Positions 1 through 64,000 of a DNA stretch of 64,000 nt are shown here, piece by piece. Origin of the DNA: an uncultured Chloroflexia bacterium (GTDB taxonomy: Bacteria; Chloroflexota; Limnocylindria; Limnocylindrales; CSP1-4). The stretch spans positions 512,001-576,000 of the forward strand of contig CAWHXD010000007.1 in NCBI GenBank assembly GCA_963833225.1. Reading direction: 5' to 3'. The first letter of the stretch is position 1; the number at the start of each line of letters is the position of its first letter. The position numbers and the translations under genes were made by a program. Under the pieces are notes generated by a model. It did no database searches and had not been told where the DNA came from. It saw only the letters and a program-made list of their open reading frames with translations.

Positions 1-552
1 GGTGGCGGGGTCACGGAGCGCCAACCGGTCAAGAGCGGCGACTCCGGGCCGGCCGTGGACCTGTTGAAGGGCAAGCTCCTCCACCTGATGGTTGGCTGGC
101 CGCCCCCGCTGCCCGCTGGCGACACGTTCGACTCCCCGACCGCGGAGAGGGCCCGTGAGTTCCAGGAAGCATGCGGCCTCACGCCGTCGGGCGAGGCCGA
201 TGCCTCCACCTGGCACGCATTGGACAGCTTCACCAAGGCTGACGTGCCCCTCTCTGTCCTGGCGCCGATGCAGGCCCGGTTCGGGGAGGCCGTCGTGCTT
301 CAGAGGGCCGACCCGGCAGGCGCGCTGCCGATCTTCGAGGGCCTCAGGGACCAGGCCCGGACGCTCGGCCTTCACGAGATCGTGAAGTACTTCGAGGGAT
401 ATATCGGGCGCCAACACCGTCGACTGTCGAACTTCCCCGAGGCGCTCAATCATTTCAACCTGAATCTGGCCCGGAACATCCCGAACCCGGCCCATTTCAA
501 TGCCGTCCTGGAGGAGCTGCGCAAGGCCCGCGCGGGCATCGGGGAGGAGTGA
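1..552 (+). CDS. Peptidoglycan-binding domain protein with C-terminal TPR-like helices (5' partial)
   Basis: Frame open from base 1. GDSGPAVDLLKGKL...FDSPTAERAREFQEACGLTPSGEADASTW resembles PG_binding_1, followed by a helical region. Confidence 0.65.
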   Translation, partial: GGGVTERQPVKSGDSGPAVDLLKGKLLHLMVGWPPPLPAGDTFDSPTAERAREFQEACGLTPSGEADASTWHALDSFTKADVPLSVLAPMQARFGEAVVLQRADPAGALPIFEGLRDQARTLGLHEIVKYFEGYIGRQHRRLSNFPEALNHFNLNLARNIPNPAHFNAVLEELRKARAGIGEE

Positions 553-600
553 CGATGGCTCGGGCTGCCAGCCCCCGCGGACGGTAGCCCCGGCCTGCCC

Positions 601-1620
601 CTACCGCAGCCCCATCTTCTCCTTGACCTCGGCCATCGTGGCCTCCGCCATGGGCTTGAGGCGGTCCGCGCCGGCTTCGAGGATGCCGTCGATCTCGCGC
701 GGGTTGGCCATCAGCTCCGCGTAGCGCTCCCGGGCGGGGGCGTAGCGGTCGATGATCCGCTGGGCGAGCAGCTTCTTGGTGTCCACGCAGCCGGTGCGTG
801 CCGTGCGCTCGCCGTCCTGGATGTCCTCCCAGTCGTCGCCGAAGAAGCGGTGCAGCCCGCAGACGTTGCAGACCTCCGGGCGACCGGGATCCGTGCGCAG
901 GATCCGCTGCGTGTCGGTGACCATGCTCATCACCTGGCGCCGGATCTCGTCCGGCGAGGCCAGGATCTCGATCGTGTTGCCGACCGACTTGCTCATCTTC
1001 TTGACGCCGTCCGTACCCAGGACGACGGGCGCGGAGGTGTAGACCGCCTGCGGCTCCGGGAACGTGTCGCCGTAGCGGTGGTTGAACGCACGGACGATCT
1101 CGCGTGACAGCTCGAGATGCGCCGCCTGGTCCTTGCCGACCGGCACCATCGACGCCTTGTAGATCACGATGTCGGCCGCCTGCAGCACCGGGTACGTGAG
1201 CAGGCCGTGGTTCACGTCGTCGGGCTGGTTCGCGATCTTGTCCTTGTACGTTGGCGTCCGCTCCAGCCAGCTGACCGGCGTGACCGTGGACAGCAGCCAC
1301 ATCAGCTCGGTGTGCTCGGGGCGGTGGCTCTGGACGAACAGCGTGCAGCGCTCCGGGTCAAGACCGAGCGCCAGCAGGCTGGCCGCCATCTCGCGCGTGC
1401 GCACCCGCATGGCGTTCGCATCGTGGGTGCTGGTCAGCGCGTGGTAGTCGACGATGCAGTAGATCGCCTCGTACTCGTACTGGAGCATCACGTAGTTCCG
1501 GATCGCGCCGAGGTCGTTGCCCAGGTGGACGATCCCGGACGGCTGGATGCCCGAGAAGATGCGCGGACGGGGTGCCGGGGCCTCCGCTGGGGCGGGGGAC
1601 GGCATGAGCTCGATGGTCAT
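601..1620 (-). CDS. trpS: Tryptophanyl-tRNA synthetase
   Basis: FSGIQPSG..HLGN, YPVLQAADI, VPVGKDQ, KMSKS motifs. ATG at 1620 follows a TACACT -10-like hexamer. Confidence 0.97.
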   Translation of the reverse strand: MTIELMPSPAPAEAPAPRPRIFSGIQPSGIVHLGNDLGAIRNYVMLQYEYEAIYCIVDYHALTSTHDANAMRVRTREMAASLLALGLDPERCTLFVQSHRPEHTELMWLLSTVTPVSWLERTPTYKDKIANQPDDVNHGLLTYPVLQAADIVIYKASMVPVGKDQAAHLELSREIVRAFNHRYGDTFPEPQAVYTSAPVVLGTDGVKKMSKSVGNTIEILASPDEIRRQVMSMVTDTQRILRTDPGRPEVCNVCGLHRFFGDDWEDIQDGERTARTGCVDTKKLLAQRIIDRYAPARERYAELMANPREIDGILEAGADRLKPMAEATMAEVKEKMGLR

Positions 1621-1754
1621 TGGGGCGGAGTGTATCGGAGCGGAGGCCTGGGTCAGGGGGGTCGATGCCCGGCACGCCAGGTCGGTCCCTCGCGCCCACG
1701 CGCCTGCGTTCGCTACCATCGCGCCCACACCCTTCCGCTGCGAGAGCCCATACC

Positions 1755-2876
1755 GTGAGCGTTCAGCCCCTGCGCGTCGGCGTGATCGGCGCCGGCACCG
1801 TCGGCCGCGAGGTCGTCCGCGCCTTCCTCGAGCGGTCGCCCCGCCTGGTTCCACCCGACGGTGCGCCACTCGTGCTGACCGCTGTCGCCGAGAAGCTCAC
1901 CGACCGGGCGATCGCGGGCGGGATCCCGGCGGAGCTGCTGACAGACGCGCCCGCCCACCTGGTGGCGAGCGGCGACGTCGACGTGGTCGTGGAGACGATG
2001 GGCGGCGACGAGCCGGCTCACACGCTGGTGGCCGCCGCGCTCGCCGCGGGCAAGCACGTGGTCACCGCCAACAAGCACATCGTGGCCCACCACGGCCCGG
2101 AGCTGGAGCGGCTCGCGCGCGACAGCGGGGCCACGTTCCGGTTCGAGGCGGCGGTCGGCGGCGGGATCCCGGTGCTCGGTCCGATCGCCCAGGACCTGAC
2201 TGCCAACCGGATCTCACGTGTGCGCGGCATCGTCAACGGCACCACCAACTACATGCTCACCGCCATGGCCCACGAGGGTCGGGACTACGCGGAGGTGCTC
2301 GCGGAGGCCCAGTCGAAGGGGTACGCGGAGTTCGACCCGACGGCCGATGTCGAGGGCCTGGACGCGCTCAACAAGCTGGTCATCCTGGTACGGCTGGCGT
2401 TCGGTGCCTGGGTTGCCGTCGACGCCATCGACAACCGGCCCGGCACCACGAGCGGGTCCCGGGGCATGCCCGGCATCACGGGCGTGACCGCGGACGACGT
2501 GGCGACGATGACCCGCGAGGGCCGCGTGCTGCGACTCATCGCCACGTCGCGCCTCGCCGACGATGGCGCCATCGAGGCATCGGTCGTCCCGACAGCCGTC
2601 CCGGCTGGATCCGCGTTCGGGCGCTGCGACGGGGTGCTCAACCGGATCGAGGTGGATGCCACGCCGGTGGGCCGCGTCGCGTTCGAGGGACCCGGGGCCG
2701 GCGGCCCGGCCGCGGGCGCGGCCGTGCTCAGTGACCTCGTCTCGATCGCCCGGGGCCTCGGGTCCACCTGGGCCGGCTCGGCCGTGGCGACCGAGCTGTC
2801 CGCGATCGAGGTCCGGCCGGTCGCTGCCGAGTGCGTCGCCGGTCCGTCGGGCGCCTGCTACCCGGTCGGGGACTGA
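1755..2876 (+). CDS. hom: Homoserine dehydrogenase
   Basis: GAGTVG Rossmann motif, [29 protein letters not shown]. Confidence 0.95.
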
Positions 2877-2881
2877 CCCGC

Positions 2882-3961
2882 ATGTCTGCCCCGCTGCCGC
2901 CCCGGCCCAGCCTCGTCGGGCGCTACCGCGAGTTCCTGCCGCTGACCGACGCCACGCCCGTGGTGTCCCTGGGCGAGGGGGCCACGCCGCTGATCCCCGC
3001 CCGGCGCCTGGGGGCGAGCATCGGCGTCCCCAACCTCCACCTCAAGTTCGAGGGGATGAACCCGACCGGGTCGTTCAAGGACCGGGGCATGGTGATGGCC
3101 GTGGCGAAGGCCCTCGAGGCCGGGGCACGGAGCGTGATCTGTGCGTCGACCGGCAACACCTCGGCTTCGGCTGCCGCCTACGCCGCCGCCGCGGGTCTCG
3201 AGTGCGTCGTGGTGCTGCCGGCCGGCAAGATCGCGCTGGGCAAGCTGCTCCAGGCCCTGGTGTTCGGAGCCCGGGTCGTGAGCGTCGACGGCAACTTCGA
3301 CGACGCGCTGCGGGTGGTCCGCGCGCTGTCGGAGCAGGACGAGCACCCGATCACGCTCGTCAACTCGCTCAACCCCTACCGGCTCGAGGGGCAGAAGACG
3401 GCGGCCTTCGAGGTCTGCGACGACCTGGGGCGAGCGCCCGACATCCTCGCGATCCCGGTCGGCAACGCGGGCAACATCAGCGCCTACTGGCGCGGCTTCC
3501 GCGAGTATCGCGACGCGGGCCGGATCGGGGCCACGCCGCGGATGTGGGGGTTCCAGGCCGCCGGCGCCGCGCCGCTGGTGGTCGGACACCCGATCGACAC
3601 GCCGGAGACGATTGCCACCGCCATCCGGATCGGCAACCCGGCGTCGTGGGACCTCGCGATCGGCGCCCGCGACGAGTCGGGCGGGCGGATCGATGCGGTG
3701 ACCGATGACCAGATCCTGCACGCCTACCGCGAGCTGACGCGACTCGAGGGGGTGTTCTGCGAACCGTCGTCGGCTGCGTCGGTGGCCGGGGTGACGATGG
3801 CCGCCGCGGCCGGCGAGGTCGACCCCGACGCGCTCGTCGTGTGCGTCCTGACCGGGAACGGCCTCAAGGACCCGCACACCGCGGAGAGCGGGCTCAGCGT
3901 CGAGATGCTCGAGGCCGAGCCGACCGTCGCCTCGGTCTCCCGGGCGCTCGGCTGGTGGTGA
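2882..3961 (+). CDS. thrC: Threonine synthase
   Basis: [13 protein letters not shown] lysine, [25 protein letters not shown]. Confidence 0.96.
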
Positions 3962-4974
3962 TGCCCCCGGGCAAGGTCCCGATCGCCAACCCGCCGGTTC
4001 CGCCCCCCGCGCCGCTTGACGAGGCGGCCTGGGCATCGCTGGTCGGCCGGCGCCTGGTCATCGATGTGCCCGCCTCCACGGCCAATCTCGGGGCGGGCTA
4101 TGACTGCCTGGGCCTCGCGCTCGACGTGTGCAACACGGTGTCCGTGGTGGCGGTTGAGGGTGACGGCGGGCTGGAGCTCGAGGTGAGTGGCGAGGGCGTC
4201 GGCGAGCTGCCGGCGGTCCGGGACAACCGGTTCGTCGCGGGGCTGGAGAGCGCGCTCGAGGCGTCGATCGGGCCGCGACCCGCCGCCATCGGCTGGCGGA
4301 TCGCGATGCACAACCGGATCCCGCTCGCCCGCGGCATGGGCTCGTCCGCGGCGGCGTCGGTGGGCGGGGTGGTCGCGGGTCACGTGCTGGGCGGCCGGCG
4401 TCTTACCGAGGGCGAGCAGCTGCGGTTGGCGACGGCGCTCGAGGGCCACCCCGACAACGCCTCGGCGGCGCTCCTTGGCGGGTTCGTCGTGTCGGCACAC
4501 CTGGGCGAGCGGGTGGAGGCGGTGCGCTTTGATGCCCCCGATGGGTTGCTCGCCGTGCTGTTCATCCCGGAGCGGCGGCTGTCCACGGCGGACATGCGCC
4601 GCGTCCTGCCGGCGGAGGTTCCGCTGCGGGACGCCGTCTCCAACATGAGCCGGATCGCGATCGGTGTCGCCGGCATCGCCAGCGGCCGGTACGAGCTGCT
4701 GGCGGACCTCACGGTGGACCGGATCCACGAACCCTACCGATCGGTCGCCTACCCGCAGCTGCCCAGGCTCACGGGCGCCGCCCGGGCGGCAGGGGCGCTC
4801 GGAGCGTTCCTCTCGGGGGCCGGATCCACGGTGCTGGCGTTCGTCGCGCCGGGTGCCGATGCCGGACCCGTGGAGCGGGCGCTCGCCGAGGCCGCCGCCG
4901 CCGTGGACCTCGAGGGGCGCACGGCCATCGTGTCGCCGCGGAACGCCGGTCCCACGGTGGTCGAAGGCGCCTGA
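3961..4974 (+). CDS. thrB: Homoserine kinase
   Basis: PASTANLGAGYD, IPLARGMGSSAAA GHMP motif, EGHPDN, LSGAGST. Start overlaps the thrC stop. Confidence 0.95.
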   Translation: MPPGKVPIANPPVPPPAPLDEAAWASLVGRRLVIDVPASTANLGAGYDCLGLALDVCNTVSVVAVEGDGGLELEVSGEGVGELPAVRDNRFVAGLESALEASIGPRPAAIGWRIAMHNRIPLARGMGSSAAASVGGVVAGHVLGGRRLTEGEQLRLATALEGHPDNASAALLGGFVVSAHLGERVEAVRFDAPDGLLAVLFIPERRLSTADMRRVLPAEVPLRDAVSNMSRIAIGVAGIASGRYELLADLTVDRIHEPYRSVAYPQLPRLTGAARAAGALGAFLSGAGSTVLAFVAPGADAGPVERALAEAAAAVDLEGRTAIVSPRNAGPTVVEGA

Positions 4975-5021
4975 AGCCCGGCTCGCGACCGCCTCCGCTC
5001 GCCCAGAGTCGGCAGCCGGAC

Positions 5022-5696
5022 CTAGGGCAGCCGGACCTCCGGGGCCGCCGTGCCCTCAGGCACGAACGTGTCCGGCTGGGGCTCGCCACGGACCATGGAC
5101 AACGGGACGGTGCCGCCCCACGCCGGCCACGTCTCGTCGCCGGCGTCCTCGTGAAGGCCCTCCGCGCGGACCTTGGCCGAAGCCTCGGACAGGTCGATCC
5201 ACATCACGGATGTCGCCTTGCGGTCCGACGCGGTCATGGGCCGGAGCTGGGCCCAGCGGCCGGGGAACAGGTGCTCCACGAACGCCGCGAGCGCGGCCTC
5301 GGCCTCGGCGTCGTCAGTCACCAGGTGGGCCGTGCCGAGGGCCATGACCGACCGGTAGTCGAGCGAGTGGTTCATCCCGGTCCGCGACAGGACCAGCGAG
5401 TCCAGGTGGGTCACGGTGACGCACACGCGCTGGCCGTCGTTCGCCCGGAGCATCCGGCTGGCGGCAGATCCGTGCCAGTACAGCCGATCACCCTGGCGCC
5501 AGACGGCCGTTGGCGTCGCATACGGCTGACCGTCCTGCACCCAGGCCACGGTGCCGGCGATCGCGCTGTCGAGGACGGCATCAACCGTCGCGCGGTCGTA
5601 GTGACCGCGCTTCGGCTTGCGCCGCACGCGGACACGATCGGACGGCGGACCGGGAGACGATCCCGGTGTCGGGCCCGCGGGACGCTCCGGGCTCAC
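5022..5696 (-). CDS. Pyridoxamine 5'-phosphate oxidase-like FMN-binding protein (NimA-like)
   Basis: RGHYDRATVDAVLD, LYWHGSAASRML, HSLDYRSVMALG, SAKVR motifs. GTG overlaps the upstream stop (GTGA). Confidence 0.88.
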   Translation of the reverse strand: MSPERPAGPTPGSSPGPPSDRVRVRRKPKRGHYDRATVDAVLDSAIAGTVAWVQDGQPYATPTAVWRQGDRLYWHGSAASRMLRANDGQRVCVTVTHLDSLVLSRTGMNHSLDYRSVMALGTAHLVTDDAEAEAALAAFVEHLFPGRWAQLRPMTASDRKATSVMWIDLSEASAKVRAEGLHEDAGDETWPAWGGTVPLSMVRGEPQPDTFVPEGTAAPEVRLP

Positions 5697-5920
5697 TTGC
5701 GGTACAGGATCCAGAGCGTGACGCCCGTGGGCGGTGGCGCGTAGCCGTAGGCCGGGTTGGGAGCGCCTGCTCCTGTCGACACGGCCCCGATGTTCGTGAT
5801 GCGCCAGCCCTCGGGCGCGCGCCTGGCCGCGTCGGCGGCCACCCAGTCCCACAACGGATCACCCAGGGTCGTGTCGGCGGTGACGAGGAGCTGGTCGTCG
5901 CCGATGAGCCGTTCCTTCAT
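5693..5920 (-). CDS. Small hypothetical protein (75 aa)
   Basis: ATG with GAGGA upstream, protein-like composition, translationally coupled to the downstream gene. Confidence 0.6.
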   Translation of the reverse strand: MKERLIGDDQLLVTADTTLGDPLWDWVAADAARRAPEGWRITNIGAVSTGAGAPNPAYGYAPPPTGVTLWILYRK

Positions 5921-6020
5921 CGAGTCCTCGTTGCACTGCTACGTGGAAGTGGACGGTGACAGGGTACGCGGCTCGGGCGGCGCCGGCAGCGTGTTGACGC
6001 GCCGTCGCAGACTGCGAGCC

Positions 6021-6206
6021 ATGGACGGGCTCACGCGAGCGATCGGCGACGGGATCACGAGCCTGGTGGGTGGGTCCCTCGGCTTCATCTGGTCCGCGTT
6101 CAGTGGGATCGTGGCCGCCCTGAGCGCGGCGCTGCCCGCCGGCGCGCTGCCGGTCATCGTGGTGGCCGTGGTGCTGGTCGTCTTCTGGCGGGTGCTCCGG
6201 CACTGA
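6021..6206 (+). CDS. Small membrane protein
   Basis: 61-aa ORF with a hydrophobic C-terminal helix. CAGACT hexamer 7 nt before ATG. Confidence 0.6.
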   Translation: MDGLTRAIGDGITSLVGGSLGFIWSAFSGIVAALSAALPAGALPVIVVAVVLVVFWRVLRH

Positions 6207-6271
6207 CCGGCGCCCGTCGGCCGCAGGGATGTGGAACGAGGTCCCGGCGTGGACCGCGGCCTCCACTCGGG

Positions 6272-6724
6272 TCAGGCCAGCCAGCGACCGTCACGCATCA
6301 CGTCACGTCCACGCTGCTCGCCATACCCCCGGTATGCCTGGATCCGGACCGGCCGCAGGCGGAAGTAGCGCCAGTCATCCCCCTCCTCGGCCGGATCCCA
6401 ACCGACGGCGTGCCGGAACGCGGCAGCGATCTCACCCGCGTCCGTCATGGCGGGCGTCGTGCCCCTGACCACGACATCGAGCATGACCACGTCGGCCGGC
6501 GACCCGACCGCGACCCTCGCCCGGCCCGTCTCGTCGAGGTTGCGGGCCGTTGGGCTGCCGTCCCGGGTGGCGACGACCAGCTCGGTGCCGTTCCAGGCAC
6601 CTGAGACGGCGATGAGGTGGGCGCCGCCCGCGCGGCCGGCCGTGGCAAGCCAGGCGTCACCTTGCTGGTCGAGAAGGGCGGTCGCATCCGCGCGGCGCTG
6701 GACGGTCGATCGTTGCTCGCTCAT
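6272..6724 (-). CDS. Pyridoxamine 5'-phosphate oxidase family protein
   Basis: AWLATAG..HLIAVS, SPTARNL split-barrel pattern. Divergent from the MocR regulator. Confidence 0.82.
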   Translation of the reverse strand: MSEQRSTVQRRADATALLDQQGDAWLATAGRAGGAHLIAVSGAWNGTELVVATRDGSPTARNLDETGRARVAVGSPADVVMLDVVVRGTTPAMTDAGEIAAAFRHAVGWDPAEEGDDWRYFRLRPVRIQAYRGYGEQRGRDVMRDGRWLA

Positions 6725-6743
6725 GGGGCGAGCGTAGCTGACT

Positions 6744-6802
6744 CATTGGTCCTACGGAAGTGCCATTGCGGCGCCAACACATTGATCCAATCGCGGTACC
6801 AT
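6744..6802. promoter_or_regulatory. Divergent promoter region with putative MocR/PdxR operator
   Basis: CCA(A/T) cores at 6763, 6774, 6787 and 6799 plus an inverted ATTGG at 6745, the direct plus inverted layout typical of MocR sites. Confidence 0.5.
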
Positions 6803-6809
6803 CGCGTGA

Positions 6810-8321
6810 GTGGACGTGCACGTGACGCTCGGTGCGCGCGGGGACCGTTCGGCGCGCATCTACCGCCAGCTCCGGGCTGGGATCCTCGATGGTCGCCTCC
6901 GGGCGGGCGAGCGGCTGCCGCCCACCCGTGATCTCGCGTCGCAGCTGGCCGTATCGCGCAATACCGTTGCCACCGCCTACGAGCTGCTCACGGCGGAGGG
7001 CTTCGTCATCGCCAGGGTTGGGGCCGGAACGTACGTGGCCGCGGATCGCCCGGAGCCGCCCGTCGGGGTTGGGGATGCGACGACGCTCGCCGGGGGGCCC
7101 ACCACCCGGTCTGCCATGCCGCGACCGAGGGCCGGCTGGGAGGCGCTGATCGCCACGTCCCGGCCCGCCGCCACGCCTGTCGGCCCGCCGCCACGCTTCG
7201 ACTTCCGCGTCGGGGCGCCGGACGCGAGGCTGTTCCCGCTCGCGGCATGGCGGCGGATGGTCGGCCGGGCGCTCGAGCCGGCCCTGATCGGCACCGGCGC
7301 GTATGGCGACCCGGCGGGAGATCCGGCACTGCGCGCCGCGCTGGCTCGGCACGTCGGGGTGTCACGAGCGGTTCGCGCTCGCCCCGAGGACATCGTGGTC
7401 ACCAGCGGGGCACAGCAGGCGCTCGACCTCGCCGGGCGGGTGTTGATCGAGCCCGGTGGGTGCGTCGCCGTGGAGGAACCGGGTTACCCGCCGGCTCGCC
7501 GGCTGTTCACCGCGCTCGGCGCGCAGGTCGAGCTCGTCCCCGTCGACGCCGATGGTCTGCGCGTCGACGCCCTGCCCGACGCCGCCCGCCTCGTCTACGT
7601 CACGCCATCGCACCAGTTCCCGCTCGGGGTGACGATGTCCATGGCACGGCGAACGGCGCTGCTCGCCTGGGCAGAGCGCCACGACGCGGTCGTGATCGAG
7701 GACGACTACGACAGCGAGTTCCGGTTTGGCGCGCGTCCGCTCGAACCACTCCAGGCCCTCGATCGGGGCGGGCGCGTGCTGTATGTCGGGTCGTTCTCCA
7801 AGACCCTGCTGCCCGCGCTCCGGCTCGGGTTCCTCGTGGCGCCCCCCTCGCTCGGCGACGCGCTCCGGGCGGCGAAGGGTCTCGCCGACTGGCACGGGGA
7901 CCTGCCGACCCAGGTGGCGATGGCCGGCTTCATCGACGAGGGGCTGCTGGCCCGTCATCTGCGACGGGCCCGTCGCGCCTACCAGGACCGACACGAACGG
8001 CTGGTCGCGGCGATGGACCGCGAGCTCGGCGCCTGGCTCGAGGTGATCCCATCCCACGCGGGGCTGCACGTCTGCGCGCGGCTGCGTGCCGCGGGCGTCG
8101 TCGACGTCGACGGTGTCGTCGATCGCGCGCGGGCGCATGGCGTGGCCGTGGAGCGGCTCGACGCCTACTGCGCCGGCGAGCCCCAACCCGGCCTCGTTGT
8201 CGGCTACGGCTCGATCCCGATCGGGGCGATCGACGAGGGGATCACGCGTCTTGGGGAGGCGTTCCGGGCAGGAGGAGTGGAACCTCAGGGGGTGCCAAGG
8301 CCGCCCACCACAGGCGAGTGA
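6810..8321 (+). CDS. MocR/PdxR-family GntR regulator with PLP aminotransferase domain
   Basis: wHTH (LPPTRDLASQLAVSRNTV), YVTPSHQFPLG, IEDDYDSEF, SFSKTLLPALRLG. Confidence 0.95.
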   Translation: MDVHVTLGARGDRSARIYRQLRAGILDGRLRAGERLPPTRDLASQLAVSRNTVATAYELLTAEGFVIARVGAGTYVAADRPEPPVGVGDATTLAGGPTTRSAMPRPRAGWEALIATSRPAATPVGPPPRFDFRVGAPDARLFPLAAWRRMVGRALEPALIGTGAYGDPAGDPALRAALARHVGVSRAVRARPEDIVVTSGAQQALDLAGRVLIEPGGCVAVEEPGYPPARRLFTALGAQVELVPVDADGLRVDALPDAARLVYVTPSHQFPLGVTMSMARRTALLAWAERHDAVVIEDDYDSEFRFGARPLEPLQALDRGGRVLYVGSFSKTLLPALRLGFLVAPPSLGDALRAAKGLADWHGDLPTQVAMAGFIDEGLLARHLRRARRAYQDRHERLVAAMDRELGAWLEVIPSHAGLHVCARLRAAGVVDVDGVVDRARAHGVAVERLDAYCAGEPQPGLVVGYGSIPIGAIDEGITRLGEAFRAGGVEPQGVPRPPTTGE

Positions 8322-8451
8322 CGCATGGAGCCGGCCGCCTGTCGGCCGGCAAGCCGCCGGTCGGCGCCGTTCGGGCCCGGGCGGGAGCTGGACGGACGGC
8401 TGGGTCTGGCGACGATGTCGACCTGCCCGTACCCCATCAACACCCGGATGG

Positions 8452-8612
8452 GGCTTCGCCTGGATCGGCTTGATCGCGATCTGGATCAGATCCAGCGTGG
8501 GCACACGGGAACCGCGCGACCAAACCCGGTTGTCGGGTCCCGGGCCCCGAGGGGAGTGGCCGATCTCGATGCAGATGGCGTTCAAGGAGCCGCGGACAGC
8601 ACTTGGGGAGCC
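8452..8612 (+). ncRNA. Candidate structured RNA between convergent genes
   Basis: End-to-end pairing GGCTTC/GGAGCC, internal hairpins (CTGGATC-A-GATCCAG; CGGGA..GCGACC/GGTTGT..TCCCG). No credible ORF. Confidence 0.3.
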
Positions 8613-8672
8613 GCCGCTGGCGCCCGCAACCCGGGCCCGGTGCCCGCGCTCAGGACTCGGCGAGACGGGACG

Positions 8673-8933
8673 CTAGCGCTCCGCTCCCGGGGGCCCGTCC
8701 CCATCGCCGGCCGCGTCGTCGGCACGCCGGGGGCCGCCCTGCGGGGGCGGGGTCCAGGCGTGGCTTGCGTACCGCAGCTGGCGCTGGAGCAGCTCGTCGT
8801 CGAGGCGACGTGCCTCCTCGAGCAGCAGCTCCCGGTCCCGGGCCTGCTCGTCGGCGACCGGCCCGGCTCCCGGGTCGGTGTCCGGCCCCTCCGGCTGCGC
8901 CCCGCCACCCAGGATCCGTCGCAGGAAGCCCAT
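8673..8933 (-). CDS. Hypothetical protein (86 aa)
   Basis: MGFLRRILGG amphipathic start, directly downstream of the hydrolase stop. Confidence 0.65.
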   Translation of the reverse strand: MGFLRRILGGGAQPEGPDTDPGAGPVADEQARDRELLLEEARRLDDELLQRQLRYASHAWTPPPQGGPRRADDAAGDGDGPPGAER

Positions 8934-8935
8934 CG

Positions 8936-9700
8936 TCAGGCCTCTCGCCCGAGGCCCATGAACGCGAGAACCTCGGCCCACGCCGCCGTCGAGGCCTCCT
9001 CGAACGCCTCCTGCTTGCGGTCGAAGAACGAATGCGGCGCGCCCGGGTAGGTGATCACGCGGTGCTCGACGCCGGCAGCCCCGAGTGCCGCGTCGAATGC
9101 CTCGACGGACCCTGCGTCGATCCCCTGGTCCGCGCCGCCGAAGATCCCCAGCACCGGTGCCTCGAACGAGCCGGCGACCTCTGCCGGCGCGGGGGTGCCG
9201 TTGCGCGACTGGCCGGTCGGCCACCCATAGAACCCGACGACACCAGCCAGGCCGAGCCCGAACCCATCGCTCAGGAACGCGAGCCGTCCGCCCATGCAGA
9301 AGCCGATCGTGAACACGCGGGTCACGCCCGTTGCCGCCCGGAGCCGCTCCACCGCGGTCGACACATCGGCCCGGAGACCGTCGTACGTCGTCTGCGGCAC
9401 GTGCGACGCCCAGTCGAAGCCGGGTCCGCGGTCGCCGATGCCGGCAGTCCGCCCGAAGTAGTCGATGGCGATCGCGTCGACCCCGTGCTCGGCGAACCGC
9501 AGCGCCAGGTCCCGGTAGTAGCCGTGGAGACCCCGGACATCGGGCAGGACGACCATGCCGGCGCCGCTCGGCTCCGCGGCCCTGGCGAGCCAGGCGGCGA
9601 ACCGGTTGCCGTCCGGGGCCTCGAGGGCGATCTCCGCGGAATCGAGGGAGCCACCCTCGATCGGGGTGATCGGCGGTCTCGAATCGTCGTCGAAGCACAT
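8936..9700 (-). CDS. Dienelactone hydrolase family protein
   Basis: PDVRGL, GFCMGG nucleophile elbow, GGADQ, YPGAPHSF. Confidence 0.93.
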   Translation of the reverse strand: MCFDDDSRPPITPIEGGSLDSAEIALEAPDGNRFAAWLARAAEPSGAGMVVLPDVRGLHGYYRDLALRFAEHGVDAIAIDYFGRTAGIGDRGPGFDWASHVPQTTYDGLRADVSTAVERLRAATGVTRVFTIGFCMGGRLAFLSDGFGLGLAGVVGFYGWPTGQSRNGTPAPAEVAGSFEAPVLGIFGGADQGIDAGSVEAFDAALGAAGVEHRVITYPGAPHSFFDRKQEAFEEASTAAWAEVLAFMGLGREA

Positions 9701-9813
9701 GGATGGGCACCTCCGGGGGCAGCAGGTGCGCTGATTGTGGCGCAGGCGCGCGATGCGTGGCGTGGACCACGCTCCGGGCCGGAATCCGCACCCCCTCTTG
9801 TAGAATGCGAGCC

Positions 9814-11118
9814 ATGCCCAACCCCCTCGTCGTCATGAAGTTCGGCGGCTCGTCCGTCGCCGGCGCCGAGCGCATCAAGCGCGTCGCCCGCCGGATCGCA
9901 CGGGATCGTGCCAACGGGTCCGACCTGGTCGTGATCGTGTCCGCGATGGGCGATACCACCGACGAGCTCCTCGCCCTCGCTGCCGCGATCACCGACGAGC
10001 CGGATGCCCGCGAGCTGGACGTGCTGCTGGCCACCGGCGAGCACCAGAGCGCCACCCTGTTGTCGATGGCCCTGCAATCGATCGGCGTGCCGGCGATCAG
10101 CCTCACCGGTCCCCAGGCCGGCATCACCACCGACGGCCGCTACGGCAAGGCGCGCATCGCCGGCATCGACCCCAGGCGCGTCCGGGCAGAGCTGGCGTCG
10201 GGCAAGGTCGTGATCGTCGCGGGCTTCCAGGGGATGAGCGCGGCGGCCCTCGCGCACATGGAGATCACGCCCTCGGCGAGCGATGTCCACGGCGCCGAGA
10301 TGACGACGCTGGGCCGCGGCGGCTCGGACACCACGGCGGTCGCGCTCGCCGCCCAGCTGCGGGCGGACCGCTGCCAGATCTTCACCGACGTCAAGGGGAT
10401 CTACACCGCGGATCCGCGGATCGCCACCGAGGCGTGCCAGCTCCCGGTCGTCGGCTACGAGGAGATGATGGAGCTCGCCCACCAGGGCGCCCAGGTGATG
10501 CAGGTGCGCGCGGTCGAGCTCGGCTGGGTCAACAACGTCGTCATCGAGGTCCTCAGCTCGTTCGAGGACGCTCCCGGAACGCAGATCAGGGAGGACCCGC
10601 TCGTGGAGCAGCGGAACAAGGTCCGGGGGATCGCCCACGACCGCAACGTCGCCAAGGTCACCCTGGTGGACGTGCCCGACAAGCCGGGTGTCGCCCGCGG
10701 GGTGTTCGGCCCGCTGGCCGAGGACGGCATCAACGTGGACATGATCGTCCAGAACGTCGGCCACGGAGGCTCGACAGACCTGTCGTTCACCATCCCTCGC
10801 GTGGAGCTCGCGAAGGCCAAGCGGATCCTGGATCCCCTCGTCCGCGAGCTCGGCTTCCGCGACATGACCACGGACTCGGCGGTGGCCAAGGTGTCGATCG
10901 TCGGTGCCGGCATCCACAACGCGCCGGGTTATGCGGCGACGATGTTCGGGACGCTCGCCGATGCCGGGATCAACATCGAGATGATCTCGACATCCGAGAT
11001 CCGGATCACCACCATCATCTCGGAGGACCGGGTGGAGGAGGCGGTGCGCGCGCTCCACGCGGCCTTCCAGCTGGAGCGGCCGGAGAGCGTCGAGGCGGCC
11101 GGCGCTGCCGCGAGCTGA
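9814..11118 (+). CDS. lysC: Aspartate kinase
   Basis: VMKFGGSSV, VSAMGDTTD, TLGRGGSDTTA, two ACT domains. TAGAAT 7 nt before ATG. Confidence 0.96.
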   Translation: MPNPLVVMKFGGSSVAGAERIKRVARRIARDRANGSDLVVIVSAMGDTTDELLALAAAITDEPDARELDVLLATGEHQSATLLSMALQSIGVPAISLTGPQAGITTDGRYGKARIAGIDPRRVRAELASGKVVIVAGFQGMSAAALAHMEITPSASDVHGAEMTTLGRGGSDTTAVALAAQLRADRCQIFTDVKGIYTADPRIATEACQLPVVGYEEMMELAHQGAQVMQVRAVELGWVNNVVIEVLSSFEDAPGTQIREDPLVEQRNKVRGIAHDRNVAKVTLVDVPDKPGVARGVFGPLAEDGINVDMIVQNVGHGGSTDLSFTIPRVELAKAKRILDPLVRELGFRDMTTDSAVAKVSIVGAGIHNAPGYAATMFGTLADAGINIEMISTSEIRITTIISEDRVEEAVRALHAAFQLERPESVEAAGAAAS

Positions 11119-11128
11119 CGGCGCCAGG

Positions 11129-12034
11129 GTGGCCGACGCCGTCTCCGCCAGGGCGATCCTGAGCCGCGTCGAGCGGTTCGCGTCGATCGGCAGCACCAAC
11201 GACAAGGTCCGGGAGTGGCTGATGGACGCCGCGCCCGAGGTCTGCCTCGCCGTCGCCGATGCGCAGACGGCGGGCCGGGGACGATTCGACCGCGTCTGGA
11301 CAGCGCCCGCGGGCGCCGCGCTGCTGCTCTCGCTCGGCTTCCGGCCCACGTGGCTGGCACCCGACCGGACGTGGCGCCTGGCGGCGACCGTCGCGCTCGC
11401 GATGTGCGATGCGGCCGAGGACACGGCTGGGCTGCCGGTGGGCGCGGTCCGTCTCAAGTGGCCGAACGACCTGGTGATCGAGGTCGCCGGACCGAACGCG
11501 CTGCTGACCGGCGCGAACACCCCGGGCGAGGCCGCCGCGCGCCTCGGCGGCCCGTTGGAGCTGCGCAAGCTGGCCGGCCTCCTGGGCGAGACCGATGGCC
11601 TCGGAACGGACAGCCCGCGGGTCGTCGTGGGCATCGGCATCAACGCGGACTGGGAGCGGGTCGACTTCCCGCCCGATCTTGCGCACGCGATGACCAGCCT
11701 GCGCGAAGCGTCGGGCGGCCGCCCGATCGACCGCGAGCTGCTGCTCGAGTCGTTCCTGGACCATCTCGAGGCCCGCCTCGCTGCACTGCGGGCCGGCTTC
11801 TTCGACATCGCTGTCTGGACCTCTCGCCAGGCGACGAACGGCCGGCTGGTGACGCTCGAGGCCGGCGACGGGTCGGCATCGGAACCGCTGGTCGCCATGG
11901 GCGTGGACGCGTCGAGCGGCGCGCTCGTGCTCGAGGACGACTCCGTCAGCGGCGGCGAGCGCCATGTTCACGCCGGCGAGCTGATCCGGGTCCGCCTGGC
12001 GTCATCCGGGCAGGCACCACGGGACGGGGTGTAA
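11129..12034 (+). CDS. birA: Biotin--[acetyl-CoA-carboxylase] ligase (no N-terminal HTH)
   Basis: STND, QTAGRGR, KWPND, KLAG, VGIGIN motifs. Confidence 0.93.
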   Translation: MADAVSARAILSRVERFASIGSTNDKVREWLMDAAPEVCLAVADAQTAGRGRFDRVWTAPAGAALLLSLGFRPTWLAPDRTWRLAATVALAMCDAAEDTAGLPVGAVRLKWPNDLVIEVAGPNALLTGANTPGEAAARLGGPLELRKLAGLLGETDGLGTDSPRVVVGIGINADWERVDFPPDLAHAMTSLREASGGRPIDRELLLESFLDHLEARLAALRAGFFDIAVWTSRQATNGRLVTLEAGDGSASEPLVAMGVDASSGALVLEDDSVSGGERHVHAGELIRVRLASSGQAPRDGV

Positions 12035-12057
12035 CGACATGGCCCGCGCGGTGTTTG
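12030..12057 (+). promoter_or_regulatory. Putative ECF-type (autoregulatory) promoter
   Basis: TGTAAC then 16 nt then TGTTT immediately upstream of the ECF gene GTG at 12065. Confidence 0.35.
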
Positions 12058-12064
12058 GAAGCCA

Positions 12065-12687
12065 GTGAGCGTCAGACGGGAACCGTCGTCGTCCTCGATC
12101 GTGATCGTTTCCTCGTCGAGACCGCGCGCCGGGATCCTGCCCAGTTCGACGCCCTGTACCGGAAGTACCTCGCCCAGGTGTACAGCTTCGCCCTCTACGA
12201 GCTCGCGGACCATCACGCCGCCGAGGATGCCACCGAGCGCACGTTCCTCCGTGCGCTGGCGGCGCTTCCCCGGTTTCGCGAGCAGGCGCGCCCCGAGGAC
12301 GGCCCCGAGGCTTCCTCGTTCCGTGTCTGGCTGTTCCGGATCGCCCGCAACGTCGTGGCCAACGAGCGCCGGGCCAGGCGCCGCCGCCCGGCCGAGTCGC
12401 TGGATCTCGCCCTGGGCGCCGGCCTCGCCCTTGCGGACGGCACGGACCTCGAGGCGCAGGCCGTGACCCACGACCAGGCGTCCGAGGCGCTTCGAGCGCT
12501 CCGGGCGCTCCCCGACGACCGGCGCCGCGCCCTCACGCTGCGCTTCGTGGAGGAGATGAGCACCGCCGAGATCGCCGGGGTGCTGGGCCGGTCGGAGGGC
12601 GCCGTGCGAGTCCTGATCCACCGGGCGCTGGGCGCCGTCGCCCGCGAGCTCGGCCACGACCGCGGCTCGCGGGGGTCAGGCTCGTGA
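12065..12687 (+). CDS. ECF RNA polymerase sigma factor
   Basis: Region 2 (FDALYRKY..AEDATERTF..WLFRIARN) and region 4 (LPDDRRRALTLRF..TAEIAGVLGRSEGAVR). Start is GTG 12065 with an indel near 12090, or in-frame TTG 12055. Confidence 0.9.
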
Positions 12688-13302
12688 GCGCGCTGCGACT
12701 GCCGGACCGCGACGGAGACCAGGTTGATGCCCTGGTGGCGGATCGGTACCTCGACGCGCTTCTCGCCGCCGGCGACCGGCGCGCGCTGGACGCGCCGGCG
12801 GACGCGGCGCTGGATGCGGAGCTCCGAGACACCGCCCGCGTCCTGCGCCGCTCGCTCGTGCGTGTTCACCCCTCGTTCCGGTTCGAGGAGCGACTCGCGA
12901 ATCGCCTCTCGGACCTTGCCGCGGCCCAGGCTCGTGCCGGCTCGGCCGGCGCCGGTCGTGGAGCGACGATCCGGTTCCCGGGCGGGCCCGGGGCGGCGGA
13001 CACCGTCCTCGACGCGGACCCGCTGCTGGCGGCGATCCTTGCCGGCGACCTGGATCCCGACCGACGAGACCGCCATCGACCACGCCGGGCCGATGGGGTC
13101 TGGCCGTCGCCCGCTGCTGGTCGGCGGCGCCGCGATCACGTCGGCGGCGCTCTCGATCGTCGGCGTCGCCATCGTCGCCTGGCGCGCCTCTCGACCGGCA
13201 TCCCGGTCCGCGACGGCGGGCGCCATGGCCCGCGCCGCCCGGACCGCACACGCGCGCCGGGCCGCGGCCCTCGCCGCTGTCCTCAGCGGAGGTCATGCCT
13301 GA
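12684..13302 (+). CDS. Putative anti-sigma factor, single TM helix (frameshift near 13058)
   Basis: GTGA overlap with the sigma gene. N-terminal helical domain with PSFRFEERL; the TM segment (AITSAALSIVGVAIVAW) continues in another frame ending at 13302. Confidence 0.65.
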
Positions 13303-14154
13303 TGCCCGTCAAGTTCCCGCAGTTCCGGTCCCGCCGGGACGCGATGCCGGACAAGATGTGGACCCGATGCCCCTCCTGCGAGGAGCAGCTGTTCAACAAG
13401 CACCTCGAGAAGGCGCTCAACGTGTGCCCCTCGTGTGGGCATCATTTCCGGCTCTCCGCCCCGGTCCGCCTCGGCCAGCTGCTGGACGAGAGCACGTTCC
13501 AGGAGCGCGATCCGGGGCTGGTCAGCCTTGACCCCCTCGGGTTCACGGACCAGAAGCCGTACCCGGACCGCCTCGCCGCCGCGCAGCTCGCGACCGGCCT
13601 CAAGGACGCGGCGGTCTGGGGATACGGGACGATCGAGGGACAGCGCATCGCGATCCTGGTCATGGACTTCGGCTTCATGGGCGGCTCGATGGGGGCGGTC
13701 GTCGGGGAGAAGGTCGCGCGGGCCGCCGAGGGGGCCCTCGCCGAGCGCGTGCCGCTGGTCATCGTCTCCGCCTCGGGCGGGGCCCGGATGCAGGAAGGGA
13801 CGATGGCGCTGATGCAGCTGGCCAAGACGATGGCGGCCCTGGAGCGGCTCCGCGCCGCCGGTCTGCCGTACGTGTCCGTGATGAGCGACCCGACCACGGG
13901 CGGGGTCTTCGCCTCCTATGCCGTGATGGGCGACGTGAACCTCGCCGAGCCCAACGCCCTGATCGGCTTTGCCGGCGCGCGCGTTGGCGCCGGGACCATC
14001 GGCCAGGAGCTGCCGCCGGGCTTCCAGCGCTCCGAGTTCCTGTTCCGGCACGGCTTCGTGGACCGGATCATCGCCCGCCCCGATCTCCGGGGCGAGCTCG
14101 CCAGGATCCTTCGCTACCTCGCTCCCCAGCCAGGTGGAGGCCGGCCGTGGTTGA
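13302..14154 (+). CDS. accD: Acetyl-CoA carboxylase carboxyltransferase beta (frameshift near 14120)
   Basis: CxxC..CxxC zinc finger, FMGGSMG, SGGARMQEG, PTTGGV. Likely stop TGA 14152-14154 overlapping the accA start. Confidence 0.93.
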
Positions 14155-15172
14155 CCGTCTCCTGGGCCGCAAGGACAACGCCCCCGAGCCGGTTGCGGTC
14201 CCCGAGCCCGCCACCTCCGCCGAACGCAAGGCCGAGGTCTGGAGCCGGGTCCAGCTGGCGCGCAACCTGCGCCGCCCCCGGATCCTGGATCTGCTCGCGG
14301 TCATGGCGGACGAGTTCGTCGAACTCCACGGGGATCGCTTGTTCGGGGACGACGAGGCGATCGTGGCCGGGTTCGCGATCATCGGCGGCCACCGCGTCGC
14401 GGTCGTCGGCCAGCAGAAGGGCGCCGATACCGAGGAGAACGTCCGGCGCAACTTCGGGATGCCGCACCCGGAGGGCTACCGCAAGGCGATGCGGATCATG
14501 GAGCTCGCCGAGCGATCAGGCCTCCCGGTCGTGACGTTCGTGGACGTGCCAGGCGCACACCCGGGCGCCGAGAGCGAGGAGCGGGGGATTGCCGATGCGA
14601 TCGCCCGGTCCGTGGGTCTGATGACCCGCCTCCGGACCCCGATCGTGACCGTGATCACGGGCGAAGGGGGCTCGGGCGGCGCCCTCGCGATCGCCGTCGG
14701 CGACGTCGTCCTGGCGCTCGAAAACGCGGTGTATGCGGTCATCAGCCCCGAGGGATGCGCGAGCATCCTGTGGCGCACCACCGACGAGGCCGCCTCGGCT
14801 GCCTTCGCCATGCGCATGACCGCGCAGGACCAGCAGGTGCTGGGCGTCGTGGACCAGGTCATCGCGGAACCCGACGATGGGGCGCACACGGACCCCGTCG
14901 AGACCGGCCGGCGCCTCAAGAAGGCCGTGGTGGCCGAGCTGGATCGCCTCACGGCCATCCCCGTCGACGTGCTGCTCGACCAGCGCTATCGTCGATATCG
15001 GGCCCTTGGCCCGTACACCGAGATCGCCGCGCCACCCCAGGTCCCGCCGGCACCGCCCCGCCAGGGCTTTGCCGATCGCCTCCGCGGTCTGATCGAAGCC
15101 GGCCAGCGGGCGATGCCCGCGCCCCTGCCCGTTGGACGCCGGCAGGATCCCCCCGCGCGCGAGGACGTCTAG
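14147..15172 (+). CDS. accA: Acetyl-CoA carboxylase carboxyltransferase alpha
   Basis: ELHGDR, NFGMPHPEGYRKA, GEGGSGGALA, ISPEGCASILW. GGAGG RBS. Confidence 0.95.
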   Translation: MVDRLLGRKDNAPEPVAVPEPATSAERKAEVWSRVQLARNLRRPRILDLLAVMADEFVELHGDRLFGDDEAIVAGFAIIGGHRVAVVGQQKGADTEENVRRNFGMPHPEGYRKAMRIMELAERSGLPVVTFVDVPGAHPGAESEERGIADAIARSVGLMTRLRTPIVTVITGEGGSGGALAIAVGDVVLALENAVYAVISPEGCASILWRTTDEAASAAFAMRMTAQDQQVLGVVDQVIAEPDDGAHTDPVETGRRLKKAVVAELDRLTAIPVDVLLDQRYRRYRALGPYTEIAAPPQVPPAPPRQGFADRLRGLIEAGQRAMPAPLPVGRRQDPPAREDV

Positions 15173-15175
15173 CTC

Positions 15176-15747
15176 ATGCCCGAACCCCGTCACTCGAGCG
15201 ACCGGACCGCCGCCCAGCGGCGCGCGGATCACGAAGGCCTCGCCCGGCTGTCCGAGACGCTCGTGCCCGCGCTCATCGCCAAGCTCGACGTGTCGGGCCT
15301 CGGTGAGCTGGAGGTCCGCGAGGGCGACTGGAGGATCCGGCTGCGCCGCCCCGCGGGCACCACGCCGGCCCGACGTGAACGGCCTCGAACCGGCGCCCTG
15401 ATGGGCGGCGCTCCTGCCGCCGCCCGCACGCCCGTGGCCGGTGATCCCGTCGAGCCGCGCGATCCACACCGGGTCTCGGCCACCGCGCCGGCCGTCGGCG
15501 TGTTCCGCACCGTCGGCAAGATCGGCGGCCGCGTCCGGTTGCGGGCGACCGGATCGGCGTGGTCGATCTGCTGGGCATTCCCCAGGACGTGGCGGCACCG
15601 GTCGACGGCATCCTCGTGGAGTTCCTGGTCGAGAGCGGGGAGCCCGTCGAGTACGGCGAGGAGGTGGCGGTCGTGGCGGAGCCGGTCGTGGACCGGATCG
15701 GCGGCGACCCCGCTGGCGGCGCGACCACCGCGGACGGGGAGGGCTGA
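15176..15747 (+). CDS. BCCP-like biotinyl-domain protein lacking the biotin lysine (frameshift near 15540)
   Basis: BCCP N-terminus (LGELEVREGDWRIRL), APAVGVF, then AGDRIGVVDLLGIPQDVAAPVDG..GEPVEYG. DLLGI occupies the EAMKM position. Confidence 0.8.
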
Positions 15748-15749
15748 CG

Positions 15750-17122
15750 ATGGTCTCCCGTGTCCTGATCGCCAACCGCGGCGAGATCGCCCTGCGGATC
15801 CTGCGGGCGTGCCGGACCCTTGGCCTCGAGGCCGTGGTCGCCTACTCCGAGGCGGACCGCGCTTCACTGCCCGCGATGATCGCCGACGAGGCGATCTGCA
15901 TCGGGCCGGCTGACGCCCGCCGCTCGTATCTCTCGGCCCCCGCCATCATCTCGGCGGCCCTCGTGACGGGCTGCGACGCGATCCACCCGGGCTACGGGTT
16001 CCTGTCCGAGGACGACGCCTTCGCCGACGCCGTCCGCGCCCACGGGCTGACGTTCATCGGTCCCAGCGCCCCGGTGCTGGAGCGGTTCGCGTCCAAGGAG
16101 GAGACGCGGCGGCTGCTGGCCGCAGCACGGCCTGCCCACGATCCCTGGCTCAGGGCTCCTCGTGGACGAGCAGCAGGCGCTCGACGAGGCCGAGCGGATC
16201 GGCTACCCGGTCCTCCTCAAGCCGTCCGCCGGTGGCGGCGGCAAGGGCATGCGGATGGTCCGCTCGCCCCGCGAGCTGGCGGCGGTCCTCCCGATCTGCC
16301 GCTCCGAGGCCAGGGCAGCCTTCGGTGACGACTCGCTGTACCTCGAGAAGTGGCTCGAGGACAACAGGCACGTCGAGATCCAGGTGGCCGTGGACCGCTT
16401 CGGGCGCGGCGTCCACCTCTGGGAGCGTGACTGCTCGGTCCAGCGGCGTCACCAGAAGATCCTCGAGGAATCGCCCTCGCCGGCGATGACCGCGGCCGGC
16501 CGGGCCGAGCTCGCCGAGCGGGCCATCCGCGCCGTGGTCGCGGCCGGCTACGAGAACGTGGGCACGCTCGAGTTCCTCGTCGATGCCGAGGGCAGCGCCT
16601 TCTTCATCGAGATCAACTGCAGGATCCAGGTGGAGCATCCGGTGACCGAGATGCTGACGGGCATCGACCTCGTGGCGCTCCAGATCCGGATCGCGTCCGG
16701 CGAGCCCCTCGGCCTCACTCAGGCCGACATCCCGCAGCGCGGCCACGCGATCGAGTTCCGGATCAACGCCGAGGACCCGGAACACGACTTCCGGCCCGGC
16801 GCCGGGACCATCGAGCGGTTCAACGCGCCCGGCGGGCCGGGTGTCCGGTTCGACAGCCACGCCTATGCCGGGTACGAGGTCCCGCCCTACTACGACTCGC
16901 TGCTGGGCAAGCTGGTGGTCTGGGGTCCCACCCGGGAGGCCGCGATCGCCCGCGGCCGGGCCGCCCTCAGCGAGCTCGTGACCGACGGCGTGGTGACGAA
17001 CGCCTCGATCCATCGCGCCATCCTCGTCGTCCGAGCCGTTTCTGGAGGGCCGGTTCACCACCAACCTGCTCGACCGGATCGGCAGCGCCGCCTTCCTCGC
17101 GGCCGAGGAGCGCGCGTCGTGA
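15750..17122 (+). CDS. accC: Biotin carboxylase (frameshifts near 16125 and 17030)
   Basis: VLIANRGEIA, IHPGYGFLSE, GGGGKGMR, RDCSVQRRHQK, QVEHPVTE, YYDSLLGK. C-terminus ..FTTNLL..RAS-stop lies in a shifted frame. Confidence 0.94.
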
Positions 17123-17204
17123 GTTGCACCCCTGCACGCAACGGCGAGCCTGCCGCGTGCGCGAACCACCACACTGCCAGCTGACCCAGACCTTGGAGCC
17201 CCCC

Positions 17205-17708
17205 GTGACCGATGCCAACCCCACCAGCAACGCCTCGCCGGACGCCACGCCGCCCCTCGCCGCCCCGTTCTCCGTCAGTGATATCCAGGGCCTGATCCCG
17301 CACCGCTGGCCGTTCCTGCTGGTGGACCGGATCGTCGAGTACGAGCCGGAGGAGAAGCGGATCGTTGGCATCAAGGCCGTGACCGCGACCGAGTGGTTCT
17401 TCCAGGGGCACTTCCCGGGCCTGCCAGTCATGCCGGGTGTCATCCAGGTCGAGGCGCTGGCGCAGACGATGGCCGTCTACGTCTCCAGCCAGCCGGGCTT
17501 CGGTGACCGGATCGGGCTGTTTGCCGGGATCGACGAGGTCCGCTTCAAGCGGGTCGTGGTGCCCGGCGACACGCTCCGGCTCGAGATCACGATGGAGAAG
17601 CTGGGCAGCCGCTTTGGCAAGGGCCGGGGCGTGGCTTCGGTGAACGGGGAGGTGGCCTGCGAAGGGCTGCTGTCGTTCGTCATCCCGCCGGCCGGGGTCC
17701 TGCGGTGA
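17205..17708 (+). CDS. fabZ: 3-hydroxyacyl-ACP dehydratase
   Basis: PHRWPFLLVDR, FQGHFP..PVMPGV..EALAQ. Confidence 0.96.
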   Translation: MTDANPTSNASPDATPPLAAPFSVSDIQGLIPHRWPFLLVDRIVEYEPEEKRIVGIKAVTATEWFFQGHFPGLPVMPGVIQVEALAQTMAVYVSSQPGFGDRIGLFAGIDEVRFKRVVVPGDTLRLEITMEKLGSRFGKGRGVASVNGEVACEGLLSFVIPPAGVLR

Positions 17709-18451
17709 CCCGGATCGCGATCCTGTCCGACGTCCACGGCAACTCGGTTGCCCTGGAGGCCGTGCTCAAGGAGCTCAAGCGCGAGAAGCCGGACTTCGTG
17801 CTCGTCGCCGGCGACCTCGTCCTCAACGGGCCGGACCCCAATGGCACGATCGACGCGCTGCGCGGCCTCGAGGGCGACGGCGGGATCATCGTGTCCGGCA
17901 ATACCGACATCGCGGTCGGGGACTTCGACTACGGGTCGGCGTTTCCGCAGTACCAGGATGGCGTGCCCGACACCGTCACCGCGGCCACCGAGTGGGCGCA
18001 TGACGAGCTGGGTGACGCGCAGCTGGACTGGCTCCGGCGGCTCCCGGCGGAGCGGCGCATCCGGGCCGGTGACGACCAGCTGGTGCTCGTCGTCCACGCG
18101 TCGCCCGGGTCGCAGACGCGTGGCTTCGACCAGACGCTGGAGGCGAACATCATCTTCGAGCGCGCGGCAGCGACCGATGCCCGGGTGATCTGCGTCGGGC
18201 ACACCCACCTGCCCGAGGTGCGCGACCTGGGCTGGAAGGTGATCGTCAACGACGGCTCGGCAGGCTTCGTGTTCGACGGCGACCCGACCGCGTCGTGGGC
18301 GATGGTGACCATCGATGGCACCGAGGTGGCCGCCGAGATCCGGCGCACCGAGTTCGACGTGCTCTCCGTGGCCAACGCGATCAGCGCCCGCGGTCTGCCG
18401 GGTGACGTCTACCGCGCCGCGACGGTGCGCACGGGGAAGCTGGTCCGATGA
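17705..18451 (+). CDS. Calcineurin-like metallophosphoesterase
   Basis: SDVHGN, GDLV, GNTD, VHASP, GHTH. Overlaps fabZ and fabF by 4 nt each. Confidence 0.92.
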   Translation: MTRIAILSDVHGNSVALEAVLKELKREKPDFVLVAGDLVLNGPDPNGTIDALRGLEGDGGIIVSGNTDIAVGDFDYGSAFPQYQDGVPDTVTAATEWAHDELGDAQLDWLRRLPAERRIRAGDDQLVLVVHASPGSQTRGFDQTLEANIIFERAAATDARVICVGHTHLPEVRDLGWKVIVNDGSAGFVFDGDPTASWAMVTIDGTEVAAEIRRTEFDVLSVANAISARGLPGDVYRAATVRTGKLVR

Positions 18452-19719
18452 CCTGGCAGTGGCCGGTGCGGCCACCTCGTGTCGTGATCACCGGGATGGG
18501 CGCCGTCACGGCGCTGGGACAGGATGTGGGCTCCACCTGGGACGGGCTCGTCGCGGGCCGGTCGGGTGTCGCCCGGATCACCCAGTTCGACCCGGAGCGC
18601 GTGAGCTCGCGGATCGCGGCGGAGGTCAAGGATTTCGACCCGTCCGCCGTGCTGGACCGCAAGGACATGCGCCGGACCGACCGGTACATCCAGTTCGCGC
18701 TCGTCGCCGCTCGCCAGGCGATGGACCAGGCGGGGTTGCCCGGTCGCCTTGACGAGGCGATGGGCGTCCGGACCGGCGTCATCGTCGGGTCGGGCCTGGG
18801 CGGCGTCCACACCCTGTTCGACAACGTGCTCCTGATGGCCGGGCGCGGACCGGACCGGATCTCGCCGTTCTTCATCCCGATGGGCATCGCCAACGTGGGT
18901 GCCGGGCAGATCGCGATCGCCACCGGCGCCATCGGCCCCAACTTCGCCACCGTGTCGGCGTGCGCGTCGGGCGGCCACGCCCTGGGCGAGGCCTGGGAGA
19001 CCATCCGCCGCGGCGATGCGGACATGATGCTCGCGGGCGGCGTCGAAGCCGGCATCCACGAGGCCACGGTCGGCGGGTTCGCGTCGATGAAGGCGCTGTC
19101 GACGCGCAACGACGACCCTGAGGCCGCGTCCCGGCCCTTCGACAGGGGCCGTGACGGCTTCGTCATCGGCGAGGGCGGCGGGGTGCTGATCCTCGAGACC
19201 CTCGAGCACGCCGAGGCCCGGCATGCGGTTCCGCTCGCGGAGCTCGTGGGCTACGGGGCAACGGCGGACGCGTCGCACATCACGCTGCCGGCGCCCGGGG
19301 GGATCGGCGCGGTCCGGGCCGCCCGGCGCGCCCTCGAGAAGGCCGGCATGGACCCGGCCGAGATCGTGCACGTCAACGCCCATGCCACGTCCACCCCCGA
19401 GGGCGACAAGGCGGAGCTGCAGGCGATCCGCACGATCTTCGGGGATCACGCTCCGGCGGTCTCCGTGGCGGCCCACAAGTCCATGATCGGCCACACGCTT
19501 GGCGCGGCCGGCGCGATCGAAGCGATCGCCACGATCTGCGCGATGCGCGAGGGGTGCATCCCGCCCACGATCAACCTCGTCGACCCCGACGATCTCGCGC
19601 AAGGCCTGGACCTCACCCCCAACACCGCCGTCCGCCGGCCGGTTGCGGCCGCGATGTCCAACTCGTTCGGGTTTGGCGGGCAGAACACGGCGCTCGTCTT
19701 CCGGAGGTGGGACGGATGA
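18448..19719 (+). CDS. fabF: 3-oxoacyl-ACP synthase II
   Basis: VVITGMG, SACASG catalytic Cys, NAHATST, KSMIGH, NSFGFGGQN. Confidence 0.96.
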   Translation: MTWQWPVRPPRVVITGMGAVTALGQDVGSTWDGLVAGRSGVARITQFDPERVSSRIAAEVKDFDPSAVLDRKDMRRTDRYIQFALVAARQAMDQAGLPGRLDEAMGVRTGVIVGSGLGGVHTLFDNVLLMAGRGPDRISPFFIPMGIANVGAGQIAIATGAIGPNFATVSACASGGHALGEAWETIRRGDADMMLAGGVEAGIHEATVGGFASMKALSTRNDDPEAASRPFDRGRDGFVIGEGGGVLILETLEHAEARHAVPLAELVGYGATADASHITLPAPGGIGAVRAARRALEKAGMDPAEIVHVNAHATSTPEGDKAELQAIRTIFGDHAPAVSVAAHKSMIGHTLGAAGAIEAIATICAMREGCIPPTINLVDPDDLAQGLDLTPNTAVRRPVAAAMSNSFGFGGQNTALVFRRWDG

Positions 19720-20414
19720 CCGGTGACGAGTCGCAGCCCGAGCCCGCAGAGGAGGTGTCGATGACCGAGCCCGGCCTGGTTGAGCCCATCGCGGTGGGCC
19801 CCGGCGAGCCCGAGGCGTCCGCTGGCAACGGCGCAGCGGGCGATGCATCCCCGGTGCCGGCAGCCACGGGACCCGATGACGAGCCCATCGCGGGCGGCTC
19901 CGTGACCGACGCGCCCACCGACCCGTCGGACACCTCGCTGCTCGCCCTCGTGGACCAGCTGACCGTCCTGCTCGAGCGGAGCGACCTCGGGGAGCTCGAG
20001 GTGGCCGCGGGCGACACGACCATCATCCTGCGGTCGCCGGCCGCGATCGAGCGCCCGGCCGCGGCGGCCTCATCGCCCGCGGTCGAACCGACGCCCGCCG
20101 CCGATGGTGGGTCCTCGTCCTCGCCCGCCGCGCAACCCCCGGCCCAGGTCCCCGCCCCGGTGGTGGCGCCGGCCAAGCCGTCGGTCAAGGCGCCCCTCAC
20201 GGGCATCTTCTACGGCGCGCCGTCGCCGGGAGCCACCGCCTACGTGGCCGTTGGCGATCACGTTGCCGTCGGCCAGATCATCGGCCTGATCGAGGCGATG
20301 AAGCTGTTCAATGAGATCAAGAGCGACCTCGCCGGCCGCGTCGTGCGCGTCTGCGCCGACAATGGGGCGCTGGTCAAGGCCAGGCAACCGCTGATCGAGG
20401 TCGAGCTCGCATGA
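19716..20414 (+). CDS. accB: Biotin carboxyl carrier protein
   Basis: APLTGIFY, IEAMKLFNEI biotinylation motif, Pro/Ala linker. Confidence 0.93.
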   Translation: MTGDESQPEPAEEVSMTEPGLVEPIAVGPGEPEASAGNGAAGDASPVPAATGPDDEPIAGGSVTDAPTDPSDTSLLALVDQLTVLLERSDLGELEVAAGDTTIILRSPAAIERPAAAASSPAVEPTPAADGGSSSSPAAQPPAQVPAPVVAPAKPSVKAPLTGIFYGAPSPGATAYVAVGDHVAVGQIIGLIEAMKLFNEIKSDLAGRVVRVCADNGALVKARQPLIEVELA

Positions 20415-21609
20415 CGTCCCCTGCGACGCGCTCAGTCCGCCTCACCGGCTGGGGTCGCTACGCCCCCGCCCAGGTGCTCACCAACGCCGACCTGGAGCGC
20501 ATGGTCGACACCTCCGACGAGTGGATCGTCAGCCGCACCGGGATCCGCGAGCGGCGGGTCGCGGCCGCCGACGAGACGACCGCGTCGATGGCGGCCGTGG
20601 CTGGGCTGCGGGCGATCCACACCGCCGGCCTCGCGCCCGAGGACATCGACCTGATCATCCTCGCCACGCTCACGCCCGACTACTGGATGCCGTCCACGGC
20701 GGCGCTGGTCAAGGAGGCGATCGGCAACTACGAAGGCGGCTGCCTTCGACGTCGCGGCCGCCTGCTCCGGCTTCGTGTATGCCTACGCGACCGCGTCCGC
20801 CTACATCGCGTCCGGGATGGCCCAGCAACGCGCTCGTCATCGGGGCGGAGCTGCTGACCCGGTTCCTGGACTACTCGGACCGGAGCACCTGCATCCTGTT
20901 CGGGGACGGCGCGGGGGCCGTGGTGCTCAGCGCCAGCGACGAGCCAACGGCGCCGATCGGCATCGAGATGACGACCGAGCCCCAGGGCGCGTACATGATC
21001 TGGCTCCCGGCGGGTGGCTCCAAGAGCCCGCCGTCGGCCGAGACGATCGCCCGCGGCGAGCACAAGATCCGGATGGAAGGCCGCGAGACCTATCGCTTCG
21101 CCACCCGGACCCTCGCCTCCACCGCCCTCGCCGCCGTCGCCAAGGCGGGCCTGACCCAGGGCGACATCGACCTGATCATCCCGCACCAGGCCAACATCCG
21201 GATCATCGAGGCGGTGGCCAAGGGCCTGGACCTGTCGATGGACCGGATCTACGTCAACCTCGACCGCTACGGCAACACCTCGGCCGCGTCGGTGCCCATC
21301 GCGCTCGCCGAGGCGGTGAATGAGGGCCGCGTCCAGGCCGGTGACAAGATCGTGTTCGTCGCCTTTGGCGCCGGCTTCACGTCCGGCGCGGTGGCCATGG
21401 AGTGGACCGCCGACCCGGCCCGCGGCCGTGACGCCGACGACGCCGTCCGGGCGGCCGATGTCCGGATCCGGCTGCCGCAGGACTGGGATTCCGTGGATCC
21501 CATCCCGCCCGCGCTGGCCGAGATCCTCGCCCGGCCACTGCCCGGGCACATGGACCTGTCCGACGTCGCGCCCGGCGAGCCCGAGCACGCCCACCAGCCC
21601 ACACACTGA
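20411..21609 (+). CDS. fabH: 3-oxoacyl-ACP synthase III (frameshifts near 20730 and 20823)
   Basis: DTSDEWIVSRTGIRERR, AACSGF, FGDGAGA, PHQAN, YGNTSAAS across three frames. Confidence 0.94.
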
Positions 21610-21656
21610 CCGCCCAGGCCCCGCCCGGCCTTGAGCCCCGGAGGAAGGAACGCCAC

Positions 21657-22406
21657 ATGCTCGATCTCAACGGCAAGGTCGCCCTCGTCACCGGAGGGTC
21701 CCGCGGCATCGGCCGCGCCGTCTCGCTGATGCTCGCCCGGCAGGGAGCCAACGTGGCCTTCATCGACCGCGAGGCGTGTCTCCTCGACGACCACACCAAG
21801 AGCGACGTGGAGGCCCTTGGCCGCCGATCGGTGTGTGTGGGCGGCGACGTCACCAGCCCGGAGTCGTGTGCCGAGACGGTGGAGGCAGCGCTCAAGGCGT
21901 TCGGGCGCATCGACATCCTGGTCAACAACGCGGGGATCACCCGCGACGACCTCGCCATGCGGATGAGCGACCAGGCCTGGGCCGACGTGATCAACGTCAA
22001 CCTCACCGGGTCGTTCTACATGGCCCGGGCCGTCCTCCGCCCGATGCTCAAGCAGCGCTCGGGGCGGATCGTCAACATGTCCAGCGTGTCCGGCCAGATG
22101 GGCAACGCGGGTCAGGCGAACTACTCGGCGTCCAAGGCGGGGCTGATCGGCCTCACCAAGGCCCTTGCCCGCGAGGTCGCCTCGCGCGGGATCACGGTCA
22201 ACGCCATCGCTCCCGGCTTTGTCGTCACGGAGCTCACCGACACGCTCCCGGACGGCGTGAAGGACGCGATCAAGGGCGCCACGCCGCTGGGCCGCTTTGC
22301 CACGCCGGACGAGATCGCGGCGGCCGTCACCTTCCTCGTCTCGGACGAGGCCGGGTACATCACGGGCCAGGTGCTCGGGGTGGACGGCGGCCTCGCGATG
22401 ATGTAG
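21657..22406 (+). CDS. fabG: 3-oxoacyl-ACP reductase
   Basis: TGGSRGIG, NNAGITRD, YSASK, ITGQVL. Confidence 0.95.
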   Translation: MLDLNGKVALVTGGSRGIGRAVSLMLARQGANVAFIDREACLLDDHTKSDVEALGRRSVCVGGDVTSPESCAETVEAALKAFGRIDILVNNAGITRDDLAMRMSDQAWADVINVNLTGSFYMARAVLRPMLKQRSGRIVNMSSVSGQMGNAGQANYSASKAGLIGLTKALAREVASRGITVNAIAPGFVVTELTDTLPDGVKDAIKGATPLGRFATPDEIAAAVTFLVSDEAGYITGQVLGVDGGLAMM

Positions 22407-22408
22407 CG

Positions 22409-22981
22409 GTGCCGTTCAGCGTCGAGGAGACCGCGATCCCGGAGGTCCGGATCGTCCACCCTGAGCGCTATCACGACGGCCGCGGGTGGCTGGCCGAGAT
22501 CGTCGCGCTCCCCGCGTTCGAGGAGCTGGACCTGCCGACCCGCTTCGTCCAGGTCAACCAGTCGCGCTCCGCCCGGGGCGTCGTGCGCGGACTGCACTTC
22601 CAGTGGGAGCCGCCCCAGGGCAAGCTGATGCGGGTGGTCCACGGACGGGCGTTCATGGTCGCCGTCGACGTCCGGCCCGGTTCACCGACCCTTGGCAGGG
22701 CCGTGACGCTCGAGGCCTCCGACGAGGACCCTGTCCTGTTCTGGGCGCCGGCCTCGTTCGCGCGCGGGTTCTGCGCCCTTGCGGACGCCACCGAGATCGA
22801 GTACTTCTGCACCAACCCCTACAACCCCGCGTGCGAGACCGGCGTCCGCTGGGACGATCCCGCCCTGGGGATCGACTGGCCGATCCTCGCGCCCCGGCTG
22901 TCAGCGAAGGACGCCGCGGCGGGCACGCTCGCGGACTGGCTCGTGCGGCCGGAGTCGGAGGCCTTCCGCTACACAGGCTGA
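22409..22981 (+). CDS. rmlC: dTDP-4-dehydrorhamnose 3,5-epimerase
   Basis: DGRGW, QVNQSRS, RGLHFQ, QGKL, DVRPGSPT, WDDPALGIDWP, LSAKD. Confidence 0.9.
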   Translation: MPFSVEETAIPEVRIVHPERYHDGRGWLAEIVALPAFEELDLPTRFVQVNQSRSARGVVRGLHFQWEPPQGKLMRVVHGRAFMVAVDVRPGSPTLGRAVTLEASDEDPVLFWAPASFARGFCALADATEIEYFCTNPYNPACETGVRWDDPALGIDWPILAPRLSAKDAAAGTLADWLVRPESEAFRYTG

Positions 22982-23072
22982 GCACCTCCGCGGTCCGGGC
23001 ACCGTCCGTCCGGGGCAGCTCGGTACCTTCGGTTGGTGCCATCTGTCACCCGCCGGGTGCAGCATCGCTGCC

Positions 23073-24929
23073 GTGGAGCCACTCAGCCCTTCGCCGCGAA
23101 GCGTCCGTCCGGGTCCGCATCTGGCCCCCGGCCGGGTGCACATGCTCGTGTTTGCCGGTGGCCTCGTCGTCCTCCTGCTGGGCGTCGCGGGCTGGATCGT
23201 CCAGGGTGGCCCCCGGGCGTTCGAGGACCTCGTGGTGGTCCTGGACCTCACGATCGGCGGCACGATCCTGTGCACGGGTTCCCTCGTGGGACGCGCCCGC
23301 TCCGCCGAGGCCCGTCGCAGTGCGCAGCTGGCGATGCTCCAGCACGCCGCGAGACGGATGACCGGGAGCCTGACCGCCGAGGACGTCGGACGAGCGGTGG
23401 TCGAGGAGACGCGGCGCGTCATCGACTACCACAACGCCCGCGTCTACCTGCTCGAGCGGCCCGACGATCTCGTGGCCGTCGCCTTCGAGGGTCGAGTGGG
23501 CGCATACGACACGGTGGATCTCGAGATCCTGCGGACGAAGGTCGGAACGGGGTTCACAGGTTGGGTGGCCCAGCAACGGACGCCGATCCGCGTCGATGAC
23601 GCCGAGGGGGATCCGCGTGGGGTGACGATCCCGGGCACCGAGCCCGTGGAGGAGTCCATGCTCGTCGTCCCGATGCAGACCGACGACCTGCTGGTGGGCG
23701 TCGTCACCCTGTCCAAGCTGGGTCTTCACCAGTTTGACGACCAGGACCTGCGCCTGCTCATGACGCTTGCCGACCAGGCCGCCACCGCGTTCACGCGCGC
23801 CCGCCACCTTGCCGACGCCGATCGCCTGACCGCCGAGCTCCGGCAGCTGCTCGAGATGAGCAGCGCGCTCTCGCGTTCGCTCGACCCGGCGGCCGTTGCG
23901 GACCTCATCGCCATGCACCTTGCCGGCGCGGTCGGAGCTGCGTCCGCCCAGATCAGCGCCTGGGAACCACAGGAGGACAGGATCCGAACGCTGGGCTGCC
24001 ACCCGGCAGGGGAGCGCAGTCGGTTCGAGGGCGTGTTTGACCTCGGCCAGTATCCGTTGACGCGTGATGTCCTCCAGCGGCGCATGATCGCGAGCGTCGA
24101 TGTCGCCGACCCTGAGGCGGACCCGGCCGAGGTTGCGCTGTTGCAGGCCGAAGGTGAAGGGGGCCTCCTCATGCTGCCCCTGGTAGCCAAGGACGAGGCC
24201 ATCGGTCTCCTCGAGCTGATGTTCCCCGGCCGGCCACTCCAGGACCCGGTCCTGATCACGCTCGCCCGGACGATGGCCCACGAGGCGGCGATGGCTCTCG
24301 AGAACGCGCGGCTGTACGAGACGGCGCGCACGCTGGCCGACCGGGACCCGCTGACCGGCTTTCACAACCACCGGTACCTGCACGAGCGCCTGACCGAGGA
24401 GGTGGTGCGGGCCACCCGCACGCGCCAGCCGCTCAGCGTGCTGATGCTCGACCTCGACGACTTCAAGCTGGTGAACGACGCGTTCGGACACCTGTACGGC
24501 GACCGGATGCTGGCCCACGTGGCGGACCTGATGCGCGGCGCGCTGCGATTGTCGGACGTGCCGGCCCGATACGGGGGCGACGAGTTCACCGTGATCCTCC
24601 CCGAGACGCCTCGCGAGGGAGCGGCCAGGGTCGCCGAGCGCCTGCTCGAGGCGTTCCGGGGCTCGCCGTTCGTCGCCGACGGGCGTCAGTCGCTGCCCGT
24701 CGGGGCATCGCTCGGGATCGCCACGTACCCCGACGACGGGCGGACGGCGACGGAGCTGATCATGATCGCTGACCGCGGCCTCTACCAGGCGAAGAACGCC
24801 GGTGGCAACCGTGTGTCGTCGGATGATTCCCCCGACGCCGCGGCCGGCGAAGCCGATGGGCCTTCGCCAGACACCACCACCCGTCGGACGGCGGTTGCGG
24901 GGCCTCAGGTGGGGTTCGGGCGCTCCTAG
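23073..24929 (+). CDS. Membrane-anchored GAF-GAF diguanylate cyclase
   Basis: Two TM helices, two GAF domains, DPLTG..DLDDFKLVND, RLSD I-site, GGDEF. Confidence 0.93.
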   Translation: MEPLSPSPRSVRPGPHLAPGRVHMLVFAGGLVVLLLGVAGWIVQGGPRAFEDLVVVLDLTIGGTILCTGSLVGRARSAEARRSAQLAMLQHAARRMTGSLTAEDVGRAVVEETRRVIDYHNARVYLLERPDDLVAVAFEGRVGAYDTVDLEILRTKVGTGFTGWVAQQRTPIRVDDAEGDPRGVTIPGTEPVEESMLVVPMQTDDLLVGVVTLSKLGLHQFDDQDLRLLMTLADQAATAFTRARHLADADRLTAELRQLLEMSSALSRSLDPAAVADLIAMHLAGAVGAASAQISAWEPQEDRIRTLGCHPAGERSRFEGVFDLGQYPLTRDVLQRRMIASVDVADPEADPAEVALLQAEGEGGLLMLPLVAKDEAIGLLELMFPGRPLQDPVLITLARTMAHEAAMALENARLYETARTLADRDPLTGFHNHRYLHERLTEEVVRATRTRQPLSVLMLDLDDFKLVNDAFGHLYGDRMLAHVADLMRGALRLSDVPARYGGDEFTVILPETPREGAARVAERLLEAFRGSPFVADGRQSLPVGASLGIATYPDDGRTATELIMIADRGLYQAKNAGGNRVSSDDSPDAAAGEADGPSPDTTTRRTAVAGPQVGFGRS

Positions 24930-25039
24930 TCCAGTACGGAAGTACCACGACCGGGTCGCCGACGGTACGGTCCAGGCAACTTGCCGCCGACCTGCCGAGG
25001 CCGCATGCTTGGCCCAGGGTGCGATACGGGGAACGCTCC

Positions 25040-26452
25040 ATGGGCAACACCGGGCTGCGCGACGATGTGCGAGCCCTGACCCGGCACCCGCTTCTCCTCT
25101 CGCTCCTGGTCCTGGGTGTGGTCGAGGTCATCCGCTTCCACCTGCAGCCGAGCGCGCTCGACGCGGCCGCCATCGCGCTCGTGGCGGTGGTTGCGCTGGC
25201 CGCGGCGCGTGAGCGGGGACGGGTGGCGGAGGGCGAGGGGAGCCGGCGGACCGAGGCCGAGTCGTTCGCGAGGATCCTTCGAGGCCTGTCCCGGTCCGTG
25301 TCCCCGGATGCGATCGTCGAGGCGATCATGGAAGAGCTCGGAACCGGGACCGGGGCGGACCATGTGGCCGTCGTCCGCCGCCGGCCCGAGGCGCTGAACC
25401 TCGAGGCGATCCTGTCACCGACGCGCGCCGGTGCCCCGGCCTCGCGCACCACCCTCCCGTTGCGCGAGCTCGAGGATCCGGCGATCGACCTGGCGGCCGC
25501 CGAGCTGGCGATCGCGGCGGCCCGGGGCCGCCGGCTCACGGCAATCCCGATCGAGCCAGATCCGGATGGCGATCCGGATCTCGTCCCGCTCGGTCTCGCG
25601 GGACCCAGGTCCGGCGGTCGGCAACCGCACGCGCCGGCCGGTACGGCGATGGCCGTCGAGGCCGGCAGGTCACCGGCCGCGACCAGGATCTCGCGGGAGC
25701 GCCGCGCGTCGCATGCCACCCCGGCTCGCGAGGGCGCCGATCAGCGAATCGCCGACCGGATCGGCGACCGCCTCCGCGATGTCTACGGCCTCGGAAACCT
25801 GCTCGCCGCACCACTCCGGGTCAACGGGCGGGTCGAGGGGGCGATCGTCCTGTCACGGAGGCTGCGAACCGCCTGGCCGGAGAGCACCCACGAGTTCCTG
25901 GAGGCCGCCGCGGTCGAGGCGTCGGCGGCCCTGGCTCGCGTCTACTCCCTGCGTGACGCGGAGGCCCGCGCGACCACGGATGCGCTCACCGGCCTGCCCA
26001 ATCGCCGCTACTTCGACGAGTACCTGGGCCTCCTGGGCCGGCGGCGCCGGGCTGAGGACCGGGTGGGCGTGCTGATGATCGACATCGACCGGTTCAAGAA
26101 GCTCAACGACACCTTCGGCCACGCGGTGGGCGACCACGTGCTGCGTGAGGTCGCCCAGGGGATCGCCAATGCCGTCCGGGAGGGCGACGTGCCGTCTCGC
26201 TATGGGGGCGAGGAGTTCGCCGTCCTGCTCAAGAATCCGTCCCCGGAGATCGCGGCAGAGGTGGGGGAGCGGGTCCGCCGCGCGGTCGCTGGCCTGGACC
26301 TGCGGCGCATGGGTGTGCCGGGGGTGTCCGTGTCTGTGGGCGTCGCCGTGGCCGACCAGCCGGACATCCCGCTCGAGGCGGTCGTCAACGATGCGGACCG
26401 TGCGCTCTACCGGGCGAAGCGCGCTGGGCGCGACCGGGTGGTGGCCGCGTAG
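25040..26452 (+). CDS. Membrane-anchored GAF diguanylate cyclase
   Basis: Two TM helices, GAF with a long insertion, DALTGLPNRR, REGD I-site, GGEEF. Confidence 0.92.
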   Translation: MGNTGLRDDVRALTRHPLLLSLLVLGVVEVIRFHLQPSALDAAAIALVAVVALAAARERGRVAEGEGSRRTEAESFARILRGLSRSVSPDAIVEAIMEELGTGTGADHVAVVRRRPEALNLEAILSPTRAGAPASRTTLPLRELEDPAIDLAAAELAIAAARGRRLTAIPIEPDPDGDPDLVPLGLAGPRSGGRQPHAPAGTAMAVEAGRSPAATRISRERRASHATPAREGADQRIADRIGDRLRDVYGLGNLLAAPLRVNGRVEGAIVLSRRLRTAWPESTHEFLEAAAVEASAALARVYSLRDAEARATTDALTGLPNRRYFDEYLGLLGRRRRAEDRVGVLMIDIDRFKKLNDTFGHAVGDHVLREVAQGIANAVREGDVPSRYGGEEFAVLLKNPSPEIAAEVGERVRRAVAGLDLRRMGVPGVSVSVGVAVADQPDIPLEAVVNDADRALYRAKRAGRDRVVAA

Positions 26453-26681
26453 TGGCCGCGTAGGTCGCCAACGCTCTCCGGGCTCCTCGCATCGGCCCCG
26501 TTCCGCGCTGCCGGTCCCGCGCCGGTCCCGGCGCGCCGGGCCCTGGTCCGCGCCGGTCCCGGGCGCCCGGCGCTCGTCCGGTGCGGCGATGCGCTGGTGG
26601 AGGCCCCCGGCGCCCAGGACGTGCGCTCCCGCCGGCCGTTCCGGCCTGCGCCGGTCGCCCGGCGCCCACATCGTCTCGCCA

Positions 26682-26745
26682 CGCGACCGTTGGGGCTCCG
26701 CGCGACCGCTGGTGGCCCACGCGACCGCTGGTGGCCCACGCGACC
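26682..26745. repeat. 19-bp tandem repeat CGCGACCGCTGGTGGCCCA
   Basis: Exact copies at 26701 and 26720, a degenerate copy at 26682 and a partial copy at 26739. Confidence 0.85.
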
Positions 26746-26762
26746 CTCGTACCATGAGGGGC

Positions 26763-28660
26763 ATGCCCCGCCGCGATGCCTCGCCGATCCTGCCGCCCCT
26801 CGATGCCGACCAGCCCGAGGGGTCGGAGGCGGTCAACGGCGCTGCCCGCCAGGCGCTTGCCAACGGGGACCTGGCGCGGATCTTCCATGAGATCGGGGAC
26901 ATCCTCGAGCTCACGGGTGAGATCCCGTTCAAGACGGTTGCCTACCATCGCGCCGCGGATGCGATCGAGCGAGCGGCATTCGACGTCGCATCGGCCTATG
27001 GCGCGGGTGACCGGCGCCCGATCCCCGGGGTTGGCCAGGCGATCAGCGACAAGATCACCGAGCTGGCCAGGACGGGACGCATGGCCTATCACGAGCGCCT
27101 GCGCGCCGAGATCCCGCCCACGCTCGTGGAGCTGCTGCGGATCCCCGGCGTGGGACCCAAGACCGTGCGCCAGGTGTGGGAGACGCTCGGGATTGCGACC
27201 CTCGAGGACCTCAGGGCGGCGGCCGAGGCGGGTCGCCTGCAGGGGCCTCAAGGGCATCAGCGCCGCGACCGAGCAGCGCATCCTCGAGGGGATCAGGCAG
27301 CTCGAGTCGCGGCCCCGGCGACTGCAGATCGACCAGGCCCAGCGACTGTCCGACGACCTCGCCTCCCAGCTCGCTGCCCGTGCCAGGCGTCGTGCGTGTC
27401 GTGCAGGCTGGCTCGCTTCGGCGGCGCCGTGAGACGGTGGGCGACCTGGACCTGCTCGTCGAGACGGAAGACCCGGACACGGCGATCGACCGGTTCATCA
27501 ACCTCGGGGTCGCGGACCGGGTGCTCGGGGCCGGCCATGCGAAGGCGGCGATCGCCCTGGCTCGGGGCCCGCAGGTGGACCTGATGGTGATGCCACCGGG
27601 CGAGGCCGGGACATACCTCGTCCACTTCACGGGCTCGGCCGACCACAACATCGGGCTCCGGGGGATCGCGCGCGACCGTGGCTGGAGCCTGTCCGAGAAG
27701 GGCTTCGCCCGGATCGGCGACGACGGCGAGCTGCTCGAGGGCACGGACGCGGAGCTCCGGACGTTCGTGGACGAAGAGGGCGTCTATGGCTTCCTCGGCC
27801 TTGACTGGGTTCCCCCGGAGCTGCGCGAGGATCGAGGTGAGATCGAGGCGGCGCGCGAGGGCCGGCTGCCATCCCTGGTGATCCCTGGCGACCTCCGCGG
27901 CGACCTCCACAGCCACTCCGAGTGGAGCGACGGCGTCCACTCCATCGAGTCCATGGCCGAGGCCGCCCGGGCGCGCGGGTACGCCTACCAGGTGCTCACG
28001 GACCACTCCCAGGGCCTCGCGATCGCGCGCGGCCTCGACCCTGAGCGCGTCGAGCTGCAGCGGGCGATCATCGCCAGCCTCAACGCGCGCTTCGCCGCGG
28101 AGGAGGCCGCCGGACGCCTCCCGGATGGCGCGGATCCGGGCGGCTTCCGGCTCCTCCATGGCTGCGAGCTGGAGGTCCGCGCGGATGGCGAGCTCGACTA
28201 CGACGAGGACCTGCTGGCCCGCTTCGACCTCGTCGTCGCGTCGGTCCATGTCGCGCGCCGGCAGCCACGCGCTGAGCTCACGCGCCGCACGCTCAACGCG
28301 ATCCGAAGCCCGCACGTGGATGTCATCGCCCACCCGGCCGGCCGGATGATCCAGGGCCGGGATGACCTGGACCTCGACTGGGATGCGGTGTTCGAGGCGG
28401 CCGCCGCCACCGGCACGGCCCTCGAGATCAACGGGTCCCCGCACCGGCTCGACCTGGCGCCGGAACGGGCGCGCCGCGCGATCGACGGCGGCTGCCTGCT
28501 GTCCATCGACTCCGACGCGCACAGGACCGAGGAGCTGGGCTACGTCCGCTGGGGCGTGGACCAGGCTCGGCGCGCCTGGGTGGAGCCGCGGCATGTGCTC
28601 AACACGCGGACACGTGAGGAGCTTCTCGACTGGGTCGCGGGCAAGCCCGGTCGCCTGTGA
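26763..28660 (+). CDS. polX: DNA polymerase X with PHP domain (frameshifts near 27245 and 27375)
   Basis: HhH motifs (IPGVG), AGSLRR, GDLDLL, HFTGS..HN, PHP HSHS, TDHS, HPAGR, DSDAH. Confidence 0.93.
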
Positions 28661-28685
28661 CCTGCCCGACGTACCATCGCCCGCG

Positions 28686-29516
28686 ATGACCACCCGCCAG
28701 ATCGACGCCACCCTGGCCCGTCGCGAGCTCGTCCTCGTGGCGACGGTCCTCGTCGCCTTCTCGCGCCTTGTCGAGCGGCCGGATGCATTCCTGTTGGCTG
28801 GGCTGCTGCCGGTCGTGATGCTGGTCGCGGGATCCGCCGTCATGCGCTCCGACGAGCTCCGCGTCCGGCCCTTCGAGGCGCTGCTGATCCCGGCCGCGCT
28901 CTCCGGTGGCGCGGCGGCCGCCCTGCAGCTCGTCCCCGCGGGGCTCGGACTGTTGCCCGCGCTGGCGGCCTTCGCCTTCGTCCTCGACCGGATCCTCCGG
29001 TTCGAGATGCGTCTCCTCGACCAGGCCACTGGCGCCACGGACGCGGATCGCGCCCGCCTGCTGGTCGCTGTCGTCGTCACCGCGTTCGTCGCCTTCACCG
29101 GGATCGCGGGCCTGGTCCCGGGCGGCCTCTCCGAGCCGGGCATGTCCGGCGCCGATTCCGGTCTCACCGAGGGCTGGCTCGTGGTGCTCGCGGTCGACGA
29201 CGCGCTCATGGCCCTGCTGCTGGGCTACCGCGTCGCCGCGGCCCGCTACGGGAGCGCGCGCGACGCCGTCCGCTCCGCGCTGACGTACGCGATCGTGATC
29301 GCGGTCGCTGCGGGCGCCATCCGCGCGATGGATCTGCCCCAGCTCGTCGGTCCCGCCGTGCTGACGCTGGTGTTCTACCTCTGGGACGCGCTTCACGCGT
29401 CCGCTCCCGCGCGCCGGCGTGAGCCACGGTTCCTGTGGGAGACGATCCTCCTGGCGGTGCTCGCGGTCGTCGTGGCGGCCTGGAACCTGCGGCTGCGCGG
29501 CCTGATCCCCGTTTGA
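28686..29516 (+). CDS. Multi-pass membrane protein
   Basis: Many hydrophobic helices. TACCAT hexamer 8 nt before ATG. Confidence 0.8.
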   Translation: MTTRQIDATLARRELVLVATVLVAFSRLVERPDAFLLAGLLPVVMLVAGSAVMRSDELRVRPFEALLIPAALSGGAAAALQLVPAGLGLLPALAAFAFVLDRILRFEMRLLDQATGATDADRARLLVAVVVTAFVAFTGIAGLVPGGLSEPGMSGADSGLTEGWLVVLAVDDALMALLLGYRVAAARYGSARDAVRSALTYAIVIAVAAGAIRAMDLPQLVGPAVLTLVFYLWDALHASAPARRREPRFLWETILLAVLAVVVAAWNLRLRGLIPV

Positions 29517-29541
29517 CGGCCGGGCCGGTCAATGCTAGAAA
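29513..29541 (+). promoter_or_regulatory. Sigma70-type promoter
   Basis: TTGACG-17 nt-TAGAAA with an extended -10 TG. Confidence 0.55.
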
Positions 29542-29608
29542 CACGTGCCCGCGAGTTGCGCCGGTTCTGCGTGCCATGCCTTCGACACGCGACCATGCGA
29601 CGCTCCCG

Positions 29609-30490
29609 ATGGACCGAAAGGACGACCTCCACGTGACCTTCCCTGAGATCGATGCCGCCGCCCAGACGCCCGCAGGCCTGACGCGCCTGAAGCGGCAGCT
29701 GGCCGAGCAGGCGATCGCGCACGCGACCGCCGCGCGGTGGAGCGATGCGGCCGAGACCAACGAGCGCCTCCTGGAGCTCGGCGCCGATTCCGAGGCCGAG
29801 AACCGGCTCGCCAAGGCCCTTTGGGAGCTGGGCGAGCTCGGCACGGCCCGCGAGCACTACCAGAAGGCCCTCGCGCTCGACCCGACCAACCGCATCGCCG
29901 AGCGCAACATCGACCGGCTCAAGGTGCTCCTGGTGGAGGCGGGCGAGAAGACCGTCCCTGCCAAGCCCGGCTCGAAGGCGCCGGTGAGCATCTTCGTCGA
30001 GGAGACCGGCAAGACGGGCTTCGCCTACCTCACCAACCTCCCCCGGTCGGCCGAGCTTGCCCAGGTCAACCCGGGCGACACCGTCGAGCTGACGCCCGAG
30101 GGCAACCGCCTGATCGCGATCAGCAACGGCATTCGCATCGGCGTCGTCGAGCCGCGTGTCGCGGCCCGGCTGCTCAAGCTCATCGCCGACGGCAACATGT
30201 ATCTCGCCGGGGTGACATCGCTGGGCGACCGGGACGTCCGCCTGATCATCCGCGAGATCTTCCAGGACCCGCGCAACTATGGGAAGGTCAGCTTCCCGAC
30301 CGCCGCCAAGTCCACGGACCTGCGCCCGTACACCAAGGGCACGCTGGTCCGGGAGGAAGAGGAGCTCGAGGACGACCTCGAGGACGACGTCGAGGACGAG
30401 GAGATCGAGAACCTCGACCGCGTCCTGCCGCCCGAGGAGACCACGGACGAGGCGTTCGTCGAGGAGACGGACGAGCTCGAGGAGCCGTAA
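29609..30490 (+). CDS. TPR protein with HIRAN-like beta domain and acidic tail
   Basis: TPR (NRLAKALWELG..YQKALALDPTN), PGDTVELTPEGNRL..IGVV..AARL segment, D/E-rich C-terminus. Confidence 0.8.
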   Translation: MDRKDDLHVTFPEIDAAAQTPAGLTRLKRQLAEQAIAHATAARWSDAAETNERLLELGADSEAENRLAKALWELGELGTAREHYQKALALDPTNRIAERNIDRLKVLLVEAGEKTVPAKPGSKAPVSIFVEETGKTGFAYLTNLPRSAELAQVNPGDTVELTPEGNRLIAISNGIRIGVVEPRVAARLLKLIADGNMYLAGVTSLGDRDVRLIIREIFQDPRNYGKVSFPTAAKSTDLRPYTKGTLVREEEELEDDLEDDVEDEEIENLDRVLPPEETTDEAFVEETDELEEP

Positions 30491-30618
30491 GCCGGGTCGG
30501 TGTAGACAGACGGCCCCCGCCGCCCTCGGGCAAGGCCGGCTGCGGGTGATCCAGCCCGATCACTCGATCTGGGTCCCCTCCGCTCGTTCCTTCGCCGTCT
30601 CTGCCACAATCTCTGGCC

Positions 30619-33276
30619 ATGGCTGGTCGCGCTCTGCTTCTCCGCGCCGATCCGGGCTTTAGCCTGCCGGCCTACGAGCGCTTCGCACCGCCGCCCCCAC
30701 CGGCGCTGGTCGCGGCGCGGCTAGAGGCCGCCTCGTCGCCCGGCGACATCATCCTGGATCTGTTCGGACGCGGCGGCTGGGTCGCGCGGGCAGCCATCGA
30801 CAGCCAGCGCAAGGCCGTCAGCCTGGAGAGCACCGCGCTCGACCGGCTCCTCGCCGAGATCGTGCTCCGACCTCCTGACCTGCGTCACCTGGACGCGGCG
30901 ATCCAGTCGCTTGCGGCCTCGGCCCGCGGGGAGTCCAGCCTCAAGGCCTCGATCATGGACCGCTATGCGAGCCGGTGTGCCACCTGCGGCCGGCCGGTGA
31001 TCCTCGATGAGCTGACCTGGGTCGCCGAGTCAACCGACGAGGATGGCCACGCGGCCGGGCCGCGCCCGATCCGCAAGCACTACCGATGCCCCGTGTGCCG
31101 GGACCAGCTGGGCGGCGGCGAGCAGCGCCAGGCACCCGTGGACGCGATCGACATCGAGCGCGCTCTCGATCGCGAGGGCGCCGGGATCCGGCACCAGCTC
31201 CGCGACCGCTTCCCAACCCTCGAGGGGGGCGAGGCTCTCGCCGACGAGCTGCTCGACCTGCACACGACCCGACAGCTCGTCGCCCTCGCGGCGATCCTCG
31301 AGCGGGCCGAGAATGACCTCCGCGCCGCCTCCATCGCGGCGGCGATGCGACTCGCCCTCCTGCATGCCGTGGCCCCCGCGAGCCGCCTGGCCACCTCGGC
31401 GGGTCGGGTGGCTCCGCTCCGGATCCAGGGTGGTCACGTCAAGCTGCCCGCCAACGCGCAATGGCGCGAGCGAAACCCGTGGCTCGCCTTCGAGGATGGG
31501 GTCCGCGCGGTCCGCGGCTTCCTCCAGCGGCTGGAGAGCGGTGCCTGGGGCCCGGTCCCGGCCCGATTTGGCGATGACCTGCGGAGCCTCGCCGAGGGCG
31601 CCGCCACGGCGGTCGTGAAGCAGGGGACGCCGGCGGCGCTCGATGCGCTGGGCATCGAGGCCCGCCACCAGGCAGGGCTGGGCGTTCGTCCGCGGGTCCG
31701 ACTGGCGGTGGGGACGCCGCCCCTCCGGCCGGTTGCCGAGCGCCTGGCCTGGACCTACCACGGGACCGCCTGGGCCCTCGGCCGCGAGGCCGCGGCCACG
31801 CTGCCCCTGGAGCCGCTGTTCGGACCGTCGGTGCGCCCTACCTGGGGCTGGCAGGCCGCCGCGATCACGCGCGCGTTGCGGGCCGCCGAGCCCGTCCTCG
31901 CCGGGGATGCCCGGGTGGTGTTCCTGCTCGAAGGCGATGGGCCCGAGTCGCTCGTCGCCTGCACGCTGGGCGGGGTGACCGCCGGCTACCGGATGGCGGG
32001 CGCCCGCCTCCCGGAGGCCGGCCGCGATGCCGGCGGCGTGGTGGAGCTGGTGCCGCCCGGCTCGGGCGCCATCCCCCGCGGTCCACGCACCAGGGCGAAC
32101 CAGACGCTGTCCCCGGTACCCGGGGGTGCCGGCGACCCCCACTATCTTCCGTCGCGCCGCCTGTTCGCCCCGGGTGAGAGCCGGGCGGACGTCGCGTTCT
32201 CCGCCGAGGACGCGGAACGGGCTGTCGTCGATGCCGCCGTCGACGTGCTCAAGCTGCGCGGCGAGCCCGTCTCGTTCGAAGGGCTGCTCGGCGAGATCCT
32301 CGTCGGCCTCGACCGGACCGGTCACCTCCGTCGGCTCGTGCGCCCGCCCGCGCCACCCGAGGGCGAGCCACCGGCGGAGCCCGCGAGGGTCACCGATCAT
32401 GTCGACCGGCTCCTGGCCCTCGTCCGCTCGGCCCTCGCCGGTGCCGACGGGCGCCGCCTGGTCAAGGTCGGCGATGATCGCTGGTGGCTCGGGGACAAGG
32501 CGGATCGGGAGATGGCCGCCGTGCCGCTGGCGGATCGTGTCGAGTGGGCCGTGTACAGCCTGCTGTCAACGGCCGGCGCCCTGTCGGAACCCGCGTTCCT
32601 CGACCGGGTCGCGGGCCTGTTCACCGGTCCGGACCTCCCCGACGAGGCCCTGGTCCGCGCCTGCCTGGACTCGTACCGGAGCCTGTCCAGCACCTCCGGA
32701 CGCCTGGCAACCTCTGACGACCTCGCCCGGCGCAGCGCGGAGCACAGCCGCCTGATCGCGGATCTCGTCAACATCGGTCACCGGCTTGGGTTCTCGTGCT
32801 GGGTGGGTGAGCGCCAGCAGCCGCGCCGGGTTGGCCGTCACACCCTGGCGGACCACCTGGAGGCGCGTGAGCTGGCCGGACCACCCAGCCTCGGCCGAAT
32901 TGCCGCGCGGGACTTGGAAGACGTCGACGTCGTGTGGTACGTGCGCGGCCGAATGGCGATGGCCTGGGAGGTCGAGTGGACCGCCATGCTGTCCGACACG
33001 GTGCTCCGTCGCCACGCCCGGATCCCCCACGACGAGCGCCTGGTCCGCTTCCTGGTCGTGCTGCCCGAGCGGGCCGAGCTTGTCCGCCACAAGCTGGAGC
33101 GCTCGCCACTCCTGCGGGATGGGATGGAGGCCGGCGACTGGCACCTTGTGAAGGCCAACCATGTCCGGGACTGGGCTGCCCGGGAGCAGGTGGACCTGGC
33201 CGACCTGGAGCCGTTGCTGGGTCTCGATCCGCCCATCGAGCGGACCGGCGACCAGATGTCGCTGTTCAACGGCTGA
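30619..33276 (+). CDS. Degenerate adenine DNA methylase-like protein with Zn ribbon and C-terminal restriction endonuclease-like domain
   Basis: GDIILDLFGRGG (motif I-like), CATC/CPVC, VGTPPL in place of DPPY, C-terminal DVDVVW..AWEVEWT. Confidence 0.7.
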   Translation: MAGRALLLRADPGFSLPAYERFAPPPPPALVAARLEAASSPGDIILDLFGRGGWVARAAIDSQRKAVSLESTALDRLLAEIVLRPPDLRHLDAAIQSLAASARGESSLKASIMDRYASRCATCGRPVILDELTWVAESTDEDGHAAGPRPIRKHYRCPVCRDQLGGGEQRQAPVDAIDIERALDREGAGIRHQLRDRFPTLEGGEALADELLDLHTTRQLVALAAILERAENDLRAASIAAAMRLALLHAVAPASRLATSAGRVAPLRIQGGHVKLPANAQWRERNPWLAFEDGVRAVRGFLQRLESGAWGPVPARFGDDLRSLAEGAATAVVKQGTPAALDALGIEARHQAGLGVRPRVRLAVGTPPLRPVAERLAWTYHGTAWALGREAAATLPLEPLFGPSVRPTWGWQAAAITRALRAAEPVLAGDARVVFLLEGDGPESLVACTLGGVTAGYRMAGARLPEAGRDAGGVVELVPPGSGAIPRGPRTRANQTLSPVPGGAGDPHYLPSRRLFAPGESRADVAFSAEDAERAVVDAAVDVLKLRGEPVSFEGLLGEILVGLDRTGHLRRLVRPPAPPEGEPPAEPARVTDHVDRLLALVRSALAGADGRRLVKVGDDRWWLGDKADREMAAVPLADRVEWAVYSLLSTAGALSEPAFLDRVAGLFTGPDLPDEALVRACLDSYRSLSSTSGRLATSDDLARRSAEHSRLIADLVNIGHRLGFSCWVGERQQPRRVGRHTLADHLEARELAGPPSLGRIAARDLEDVDVVWYVRGRMAMAWEVEWTAMLSDTVLRRHARIPHDERLVRFLVVLPERAELVRHKLERSPLLRDGMEAGDWHLVKANHVRDWAAREQVDLADLEPLLGLDPPIERTGDQMSLFNG

Positions 33277-33306
33277 CGCCATGCTGACGCCCCATCCAAC
33301 CCAACG

Positions 33307-35001
33307 GTGAGTGACCCCGTGACCAAGACCCTGCCCATGTCGCGTATCGACGACATCGCTACCCGCTTCTGGGAATCGCTCCTGGAGCTCTCGCCGACGG
33401 TCGCGACCGTTTACGGCGACGAGCGCTACGACGACCGCCTCGACGACCCGGGACCGGCTGGCCGCGCGGCCCACCGGGCGCTGGCCGAGCGGGTCCGGAC
33501 GGAGGTTGCCGGCATCTCCACCGAGGCGCTGTCGGTCGAGGACCGGATCACGCTCGACATGCTGGCGATCACGGCCGACCTCACGATCCGCGGCGACGAC
33601 CTCGCGGTCCACGAGCTTCGGGCGGTCAACCACATCGATGGCGTCCAGACGCTCCTGGCGCAGCTCGCGGTGTTCCAGCCGGCCGACACGCCGGAGCGCC
33701 TGGACCGCTGGCTGGCCCGACTCCGGGCGTACGGGCCGATGGTCGATGCCACGATCGAGGTCCTGCGCGAAGGCATGAGCTCCGGCCGCACCTCGGCCCG
33801 GATCGTGGCCGAGCGCACCATCGCCCAGCTGGACGGCCTCCTCGGGCAGCCGCTCGAGGCATCGCCGGTGGTGCGGATGGCGCAGGTGGCTGACGATGCG
33901 GCGCGGGAGGCCGTCGCGAACGCAGTCCGGGACGTCGTCCGACCGGCCGACCAGCGGTTCCTTGCCTTCCTTCGGGACGAGTACCTGGCCACGACCCGGG
34001 AGCTGCCGGGCCTGATCTCCGCCCCGGATGGCGATGCGCTCTACCGGTATGCGATCCGGTCCTGGACGACGCTTGACATGGAGCCCGCCGAGATCCACCA
34101 GGTCGGTCTCGATGAGCTGGCGACCATCGATGCCGAGCGGCGCGAGATCGCCCTGGAGGCCGGCTTCGGCGACGATGTCGATGCCTACCGGCGATCGCTG
34201 GTGGCGGACCCGGCCAACCAGGCCGCGTCGCCGGAGCTGCTGGTGGCGCGCGCCACCGAGGACATCGCCCGCGCCGCTGAGGCGTCGCCGCGGGTCTTCG
34301 GGCGGCTGCCGAAGGCCCGATGCGAGGTGCGCCCGGTGGAGGCGTTCAAGGAGAAGGACGCGCCCTTCGCGTACTACTATCCGCCGACGCTCGACGGGTC
34401 TCGGCCCGGCATCTACTACGTCAACACGTACGACCTGCCAAGCCGGACCTTCTCCAAGCTCGCCTCCACCACATACCACGAGGCGATCCCCGGCCATCAC
34501 TACCAGATCGCCCTGGAGATGGAACACCCCACGCTCAACGTCTTCCGAAGGCTCGGATCGCGGCTGACGGGTTCCGCCTACGTGGAGGGCTGGGGGCTCT
34601 ACTCGGAGCGCCTCGCCGACGAGCTGGGCCTGTATCGCAGCCTGGGGGAACGGCTGGGCATGCTCGACGCGCAGGCGTGGCGGGCCTCGCGGCTCATCGT
34701 GGACTCGGGCATGCATGGTCTCGGCTGGTCACGTCGGGAGTCGATCGACTGGTTGCTCCGGACGGGCTTGTCCGAGACGGATGCGGTCATCGAGACCGAT
34801 CGCTATATCGGGTGGCCAGGACAGGCGCTCAGCTACATGGTCGGCCTGCGCGAGATCCGGCGGCTGCGCCGAGAGCTCGAGGCCAGTCTCGGCGCCGCGT
34901 TCGATCTCCGCCAGTTCCACGACGAGCTGATCGGGCACGGTTCCCTACCCCTGGCGACCCTGGCCCGGGAGCTGCCGACGTGGGTGGCGCCGGCGGGCTG
35001 A
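33307..35001 (+). CDS. DUF885 family putative metallopeptidase
   Basis: RPGIYYVN, HEAIPGHH, EGWGLYSE, RLIVDSGMH, PGQALSY. Confidence 0.93.
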   Translation: MSDPVTKTLPMSRIDDIATRFWESLLELSPTVATVYGDERYDDRLDDPGPAGRAAHRALAERVRTEVAGISTEALSVEDRITLDMLAITADLTIRGDDLAVHELRAVNHIDGVQTLLAQLAVFQPADTPERLDRWLARLRAYGPMVDATIEVLREGMSSGRTSARIVAERTIAQLDGLLGQPLEASPVVRMAQVADDAAREAVANAVRDVVRPADQRFLAFLRDEYLATTRELPGLISAPDGDALYRYAIRSWTTLDMEPAEIHQVGLDELATIDAERREIALEAGFGDDVDAYRRSLVADPANQAASPELLVARATEDIARAAEASPRVFGRLPKARCEVRPVEAFKEKDAPFAYYYPPTLDGSRPGIYYVNTYDLPSRTFSKLASTTYHEAIPGHHYQIALEMEHPTLNVFRRLGSRLTGSAYVEGWGLYSERLADELGLYRSLGERLGMLDAQAWRASRLIVDSGMHGLGWSRRESIDWLLRTGLSETDAVIETDRYIGWPGQALSYMVGLREIRRLRRELEASLGAAFDLRQFHDELIGHGSLPLATLARELPTWVAPAG

Positions 35002-35046
35002 AGGCACGCCGTCCCGCAGGTGGACGGTGGCGCCGACGCGGGCTGG

Positions 35047-36438
35047 TCAGCTGTCGAATCCGATCCCCAGCGCGTCCATCGCCCGCAGGAACGGCCCCGG
35101 GTGTCCCTGTTGCTCGTCGGCGTTGATGACCGCCCGGCGCATGATCTCCACGGCAGGGGTCCGAAGCGGCTCGGGCGGGATCGGGAACGGTCGGGAACGG
35201 ACGAACCGCAGGCGCAGGCGCGGATCATCCGGCGCGAGGATCCTGGCGCGCAGGATCCCGGCCGCCCAGCGGGCGGAGCCGACGCCCAGGCCGGTGTAGC
35301 CCAGGGCGTAGTGGACCCGGCCGCCGAGCGCCTCGCCGAACGTCACGTGAAAGCGCGTGGTGGTGTCGATCGCCCCACCCCAGCGATGGGTGAACTGGAC
35401 CCCCTCGAGCTGCGGAAACGTCTCCGCGAACTGTCGCTCAAGGGTCTCGAACGTCGCCGGCCGCCGGTCGTACCCGGGCAGGACCCGATTGCCCCGGTGG
35501 TAGATCGCGTCGTAGCCGCCCCACAGCATGCGGTTGTCCGCGGAGAGGCGGAAGTAGTGGAACTGGTTCCCGGAATCGCCGAGCCCTTCGCGCCCCTGCC
35601 AGCCGATCGAGGCCATCTGGGCGGGGGTCAGCGGCTCGGTCATCAGGGCGTAGTCGTAGACCGGGACGAAGACCGGGACGAGGCGCCGCAGCCAGCCGCT
35701 GTAGGCGGAGGTCCCGACCAGCACGTGGGCCGCCTCCACGACCCCGCCGCCCGCGACCTGGACCTCCACGCCCCAGGCGCGCCGGCGCAGGCCCGTCACC
35801 CGCGTCGACTCGAAGATGGTGCCGCCGCGCCGTTCCACGGCCCTGGCGAGACCCCAGGCCAGCTTGGCCGGGTTGACCAGCACCGAGCGATCGGGCCCGC
35901 CACGGATCCCGGCGAGGAACCGAGGGGAATGGACAGCGGCCTGGACTGCCGTCCGGTCCAGGAACGCCATGGGGTGGTCGTACCGCGCGGCGAGCTCGGC
36001 GAAGGCAAGCAGGTCGTCGACCTGGTGCGGCTCGGTCGCGACGTCAAGCGTCCCGGTCTCCTCCAGCTCGGCATCGATGCCCTCGGTCCGCACGAAGGCC
36101 ACCAGCTCCGCCAGGTTACGGCGCCCCTCGGCCTCGAGGACGCCGATCTCATCCGGGAAGTGCAGGAGTCCGTTGGCCAGCCCGTGCGTGAGCGACGCGG
36201 CGCAGAACCCGCCGTTGCGCCCGCTGGCGCCGAACCCCACCTGCTCGGCCTCGAGGACCGCCACTCGCAGCGCGGGATCTGCCTCCAGGAGCGCGATTGC
36301 CGACCACAGGCCCGTGAACCCGCCACCAATGACCGCGACGTCCACGCGCCGCTGCCCGAGGGCAGGCGATCGACGCGGCCCGGGATCACCGGTGGAGAAC
36401 CAGAAGGAGCCGCCCGCGGCGGGCGTGGAACTGGGCAT
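35047..36438 (-). CDS. FAD-dependent oxidoreductase (PuuB/OrdL-like)
   Basis: GGGFTG, GFGASGRNGG, QFHYFR, WGGAID, GYTGLGVG. Confidence 0.9.
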   Translation of the reverse strand: MPSSTPAAGGSFWFSTGDPGPRRSPALGQRRVDVAVIGGGFTGLWSAIALLEADPALRVAVLEAEQVGFGASGRNGGFCAASLTHGLANGLLHFPDEIGVLEAEGRRNLAELVAFVRTEGIDAELEETGTLDVATEPHQVDDLLAFAELAARYDHPMAFLDRTAVQAAVHSPRFLAGIRGGPDRSVLVNPAKLAWGLARAVERRGGTIFESTRVTGLRRRAWGVEVQVAGGGVVEAAHVLVGTSAYSGWLRRLVPVFVPVYDYALMTEPLTPAQMASIGWQGREGLGDSGNQFHYFRLSADNRMLWGGYDAIYHRGNRVLPGYDRRPATFETLERQFAETFPQLEGVQFTHRWGGAIDTTTRFHVTFGEALGGRVHYALGYTGLGVGSARWAAGILRARILAPDDPRLRLRFVRSRPFPIPPEPLRTPAVEIMRRAVINADEQQGHPGPFLRAMDALGIGFDS

Positions 36439-36529
36439 CGGATGACCAAATGTACGCGGATTGGCACGGGTTTCGCCACCACGGCTGCGATATTCGCGTG
36501 ACCTGTGCCCCAGAGGGACGATATCCGTG

Positions 36530-36587
36530 TTGACGGGCCCACTGGCCGTGTGGCACGATCGGCGGTACCTGTTGCACAGCCCGCAAC
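36530..36587 (+). promoter_or_regulatory. Promoter with downstream palindromic operator (candidate IclR site)
   Basis: TTGACG-18 nt-CACGAT followed by GTTGC-N7-GCAAC at 36571-36587. Confidence 0.45.
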
Positions 36588-36691
36588 GCTCGTCCCGGTC
36601 TACGCACCGGGAGCGCGGCGGGCGCCCCGCACGTCGCGAGAGTCCCGCGACACGAGCCCGATCGGGCCGGGTGGGGCTGAAGCTCGGAGGC

Positions 36692-38104
36692 ATGATGACG
36701 GCCGAACCCGCTGCCCACGCGGTCCCCACCCTTCACCGCGAGCGCCAGACGGCGATGTACAAGCGGGCGGCGCGCACGCTTCCCGGTGGCACCAACTCCA
36801 ACTTTCGCGCGTGGGGTGAGGACACGGTCTACGTGGACCGCGGCAAGGGTGGCCGGGTTTGGGACGTGGACGGCAACGAGTACATCGACCTGCGCATGGG
36901 CTACGGCCCGGTGATCTTGGGTCACGGTGATGGCCGTGTCGACGACTACGTCAACGAGCGGATGCGCAAGGGCGTCAGCTTCTCGCTCACCAGCGAGGAC
37001 GAGATCCGTGCGATGGAGCTCGTCAGGGAGATGAACCCCTGGGTCGACAAGGCCCGGATGACGGTCTCCGGCACCGAGGCGACGATGCACGCGATGCGTG
37101 TCGCCCGCGGCTACACCGGGCGCACCAAGATCGTGAAGTTCGAGGGCCAGTACCACGGCGTCCACGACTACGCGCTGATCAGCGTGGCACCCAACAGCAT
37201 GGCCGAGCTGGGCGACGAGGACAATCCCGTCGGCCTCGCGTGGGGTCGCGGGATCCCGGCGGAGGTCGCGAAGACGATCGTGCCGGCGCGGTACAACAAC
37301 ATCGACTTCCTGCGGCGCCTGTTCGAACGCCAGGGCGATGACATCGCCGCCATCATCGTTGAGCCGGTGCTCGGCAACGCCCAGGGCATCCTGCCCAAGC
37401 CGGGGTTCCACCAGGCCATGCGCGCCCTGACCGAGGAGTTCGGGATCCTGCTGATCTTCGACGAGGTCAAGACCGGCTTCCGGTTCGCGAAAGGCGGCGC
37501 GGCGGAGTACTTCGGGATCACCCCGGATCTCGCGACATACGCCAAGGCGATGGGCAACGGGTACCCGGCGGCCGCCTTCGGAGGACGCGAGGAGGTCATG
37601 GCGGTCCTGCCCGACAAGGTCAGCCACGGCGGCACCTACGCCGGCAACCGCGTGGCCGCCGCCGCCGCGGTCAAGACGCTCGAGATCCTGCGGGACACGG
37701 ACGCCCTGGCCACGATCCACCGGACGGGCGACACAATGCGGGCCGGGATCAGCGAGATCCTGGACGCGAAGGGTCTCGCCTACCACCTCACCGGCCACTC
37801 GTCGATGTTCGGCGTGATGTTCACCGAGGAGGTCGCGACCGAGTACCGGGACTGGGCGAACACGGATCACGAGCTGTACGACGCGATCGCCCTGGGCATG
37901 CACGCCCGCGGCGCGATGCCCGAGCCTGACAGCCGAGAGCCCTGGTTCGTGTGCGAGGCGCACGCGCAGGGCGACATCGTGGACCGGGTGCTCACGATCT
38001 TCGGCGAATCCCTGGACGCGGCGCTCGAGATGCGCGCCAAGGGCCAGCCGCTGCCGCATGAGACCGAGGCCGCGTACGGCAATACCTCCGGCACGGCTCA
38101 CTGA
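36692..38104 (+). CDS. Class III aminotransferase, glutamate-1-semialdehyde aminomutase-like
   Basis: PGGTNS, SGTEATM, FEGQYHG, IFDEVKTGFR, YAKAMGNG, HGGTY. Confidence 0.9.
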   Translation: MMTAEPAAHAVPTLHRERQTAMYKRAARTLPGGTNSNFRAWGEDTVYVDRGKGGRVWDVDGNEYIDLRMGYGPVILGHGDGRVDDYVNERMRKGVSFSLTSEDEIRAMELVREMNPWVDKARMTVSGTEATMHAMRVARGYTGRTKIVKFEGQYHGVHDYALISVAPNSMAELGDEDNPVGLAWGRGIPAEVAKTIVPARYNNIDFLRRLFERQGDDIAAIIVEPVLGNAQGILPKPGFHQAMRALTEEFGILLIFDEVKTGFRFAKGGAAEYFGITPDLATYAKAMGNGYPAAAFGGREEVMAVLPDKVSHGGTYAGNRVAAAAAVKTLEILRDTDALATIHRTGDTMRAGISEILDAKGLAYHLTGHSSMFGVMFTEEVATEYRDWANTDHELYDAIALGMHARGAMPEPDSREPWFVCEAHAQGDIVDRVLTIFGESLDAALEMRAKGQPLPHETEAAYGNTSGTAH

Positions 38105-38129
38105 GCCAGGGCGAGGAGGAGAGCTGCGG

Positions 38130-38903
38130 ATGACCCTCGAAGGGAATGCCGTCCGGTCCGTCGACCGTGCCGCGGCCCTGTTGCTGGCGCTTGGGGAGTG
38201 CCGCGGCGAGGCCGGGGTCACGGAGCTGGCGCGAAGGCTGGGCCTGCACAAATCCACCGCGTCGCGGCTGCTGGCAACGCTCGAGAAGCGCGGCCTGGTG
38301 GAGCAGGATGACGAGACGGGCCGCTACCGGCTGGGGCTCGTGGTGATCCGGCTTGCCGAACGGGCGGAGCGGACGCTTGACCTGCGGGCGATCGCGATGC
38401 CGGAGCTGGACCGTCTCGCCCGAGCCACGCGCGAGACGACGGGCCTGGGGATCCCCACCGAGGGCGAGAAGATCCTGACCGTGGCCCAGGCCGACGGCCC
38501 GAACCTGGTGGCGATGGGGGACTGGACCGGCCGCTCCGTGCCGATGCATTCGGTGGCCGCCGGCAAGGTCCTGCTGGCCGCGATGCCCGAGCGCGAGATC
38601 CTGCGCCTCGTTCGCCGCGGGCTGGACCGCTATACGGATCGCACGATCACCCAGCTCGAGCCGCTGCTCGAGGAGCTGGCGCGTATCCGGCGGCGTGGGT
38701 ACGCCACCGCGTTCGGCGAGTTCGAAGCGGGGATGAACGCCGTCGCGGCGCCCGTGTTCGACGCCCGGGGCCAGGTCTCGGCCGCCGTCGACGTGTGGGG
38801 CCCGGCCTTCCGCATCACGCCGCCCCGCATGCCCGAGCTGGTGCAGCAGGTCCGGGAGTCCGCGGCCGCCGTCTCTGTCCGGCTTGGCGGGACCGCCGCC
38901 TGA
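38130..38903 (+). CDS. IclR family transcriptional regulator
   Basis: SVDRA..GVTELARRLGLHKSTASRLL HTH, HSVAAGKVLL, RRRGYA. Confidence 0.94.
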   Translation: MTLEGNAVRSVDRAAALLLALGECRGEAGVTELARRLGLHKSTASRLLATLEKRGLVEQDDETGRYRLGLVVIRLAERAERTLDLRAIAMPELDRLARATRETTGLGIPTEGEKILTVAQADGPNLVAMGDWTGRSVPMHSVAAGKVLLAAMPEREILRLVRRGLDRYTDRTITQLEPLLEELARIRRRGYATAFGEFEAGMNAVAAPVFDARGQVSAAVDVWGPAFRITPPRMPELVQQVRESAAAVSVRLGGTAA

Positions 38904-38948
38904 TCCTGGCCCCCGCCGCCGCGGGTTCCGGCGCGCTAGGCTAGGGCG

Positions 38949-39857
38949 ATGAAGATCCCGGCCAACATCGAGGAGAAGTTCCTCGCCCTCCTCGGAGATC
39001 CGGTCCTGCCGATCGCCCTGATCCTGGTGATCGCGGTGATCCTCATCCGCCTGTCGAGCCTCGCCGTCCGCGGCATCGTCAGGAAGATCCTTGACCGTGA
39101 GGCGGCCGAGGGCACGGCCCGGGAGCTGTCGGCCGTCGAGATCCGGAAGCGGTTGGACACCCTTGACGACCTGGCCGGCGGCGTCATCCGTGCCTTCATC
39201 CTGGTGATCGCGCTGGTCATGATCCTGGACCAGCTCAACCTGAACATCGGGCCGGCGATCGCTGGGCTCGGCGTCGTGGGGATCGCGGTCGGGTTCGGCG
39301 CCCAGAGCCTGGTTCGCGACTACTTCAACGGCGCCCTGATCCTGATGGAAAACCAGTTCAGCGTCGGGGACGTGGTCTCGCTTGCCGGGGTGTCCGGCGA
39401 GGTCGAGGACTTCAGCCTGCGTCGGACCACGCTCCGGGACTTGAGTGGCACTGTCCACACGGTCCCCAACGGCGAGATCCGGGTGGCCTCGAACATGACC
39501 CGCGTCTGGGCCCGTGTCAACGAGGAGATCGAGGTCGCCTACGGCAGCGACATCGACCATGTCGTGAGCACGGTCAACGCCGTCGGCCAGGAGATGTTCG
39601 ACGACCCCGAGTGGCGTCGCCGGCTGCTGGAGCCCCTCGTCGTCCTGCGCGTGCAGTCCCTGGGCGAATCGGGCGTGACGATCAAGGTGCTGGGGACCGT
39701 CCGCGCCGCGGACCAGTGGGCGGCCGCCGGCGAGTTCCGCCGCCGCATCCTGAGCGCGTTCGCGGCTGCGTCGATCGAGATCCCGTTCCCCCACCGCGTG
39801 GTGATCACGCGGCCAGCGGACACGGCGTCGCAGGATCCCACGGCCGAGGCGGGCTGA
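38949..39857 (+). CDS. mscS: Small-conductance mechanosensitive channel
   Basis: GIAVGFGAQSLVRD, QFSVGD, LRRTTLRD..VPNG, IEIPFP. Confidence 0.92.
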   Translation: MKIPANIEEKFLALLGDPVLPIALILVIAVILIRLSSLAVRGIVRKILDREAAEGTARELSAVEIRKRLDTLDDLAGGVIRAFILVIALVMILDQLNLNIGPAIAGLGVVGIAVGFGAQSLVRDYFNGALILMENQFSVGDVVSLAGVSGEVEDFSLRRTTLRDLSGTVHTVPNGEIRVASNMTRVWARVNEEIEVAYGSDIDHVVSTVNAVGQEMFDDPEWRRRLLEPLVVLRVQSLGESGVTIKVLGTVRAADQWAAAGEFRRRILSAFAAASIEIPFPHRVVITRPADTASQDPTAEAG

Positions 39858-39924
39858 ACCACGGCGGCGTCCGCATCTCGTCCGCGTAGAATGGCCGAAC
39901 CCACGTGTGCTGCTGGAGGGACCC

Positions 39925-41895
<1,971 letters not shown>

Positions 41896-41899
41896 CCGG

Positions 41900-42565
41900 G
41901 TGCCGTTCGGCTTCCTGAAGAAGCGGAAGAGCGACGAGATTCCCGCCGGCGGCGGGACTCGGCCCGCGGGCGTCGATTCCTCGCACCTGCACAGGGGGCC
42001 TATCCGCGGCGTGCCGTTCACGGCCCTGACCGAGGACTGGCGGTTGCGCGGCCACATGGACATCGCCGGGCGGCTGTCGGACGCGCTCAACAAGCGCGAG
42101 GCCATCGCCATCCACGATGTCGCCTGGGGGCCGCCGGATTCGCCGGAGCTCGAGGCGGCACCCGGCCTGCGGAGCGTCGATCCGTACGATCTGATCCTGG
42201 TGACCGCGGGCGAGGACTCGCTGCCGCCGCTGACCGAAACGGAGCGGGCGGCCCTCAAGGTCCACAAGGTGGCCTACGACGTGTCGCTCGAGGTGCCGCC
42301 GTTCCGGGTGATCGGCACCGTGTACCTGCACCCCGGATCGGAGCCGGACCGGCTGCTGGACCGCGCGAGCGAGATGTTCGTGGCCGTCGCCGAGGCCACC
42401 GCTCGCCTGGGGAACGTGGAGGTCACGGATCCAGAGGTCGAGGTGATCCTCGTCAACCGGTTCTACCTGCGGGGCGTCGCCCAGGTGGACAAGCGGACAG
42501 GGGAGCCGCACCAGCGGCTGCCGGGCTCGCCGCTGGGCGGGACGAGCTGGCAGGATCGGAGCTAG
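41900..42565 (+). CDS. Hypothetical protein with two similar small beta domains (DUF6812-like)
   Basis: Internal similarity between WRLRGHM..RLSDALN and FRVIGTV..DRLLD..FVAV..VILVN. Confidence 0.7.
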   Translation: MPFGFLKKRKSDEIPAGGGTRPAGVDSSHLHRGPIRGVPFTALTEDWRLRGHMDIAGRLSDALNKREAIAIHDVAWGPPDSPELEAAPGLRSVDPYDLILVTAGEDSLPPLTETERAALKVHKVAYDVSLEVPPFRVIGTVYLHPGSEPDRLLDRASEMFVAVAEATARLGNVEVTDPEVEVILVNRFYLRGVAQVDKRTGEPHQRLPGSPLGGTSWQDRS

Positions 42566-42613
42566 GGCAGGGGGCGGCTGCGAGGCCTCACCGGCCCGGC
42601 CTCGCCGTTGGCG

Positions 42614-43843
42614 CTACGCGCGGGCGGGCAGCGTCCTCCCGAACAGCGAGAACCCCGCCTTTGCCGGTTGGGTGCTCGGGCGGCCGATGATGCGGTCGGC
42701 AAGCACGGCGAAGTCCTGGGTGATCCCGTGTCCAGGTGCAAGCTCGACGAGCGTCCGGCCCTCGTTCGCGGCCCTGACCATGACCGGGCCGGCCGACCGG
42801 ATCTGGGCGTAGGCCGGCACGCCGATGGCCTGCTCGATGTCCGCGGTCGGGACGCCGGTGTTGGCCCGGTTGATGACGAGCTGCAGGCGCTCGCGCATGC
42901 CCAGCTCGTCAGCGATCTCGCGGAGCTTGACCACGGCTCGGATCGCCGGGAGGTCCGGGGTCACCGGGACCAGGATCCGGTCGGCCTTGTCGAACACCGC
43001 TCGATTGAGGGGGCTGTACGACGGGTGCAGGTCGACGATGACGTACTCGACGGACCGCCGGGCGGCGGCGATGGAGGCAGCGACGCGATCGGGGTCGAGG
43101 ATCTCCGTGTGGATGGGGCTCGAGGAGAGTGGCAGCACGCGCATCCCCGACGGGTGGGCCGACGCGAGGTCGAAGAACGGGAGCACGGGCGCACCGTCGA
43201 GCTCGTCTCGCCAGGCATCGACAACGGTCGCCACCCCGTCCATGCCAAGCGAGGTGCTGACGTGGCCGGTGACGGTGTCCGCATCGATGAGCAGGACGCC
43301 GAGGCCCCGGCTTGCCAGCATCGCGGCGAGGTTGGTGGCAACCGTCGTCTTGCCGACGCCGCCCTTGGGGTTGAACACGGCGACCAGCTGGCCGCGCCGA
43401 CCCCAGTCGCTGGGATTCAGCGAGCCCTGGAGGACCGGGCCGGAGCCGTCATCGACGGCGACCGACCGGATGCACATCGCCTCGACCCGCCAGCGGATGG
43501 CCTCCGCCGAGTAGGGACGGGTGAGGTACTCGTCATCATCGTGACCGGGACCCGAGAGATCGAGCGAGTCCATGCTCGCCGGGTTGACGATCATGAGCGC
43601 CGGGATCGAGTGGTGGGATGCGTGGAGCAGCGACCATGCCTGGCTCGCCAGCTCGGGCTCGACCTCGGCGTCGACGATCCCCACCGCGATGTCCTTGCGC
43701 TCCGCGAGGAGTGTGGCCAGGTCGCGGACGTGGTCAAGCAGGATCGGGTCGTACCCGCCGGCGTGGAGCTCGGCGGCGACGGGATCACGCTCGGTCGCCG
43801 GCAGGAGGATTGCGACTGCCGGTCGGGAGGGGGACGGCGCCAT
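42614..43843 (-). CDS. Receiver-like domain plus MinD/ParA/CpaE-family ATPase
   Basis: KGGVGKTT deviant Walker A, LLIDAD, YVIVD, N-terminal REC-like fold (EYLTRPY). Confidence 0.88.
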   Translation of the reverse strand: MAPSPSRPAVAILLPATERDPVAAELHAGGYDPILLDHVRDLATLLAERKDIAVGIVDAEVEPELASQAWSLLHASHHSIPALMIVNPASMDSLDLSGPGHDDDEYLTRPYSAEAIRWRVEAMCIRSVAVDDGSGPVLQGSLNPSDWGRRGQLVAVFNPKGGVGKTTVATNLAAMLASRGLGVLLIDADTVTGHVSTSLGMDGVATVVDAWRDELDGAPVLPFFDLASAHPSGMRVLPLSSSPIHTEILDPDRVAASIAAARRSVEYVIVDLHPSYSPLNRAVFDKADRILVPVTPDLPAIRAVVKLREIADELGMRERLQLVINRANTGVPTADIEQAIGVPAYAQIRSAGPVMVRAANEGRTLVELAPGHGITQDFAVLADRIIGRPSTQPAKAGFSLFGRTLPARA

Positions 43844-43848
43844 GGTGA

Positions 43849-45549
43849 TCAACCTTCGGCTTCGGGATCGCGCGCGGTGACGTGGACCGAGCTGTCGTCG
43901 GTGCTGGTCACGCGGGCGGCGAAGCCCGGCATGGTCGGCAGCGCGTCGCGGAAGGACACGTCGGGCCGATGGGTCACGTTGAACACGAACTCGCCGTCCG
44001 GTCCGGATGCGACGGCCACGGTCTGGACACCGGCAAGCCGGCCCAGGTGGCGCTTGAAGCTGGCGATGCTGGCGACAGAGACGAGCCCCGACACGATCAC
44101 CTGCGTCGTGCGCGGTTCCCCGTCGGCCGGTCCCTCGGCATGGTTCGGCAGCAGCGACGCGAGCCGGTCCGTGTACGACTCCTCGATTCCGCCGGCGCCG
44201 ATGCGCGCCGCCAGCGCGGCGGCGGCCTCGGGATCGAGGTCGGCCGCGGTCTCGTCCTGATCGGCCGACCCGGAGGCAGGTTCGGCCTGATCGCCGGACT
44301 CGGCCGCGGACTCGGCCGCGGTCATCATCTCGCCGCGATCGGCCGGTTCGCCGGTCGCGCCATCGGTCGCGGATCCCTCGGCCGTCGCGACCGCTTCCCA
44401 GGTCGGGACATCGGCATCCGCGGTGTACGCGCCGGAGCCGTCATCATCAAGCGGCTCGGGCTCGGCTGCCACCGGCTTGCGGGACCCTCCCCAGGCGCTG
44501 TCGGCCTCGCGCCAGGGCGAGGGGGCTGGCACGGGCAGGTCGGTGACCGCCGTGGCGGACGCTGGATCATCGGTGTCATCGGACGCTGCCACCACGTCGG
44601 CGACCGGGTTGGCCTCGACGGTCTCCTGGGCGGGCGTGGCGACGACCGCCTCGGGCTCGGCACTCTCAGGTTCGGCTGCCGTTGACGGAACCGCCTCCAC
44701 CTCCACCGTCTCGGCGGCGGCCTCAGGCTCCACGTCCACCGTCTCCACGGCAGCCTCTGCCTCATCGGCCTCGGTGACCGTGGCCGCGGACAGGTCAAGC
44801 TGGAGATCGCCGAGATCGGCGAGGGTGTCGAGAGCCGGCGGCTCCGGCATGGATTCGGCCATCGTCGCGAGCCGCGCGGGATCATCCTCGCTGGAGAGTC
44901 GCTCGGTGTAGGTTTCGATCTCCGTCCGGAATGCGGCGGCGGCCGTCTCGACCTCGCCCACCCGCTGCTCGATGGCGGCGGCGTGCGCGGCGAGCTCCCC
45001 GTCAAGCCCAAGCTTGCGGGCGCTGATGCGGCTCTCCGTCTCTTCCTTGATCCGCGCGATCTCGGCGCGCGACCATTCCTTGATCTTCGTGATGTCCTCA
45101 TCGGACCGGACCCGGAGGAGGTCCTCGCCTTCCTTCGAGCCCGCGCGGATCTGCTCCACGACGGCGGCGACGTCCGCTTCGACCTGGGTCAGGGCCCCGT
45201 CACGGGCCGACTCCGCCGTTGCCCGGATGGCAGCTGAGAGATCCGCCATGAGCTTGGTGGGCTTCCTGGGTGCCACGGGAGCCGGGGGCGGGGCGGATTC
45301 CATGTCGATCATCTCGGGCTCCTGGGCATCGGGCTGGGTGGGGTCGGCTGATAGGTCGGTGGCGCTCTGCCGGTTGGTGGACCGCGGTGTTGCGCTCACG
45401 TCGGATGCGGGCCATGCGACCGCGTCGGTCGCCGGCCGCTCGGTCCCCTCGGCGACCATCTCCGCGCCGTCGCCCGAGGGATCGGTGTCTTGCGTGCGAT
45501 CAGAACTCCAGGGGAGGCGGAAGCCGGAGCGCGTGTCGGTGGTCGCCAT
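43849..45549 (-). CDS. Acidic coiled-coil protein with C-terminal ferredoxin/ACT-like domain
   Basis: Heptad-rich region, long acidic linker, compact C-terminal domain (TQVIVSGLVSVASIASFKRHL..). Abuts the ATPase gene. Confidence 0.75.
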   Translation of the reverse strand: MATTDTRSGFRLPWSSDRTQDTDPSGDGAEMVAEGTERPATDAVAWPASDVSATPRSTNRQSATDLSADPTQPDAQEPEMIDMESAPPPAPVAPRKPTKLMADLSAAIRATAESARDGALTQVEADVAAVVEQIRAGSKEGEDLLRVRSDEDITKIKEWSRAEIARIKEETESRISARKLGLDGELAAHAAAIEQRVGEVETAAAAFRTEIETYTERLSSEDDPARLATMAESMPEPPALDTLADLGDLQLDLSAATVTEADEAEAAVETVDVEPEAAAETVEVEAVPSTAAEPESAEPEAVVATPAQETVEANPVADVVAASDDTDDPASATAVTDLPVPAPSPWREADSAWGGSRKPVAAEPEPLDDDGSGAYTADADVPTWEAVATAEGSATDGATGEPADRGEMMTAAESAAESGDQAEPASGSADQDETAADLDPEAAAALAARIGAGGIEESYTDRLASLLPNHAEGPADGEPRTTQVIVSGLVSVASIASFKRHLGRLAGVQTVAVASGPDGEFVFNVTHRPDVSFRDALPTMPGFAARVTSTDDSSVHVTARDPEAEG

Positions 45550-45762
45550 GGGTGGGGCACTCTTCCTCGTGAACGGCTGGCAGGGCCGGGGCCTATGTGC
45601 ACCATAGGCGGCGAAGTGGGCTGTGGTGCAGTCGCTAGAGGTACCAGCCGGGTGTCCCGGTGGTACCGGGACGCACCACCGTTTCGTTCGATCGAGATCC
45701 GCGTGCCGCAGGCTGGAGCCGCCCCGTGACTCATCTCGTCAGCCCGCCCTACCATGGGGGTC

Positions 45763-46838
45763 ATGCAGCCCTTCCAGCACGCTGAGCTCGCCGCCGGTGA
45801 CGCCTTCGACGGCCGCCCCGGACAAGTCCGACCGGTTCGGGCGCGCGCTGCGTGACCTGCGGATCTCGGTGACCGACCGCTGCAACTTCCGCTGCCCCTA
45901 CTGCATGCCGGCCGAGCTGTTCGGGCGCGACTTCGCCTTCCTGCCGCGCGACCAGGTGCTCTCGTTCGAGGAGGTCACGAGACTTGCCGCGATCTTCGTC
46001 GGGCTGGGAGTGACCAAGCTGCGGATCACGGGCGGCGAGCCCCTCGTCCGCCGCGATCTCCCGGTCCTGATCTCGGAGCTCGCGGGGCTCCGCACGCCGG
46101 ACGGGGAGGTCGTCGACCTCACCCTGACGACCAACGGTTCCGCCCTCCGGCCGCTCGCCGGCGCGCTGCGGGATGCGGGGCTCGGACGGATCACGGTGTC
46201 GCTCGACTCCCTCGACGACGAGATCTTCGGGCGCATGAACGGGGTGGACTTCCCGGTGTCGAGGGTGCTCGAGGGGATCGCCGCGGCGCGGTCGGCCGGA
46301 CTCGCCCCGATCAAGGTCAACACCGTCGTCCGGCGTGGCCTCAACGAGGCATCGATCCTGCCCCTGGCGCGCTGGGCGCGCGAGGAGGGGCTGATCCTGC
46401 GGTTCATCGAGTACATGGACGTGGGGACGACCAATGGCTGGCGGCTCGACGACGTCGTGCCGGCCGATGAGATCCTCGCGAATGATCGATGCCGAGCTGC
46501 CCCTTGAGCCCGTGGCGGCCAACTACCGCGGCGAGGTCGCGGGGCGTTACCGGTACCTCGACGGCGGCGGCGAGCTCGGCGTGATCGCTTCCGTGACGCG
46601 GCCCTTCTGCGGTGATTGCACGCGAGCCCGCCTCTCCGCCGAGGGCTCGCTCTACACGTGTCTGTTCGCCGCGACAGGGACGGATCTCAAGGGGCCGTTG
46701 CGGGACGGGGAGAACGACCAGCAGCTTGCGGACCGGATCCGTGCGGTCTGGACGGTCAGGGCCGATCGGTATTCCGAGCTCCGGAGCGAGGCGACCGAGC
46801 GGCTGCCAAAGGTGGAGATGTTCGCCCTCGGCGGGTGA
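45763..46838 (+). CDS. moaA: GTP 3',8-cyclase (frameshifts near 45780 and 46480)
   Basis: [35 protein letters not shown]-terminal GG. TACCAT 7 nt before ATG 45763; in-frame GTG 45797 is the alternative start. Confidence 0.94.
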
Positions 46839-46930
46839 CGGGACATCACTCGGAGCTCGCGGAGCCTATGCTCCGGGGCGGGCCTGCGGCTGGTCCCGCC
46901 CGGCGGCCCGGACCGGACCGGCCCGGCGGC

Positions 46931-47086
46931 TCGGCCCGGCGGCTCGGCCCGGGCCCGGCTCCAGCTGGCCCGGTCCGGCTCGAGCTGGCCCGTTGGCGCG
47001 GCCCGGGCCCGGCTCCGGCTGGCCCGGCGGCTCCGTGCTGGCCCGTTGGCGCGGCCCGGGCCCGGCTCCGGCTGGCCCGGCGGCTC
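46931..47086. repeat. GC-rich direct repeats, 53-bp period
   Basis: Identical 50-mers at 46984-47033 and 47037-47086, with a degenerate copy upstream. Confidence 0.85.
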
Positions 47087-47226
47087 GCGTGGCGGTCGTT
47101 GGGATGTGCCGCACGATGTCGTGCCCGTACGGCGGGCGACTCGATGCCACATAGGCGCCCGGGACCATGATCCTGAACGTCGAGCGGGAGCGACGATGAC
47201 CGGACCATCGCAATGGCCGGAGGGCG

Positions 47227-47277
47227 GGCCCCGCCGCGAGCAACGGGAGGCCCCGCCGCGAGCAACGGGAGGCCCCG
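47227..47277. repeat. 22-bp tandem repeat GGCCCCGCCGCGAGCAACGGGA
   Basis: Exact copies at 47227 and 47249 plus a partial third. Confidence 0.85.
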
Positions 47278-47324
47278 GCCCTCCACGTAAGTCGGCCGTA
47301 AGTGCCCCGCGGGATCATTCGCCC

Positions 47325-48101
47325 ATGGGAACCCGAGAGTCGCCGGCGGATCGAGGCCGGAGAGCGGCACGGGTCATGCTGGGCATGTGCCTCAGCGAGC
47401 TTCGCGGTGCACGGATGGCCGGCGGGCTCAGCCAGCGGGAGCTTGGGGCTGCCAGCGGCGCGAGCCGGCAGCGTGTCGCCCGGCTGGAACGGGGTGAGGT
47501 CGCCACCCCGGACCTGACGCTGATCGGGTCAATGGCTGCCGTGCTCGGGCTCGCCATGCGCATCTCCATGTATCCGGAGGGCGAGCCAGTCCACGACCGC
47601 GTCCAGCTCCGTCTGCTGGCGACCTTCCGCGACCGCCTCCACCGATCGATCAGGTGGCGCACCGAGGTCCCGCTCCCGATTCCCGGGGACAGGCGCGCAT
47701 GGGACGCCGTCGCGATCAGCGAGGACGGCGGCTGGACGGGCATCGAGGGGATCAGCCGCATGGGCGCAGTTGACGCCACGCTGCGACGCGTGAACCAGAA
47801 GCAGCGCGACGACCCCAGGGTCACCCGGGTCGTGTTGGTCATCAGCGACACGGTTCGCAACCGGGACGCGCTCCGGCTGGGGGTCGCGACCGTTCGCTCG
47901 GACTACCCCCTCGAGACCAGGGGTGTGCTCGAGGCGCTCGGTCGCGGCCGGACGCCACCCCTGAACGGGGTTGCAGTCATTCGCGTCTCAGCGGATCGTC
48001 CACAGGCTGTCCACACCCGTGGGAAACTCGTGGACGGCGAGGCCCGGTCGTCCGCGGACTTCGTGGACAACCCCGTTGGACGCCTGCCGCCGGGCCGGTA
48101 G
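47325..48101 (+). CDS. XRE-family HTH fused to a PD-(D/E)xK nuclease-like domain
   Basis: LRGARMAGGLSQRELG..VARLERG HTH, then WRTEVPL..RAWDAV..GIEGISR. Confidence 0.75.
   Translation: MGTRESPADRGRRAARVMLGMCLSELRGARMAGGLSQRELGAASGASRQRVARLERGEVATPDLTLIGSMAAVLGLAMRISMYPEGEPVHDRVQLRLLATFRDRLHRSIRWRTEVPLPIPGDRRAWDAVAISEDGGWTGIEGISRMGAVDATLRRVNQKQRDDPRVTRVVLVISDTVRNRDALRLGVATVRSDYPLETRGVLEALGRGRTPPLNGVAVIRVSADRPQAVHTRGKLVDGEARSSADFVDNPVGRLPPGR
47996..48070. promoter_or_regulatory. Phased cluster of DnaA-box-like 9-mers
   Basis: TCGTCCACA 47996, CTGTCCACA 48007, reverse boxes at 48018, 48029 and 48062 (TTGTCCACG). All offsets are multiples of 11. Confidence 0.6.
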
Positions 48102-48104
48102 CGT
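48076..48104 (+). promoter_or_regulatory. Sigma70-type promoter for the downstream ncRNA
   Basis: TTGGAC-17 nt-TAGCGT, 6 nt before the predicted 5' stem at 48111. Confidence 0.5.
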
Positions 48105-48110
48105 ACCCAG

Positions 48111-48435
48111 TGTCCGAGGGGGCCGACGGAGGCCCGCAGCGGAGGAGATCACCTCAAGGACGCTGCACCCGGTCAGGCCGAGATCACCTCAAGGCCCGAC
48201 TGGCGCCCGGCCCGCGATCACATCAAGGGTCGGTGCGCTCTCCGGTTTCCTCGGACGCTTCGTCACCACCGCAGGGTGGCCCGCGAGGGTCGGCCCGCGA
48301 TGGGCGCCCGGAAGGACGCGATCGGCATCCCGGTGTCGGTACTCCTGCCGGGCGTCGAAGTTTAAGGCGCACCGCTTCGCGCCACTCGAGGTGCACCGCG
48401 GGTCGCTGGCGCGGAATAGGGCCTGGGCCCGGACA
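48111..48435 (+). ncRNA. Candidate ~325-nt rod-shaped RNA (6S/Ms1-like) with repeated hairpin motif
   Basis: Nested complementary segments from TGTCCG/CGGACA inward to GACGC/GCGTC. Three copies of GAGATCACCTCAAGG (third has two mismatches). No credible ORF. Confidence 0.55.
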
Positions 48436-48455
48436 GGGTCCGGAACCGCCTCAGC

Positions 48456-49133
48456 TCACGCGTCCAGGGTTCGCCTCGGGGCCTCCGCCGGAGCCCGGTC
48501 GATCGTCGGGTCCGTCCCGGGCGAGGCGCAAACGTAGTAGCGCAGCCGGTGGCGGCCGTCGTTGCGAACGCGATGACGACGACCGGGCAGGATCCGGATC
48601 CCCTTGAGCGGTTCGAGGATCTCCTCCACGCTGCCCACCTGGATCGTCCCGCGGCCCTCGAACACCACGATCGCGTGCTCCGATCCGGGATGCCGGTGCC
48701 AGGCATCCTCGTGACCGGGAGCGATCTCGACCTCGGTCACCGTGAATGTCACGGACCCGAAATCGCCGGGCTCGACAAGCAGCGTGCGGCGGATTCCGTC
48801 GTCTCCGACAACCCGTGCCTCGGACCGCCGGCGGACCGGCTCGCCATCGTCGTGCCAGCGGGGCAGCGCCACCCCGGCCCGCGCTGGATCGATCTCGACC
48901 GCGGCCATCAGGGCCAGCGCGTCGAGGGTCCCCTCGTTGCGGACCCGGTGCAGCTCGGCCGGTGCCTCGTAGAGCACGTCACCCGCCGTGACGACCGCCC
49001 TGCGGGACATCCCGTCGCCATGCTCGAACACGAGCTCGCCACCGGCGAGATACACGATGCTCTCGACGCCGTGGCGGTGGGGGCCGATCTCCACTCCGGG
49101 CGCGATCCGGTTGAACTCGAGGCGGATCGTCAT
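48456..49133 (-). CDS. Tandem cupin domain protein
   Basis: Two HxH..E..H cupin motifs (PHRHGVES..ELHRVRN; WHRHPGSE..RHRVRN). Confidence 0.88.
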   Translation of the reverse strand: MTIRLEFNRIAPGVEIGPHRHGVESIVYLAGGELVFEHGDGMSRRAVVTAGDVLYEAPAELHRVRNEGTLDALALMAAVEIDPARAGVALPRWHDDGEPVRRRSEARVVGDDGIRRTLLVEPGDFGSVTFTVTEVEIAPGHEDAWHRHPGSEHAIVVFEGRGTIQVGSVEEILEPLKGIRILPGRRHRVRNDGRHRLRYYVCASPGTDPTIDRAPAEAPRRTLDA

Positions 49134-49152
49134 CGGGTGGTCCCCGGTGCCG

Positions 49153-50010
49153 TCACGTGACCGGCAGCTCTCGCCCTGCGGCGCGCGCGGCCTCGCGCTT
49201 CTGTGCCCAGGCCGCGAGCACGTTGTCCTTGTGAGGCCGGATGGGGCAGTGCTCGTCGCGGTTGTTGAACTCGTCGCAGTAGCCCAGCGGGACGCACTTG
49301 GGCGCCAGGAACGATCCCAGGAACGGCGACACCCCGAAGATCTCGTGGCGCATGAGCTGGAACAGCCGCCGGATCTCCCATTGGGCCATGGTGCACAGGC
49401 GAAGCCCGGACATGTGGATCAGTGCCCGGAGGTTCGTGGTCATCACCAGGTTCGTCCGGGTTGCGTTGGGGAAGACGAACCGGGCGTCCTCGCCGGGCAC
49501 CCCGGCGTCGACCAGCTCCGAGTACAGGCCGAGCGCCCCGTCCACCTGTTCCTCGTACCGGGAGCGCAGTCCGGGATCTCCCTCGGCGATGGTTGCCGGC
49601 AGCATCGTGGCCGCACCCTTGTACTTGACGTACCGCTGGCTCTGCTGGTCGAAGGCGACGCCCGCGCGATGGCGGACCAGCTGGTGCGACAGCGTGCGCG
49701 ACACGCCCGACAGGCCGAACGTGAACACGATGTGCTCGATGGTGGAGCCGTGCCCGGACTCGATGACGTTGGAGATCAGGCGCTGCATCGAGGCCGGGGC
49801 GACCTCCCCCTCCACCGCCCGCCGGAAGATCTCCTGCGGCTCCAGCTCCGAGTAGCAGGTGCGGCAGGCGGTGTACACCAGCGGCACGTAATACCGCTCC
49901 ACGATCTCCCTGGTGGGGAACAGGAGCGTGGCCTTCATTCCCAGCTCGTGGCGACCGGGATTGCGCGGGATGGCGGTCTTGGGTCGGCCGGGAACGGGTG
50001 CCTGTGCCAT
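49153..50010 (-). CDS. thyX: Flavin-dependent thymidylate synthase
   Basis: GHGSTIEH, SHQLVRHR..QQSQRY, EDARFVFP, AQWEIR. Confidence 0.95.
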   Translation of the reverse strand: MAQAPVPGRPKTAIPRNPGRHELGMKATLLFPTREIVERYYVPLVYTACRTCYSELEPQEIFRRAVEGEVAPASMQRLISNVIESGHGSTIEHIVFTFGLSGVSRTLSHQLVRHRAGVAFDQQSQRYVKYKGAATMLPATIAEGDPGLRSRYEEQVDGALGLYSELVDAGVPGEDARFVFPNATRTNLVMTTNLRALIHMSGLRLCTMAQWEIRRLFQLMRHEIFGVSPFLGSFLAPKCVPLGYCDEFNNRDEHCPIRPHKDNVLAAWAQKREAARAAGRELPVT

Positions 50011-50072
50011 GGTCCGAAGTCTACCGGCCGGTGGTCGAGGCGGGTACCCGTCGATTTGCGGGGCCCCACGCG

Positions 50073-51407
50073 TTACGACCCCGAGCGCGCCATCCGGCTC
50101 GCGAGCGCCCGCCGGTCGGCGTCCCGGAACCATGTCCAGTACAGGCCGGTCGCGATCGTGTACAGGCCGATGATCGTCACGAAGTTCACCGCGTAGCCGC
50201 CCTCGAAGCCGAGGGTCGCCTGGAGCACCGCGTACCACGCCCCGCCCACGACCCAGCCCACCTGCCACAGCACGCTCATCGCCGCCGCCAGCGAGGCCCG
50301 CTCCACCGGCGCGACCTGCTCCATCGAGAACGCGTTGAAGATCGGATTGCCGGCGTTCATCAGCGAGTTCCGCACCGCCATCGCGAGGACGACGGACCAC
50401 AGCAGGGGCGAGAAGCCGAGCACCACCAGGAACGGGATCGATGCGCCCTGGACGAGGACCACCGAGGTGATCTGCCCGAACCGTCGCGCCAGCCGTGGCT
50501 GGGCGAGGATCGCGAGCACCGTCCCCAGCGATGTGAACGCGAACACGGCGTTGAGCTGGGCGAGGTCCAGGCCGAACTTGCCCTGCACGAAGATGTTGAG
50601 GAACGGGATCACCTGGCCGGCACCAACCGAGATCAGGAACCCGGGGAACACGAGCTTGGCGAACCGGCCGCGGTCACGGACCTGGATGCCGAGTCGAGCT
50701 CGGCGCCGTCGTGGGTCGGCCGGGAATGCCGCGGGCTCACCCAGCCGCCGGAGCCTGGATCCCTCCGTCCGCGAGGGGCGATCGTCGGTCAGCCTGCCCA
50801 CCGTGACCAGGCCAAGGGCGGACAGCCCCAGCATCAGGACGAGGATCACGCGGTAGACGCCGGGCCCACCCGGCGTGAACCCGAGCCACGACGCGACTGC
50901 CGTCGCCACCACCCCGCCGAGGATGGCCGCGACGATGTTGGTCACGTTCTGGATCGCGAACTGGGCGGCGAACAGCTCGTTGCGGTGCTCGGGCTCGCTG
51001 TGCTCGGTCATGAATGGCGCGATCACGACGTTGAAGGCGTTGAACCCCATCGTCCACAATGCCGCGGCCACGATCACGACCACCAGCGCCTCGGACACGA
51101 GAAGGGCCACCAGCGCCACGATCCCGGCGATGATCCCCCCGAACAGCACGGCGCGCCGTCCGATCCGGTCCGAGATTGCCGAAGCCGGGAAGGCCACGAG
51201 GCCACCGGCGAGCGAGGCGAGGGTCGACACCAGCCCGATCGTCGCCGGCTCGAACCCGAGGGCGCCGAGGTAGAGATTGAAGTCGATCCACCACAGGCTG
51301 ACGGCCGCGCCGCTCACGAGGCTGGTGACGAGGATCAGGCGCGCGTCGGGGTGGAAGCGACCAAAGGCGCGATGGCGGAGGGACGAGGATCGCCCCGGGG
51401 TGGTCAC
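50073..51407 (-). CDS. MFS transporter
   Basis: About 12 TM helices, SDRIGRR motif A. Confidence 0.92.
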   Translation of the reverse strand: MTTPGRSSSLRHRAFGRFHPDARLILVTSLVSGAAVSLWWIDFNLYLGALGFEPATIGLVSTLASLAGGLVAFPASAISDRIGRRAVLFGGIIAGIVALVALLVSEALVVVIVAAALWTMGFNAFNVVIAPFMTEHSEPEHRNELFAAQFAIQNVTNIVAAILGGVVATAVASWLGFTPGGPGVYRVILVLMLGLSALGLVTVGRLTDDRPSRTEGSRLRRLGEPAAFPADPRRRRARLGIQVRDRGRFAKLVFPGFLISVGAGQVIPFLNIFVQGKFGLDLAQLNAVFAFTSLGTVLAILAQPRLARRFGQITSVVLVQGASIPFLVVLGFSPLLWSVVLAMAVRNSLMNAGNPIFNAFSMEQVAPVERASLAAAMSVLWQVGWVVGGAWYAVLQATLGFEGGYAVNFVTIIGLYTIATGLYWTWFRDADRRALASRMARSGS

Positions 51408-51487
51408 CCCTCAGCGATGATGTCGCGGGCCACGGGCACAGCGACGGACAGGTTGATCGGCTGGACCCTGGGGCTCACGAAGTCATG

Positions 51488-54191
51488 CTACGCCGGCGAC
51501 GAGGACGCTGAGCCCCGGGCGGGCGTTGCCGCGAGCTCGTCCGCAAGCCGGATCGTCTCGTCGAGGCCGTGCTCTCGCGTCCACGAACGGCCACGGGCGA
51601 CGGCCTCGGCGAGCGCGCCGGTCGCCTGATCCGGGTCCGGGACCGCGAGCGACGCGGTCGGCCACAGGCTCGCGAGGTGGAGGCCCGTTTCGGCCACCGC
51701 CCGAGCGGCGGCCGCTCCGACCGCGAACGCGTCCTCGGGTCGCCCCGCCAGCAGCAACAGGCTCGACATTGCCGACATCGAGATACAGAGGCCGGACACG
51801 TCGCGGCTGTCACGGAACTCGCGGACCGCGACGGCAATGTCCTCGGCGGAGCCCCGCACGTCTCGGGCGATCGCGCGGGCGAACGCCCGGGTGAACCTTG
51901 TCCAGGCGATCCAGAAGTGGTCGCCACCGCGCTCGAAGATCGCGAGCGCCCGCGTGGTCGCATCCTCTGACGCGGCGTGGTCCTCCCGGTAGGCGTAGTG
52001 CTCACCCAGGCCCCACAGGGCCTTCGCGACCCCATCCTCGTCACCGAGCCGGGTCCAGATCTCGAGGGCCTCGTCGAGCAGCGCCCGGTTGTCATCGGCG
52101 AGCAGCCTGCCCCAGTCCGCCACGTTCTCGGTTGCCCGGCGCGTGAACCAGTGGTTGTACGCGGCGTTGGCGATCTCGGCGTCGTCGCCCAGCCGGCGCG
52201 CCTCCATGACGGCGTCGCCGTACAACGGACCGGCTGCGGCGATGTCGCCGGCCCAGTAGGCAAGGCCCCCGGCCGCCTCGAGGGCCCGGAGGCGCGATCG
52301 CGACGCCGCGGCTGACCACTCGGGCATCGCGAGGATGCGCGCCAGGCGTTGTCGTCCCTCGGCGAGATGCCCGCGCATCTGCCAGAAGCGCCAGCAGCCG
52401 AACCCGAGCGCGGATGCCGTCGTGGTGTCGCCGACCGCGACGGCGTGGTCGATCGCGGCCCGGACGTTGTCGTGCTCCTCGTCAAGGCGGTCGAGCGCGG
52501 CTCCGCGGTCGCCCATGTCCGCGACGGCCGCTTCGACGAGCTCCAGGACGGCAACGGCGTGCTGGTCGGCAAACCGTTGAGCTTCCCCGAGCTCCACGAG
52601 GCGCTCGTGCGCATACTCCCGCAGCGTCTCGAGCATGGTGAACCGGACGTCGCCGTGCGGGTGCTCCTCGACCCGCACCAGGCTCTGCTCGGCCAGCCGC
52701 TCGAGCAGGCCGACGACGTCGGTTCCGGCCAGGTCGTCCCCGGCGTCCCCGGGGAGCAGGCAGACCCGCTCCACGAGGTCCATCGGCCCACCTCCCGCAA
52801 GAACGGACAGCCGGGCGAACAGGCGCCGCTCGGAGGGTCCGAGGAGCTCGTAGCTCCAGTCGATGGCGCCGCGCAGCGTCCGCTGCCGCTCGGGCACGTC
52901 ACGACCGCCCGAGGAGAGCAGCGAGAGCCGGTCGTCGAGGCGACGGGCGATCGCCTGCGGTGAGAGCAGCCGGATCCGGGCCGCGGCCAGCTCGATCGCC
53001 AGCGGGAGGCCGTCAAGCCGGCGCACCACCTCGGCGACGTCCCCGGCGTTCTCGGTGGTGATCGCGAATCCTGGCCTCACGGCGGCGGCACGCTCCGCAA
53101 ACAGGCGGCCGGCCTCCGAGCCGGCGACGGTCTCCGGGTCATGTGATCCCTGGGGCGGCAGCGCGAGCGGCGGGACCGGGAACTCCTGCTCTCCCGCGAT
53201 CCGGAGTGGGGCCCGGCTCGAGGCGATGACCGTCAACCCCGGGGCCAGCCGCAGCAGGTCGGCCACCGTCGGAGCCACCTCGAGCACCTGCTCCAGGTTG
53301 TCGAGGACGAGCATCGTCTGCCGGCTGCTGAGGTGCTCGCGGATCCGCTCCAGCGGTGGCTGGGACGGTGACAGGAGACCGAGCGTGCTCGCGATCGACG
53401 ACGGGACGAGCTCCGGATCCCGGACGGCGGCCAGCGGCACGAACCAGGCGCCGTCCGGGTATCGATCAGCGCATCCCGGCGGCGAGCTGCAGCGACAGCC
53501 TGGTCTTCCCGGTGCCCCCGGGTCCGGTGAGCGTCAGCAGCCGGGCATCGTCCAGCAGTGCCCGAGCGGCGTCCACCTCCGCGCGCTCCACGAACGACGT
53601 GAGCTGGGCGGGCAGGTTGCCCGCAACGGACCCGACCGTCCGGAGCGGCGGGAAGGCCGTGCGCAGCCCATCGGCCTCGGCCTGGAACAGATGCTCGGGC
53701 TCCGTGACATCCTTGAGCGCGTGCTCGCCGAGGTCGCGGAGCGTGATCCCCTCGCCTGGGTCGACGACGAGCCCGCGAGCCGACCCGGAGACCAGCACCT
53801 GCCCTCCGTGGGCAGCCGAGGCGACGCGCGCCGCGTGGTGCACCTCGTAGCCGACGTAGTCGCCGTCGACCACGCGCGCCTCGCCCGCGTGGACGCCCAT
53901 CCTCACCGAGAGGGTCTGGCCGTCCGGCCAGGCGTAGGCGGTGAGTGCCCGTTGGCCCGCCATCGCCCCGCGGATGGCTGCCGCCACGGACCCGAAGGCG
54001 ACGAAATGGGCATCACCCTCGGAGCCGAACGGAACGCCGCCCGCGCCTGAGGCCGCGTCCTCGACAAGTCGTCGCTCCACGGCCAGGAGCTCGCCGTAGG
54101 CCTCGTCGCCGATCCGGCTGACGAGCCTGGTCGAGCCTTCGATGTCGGTGAACAGGAAGGCGACGGTTCCGGTGGGGAGCTCGGGGGACAC
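51488..54191 (-). CDS. Class III nucleotide cyclase-STAND ATPase-TPR protein (frameshift near 53470)
   Basis: FTDIEGST, EGDA, RMGVHAG, GPGGTGKT, VLDNLE, LDGLPLAIELAAAR, IDWSY, TPR-like C-terminus. Confidence 0.9.
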
Positions 54192-54222
54192 GGCTCTAGC
54201 CTCTGGAGGTGGGGCGCGACCT

Positions 54223-54651
54223 CTAGGTTCGGTGGTCGGAGGTCATCGCACGCAGGCGCCCGGCCAGCACGCGCAGGACCGCGAGGGCGACACCCGGCTC
54301 GTCCCGCAGCACGCGCTCCGCGTCCCACGTCGCGAGCGCGAGGCACGTCGTCGGGCCGTCGGCGATCACGGTGGCGTTGCGCGGACCGCCGTCGAGCACC
54401 GAGAGCTCGCCAAAGAACTCACCGGGACCCAGGTGGGCGACGGCGCGACCGTCGCGCATCACGCGGACCCGGCCCTCGCCCACGATGAACAGCCCGGTGC
54501 CGATCTCGCCCTCTCGCGCGATCTGGCGCTCCGCCGGGAACTCCACCTCGACCGCCGCGGCGGCGACCGCCGCGAGCCCGGCCTCGTCGAGCCCGGCGAA
54601 CAGCGGGCAGGCGCCGATGAGCGATTCGCGATGGGGCGCGGACAAGGGCAC
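54223..54651 (-). CDS. Stand-alone cyclic nucleotide-binding domain protein
   Basis: FFGELSVLDGGPRNATV phosphate-binding cassette. GAGGAGG RBS. Confidence 0.9.
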   Translation of the reverse strand: MPLSAPHRESLIGACPLFAGLDEAGLAAVAAAAVEVEFPAERQIAREGEIGTGLFIVGEGRVRVMRDGRAVAHLGPGEFFGELSVLDGGPRNATVIADGPTTCLALATWDAERVLRDEPGVALAVLRVLAGRLRAMTSDHRT

Positions 54652-54830
54652 CGGGATCCTCCTCGGGACAGGAAGCGCATCGTGCGCCGGGCCGGCCGTC
54701 GGCGTCAACCCGGGCGTCGCCGGATCGCGGTGGATGCCGAGCGCACGCGACCCCCCGATTCGTGGGACCATGCCCCTCTGCGGCGCGACCGGGTCGCATG
54801 GGTCGGGGGAGAACGAGGAGGCGCCGTCCT

Positions 54831-55253
54831 GTGGCAACGCGCGAGGAGCTCGCCGACACCCTTGCCGGGTTCGCCCTGTTCGCGGACCTCGGGTCCCCGC
54901 AGCTGCTGAGCGTCGCGGGCCTGTTCGAGGAGACCGCGATGGCGGAGGGCGAGCGGATCCTCCGCCAGGGGCTCACCGGTTCCGGGTTCTACATCATTCT
55001 CGACGGGACGGCCGACGTCCGGATCGACGGCACGACCCGCGGCACGCTCCACCGGGGCGACTTCTTCGGTGAGGTGTCCATCCTGCTCGGCGAGCCGCCC
55101 ACGGCCGACATCGTCGCCACGTCCACGCTCCGCTGCATCGTCCTGGGCCCCACGGCGGTCCAGCCGTTCCTCCTGGCTCACCCGCCCGTGATGTTCCGGA
55201 TGCTCCAGGCGCAGGCCCGTCGGCTGCGCAACGCCAACCGCTGGCGGAGCTGA
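54831..55253 (+). CDS. Stand-alone cyclic nucleotide-binding domain protein
   Basis: FFGEVSILLGEPPTADI cassette with Arg replaced by Pro. GAGGAGG RBS. Confidence 0.88.
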   Translation: MATREELADTLAGFALFADLGSPQLLSVAGLFEETAMAEGERILRQGLTGSGFYIILDGTADVRIDGTTRGTLHRGDFFGEVSILLGEPPTADIVATSTLRCIVLGPTAVQPFLLAHPPVMFRMLQAQARRLRNANRWRS

Positions 55254-55255
55254 CC

Positions 55256-56791
55256 GTGGAGGCGGTCGAGCGCCCGTTTCCACCCGGTGACTACCCGGTG
55301 GTGGTCGTCGGGTCCGGACCCGGCGGGCTCCAGGTGTCGTACGCCCTCCGCACGGAGGGCATCGAGCACGCGCTGATCTCCGCCGACGTCGGGCCGGGAG
55401 GCATGTTCCGGCGGTGGCCGTTCTTCCAGCGCCTGCTGTCGTGGACCAAGCCCTACGCGCCGGCCGAGCGGACCACGCGGGAATACCAGCGCTACGACTG
55501 GAACAGCCTGCTCGCGGACGAGCCTGAGCTGCGGTCGCTGCAGGCGGAATTCCTCGACGAGACGTCCTACTTCCCGTCGCGCCCCGCGATGCAGCAGAGC
55601 CTCGAGGCGTTTGTGGAACGGGCCGGGATCCGCATCCGGTTCCGGACGCGCTGGGAGCGGACCCGTCGCGAGGATGGGCCCGACGGCACGCGCTTCGTCC
55701 TCGAGACCAACGATGGCGAGTACCGCTGTCGCGCGCTCGTGCTCGCGGTCGGGATCGCGCAGCCCTCCCTGCCGGTCACCCCGGGCATCGAGCTCGCCCG
55801 GCACTACGCCGACACGCGCGACGCCTCCACGTATGCCGGCAAGCGGATCTTCATCATCGGCAAGCAGAACAGCGGCTTCGAGCTGGCGTCGGGCCTCGCC
55901 CAGTGGGCGTCGTCGATCACCGTCTGCTCGCCGTCGCCGGCCAAGACCAGCATCCAGACCAAGTCGCTGGTCGGCGTTCGCGCCCGCTACGTCCAGCCAT
56001 TCGAGGATGGCTTCCTGGGGCTCGGCGTGCGGATCCTGAACGCGTCCATCACGAGCCTCACGCAGGTGGGCGACGCCATCCGCGTGGACCTGCACCGGAC
56101 GGACACCGGCGAGGACCTGTGCGTGGAGGCGGACGAGGTCATCGCGGCCACTGGCTTCACCTGTCCGCTGCGGGACCTGCCGGAGCTCGGGGTCGCCACC
56201 TTCGGTGCGGCCAAGCTGCCCGTGGTGACCCCATTCTGGGAGAGCACCACGGTCGGCGGGATCTTTTTCGCGGGGACGATCAGCCAGGCCGCGCCAGGTC
56301 TCCGCAAGCACGGCGTGCCGGCCAACTCGGGCGCCGTCCAAGGTCACCGGTACAACGGCGTCGTCCTGGCGCGGCACCTCGCCGCGACCGTGTTCGGCAA
56401 GACCCGCGAGTGCCCTGTCGTCGATCGCGCCGATGTCATCGACTACCTGCTGCGGGAGGCGACGTCCGCACCGGAGCTCTGGCACCAGAAGGCGTACCTG
56501 GCCCGGGTGATCACGTCCGAGCCGGACGGGACGCTGCGCGACGCCGGGATCCTGCCCCTCGTGCACGCGCTCGACGCGATGACGGAGGACCTGGTGGCGA
56601 TGACCGTCGAGTCCGACGGACAGGGGGGCTTGTACCCGGTCGCGTACGTGCGACGTGACGGGGCCCTGACCGAGCACGTGCTGCCCGCTGACCCGTTGCT
56701 GGACTTCGCGACGGATGCCCACCGGGCGGCGCTTGCCGAGGCCGTCGACCGGCTGCTCGCCGCCGCGCCCGCCCGCATGTCGGCGGATTGA
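55256..56791 (+). CDS. FAD/NAD(P)-dependent oxidoreductase (FMO/TrxB-like)
   Basis: GSGPGG, GKQNSG second Rossmann motif, AATGF, FFAG. Confidence 0.85.
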   Translation: MEAVERPFPPGDYPVVVVGSGPGGLQVSYALRTEGIEHALISADVGPGGMFRRWPFFQRLLSWTKPYAPAERTTREYQRYDWNSLLADEPELRSLQAEFLDETSYFPSRPAMQQSLEAFVERAGIRIRFRTRWERTRREDGPDGTRFVLETNDGEYRCRALVLAVGIAQPSLPVTPGIELARHYADTRDASTYAGKRIFIIGKQNSGFELASGLAQWASSITVCSPSPAKTSIQTKSLVGVRARYVQPFEDGFLGLGVRILNASITSLTQVGDAIRVDLHRTDTGEDLCVEADEVIAATGFTCPLRDLPELGVATFGAAKLPVVTPFWESTTVGGIFFAGTISQAAPGLRKHGVPANSGAVQGHRYNGVVLARHLAATVFGKTRECPVVDRADVIDYLLREATSAPELWHQKAYLARVITSEPDGTLRDAGILPLVHALDAMTEDLVAMTVESDGQGGLYPVAYVRRDGALTEHVLPADPLLDFATDAHRAALAEAVDRLLAAAPARMSAD

Positions 56792-56803
56792 CAGCCAGCT
56801 GAC

Positions 56804-56867
56804 TTGCCGGAATCGGCTACTTGGATACCATTTAGCCCTTTTCGACTAACTCCATCTGCGGTAGGCT
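56804..56867 (+). promoter_or_regulatory. Tandem dyad operator and leaderless promoter of satD
   Basis: TTGCCG-GAAT-CGGCTA (56804) and TAGCCC-TTTT-CGACTA (56833). TAGGCT -10 lies 7 nt before the GTG. Confidence 0.5.
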
Positions 56868-56874
56868 CCCGCGT

Positions 56875-57564
56875 GTGACAGCCCAGGTACCGGCCATCGT
56901 GCTCTTTGGTGACGTCGTCGACTCGCGTCGTGACGCCGGTGCGGCCGCGTTCCTGCGGGCGCTCCGCGACGACCTGGACGACGCCTACGGAGCCGAGCGC
57001 CTCGCGCCGACCGGGTTCACCCAGGGCGACGAGATCCAGCTGCTGCTCGGTCCCGACGCCGATCCGTTTCGCGGGGTGGTTCGCTCGGCGTTGCACCCGG
57101 ACGCGAGGGAGCTCCGCTGGGCCGTCGTGGCCGGCGAGGTCGACCGGGGCACCGGGCCCGCGACGGAGCGCAACGGCCCCGCCTTCCGCGACGCGCGCGA
57201 GCTGCTGGAGCGCTCCCGGACGCGGCGCGAGGGGATGGCGGCCGTCACCGGCGATCCGCAAGCGGACATCCTGCTCGCGGACCTTGCCCCGTTGCTGCCG
57301 GCGCTGCTGGCCGAGCTCACGACACGGCAGCGCGAGATCGGTCGACTGCTGCTGGTCGAGAGCCTGCGTCGGGCGGAGGTGGCTGAGCGACTGGGGGTCA
57401 GCCGGGCCACCGTCTCGGTCATCGCGGATCGTGCCCGAGCCCGCCACCTGGCCAGGCTGAGCGCGGCCCTGGCTACCATCTTCCACGACGGCGTGACCCA
57501 TGCCGCCGCGACCATCGGCGATGATCGCGTCGCCGCCACGCGTCCACCGGGGAGCACGGCGTGA
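56875..57564 (+). CDS. SatD family protein with C-terminal HTH
   Basis: GDVVDSR, TQGDEIQ, NGPAF..AR, then LTTRQ..AEVAERLGVSRATVS. Confidence 0.85.
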   Translation: MTAQVPAIVLFGDVVDSRRDAGAAAFLRALRDDLDDAYGAERLAPTGFTQGDEIQLLLGPDADPFRGVVRSALHPDARELRWAVVAGEVDRGTGPATERNGPAFRDARELLERSRTRREGMAAVTGDPQADILLADLAPLLPALLAELTTRQREIGRLLLVESLRRAEVAERLGVSRATVSVIADRARARHLARLSAALATIFHDGVTHAAATIGDDRVAATRPPGSTA

Positions 57565-58616
57565 CCGACACGATCCTCGTCCTGGCCTGGCTCGTCCTGG
57601 CCCACCTCGTCGCGGACTTCGTGCTCCAGAACGACTGGATCGCGATCAACAAGGGAACGGGTGGCCGCACCGGTTGGTCGGCGCTGGGTGTCCACGGGTT
57701 TCATGTCGGGCTGTGCCTGGTCCCGTTCCTGTTCGCCTACGGCCTGCCCGCGGTGCTCTACATCGCGGTGGTGGTCACGACCCACATCCTCGTCGACCGC
57801 TGGAAGGTCAGGGCGACCCGCCGCGCGGAGCGCAGGGCGCTCGACGCGGCGCAGGCACGGCCCGGCGCCGCCGGCGGGGCGGCTGCGTCCGGGCTCGGCA
57901 GCGCGTGGACGCCGTGGCCCGGGATGCTGTATCTCGCCGACCAGGTGCTGCACATCACCATCGCCCTCGTCGGATGGCTCGTGATCCTGGAGGGCGTGGC
58001 GCTCCAGCAGGGCTTCGTGGACGTCGTGAACACGGCGCTCCGGGGCTGGGACCGGGCCATCGTCCACGCCGCGATCCTGACCGGCGTGGTGCTCGTCTCG
58101 CTGTTCATCGTCAACACGCGGGCCGCCTACTACTTCGTGCTGGCCCTCGTGTCACCGCGTGAGCTGCCGGAACCCGCGTCGCAGCCGCAGCTCGCACAAG
58201 GATCTGGCTCCGCGCCGTCCCCCGCGGCTGGATACACGGTCCGCGTCGGACCGCTCGTGGCAACCGTGGAGCCTGGCGTGCACCCGGGTGAGCCGGCGCC
58301 GGACGAGACGGTCCCCGCGGAGCCCGCCTTGGCCCGCCAGCCCGCCGAGCCGCCCAGACCGGCCGTCCCAACCGGCGCGCCAGCTCGCATCGGCGCGACC
58401 ATCGGTGCCCTCGAGCGGCTGCTCATCGTGGCGTTCGTGCTGGTCAACGCCGAGGCGGCAGTCGGCCTGGTCATCGCGGCCAAGACCATCGCCCGCTTCA
58501 AGCAGCTCGACGACCGGGGCTTCGCGGAGTACTACCTGCTGGGCACGCTCGCCAGCGTCTCGGTCGCCTTCCTGAGCGCGGTCATCGCGAAGGCGGTGCT
58601 GGGCTCGATCCCGTAG
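57561..58616 (+). CDS. DUF3307 family membrane protein
   Basis: HLVADFVLQ, HILVD, DQVLH, IGALER, AAKTIARF, AEYYLLGTL. GTGA overlap with satD. Confidence 0.85.
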   Translation: MTDTILVLAWLVLAHLVADFVLQNDWIAINKGTGGRTGWSALGVHGFHVGLCLVPFLFAYGLPAVLYIAVVVTTHILVDRWKVRATRRAERRALDAAQARPGAAGGAAASGLGSAWTPWPGMLYLADQVLHITIALVGWLVILEGVALQQGFVDVVNTALRGWDRAIVHAAILTGVVLVSLFIVNTRAAYYFVLALVSPRELPEPASQPQLAQGSGSAPSPAAGYTVRVGPLVATVEPGVHPGEPAPDETVPAEPALARQPAEPPRPAVPTGAPARIGATIGALERLLIVAFVLVNAEAAVGLVIAAKTIARFKQLDDRGFAEYYLLGTLASVSVAFLSAVIAKAVLGSIP

Positions 58617-58637
58617 GCGCCAGCCACCGGCGGATCG

Positions 58638-60714
58638 TCAGACGAGGTTCCTGGGGATCCGCTCGCGCCACTCCCGTGTGAAGAACGGCTCGCCGTCGAG
58701 GGTCACGTCCAGGGCCACGGTCACGTCGAACGCGGCCTCGTCGGACGCGATGGTGCCGCGGGCCCCGATGTCGACATCGGCCCCGAAGCCGGACCAGCGG
58801 TAGACGACGTCGCTCTCGAGGCTGGCGTGCGCCGGGTCGGCATCCGACGCCGTCAGGACCAGCCGCTCGCTGCTGTACAGGCGGGACCCGTCCTCCTGGG
58901 TGCTGCCCCCGCCGTCGAAGATGGTGACGGCGACGGTCCCGCGCAGCACGTCCTCCTCGATCCGCCACTCTGGCTCGTCATCCTCGCCGGCGCCGACGTC
59001 GCGCATGGCGACCGGCTCGAGGCGGAACGGCGGGACGGCCAGGGTGGGCGCCGTCGCGGGCAGGACCGGCAGCTCGAGGCGCGATGCCAGTGCAGGTCCG
59101 TGGTGGACGCGGAGCTCGCCGGGCAGCGGCGACGGCCACAGCACCGGCCAGTAGCTCGTGAGGACGGTGAGCCGGACCCGGTTGCCGGGCGTGAAGCGAT
59201 AGCCCGAGACCCGCAGCGGGACGCGGACCTCCTCGGCCGCCGCGGCGCCGGCCGGCATGGGCTCAGGGTCGGTGTCGGAGCGGCGGTGGGTCAGGTTGAG
59301 GACCCCCGTGGCGACCAGTGACGACACCCCGTCGGGCGTGACCTCGGACAGGCGCACGACGCAGGTCGCGACCGGCATCGACGCGGCCAGGTTGAGGACG
59401 GCGACCGGCGACCCGATGACCGTGACGGGCGCCTCCAGCGGCGCCGAGGTATACGTCAGCCCGCGCAGCTCGTCGGGCCGCAGGTCGCGCGCGAGGCCGT
59501 TTGGGGCGCCGCCCGCGCCCCATGAGAGCGCGCCGGACGTGCCCACGGTCGCCCGGTGGGGGAGGGCATCGACGCTGGTCTCGATCGGTGGCTCCTCGCG
59601 GAGCTCGCCGCCGCCGTGAAGCCAGAGGTCGCGGCGTTCGGTGCCGGGCACCGGGAACGCGCCCGCGGCCCGCCACCGCCCGGGCCACTCGCCCGGGAAC
59701 GGTTCCGGCCTTGCCCACTCCCGCTCGAACCAGACCAACGCGGGCTCCGTCTCCCAGCCGTTGTCGACGCCCTTCAGGTAGCGGTCGAAGAAGCGGACCA
59801 GCTCGTGGAGCCAGTCGAGGTTCGGTCCCGGGTAGGCGTCGTCCGGAAAGGAGTGGACCCAGTTGCCGACGAGGGTTCGCACGGCGGCGTTCGTGCACTG
59901 CTCCTGGATCCGGAGCGCGGCGTCCGGGTAGGCGTCGGTCCAGCCGGCGACCTGGAACACGGCGCACGCCAAGGCTTCGTACCCCGGAGCCAGCGATCCC
60001 CGGCGCCAGTACGGGCCGTCGGTCTGGTTGCGGATCCAGGCCATGAGCCAGGGTGGCGTCTGGTCCAGGCGCGCGTGCCACTCCTCGCGCCATCCGTCAC
60101 CGCGGAACGGCGGGTGCGGCGGCATCGCGTTCATGCCCAGCTGGCTGACGGCGTACTGGCACTTCTCGCTGGCGGTCACGCAGCCGCCGCGGATGTGGAC
60201 ATCATCCCGATACCGATCGTCCGTGGCATACATCGGCAGGATCGCGCGCAGGTGGGGCGGCCGCAGCCTGGCGACCTGGATCGACGTGAAGCCGCCGTAC
60301 GAGATGCCCCACATGCCGACGTTGCCGATTGCACCACGGCTGGGCGGCCAGCCACTCGACGGCGTCGTACCCGTCGAGGGTCTCGGCCTCGGTGTACTCG
60401 TCCTCCGCGATCCCGGGCGAGGAGCCCGTGCCCCGGACGTCCAGCCGGCACAGCGCGAATCCGCGCGCCGCAAGCCATTCGCCGCGAGCGGTGTCGCTGT
60501 TCCGGCGCCAGTTGTCCTTGCCGTACGGGATCATCTCGAGGATGGCGCCGAACCGCTGGTCGGGTTGCCCGGGGGAGGGGAGGGGCAGCCACAGGTTGGC
60601 GGACAGCTCGAGGCCGTCGCGGACAGGGATGCGCACATCCCAGCGGGTCTCGAAGGCGTGGTCAGGCCCGCTGGCGTCGAGGCGCCGGTCGGGGAGGGCG
60701 GAGCTTGTAGTCAT
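58638..60714 (-). CDS. CocE/NonD family serine hydrolase (frameshift near 60335)
   Basis: RDGLELSA, PYGK, DVRGTGSS, WGISYGG, GWTD, GNWVH. Confidence 0.92.
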
Positions 60715-60741
60715 CGGCCGGAGTCTAGGCTCCGGCCGGGG

Positions 60742-61100
60742 TCACGGCTGGCCGAGACTCGCGGTGAAGAACGCGACGAGGCGCTCGCGCTCGCGGGAAT
60801 CCACCACGCGGCGAGCTCCTTGCCGGCGATGCCGGGGTCGCGCGACGCGAACCGGATCTCCTGGGGCTCGGGCATCGCGTACGTGGCCGACAGGTCCGGG
60901 TCCCAGCCCGTGGGCACCTTCCACGCCGCGGGCGTGTTCGCCTGGTCGTTGGGCCAGCAGGCCTGGGGGGCCCTGCCGACCTGGTCGTAGACGAACCAGG
61001 AGACCAGCCCATAGGCCAGGAGCCCGACGATGGCGACCACCGCCAGGCCGCCCAGCACCCATCTCCCCCGTGAGCGACGCCTCGCCGCTGCATGCATCAC
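60742..61100 (-). pseudogene. Membrane-anchored alpha/beta hydrolase with catalytic core deleted
   Basis: N-terminal TM and ..LAAWWIPA joined out of frame to a C-terminal ERLVAFFTASLGQP-stop at a GCGAGC tandem. Confidence 0.6.
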
Positions 61101-61206
61101 CCGAACCCCAACGTCGTCTCACCCCGGCGGGCCGTGCGAGCGTGATCGCCGCAGCTTCCGTCCGCCAGTGCCGACCGTAATGACGCCGCGAGGTACCGTT
61201 CGTGGC

Positions 61207-61773
61207 ATGACCGACCCGATCCTGGAACCGACCGTCGTGGGTCCCTGGCGACGACGGACGCGCACGACGGCCTATGGCAACTCATGGATCGAGGTGTTCC
61301 ACGACGAGGTGGACCACCCTGATGGATCGCCCGGCATCTACGGGGTGGTCCACTTCCGGAACGCCGCCGTCGGCGTGGTGGCCGTGGACGATACGGGCCG
61401 GATCCTGCTGGTGGGCCAGCACCGGTACACCCTCGATGCCTACAGCTGGGAGATCCCGGAGGGTGGCGCGGCGATCGACGAGGCGCCCGTCGAGGGTGCC
61501 GCGCGGGAGCTCGCCGAGGAGACCGGCTACGCGGCGGCCGAGTGGCGCGAGCTGTGCCGCTTCTCCCTGTCCAACTCGGTCACCGACGAGCGCGGCGTGG
61601 TGTTCGTCGCGACCGGGCTGCGGGCCGGCGCCGCCACCCCGGAGCCGAGCGAGGAGCTCGCCATCCGCTGGGCGACGCTGGACGAGACGCTCGCGGAGAT
61701 CGACGCCGGGGAGATCCACGACCTCATCACGATCGCGGGGGTGACCCGGTACGCGCTGGAGCTGCGCCCATGA
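61207..61773 (+). CDS. Nudix hydrolase (ADP-ribose pyrophosphatase-like)
   Basis: WEIPEGG..GAARELAEETG Nudix box. Confidence 0.93.
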   Translation: MTDPILEPTVVGPWRRRTRTTAYGNSWIEVFHDEVDHPDGSPGIYGVVHFRNAAVGVVAVDDTGRILLVGQHRYTLDAYSWEIPEGGAAIDEAPVEGAARELAEETGYAAAEWRELCRFSLSNSVTDERGVVFVATGLRAGAATPEPSEELAIRWATLDETLAEIDAGEIHDLITIAGVTRYALELRP

Positions 61774-61944
61774 CCCCGGACGTGGGGTCGCGCGAGGCCG
61801 GCTCGTGACCCGGGGCCGGGGCGTCGCGGCCCGCCAGGCTCCGCACCCGACCGCTGACGTGCCGGGACGGCCGCCCGCCGGGCGTCGTGGAGGCCGTAGG
61901 ATGCGGGCGCCGTTGGGGATCGAGGACGCCGGAGGTGCGAGCAC

Positions 61945-63135
61945 GTGGTTCAGGAGGTGGACGTCGCGGTCGTGGGGCTGGGGGCCCTGGGATCGGGCGC
62001 CGCGTACTGGCTGTCGCGGCGGAGCGGGCTGCGGGTGCTGGGCCTCGAGCGGTTCGAGATGGGGCATCCGTACGGCGCGTCCGAGGACGTCAGCCGGATC
62101 ATCCGCCGCAGCTACCACCGGCGCGACTACGTCCGCCTGACCGCGCGCGCCTACGCCTCGTGGGCGGAGGTCGAGCGGCAGGGCGCCGCGCAGGTGGTGT
62201 TTCGCACGGGCGGCCTGGACGTCGGGCCGTCGCATCCCGATCACGGGTCCGAGGTGGACATCGAGCAGTATGCCGAGGCCATGGCCGCCGAGGCCGTGCC
62301 GTTCGAGCGCCTCGACGCCGCAGAGATCATGCGCCGCTGGCCTGCCTGGCGCCTGGATGACGACCACGTGGGGCTGTACCAGGCGGACACCGGGATCGCG
62401 GACCCCTCGCGCGGCAACGCTGCCCATCGCCGCCTGGCGCAGGAACAGGGCGCGGAGCTCCGGGTGCTCAGCCCCGTGGCTCGCCTCGAGGACGGGGGCG
62501 GGGAGGTCACCCTGGAGCTGGACGACGGCGAGCGGATCCGCGCGGGGCGCGTGATCCTGGCGACCGATGCCTGGACCAACGACCTGCTGGCTCCGCTCGG
62601 CTGCGCCCTGCCGCTGACCGTGACCCAGGAGCAGGTGTCGTGGTTCACCCCGCGAGGGGACGCGGCGCTGTTCGCACCGGGCCGGTTCCCGACCTGGATC
62701 TGGATGGACGAGCCCAGCTTCTACGGCTTCCCGACCCACGGACACCCGGGCCCCAAGGTGGGCCAGGACGTCGGCGGCCGTGAGGTCACGCCGGAAACAC
62801 GCACGTTCGACGTCGACCGTGCCGCCCTGGCCCGGACCATGACGTTCCTCGAGACGCGCCTCCCGGGCATGGCCGGGGAGCCATTCCTGACCAAGACGTG
62901 CCTGTACACGATGACCCCGGACCGGGACTTCATCGTGGACGCCGTCCCGGAGCACCCCAACGTCCTCGTCTGCCTCGGGTCGGCGCACGCGTACAAGTTC
63001 GCGTCGGTCCTGGGGCGGATCATGGCCGAGCTCGCCGTGGATGGCTCGACCCCATCCGCGCCGGAGCTCGAGGGGTTCCGGATCGACCGCCCCGTCCTGC
63101 GCGAGGCGGACCCGGAGCGCCGGTTCCTGATCTGA
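61945..63135 (+). CDS. solA: N-methyl-L-tryptophan/monomeric sarcosine oxidase
   Basis: GLGALG, SRIIR, FYGFP, KTCLYTMTPD (flavinylation Cys), AHAYKFAS. Confidence 0.85.
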   Translation: MVQEVDVAVVGLGALGSGAAYWLSRRSGLRVLGLERFEMGHPYGASEDVSRIIRRSYHRRDYVRLTARAYASWAEVERQGAAQVVFRTGGLDVGPSHPDHGSEVDIEQYAEAMAAEAVPFERLDAAEIMRRWPAWRLDDDHVGLYQADTGIADPSRGNAAHRRLAQEQGAELRVLSPVARLEDGGGEVTLELDDGERIRAGRVILATDAWTNDLLAPLGCALPLTVTQEQVSWFTPRGDAALFAPGRFPTWIWMDEPSFYGFPTHGHPGPKVGQDVGGREVTPETRTFDVDRAALARTMTFLETRLPGMAGEPFLTKTCLYTMTPDRDFIVDAVPEHPNVLVCLGSAHAYKFASVLGRIMAELAVDGSTPSAPELEGFRIDRPVLREADPERRFLI

Positions 63136-63162
63136 GTCGTCCCAGCCCGGTGGTGGCGGCCG

Positions 63163-64000
63163 CTAGGCCCCGGTTGCGGCCTCCGTGGCCACGTGTCGCA
63201 CGACGGCGGGCAGCGGCTGCCCTGACTCGGCCAGCCAGCACGCCGCGGAACGGCCATCGCCCACCTGGATGAGGGGAGGCTCCTCCGTCCGGCAGCGCTC
63301 CATGATCCCCGCCTGCTCGGCAAGCGGGCAGCGCGGATGGAAGCGACAGCCGGTTGGGATGTGCGCGGCGTCCGGTGTCTCGCCCTCGAGGATCACCCTC
63401 CGTGCCCGGAGCCCGGGCTCCGGTGGCTCGGGCGTGGGCATGACCGAGACCAGGGCTCTGGTGTACGGGTGCCGGGGATCATGGATCACGTCCTCGGCCG
63501 GTCCGAGCTCCATGATCTTGCCGAGGTACATCACCGCGATGCGGTCGGCAATGACCCAGGCGACCGAGAGGTCGTGGGTGATGAACAGGTAGGTGAGGTC
63601 GCGCTGCCGGCGGAGATCCAGCATGAGGTTGAGGATCTCGGTCCGGATCGAGACATCGAGCATGCTGACCGGCTCGTCGGCGACCACGATCTTGGGGTCG
63701 AGGACCAGCGCGCCGGCGATCACGACGCGCTGCCGCTGGCCGCCGGAGAGCTCGTGCGGATAGCGGAACGCGAAATCCGACGCCGGGCGCAGGCCGGCGG
63801 CATGGATGGCATCGAGGACGCGTCGCTCCCGCTCCGCGGCACTCAGGCCGAGGCTCTGGACCTCGAGCGGCTCGGCGACGAAGTCGTGGATGGTCTGTTT
63901 CGGGTTCAGCGTCTCGTACGGGTCCTGGAAGATCAGCTGGACGCGTCGCCGGTAGGCTCGCAGCGCATCGCCGCCCCAGGTGCCGGTGACATCCTCGCCC
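63163..64000 (-). CDS. Oligopeptide/dipeptide ABC transporter ATP-binding protein (5' partial)
   Basis: FQDPYE, YPHELSGGQRQR, VADEPVSMLD, FITHDL, HPYTRAL, GCRFHPRCP. Confidence 0.95.
   Translation of the reverse strand, partial: GEDVTGTWGGDALRAYRRRVQLIFQDPYETLNPKQTIHDFVAEPLEVQSLGLSAAERERRVLDAIHAAGLRPASDFAFRYPHELSGGQRQRVVIAGALVLDPKIVVADEPVSMLDVSIRTEILNLMLDLRRQRDLTYLFITHDLSVAWVIADRIAVMYLGKIMELGPAEDVIHDPRHPYTRALVSVMPTPEPPEPGLRARRVILEGETPDAAHIPTGCRFHPRCPLAEQAGIMERCRTEEPPLIQVGDGRSAACWLAESGQPLPAVVRHVATEAATGA

Follow-up and report, generated by a model that had tools for sequence, protein, structure and literature searches.

A conserved lysine-less paralogue of the biotin carboxyl carrier protein in Chloroflexota, a candidate structural subunit of acetyl-CoA carboxylase

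The acetyl-CoA carboxylase (ACC) genes in the 64,000 nt of Limnocylindria DNA analysed here (the window; contig CAWHXD010000007.1, positions 512,001 to 576,000) raise the question of what role a BCCP (biotin carboxyl carrier protein) could have if it cannot carry biotin. An earlier note, made from the sequence alone, had placed a full-length BCCP paralogue between accA and accC, and the two flanking genes were identified as such by matches to Pfam ACCA and Biotin_carb_N. The note had also read Gly in place of the Lys at the biotin position, and the codon GGC is indeed found at 15574-15576 of the window. The canonical accB, located at 19716-20414 with the hairpin GLIEAMKLFNEI (EAMKLFN), follows fabF. 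The features of the cluster are listed in Table 1.

Table 1. Features of the acc/fab cluster and of the lysine-less paralogue (window coordinates).
Feature	Position	Strand	Details
Biotin protein ligase (birA-like)	11129..12034	+	Pfam PF03099
accD (carboxyltransferase beta, zinc ribbon)	13302..14150	+	+1 error close to its end
accA (carboxyltransferase alpha)	14147..15172	+	Stop 3 nt upstream of paralogue start
Lysine-less BCCP paralogue (putative 'anchor')	15176..15747	+	189 aa long in relatives; two extra bases close to 15540
N-terminal domain, long helix and beta-hairpin (GLGELEVREGDWRIRLRR)	15176..15358	+	Homologous to AccB N-terminal domain
Val, equivalent of E. coli BCCP Val88 (BC docking contact)	15494..15496	+	By alignment; invariant; 66/66 genomes
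Hairpin DLLGIPQ replacing EAMKLFN	15565..15585	+	Gly codon GGC at 15574-15576
PVEY, equivalent of E. coli Pro145-Val-Glu147-Phe148 (docking contacts)	15643..15654	+	By alignment; available part of the PMC11160672 supplement
accC (biotin carboxylase)	15750..17122	+	Two +1 errors; start 2 nt past paralogue stop
fabZ, metallophosphoesterase, fabF	17205..19719	+	Between accC and carrier accB
accB 'carrier'	19716..20414	+	EAMK lysine at 20301-20303; thumb present; T88, L145, K147, A148
fabH and fabG	20411..22406	+	fabH frameshifted in assembly, named from translation

Promoter and terminator consensus sequences were looked for and none was found. Between the biotin ligase and accD (12034-13300) lie a gene for an ECF-type sigma factor and, downstream of it, a gene that matches no Pfam family, with probable assembly frameshifts in this pair near 12064 and 13056. 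The calcineurin-like metallophosphoesterase gene in the fabZ-fabF gap (17705-18451) is present in families f1 and f2 and absent from the f3 loci read. A fabD-like acyltransferase gene is located between the paralogue and accC at L114:8489-9454 and at 15 other f3 loci, and is missing from this slot in L062 and L066/L116. The genome also encodes, at G000:C8:440219-443955, a second set of biotin carboxylase and carboxyltransferase together with a separate lysine carrier that lacks the thumb; this set is probably a different acyl-CoA carboxylase.

The reading frame of the paralogue is broken in the window. From the ATG at 15176, frame 1 yields the N-terminal 122 residues, ending ...KIGGRVRL, and the next frame encodes GDRIGVVDLLGIPQDV up to the TGA at 15745-15747. 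The span of 572 nt is 2 above the 570 required for the 189 aa of P0004, the closest database relative (best match listed), which is unbroken and shares 90% and 93% identity with the pieces before and after the break. The indel suspected near 15540 in the earlier note is a surplus of two bases, which the window shows against each of the three relatives examined. Uncompensated +1 errors relative to three relatives also occur in accC (16122 and 17027) and fabH (20729 and 20824), and the base at 16122 is missing from the contigs of three public runs, the listed pieces of which do not bridge 15540. Given these errors in neighbouring genes and the missing base at 16122, the 2-base frameshift in the paralogue is most likely an assembly error, as judged from its surroundings rather than read directly at the site. 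Apparent fusions with AccA or AccC among the relatives were taken as probable frameshift products.

The best match of the paralogue among solved structures is E. coli BCCP (4HR7_B, E 5e-16), with both domains covered. The AF2 model of P0004 consists of an N-terminal domain with a helix (residues 12-40) and two strands (44-48 and 53-57), a disordered linker, and a C-domain with the biotinyl fold (pLDDT 93-98, rmsd 1.1 Å to 1BDO over 75 columns); the match to Pfam PF00364 is weak and falls on a half-domain. The N-terminal domain matches the AccB N-domain with a profile probability of 97.3 and has the helix-hairpin that forms part of the TIGR00531 definition of AccB/BCCP, and another element of this definition, the E-x-M-K motif with the biotinylated lysine, is absent. 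The TIGR00531 cut-off is 115.2 bits; P0004 scores 46, and the carrier in the window also falls below it at 107.4. The thumb loop is short, with 25 or 27 residues between the V88 and K122 positions as compared with 33, having lost 8 residues in the genus and 6 in the remaining class, and many lysine-less copies outside the class retain the 33-residue spacing. The N-terminal helix in the genus is longer and strongly conserved (R10, D18, H19); the N-terminal extension varies in other families. With E. coli AccB/BCCP (TIGR00531; 1BDO, 4HR7, 8UXZ), the paralogue shares the helix-hairpin N-domain, an Ala/Pro linker, the biotinyl-fold C-domain and equivalents of V88, E147 and F148, but it differs in lacking Lys122 and in its shortened thumb. 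Hence, without the lysine and with a short thumb, it is not a member of AccB.

Within the class Limnocylindria, the C-terminal piece was matched in 56 of the 61 genomes searched. The matches are weak in a family with genomes of 1.0-1.4 Mb, and five long loci of this family include the same paralogue in the same slot, with both BCCP-type genes persisting in 5/5. Gly occupies the lysine position in 119/119 aligned homologues (the best 120 of 187 matches listed, minus one fused record), a set biased to similar hairpins because it was retrieved via shared words, as well as in all 142 hairpin-covered members of the best 150 cluster representatives and in 66/66 class genomes as read from the genome loci. 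Lys occurs in no other C-domain column in more than 15 of the 66 class genomes. Given the Gly in the 119 homologues and the 66 genomes, the loss of Lys is not due to chance. Both accA and accC adjoin the paralogue in 63/66 genomes, the other three having one neighbour within the DNA read, and a lysine-bearing AccB follows fabF in 25/25 long loci read. The accA-X-accC order, for which the earlier note had suggested a search, was found in 28 of the 29 loci from the genus, and the remaining one is truncated at a contig end. For the 29 genus copies, pN is lower than pS in all 406 pairs (0.20 versus 0.43, uncorrected). The source names of the relatives are Ca. Limnocylindrales and Ktedonobacteria. 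Of the outcomes that would have counted against the original proposal, orthologues with an MK motif were not encountered in the 119 homologues or 66 genomes, and the gene is not decayed in close relatives but intact and under purifying selection. The lysine-less paralogue is thus confirmed as real and conserved, and its sequence indicates that it is probably functional.

In E. coli, the non-catalytic docking site of BCCP is formed by BC and the AccD N-terminus, and the contacts involve M121, M123, P145, E147, V88 and F148, with M121 and M123 named as the main ones and V88 and F148 as merely moderately conserved; the N-terminal domains of BCCP are proposed to oligomerise, stopping the carriers from diffusing off (available parts of PMC11160672). 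These positions were mapped onto the Limnocylindria proteins through alignment to 4HR7 chain B. The class paralogue has V88, L121, I/V123, E147 and Y/F148 in 66/66 genomes together with the shortened thumb, and the class carrier has T88, M121, K122, L123, K147 and A/R/T/S148 in 25/25 together with a full thumb. P145 is poorly kept in both copies (Pro in 14/66 paralogues). As judged by the alignment, the losses in the two copies are complementary, such that the docking residues are kept in the paralogue, and the lysine and thumb are kept in the carrier without V88, F148 and often E147. Since the lysine-less copy has kept docking residues while the carrier largely shows the reverse, the former is likely a structural anchor, and each of two genes here appears to have taken on one of the two E. 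coli BCCP roles. VEY could also have been retained in the paralogue through inherited conservation of the fold, and the carrier, with M121 and a hydrophobic residue at 123, may still dock. On the AccC side, the docking-surface residues I/V49, I51, P53 and A65 are retained in 24/24 sequences from the 25 long loci, and I49, I51, P53, P64 and A65 are present in the accC product of the window, although these residues may be conserved for reasons other than docking. Lys8 of AccD, the partner of E147, did not align reliably.

The earlier note had assigned the paralogue to one bacterial lineage, and the distribution proved wider. When 301 genomes of the phylum were searched with a profile, 34 were chosen from among the best matches outside the class. 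A lysine-less copy is carried by 25 of these, from 11 family codes, mostly at the efp-xseA locus rather than adjoining acc genes, and a fabF-linked lysine carrier is present in all 25. V88, E147 and Y/F148 were found in 25/25 of these lysine-less copies versus 0/25 of the partner carriers. In each of the remaining nine genomes, the efp/xseA slot is occupied by a single intact AccB (K plus VEY), and a fabF-type carrier was not found. A second set of 78 further, previously unused genomes was hand-picked for its coverage of families; at the thresholds used, an AccB-type match was present in 32 of them and absent from 46. This set includes 21 pairs, no lysine-less copy alone, one carrier alone (in a genome that is 87% complete and in about 490 contigs), nine genomes with a single intact AccB (K plus VEY) where a fabF-type carrier was not found, and one genome that has three lysine-bearing copies. 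V88, E147 and F/Y148 are all kept in 21/21 of the lysine-less copies of the second set; V88 and F/Y148 are lost in 22/22 carriers, and E147 is retained in 10/22.

In total, 17 family codes outside the class have the pair, cultured Ktedonobacteria among them, and it is present in Ktedonosporobacter rubrisoli SCAWS-G2 and Dictyobacter aurantiacus S27. Lysine-less hairpins such as EAMDIMN and EAMGMLN depart from the motif at the lysine only. Chloroflexus islandicus and Herpetosiphon llansteffanensis have one intact copy each, and this single AccB (K plus VEYGQ) resembles the lysine-less copies outside the class in its efp/xseA slot and C-terminal motif but has kept the lysine, a fabF-linked carrier not being found in those genomes. 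As a control, K and V88 are retained in 54/54 AccB of other phyla among the matches listed (at least 80 loci); E147 and Y148 are uninformative in this control because VEYGQ was among the search patterns.

Other arrangements were also observed. Genome G248 (L207, L238, L239) encodes three lysine-bearing AccB-type copies, two of them adjoining accC, and a lysine-less copy was not found in it, unlike in two other genomes of its family. Family f50 (L159-L162, L241-L242) has an intact AccB and two more biotinyl domains of thumb length, which have odd hairpins (EVMKLMH, GVMKTFH) and lack the docking motif. An AccB with an E. coli-like signature at L078 lies beside an RHS protein on a 3-kb contig and is possibly contamination; the family of L078 is otherwise without AccB-type matches.

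In a quick tree of 93 rows, 37 lysine-less copies fall on one branch (SH-aLRT 89) and 37 carriers on a separate branch (SH-aLRT 97) that includes two odd rows. When the trait columns were left out together with 8 rows that were odd or belonged to the outgroup, the carriers again grouped together (85), and the lysine-less copies required two changes instead of one. Both are quick trees and comprise copies from Chloroflexota genomes only. The simplest reading would be an old duplication of accB in Chloroflexota, with one or more losses of the lysine. As the split may be a single event, the genomes counted above are not independent observations.

On balance, the evidence leans towards an ancient duplication by which BCCP became divided into an anchor and a carrier, the two being likely linked through their N-terminal domains. 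The lysine-less copy would accordingly be a permanent structural subunit of ACC. Its C-terminal domain is predicted to occupy the docking site on AccC/AccD that is non-catalytic, and the N-terminal domain would bind its counterpart in the lysine-bearing AccB and so hold the carrier at the enzyme. The carrier would perform the chemistry, and activity would need both proteins. Binding to AccC, co-assembly of the N-domains and the requirement for both proteins are what we infer from the sequences; the N-terminal helix-hairpin domain is retained in both copies, and such homologous domains fit co-assembly. In plants, BADC proteins are reported in the available parts of PMC11926652, PMC12706156 and PMC13585458 to aid assembly (in the first two, of the holoenzyme) and to bind the N-terminal region of BCCP, and holoenzymes without BADC are cited in the first two as having very low activity. 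The anchor reading is weakened by the carrier having kept the M121 and 123 contacts, by the survival of E147 in some carriers, and by the location of the gene away from acc genes outside the class.

The earlier note had proposed either a scaffold or an inhibitor, and the complementary losses and strict co-occurrence favour the former. A tunable inhibitor, in competition with the carrier either for AccC or for positions within the BCCP oligomer and thereby lowering fatty-acid flux, is unlikely, as a pure brake leaves the matching loss of docking residues from the carrier unexplained, the paralogue is retained in reduced genomes, and its 3 and 2 nt spacing to accA and accC in the class suggests fixed co-expression. 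This is despite BADCs having first been described as negative regulators that can sequester BC (PMC12706156 and PMC13585458, in part), the binding of BCCP/BADC by PII, and the presence of a PII gene in the genome. Less likely still is a subunit that stabilises an AccC-AccD assembly or filament without tethering the carrier, or a protein that regulates by way of its N-terminal domain, just as the N-terminus of E. coli AccB acts on the expression of accBC. The longer, strongly conserved helix in the genus would suit such a role, and accBC is repressed by residues 1-68 of E. coli AccB (PMC11160672, available text), but the extension is not alike in other families, and the same helix-hairpin domain in both copies fits co-assembly.

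An adaptor that connects FabD or other fatty-acid enzymes with the carboxylase is improbable, as is a role outside the carboxylase. Although a fabD-like gene separates the paralogue from accC in many f3 genomes, fabD in this genome is on a different contig, and a fusion with FabD was not seen in the 9 long relatives checked. Similarly, efp and xseA adjoin the gene outside the class, but the intact AccB of Chloroflexia occupies the same efp-xseA slot, which is therefore ancestral and uninformative on function. A decaying duplicate or sequencing artefact, suggested by the frameshift in the window copy, is largely refuted and scarcely credible: the gene is open and conserved in relatives, with the pN and pS values given above, similar errors occur in essential neighbouring genes, and the breaks seen in two of the 29 genus loci (L021 and L038) likewise accompany breaks in the adjoining acc genes.

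Amongst known systems, the proposed anchor is most readily compared with plant and algal BADC (Arabidopsis BADC1-3; Chlamydomonas Cre01.g037850). The analogy drawn in the earlier note holds for the way of working, as both are BCCP homologues without a biotinylation motif that accompany a biotinylated BCCP and heteromeric ACC, but it does not extend to family membership. BADC is nuclear-encoded and plastid-targeted in plants and algae, whereas the paralogue sits in a bacterial gene cluster, and its partner carrier has lost docking residues, a loss not seen described for plants in the available text of the BADC papers cited here. Since its nearest relatives are Chloroflexota AccB, the paralogue probably has an origin independent of BADC, as judged by sequences other than those of BADC itself. 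The actinobacterial epsilon subunits, which we take to be those named AccE/PccE, are small, unrelated to BCCP and act on the carboxyltransferase. They are comparable in serving a bacterial acyl-CoA carboxylase as a non-catalytic 'glue' subunit (PMC11926652, in part). In the same available text, BADC is termed 'unique to the plant htACCase', and the part of PMC11077971 available describes a biotinylated BC-BCCP fusion and not a lysine-less copy. No bacterial lysine-less BCCP was found in the literature searched, which consisted mostly of titles and abstract openings, with key BADC papers, including an evolution survey, outside its scope.

Taken further, and more tentatively, ACC across several Chloroflexota classes may be an obligate five-subunit enzyme, with BCCP divided into an anchor free of biotin and a carrier that depends on this anchor. 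Bacteria would then have arrived at the BADC principle independently, and the pair would be a natural case of separated functions, indicating that the non-catalytic docking site of heteromeric ACCs is structural, as is the 'spare' BCCP. As a consequence for annotation, many Chloroflexota genes named 'biotin carboxyl carrier protein' would, from their sequences, be unable to carry biotin. The pair also bears on whether BADC is a brake or an assembly factor, both views being current (PMC12706156, available text). It addresses in addition the reason for the non-catalytic BCCP site of E. coli and for the excess of BCCP, of which about twice as much is thought to be made as of the catalytic subunits (PMC11160672, in part). 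With docking and biotin carriage on separate genes, in cultured Ktedonobacteria, both questions would be testable by simple reconstitution.

Follow-up and report, generated by a model that had tools for sequence, protein, structure and literature searches.

A predicted small RNA with repeated hairpin loops represents a lineage-specific class of clamp-and-loop RNAs in Chloroflexota

Introduction

Among described systems, the Csr/Rsm sponges (CsrB/CsrC and RsmX/Y/Z) offer a close parallel to the locus reported here. In these RNAs, several hairpins expose one short motif, the motif copy number varies between species and between paralogues, a genome carries several paralogues, and the RNAs end at a terminator. 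We found the same traits in the sequences of this locus and its relatives. The Csr/Rsm RNAs sequester a protein, as the present RNA would under the reading that we favour. CsrA and RsmA recognise a short loop motif, and the promoters of Rsm RNA paralogues have an upstream activator site in common, much as the promoters described below have a box in common. The parts themselves differ. Here the loop is a different 13-nt sequence, G(A/C)GAUC(A/G)C(A/C)UCAA, predicted to be able to self-fold, a long terminal clamp encloses all of the hairpins, and the member that we analysed carries an additional 3' domain and lies beside a constant neighbour gene. Furthermore, CsrA (PF02599) was not found at E-values up to 0.01 in its genome (86% complete), whereas control genomes gave matches.

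Repeated loops are also a property of some mRNA leaders. In pyr operons, PyrR-binding loops act as protein-dependent attenuator leaders, and the present RNAs resemble leaders of this type in that a hairpin loop repeats at several loci of one genome, in that nucleotide-metabolism genes (here a phosphorylase and a NUDIX hydrolase) lie downstream, and in having a helix followed by a U tract. They differ from PyrR-type leaders in that the genes downstream of other members (encoding a membrane protein and a CPBP-type protease) are unrelated to nucleotides, in that no antiterminator alternative was found, and in that several of the downstream genes have a leaderless-type promoter of their own.

Two RNA families that bind RNA polymerase complete the comparison. 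With 6S RNA (RF00013), the present RNA has in common a similar size range, a conserved and strong-looking promoter, and a location that is maintained next to one downstream metabolic gene. Ms1, from Actinobacteria, is ~230–300 nt long, has a high-G+C host and a conserved neighbouring gene, and is lineage-restricted and missed by Rfam-type searches, all of which are likenesses to this locus (PMC4191392 and PMC9130861). Ms1 is flanked by a HAD-IB hydrolase gene and is close to the replication origin (PMC9130861).

Results

Extent and conservation of the element

The window analysed here is a 64,000-nt stretch of contig CAWHXD010000007.1 from an uncultured Chloroflexota bacterium, in whose genome (3.89 Mb, 86% complete) the element is present as a single copy. 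A first-pass annotation of the window had proposed a rod-like RNA of 325 nt at positions 48111–48435. We found a homologue of 48111–48365 in 32 of 36 same-genus genomes, and all of the same-genus alignments span from ~48111 to 48360–48383, with nothing beyond. In the multiple alignment, the conserved region opens a few bases past the -10 box of the promoter and closes at GAAGUUUAA (48357–48365), after which the sequence is unrelated from genome to genome. Based on these limits of conservation, the predicted element is ~255 nt rather than 325 nt long.

48111–48365, + strand: conserved element, predicted small RNA gene
48357–48365, + strand: last conserved letters, GAAGUUUAA, and probable 3' end region, where conservation stops
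48366–48435, + strand: non-conserved sequence outside the element (from the alignments), forming the 3' arm of the proposed rod

We interpret 48111–48365 (+ strand) as the gene of a structured, previously undescribed small RNA with its own box-controlled promoter. The proposed rod did not survive the alignment, as its 3' arm (48367–48435) is conserved in no relative. The letters of its nested pairings (CGGACA, GGGCCT, GGCGC, CGCGGGTCG and GCGCACCG) are present in the window, but relatives do not share this sequence, and the minimum-energy fold of 48111–48435 does not use the outer pairings. The central bubble that had been described relies on the same arm and is not conserved, and an anti-repeat, CTCGAGGTG at 48385, lies in non-conserved sequence together with the repeat/anti-repeat pairing suggested for it. 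The expectation that the stretch would fold better than shuffled sequence did hold, with a z-score of -3.18 on the + strand (-1.86 on the - strand) for 48111–48435. For the corrected stretch, 48110–48366, the z-score is -4.40 on the + strand, with none of 200 shuffles folding as well, and -2.67 on the - strand.

When a covariance model of the element was run against the family of the window genome (f1), 73 of 108 genomes gave a match, each with a single copy; in a draw from the order, the model found the element in 23 of 27 genera. Against the sister family f2, whose genomes are of 1 Mb, it gave only two weak matches in 42 genomes. The length of the element across relatives ranges from ~170 to 350 nt, since the number of motif hairpins differs. 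A weak DNA match near dnaA (C6:96331) lies inside the rpmH coding sequence and was set aside as chance, and a simple consensus scan of 47900–48600 returned no canonical terminator.

Promoter and upstream boxes

The region directly upstream of the element contains the following features.

47998–48004 and 48009–48015, + strand: two copies of the upstream box GTCCACA (from the sequence letters)
48029–48035 and 48062–48068, opposite orientation: two copies of the upstream box, CGTGGAC (from the sequence letters)
48076–48081 and 48099–48104, + strand: promoter with -35 hexamer TTGGAC, 17-nt spacer and -10 hexamer TAGCGT (from conservation)

The TTGGAC-17-TAGCGT promoter had been noticed in the first-pass annotation, and its arrangement is conserved in every homologue that we aligned. 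All 29 of the same-genus homologues in the alignment have TTGNNN, a 17-nt spacer and TANNNT, as do homologues from other genera, where the first hexamer is mostly TTGACC. A simple consensus scan of 47900–48600 scored no promoter, because the first hexamer of the window matches only three of six positions, and the promoter call therefore rests on conservation and not on the window by itself. From its position, transcription would start at ~48110–48112.

The four boxes in 47998–48068 are probably transcription factor binding sites. The last of them (48062–48068) abuts the -35 hexamer, and this box (GTGGAYAA) is kept in all of the homologues aligned. Its sequence resembles the DnaA box of high-G+C bacteria. 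Three box-like 9-mers occur within 75 nt in the window, compared with 0.1 per kb genome-wide, and the boxes also precede parA. No box cluster was found near dnaA in the window genome or in a complete genome, G006, in which the box 8-mer is barely enriched (100 matches, against 79 for the reversed control). We also considered the box as a general promoter element of stable RNAs and rejected this, as it is absent before SRP RNA and tmRNA and is present before only 1 of 56 aragorn-called genes.

Secondary structure and covariation

The consensus structure calculated with RNAalifold from 28 same-genus sequences has 68 pairs and comprises two adjacent closed domains.

48112–48256, + strand: 5' domain, in which the clamp helix P1 pairs 48112–48131 with 48238–48256 around three motif hairpins (RNAalifold)
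48136–48166, + strand: hairpin 1, loop motif GAGAUCACCUCAAGG at 48145–48159 (helix 3, 2 of 6 pairs changed on both sides)
48170–48202, + strand: hairpin 2, loop motif GAGAUCACCUCAAGG at 48180–48194 (helix 5, 4 of 8 pairs changed on both sides)
48210–48230, + strand: hairpin 3, loop motif GCGAUCACAUCAAGG at 48214–48228 (helix 7, 2 of 4 pairs changed on both sides)
48257–48361, + strand: 3' domain, in which helix P3 pairs 48257–48261 with 48357–48361 (RNAalifold and pair counts)
48324–48337, + strand: invariant apex of hairpin P5, GGCAUCCCGGUGUC, identical in 28 of 28 and in 16 of 16 aligned sequences

In the outer part of P1, RNAalifold and pair counts showed compensatory changes at 3 of 10 pairs. 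Each of the three motif copies caps its own hairpin, as had been described for the two exact ones, and the stems beneath them are likewise kept by compensatory changes in relatives. P3 opens on the base directly after the clamp and encloses a variable hairpin, a GNRA-capped hairpin (48279–48290), whose tetraloop among relatives is GCGA, GCAA, GUGA or GAAA, and the long hairpin P5 (48303–48356). The stem pairs flanking the P5 apex swap C-G to U-A.

Covariation in relatives supports this fold. Within the genus (28 sequences), changes on both sides were seen at 15 of 68 pairs, against a shuffled mean of 8.5, with none of 500 shuffles reaching the observed count and with 1–4 pairs in slid controls; kinship among relatives makes such shuffle statistics overstate the support, and we read the counts as support and not as probabilities. 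The same reading applies to the family-wide alignment of 37 rows, in which 37 of 68 pairs changed on both sides (shuffled mean 17.2, reached by 0 of 500 shuffles; slid controls 7–17 pairs), this alignment being model-fitted, drawn from at least 10 genera, leaning towards the model and including four partial reverse-strand rows. Many conserved G-U pairs fit the + strand only, and the invariant ones fix the strand. The loop and the 5' side of P5 showed no consistent covariation, and a pairing between the two was rejected. We also rejected a switch in which the clamp and P5 exchange strands, since the window lineage breaks it. No other arrangement of pairs turned out to be conserved.

These data make it hardly credible that the stretch is something other than an RNA gene, whether a small protein gene, a site acting at the DNA level or a chance structure in G+C-rich DNA, although each has a point in its favour. 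The region had been called an ORF-poor gap, and yet four ORFs of 57–188 aa overlap it, two of them of 165 and 188 aa. Good folding can arise by chance in G+C-rich DNA, GATC lies inside every loop, and the boxes resemble replication-initiator sites. The overlapping ORFs have no Pfam match, however, and one-base indels together with gains and losses of whole hairpins (~35 nt) between relatives break any frame, which excludes a reading frame. Compensatory pair changes far above the controls and the strand asymmetry of the G-U pairs also argue for RNA, and the conserved promoter sits precisely at the onset of conservation.

Comparison with known RNA families

No Rfam 15 family matched in the window at its gathering score. 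When E-values up to 10 were allowed, 47900–48700 and 19 homologous loci gave only chance matches of microRNA type, and no known riboswitch or leader class in Rfam 15 matched. A divergent SRP RNA was considered and rejected, since the SRP RNA of this genome sits elsewhere, on contig C8. No published description of the RNA was found in the literature searched, and the loop motifs are absent from the searched part of the supplement of PMC9130861, whose full list covers 824 Ms1 loci. The first-pass annotation is supported in its proposal of an unannotated structured RNA that is specific to its lineage and has a promoter of its own.

The same annotation had linked the RNA to RNA polymerase, as a functional analogue of 6S and Ms1. 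We consider this very unlikely. In its favour, the whole genome (86% complete) gave no match to the 6S model (RF00013) at E-values up to 1, which may leave this niche vacant, and the promoter of the element is strong-looking and conserved. Like the present RNA, 6S and Ms1 each remain next to a particular gene (PMC9130861), and the same authors expect further unrecognised classes of polymerase-binding RNAs (PMC11077062). The conserved fold, however, consists of two adjacent domains and not of a rod around a central bubble, and the bubble as proposed rests on non-conserved sequence. The synteny and the position of Ms1 are also absent: in relatives, moaA lies upstream and a purine nucleoside phosphorylase gene downstream, with no HAD-IB hydrolase gene, and the locus is 0.7–1.1 Mb from dnaA (as a proxy for the origin) in all four complete, single-contig genomes. 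Host phylum and fold both differ from those of Ms1. Finally, a genome with more than one paralogue, built from loop modules that can replace one another as described below, is not a known trait of 6S or Ms1.

Loop motif and modularity

The repeated 15-nt motif reported at the outset was confirmed, with GAGATCACCTCAAGG exact at 48145–48159 and 48180–48194 and the variant GCGATCACATCAAGG at 48214–48228. The 13-nt consensus given above describes the loop in most class members. In most genera the loop is GAGAUC(A/G)CAUCAA, a form that in the window is carried by hairpin 3, whereas the CACCUC form of the window is peculiar to its genus. By script, we counted one loop copy in 22, two in 5 and three in 33 of 60 distinct sequences, a count that is too low for at least five sequences; L039, L049, L051, L090 and L092 have four to five copies. 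The copy number in relatives thus ranges from 1 to at least 5, and, with the same loop occurring in paralogous RNAs, the sponge-like reading of the repeated loops in the first-pass annotation gains weight.

The loop itself could fold, with two purine–purine mismatches, a 3-bp helix and a triloop that holds the variable letters. As no covariation occurs among its letters, the alignments look the same for a structured site bound by protein as for a seed that pairs with RNA. The CACCUC form resembles the 3' tail of 16S rRNA and might suggest an anti-Shine–Dalgarno mimic, an idea that we set aside; most genera have CACAUC, not CACCUC.

If the loops were instead seeds for target RNAs, with the clamp providing stability, the element would be a base-pairing regulatory RNA. 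Small RNAs with several copies of one seed are known (6C and RsaE/RoxS), and the exposed invariant loop letters repeat here both within and between paralogues. Hfq was not found in the 86%-complete window genome, and it is dispensable in many Gram-positive-type lineages. Nevertheless, a search for the loop complement in the window genome matched ordinary coding sequence, with no conserved target. In 30 loci from other genomes, 18 of the 36 occurrences were the RNAs themselves, and the other 18 have no clamp start upstream and mostly read as coding sequence. A loop predicted to fold on itself, with its variable letters in the triloop, would also suit a shape-specific protein site better, and we hold the seed role to be quite unlikely.

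Gene neighbourhood

In relatives, the gene order is moaA, the RNA and purine nucleoside phosphorylase on one strand, followed by a cupin gene on the other. We examined 67 distinct loci of the window-type RNA, of which two end too early; in all 65 with room, the phosphorylase gene follows on the same strand, and no locus lacks it. With moaA upstream in 59 of 67, the RNA is linked to the phosphorylase gene more closely than gene order in general would give. The first codon of the phosphorylase lies at a median of 117 nt from the invariant loop.

The window genome departs from this pattern. It has lost the phosphorylase gene; the best relative left in the genome is 25% identical. In addition, an extra ORF with an HTH domain (47046–48101) is present between moaA and the boxes. 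The RNA is intact despite the loss of the phosphorylase, with every invariant letter and pair kept.

Between the RNA and the phosphorylase gene, genera differ. In 8 of 15 loci read, all from other genera, a hairpin (GCGGGCC ... GGAGGCCCGC-AUG) follows directly after the RNA and pairs the GGAGG of the phosphorylase gene, with no terminator between the RNA and this hairpin. Its arms change together in L050 and L064. The RNA and the phosphorylase gene are probably co-transcribed in most genera. The genus of the window has no such hairpin; there, the phosphorylase gene has a conserved TANNNT box 6–7 nt before its ATG, which corresponds in sequence to a leaderless promoter arrangement.

A hairpin over the ribosome-binding site that follows the RNA without a terminator fits a cis-acting leader, in which the RNA would be the 5' part of the phosphorylase mRNA and would serve as an attenuator or a riboswitch-like element. 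Binding of a protein to the loops, or of a ligand to the 3' domain, would then decide between a stop at the clamp and U tract and a freed ribosome-binding site. The constant presence of the phosphorylase gene downstream in relatives points the same way, as do the covarying arms of the hairpin, the 3' domain, which is a three-helix junction with an invariant hairpin such as aptamers often have, and the position of all of the paralogues (below), which also precede a co-directional protein gene. The RNA is, however, fully conserved in the window's genus, although the gene there has its own leaderless-type box, and in the window genome all of its invariant letters and pairs are kept without the gene. 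Moreover, paralogues and members from family f4 carry the 5' domain with its loops next to unrelated genes or a terminator, a loop number that varies from 1 to 5 is not usual in aptamers, none of the known riboswitch families matches, and no conserved alternative pairing came to light, the sole candidate being the clamp/P5 swap that the window lineage breaks. We judge a cis-acting leader role to be unlikely; it would concern above all the 3' domain.

A wider class of clamp-and-loop RNAs

Searching the window genome for the upstream box located three paralogues (C19:920121, C19:161451 and C8:72967). These have in common with the element the arrangement of two plus two boxes, the promoter, the first letters UUGCCCGAAGGGGCC and the closing strand GGUUCCUUCGGGC, such that a clamp identical to that of the element, GCCCGAAGGGGCC with GGUUCCUUCGGGC, closes the paralogous RNAs. 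What the clamp encloses is not the same in the three: the first RNA, of 76 nt, has a single loop of the motif type, another has three hairpins on which a different loop repeats, and the remaining one is ~180 nt long. None of the three loci has an Rfam match at E-values up to 1. All of the paralogues sit upstream of, and co-directional with, a protein gene; downstream of other members we found genes for a NUDIX hydrolase, a membrane protein and a CPBP-type protease, and several genes downstream of class members have their own leaderless-type promoter.

On sequence grounds, we assign the element to a class of 'clamp-and-loop' RNAs that is lineage-specific and present in several copies. In this class, the first letters of the transcript and a distal strand are predicted to form a 13–20 bp clamp around one to at least five hairpins, a U-rich tract follows the clamp, and most members show the same 13-nt loop on each hairpin. 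The 3' domain with the invariant hairpin is exclusive to the window-type member.

The combination of box, promoter and RNA start is present in 102 of 111 genomes of family f1 (101 of 110 without the unpublished genome G218) and in 47 of its 49 genera, with 1–4 copies, compared with none for the reversed control. Across the class, there are 1–5 members per genome. This strict pattern gave 0 of 209 in the other families of the taxonomic class, which would restrict the RNAs to one family. The covariance model, however, matched 3 of 55 in family f4, and at these three loci the box, the promoter and the loop of the clamp RNAs are unchanged, while the clamp starts with U and not with G. The strict pattern misses this U-start clamp, and the zero count is therefore an artefact.

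A relaxed pattern, consisting of the clamp start, 12–42 nt and then the loop, matched 58 of 82 genomes of f1 and 91 of 94 genomes of f4 (83 of 86 without eight unpublished genomes), with none for the reversed control, and these are undercounts, as the pattern misses the window's own RNA. The same pattern matched none of the genomes of the sister families (f2, 0 of 12; f3, 0 of 61; f5, 0 of 1; 0 of 74 in total) and none of 178 genomes from other families of the phylum. The f4 members have the loop and no phosphorylase gene nearby.

In the 10 letters after the clamp, T makes up 50% in 23 other members and 41% in 8 of the window type, against a background of 14%, and one f4 member then has a classical hairpin and U-run terminator. 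It is plausible that the clamp and the U tract act together as a transcription stop.

Discussion

Our best reading of the element, put forward tentatively and at somewhat less than even confidence, is that of a decoy or scaffold RNA for a putative RNA-binding protein. The loops would be binding sites for one common trans-acting partner, and a protein partner is favoured because the copy number drifts freely, the loop looks shaped and no conserved complementary target turned up. The RNA would act as a decoy or scaffold in the manner of Csr/Rsm-type RNAs, its level would be set by a transcription factor at the upstream boxes, and the 3' domain, which only the window-type member has, may additionally act in cis on the phosphorylase gene. 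The roles of decoy and of cis-acting leader are not mutually exclusive.

Extended to the whole class, the decoy reading would describe a form of Csr/Rsm-like global control built from new parts in two families of Chloroflexota, with 1–5 decoys per genome, a 13-nt loop and one factor that binds the boxes. The likeness of the box to a DnaA box might then couple this control to replication or growth, and at the present locus it would be coupled to purine salvage. We offer this broader picture as a possibility that is, on balance, doubtful.

The locus also illustrates a limit of reading a single sequence, in that the most striking long-range pairings of the window are the ones that are not conserved. 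To our knowledge, almost nothing is known of RNA-based regulation in Chloroflexota, where the usual RNA chaperone and sponge partner seem to be lacking, Hfq and CsrA not having been found in the window genome. A well-defined, covariation-supported RNA family with a common box, clamp and loop is a concrete experimental handle: a single short hairpin could be used to capture the partner, and a single box to capture the regulator. Several intergenic regions that are now blank in a few hundred soil and freshwater genomes could be annotated with a covariance model built on the family.

Gene neighbourhood of the window RNA

In relatives, this clamp RNA (a long clamp helix enclosing hairpins that mostly display a common 13-nt loop, the motif) typically lies between moaA and a purine nucleoside phosphorylase gene on one strand, followed by a cupin gene on the other. 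The phosphorylase gene is absent from the window at 48366–48455 and present at this position in all 65 relatives with room for it; only ∼90 nt separate the window RNA from the stop codon of the cupin gene (48456–49133, − strand). At eight other loci (L050, L052, L056, L058, L061, L064, L067 and L069), a conserved hairpin just 3′ of the RNA (GCGGGCC..CCUCGG ... CCUGGAGGCCCGC-AUG) holds the phosphorylase gene's ribosome-binding site in base pairs, and both arms of the hairpin co-vary in L050 and L064.

Upstream, moaA is a single ORF in relatives, whereas in the window (45623–46838) it is split into two overlapping ORFs, comprising the radical-SAM part (45623–46507) and the C-terminal domain (46434–46838). 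Either a frameshift or an error in the assembly accounts for this split. Between moaA and the boxes (GTGGAC-type repeats 5′ of clamp RNA promoters) lies a 351-residue ORF with an HTH_3 domain (47046–48101), which is missing from the equivalent place in the relatives examined. At its 3′ end, this ORF overlaps the −35 region of the RNA promoter as well as the conserved boxes.

Paralogous clamp RNAs in the same genome

The window's own genome (G000) carries further clamp RNAs:

Contig C19, 919905–920240, − strand: paralogous clamp RNA of ∼180 nt (L074), four boxes upstream
Contig C19, 161370–161540, − strand: 76-nt clamp RNA (L075), single motif-type loop GCGAUGACAUCAA
Contig C8, 72860–73130, + strand: ∼160-nt clamp RNA (L076 and L089), three hairpins

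Directly 3′ of the L074 RNA is an ORF for a NUDIX-type hydrolase, and a small helix (GCUUUC ... GGGAAGC) flanks the start of this ORF. The three hairpins of the C8 RNA repeat the loop AGGUGCUUGCACAG, which differs from the motif, and a CPBP/CAAX-type membrane protease ORF lies downstream. The 76-nt RNA is kept in many genera; the membrane-protein gene downstream of it has a TANNAT box 6–8 nt 5′ of its GTG, a start of the leaderless type.

Box and loop sequences elsewhere

At 444241–444283 of contig C8 (G000), 5′ of a ParA/Soj-type gene, the box 9-mer occurs twice exactly and once as a near copy. Many near-matches to the box pattern also occur in an A+T-richer stretch of contig C5 of G000 (1–11000); this stretch is probably an island of differing composition rather than an origin. 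In genome G139, the loop 11-mer or its complement occurs in 19 copies spread over many short contigs, and the position of several copies 7–19 nt from contig ends suggests that this genome has a repeated element carrying the loop 11-mer.
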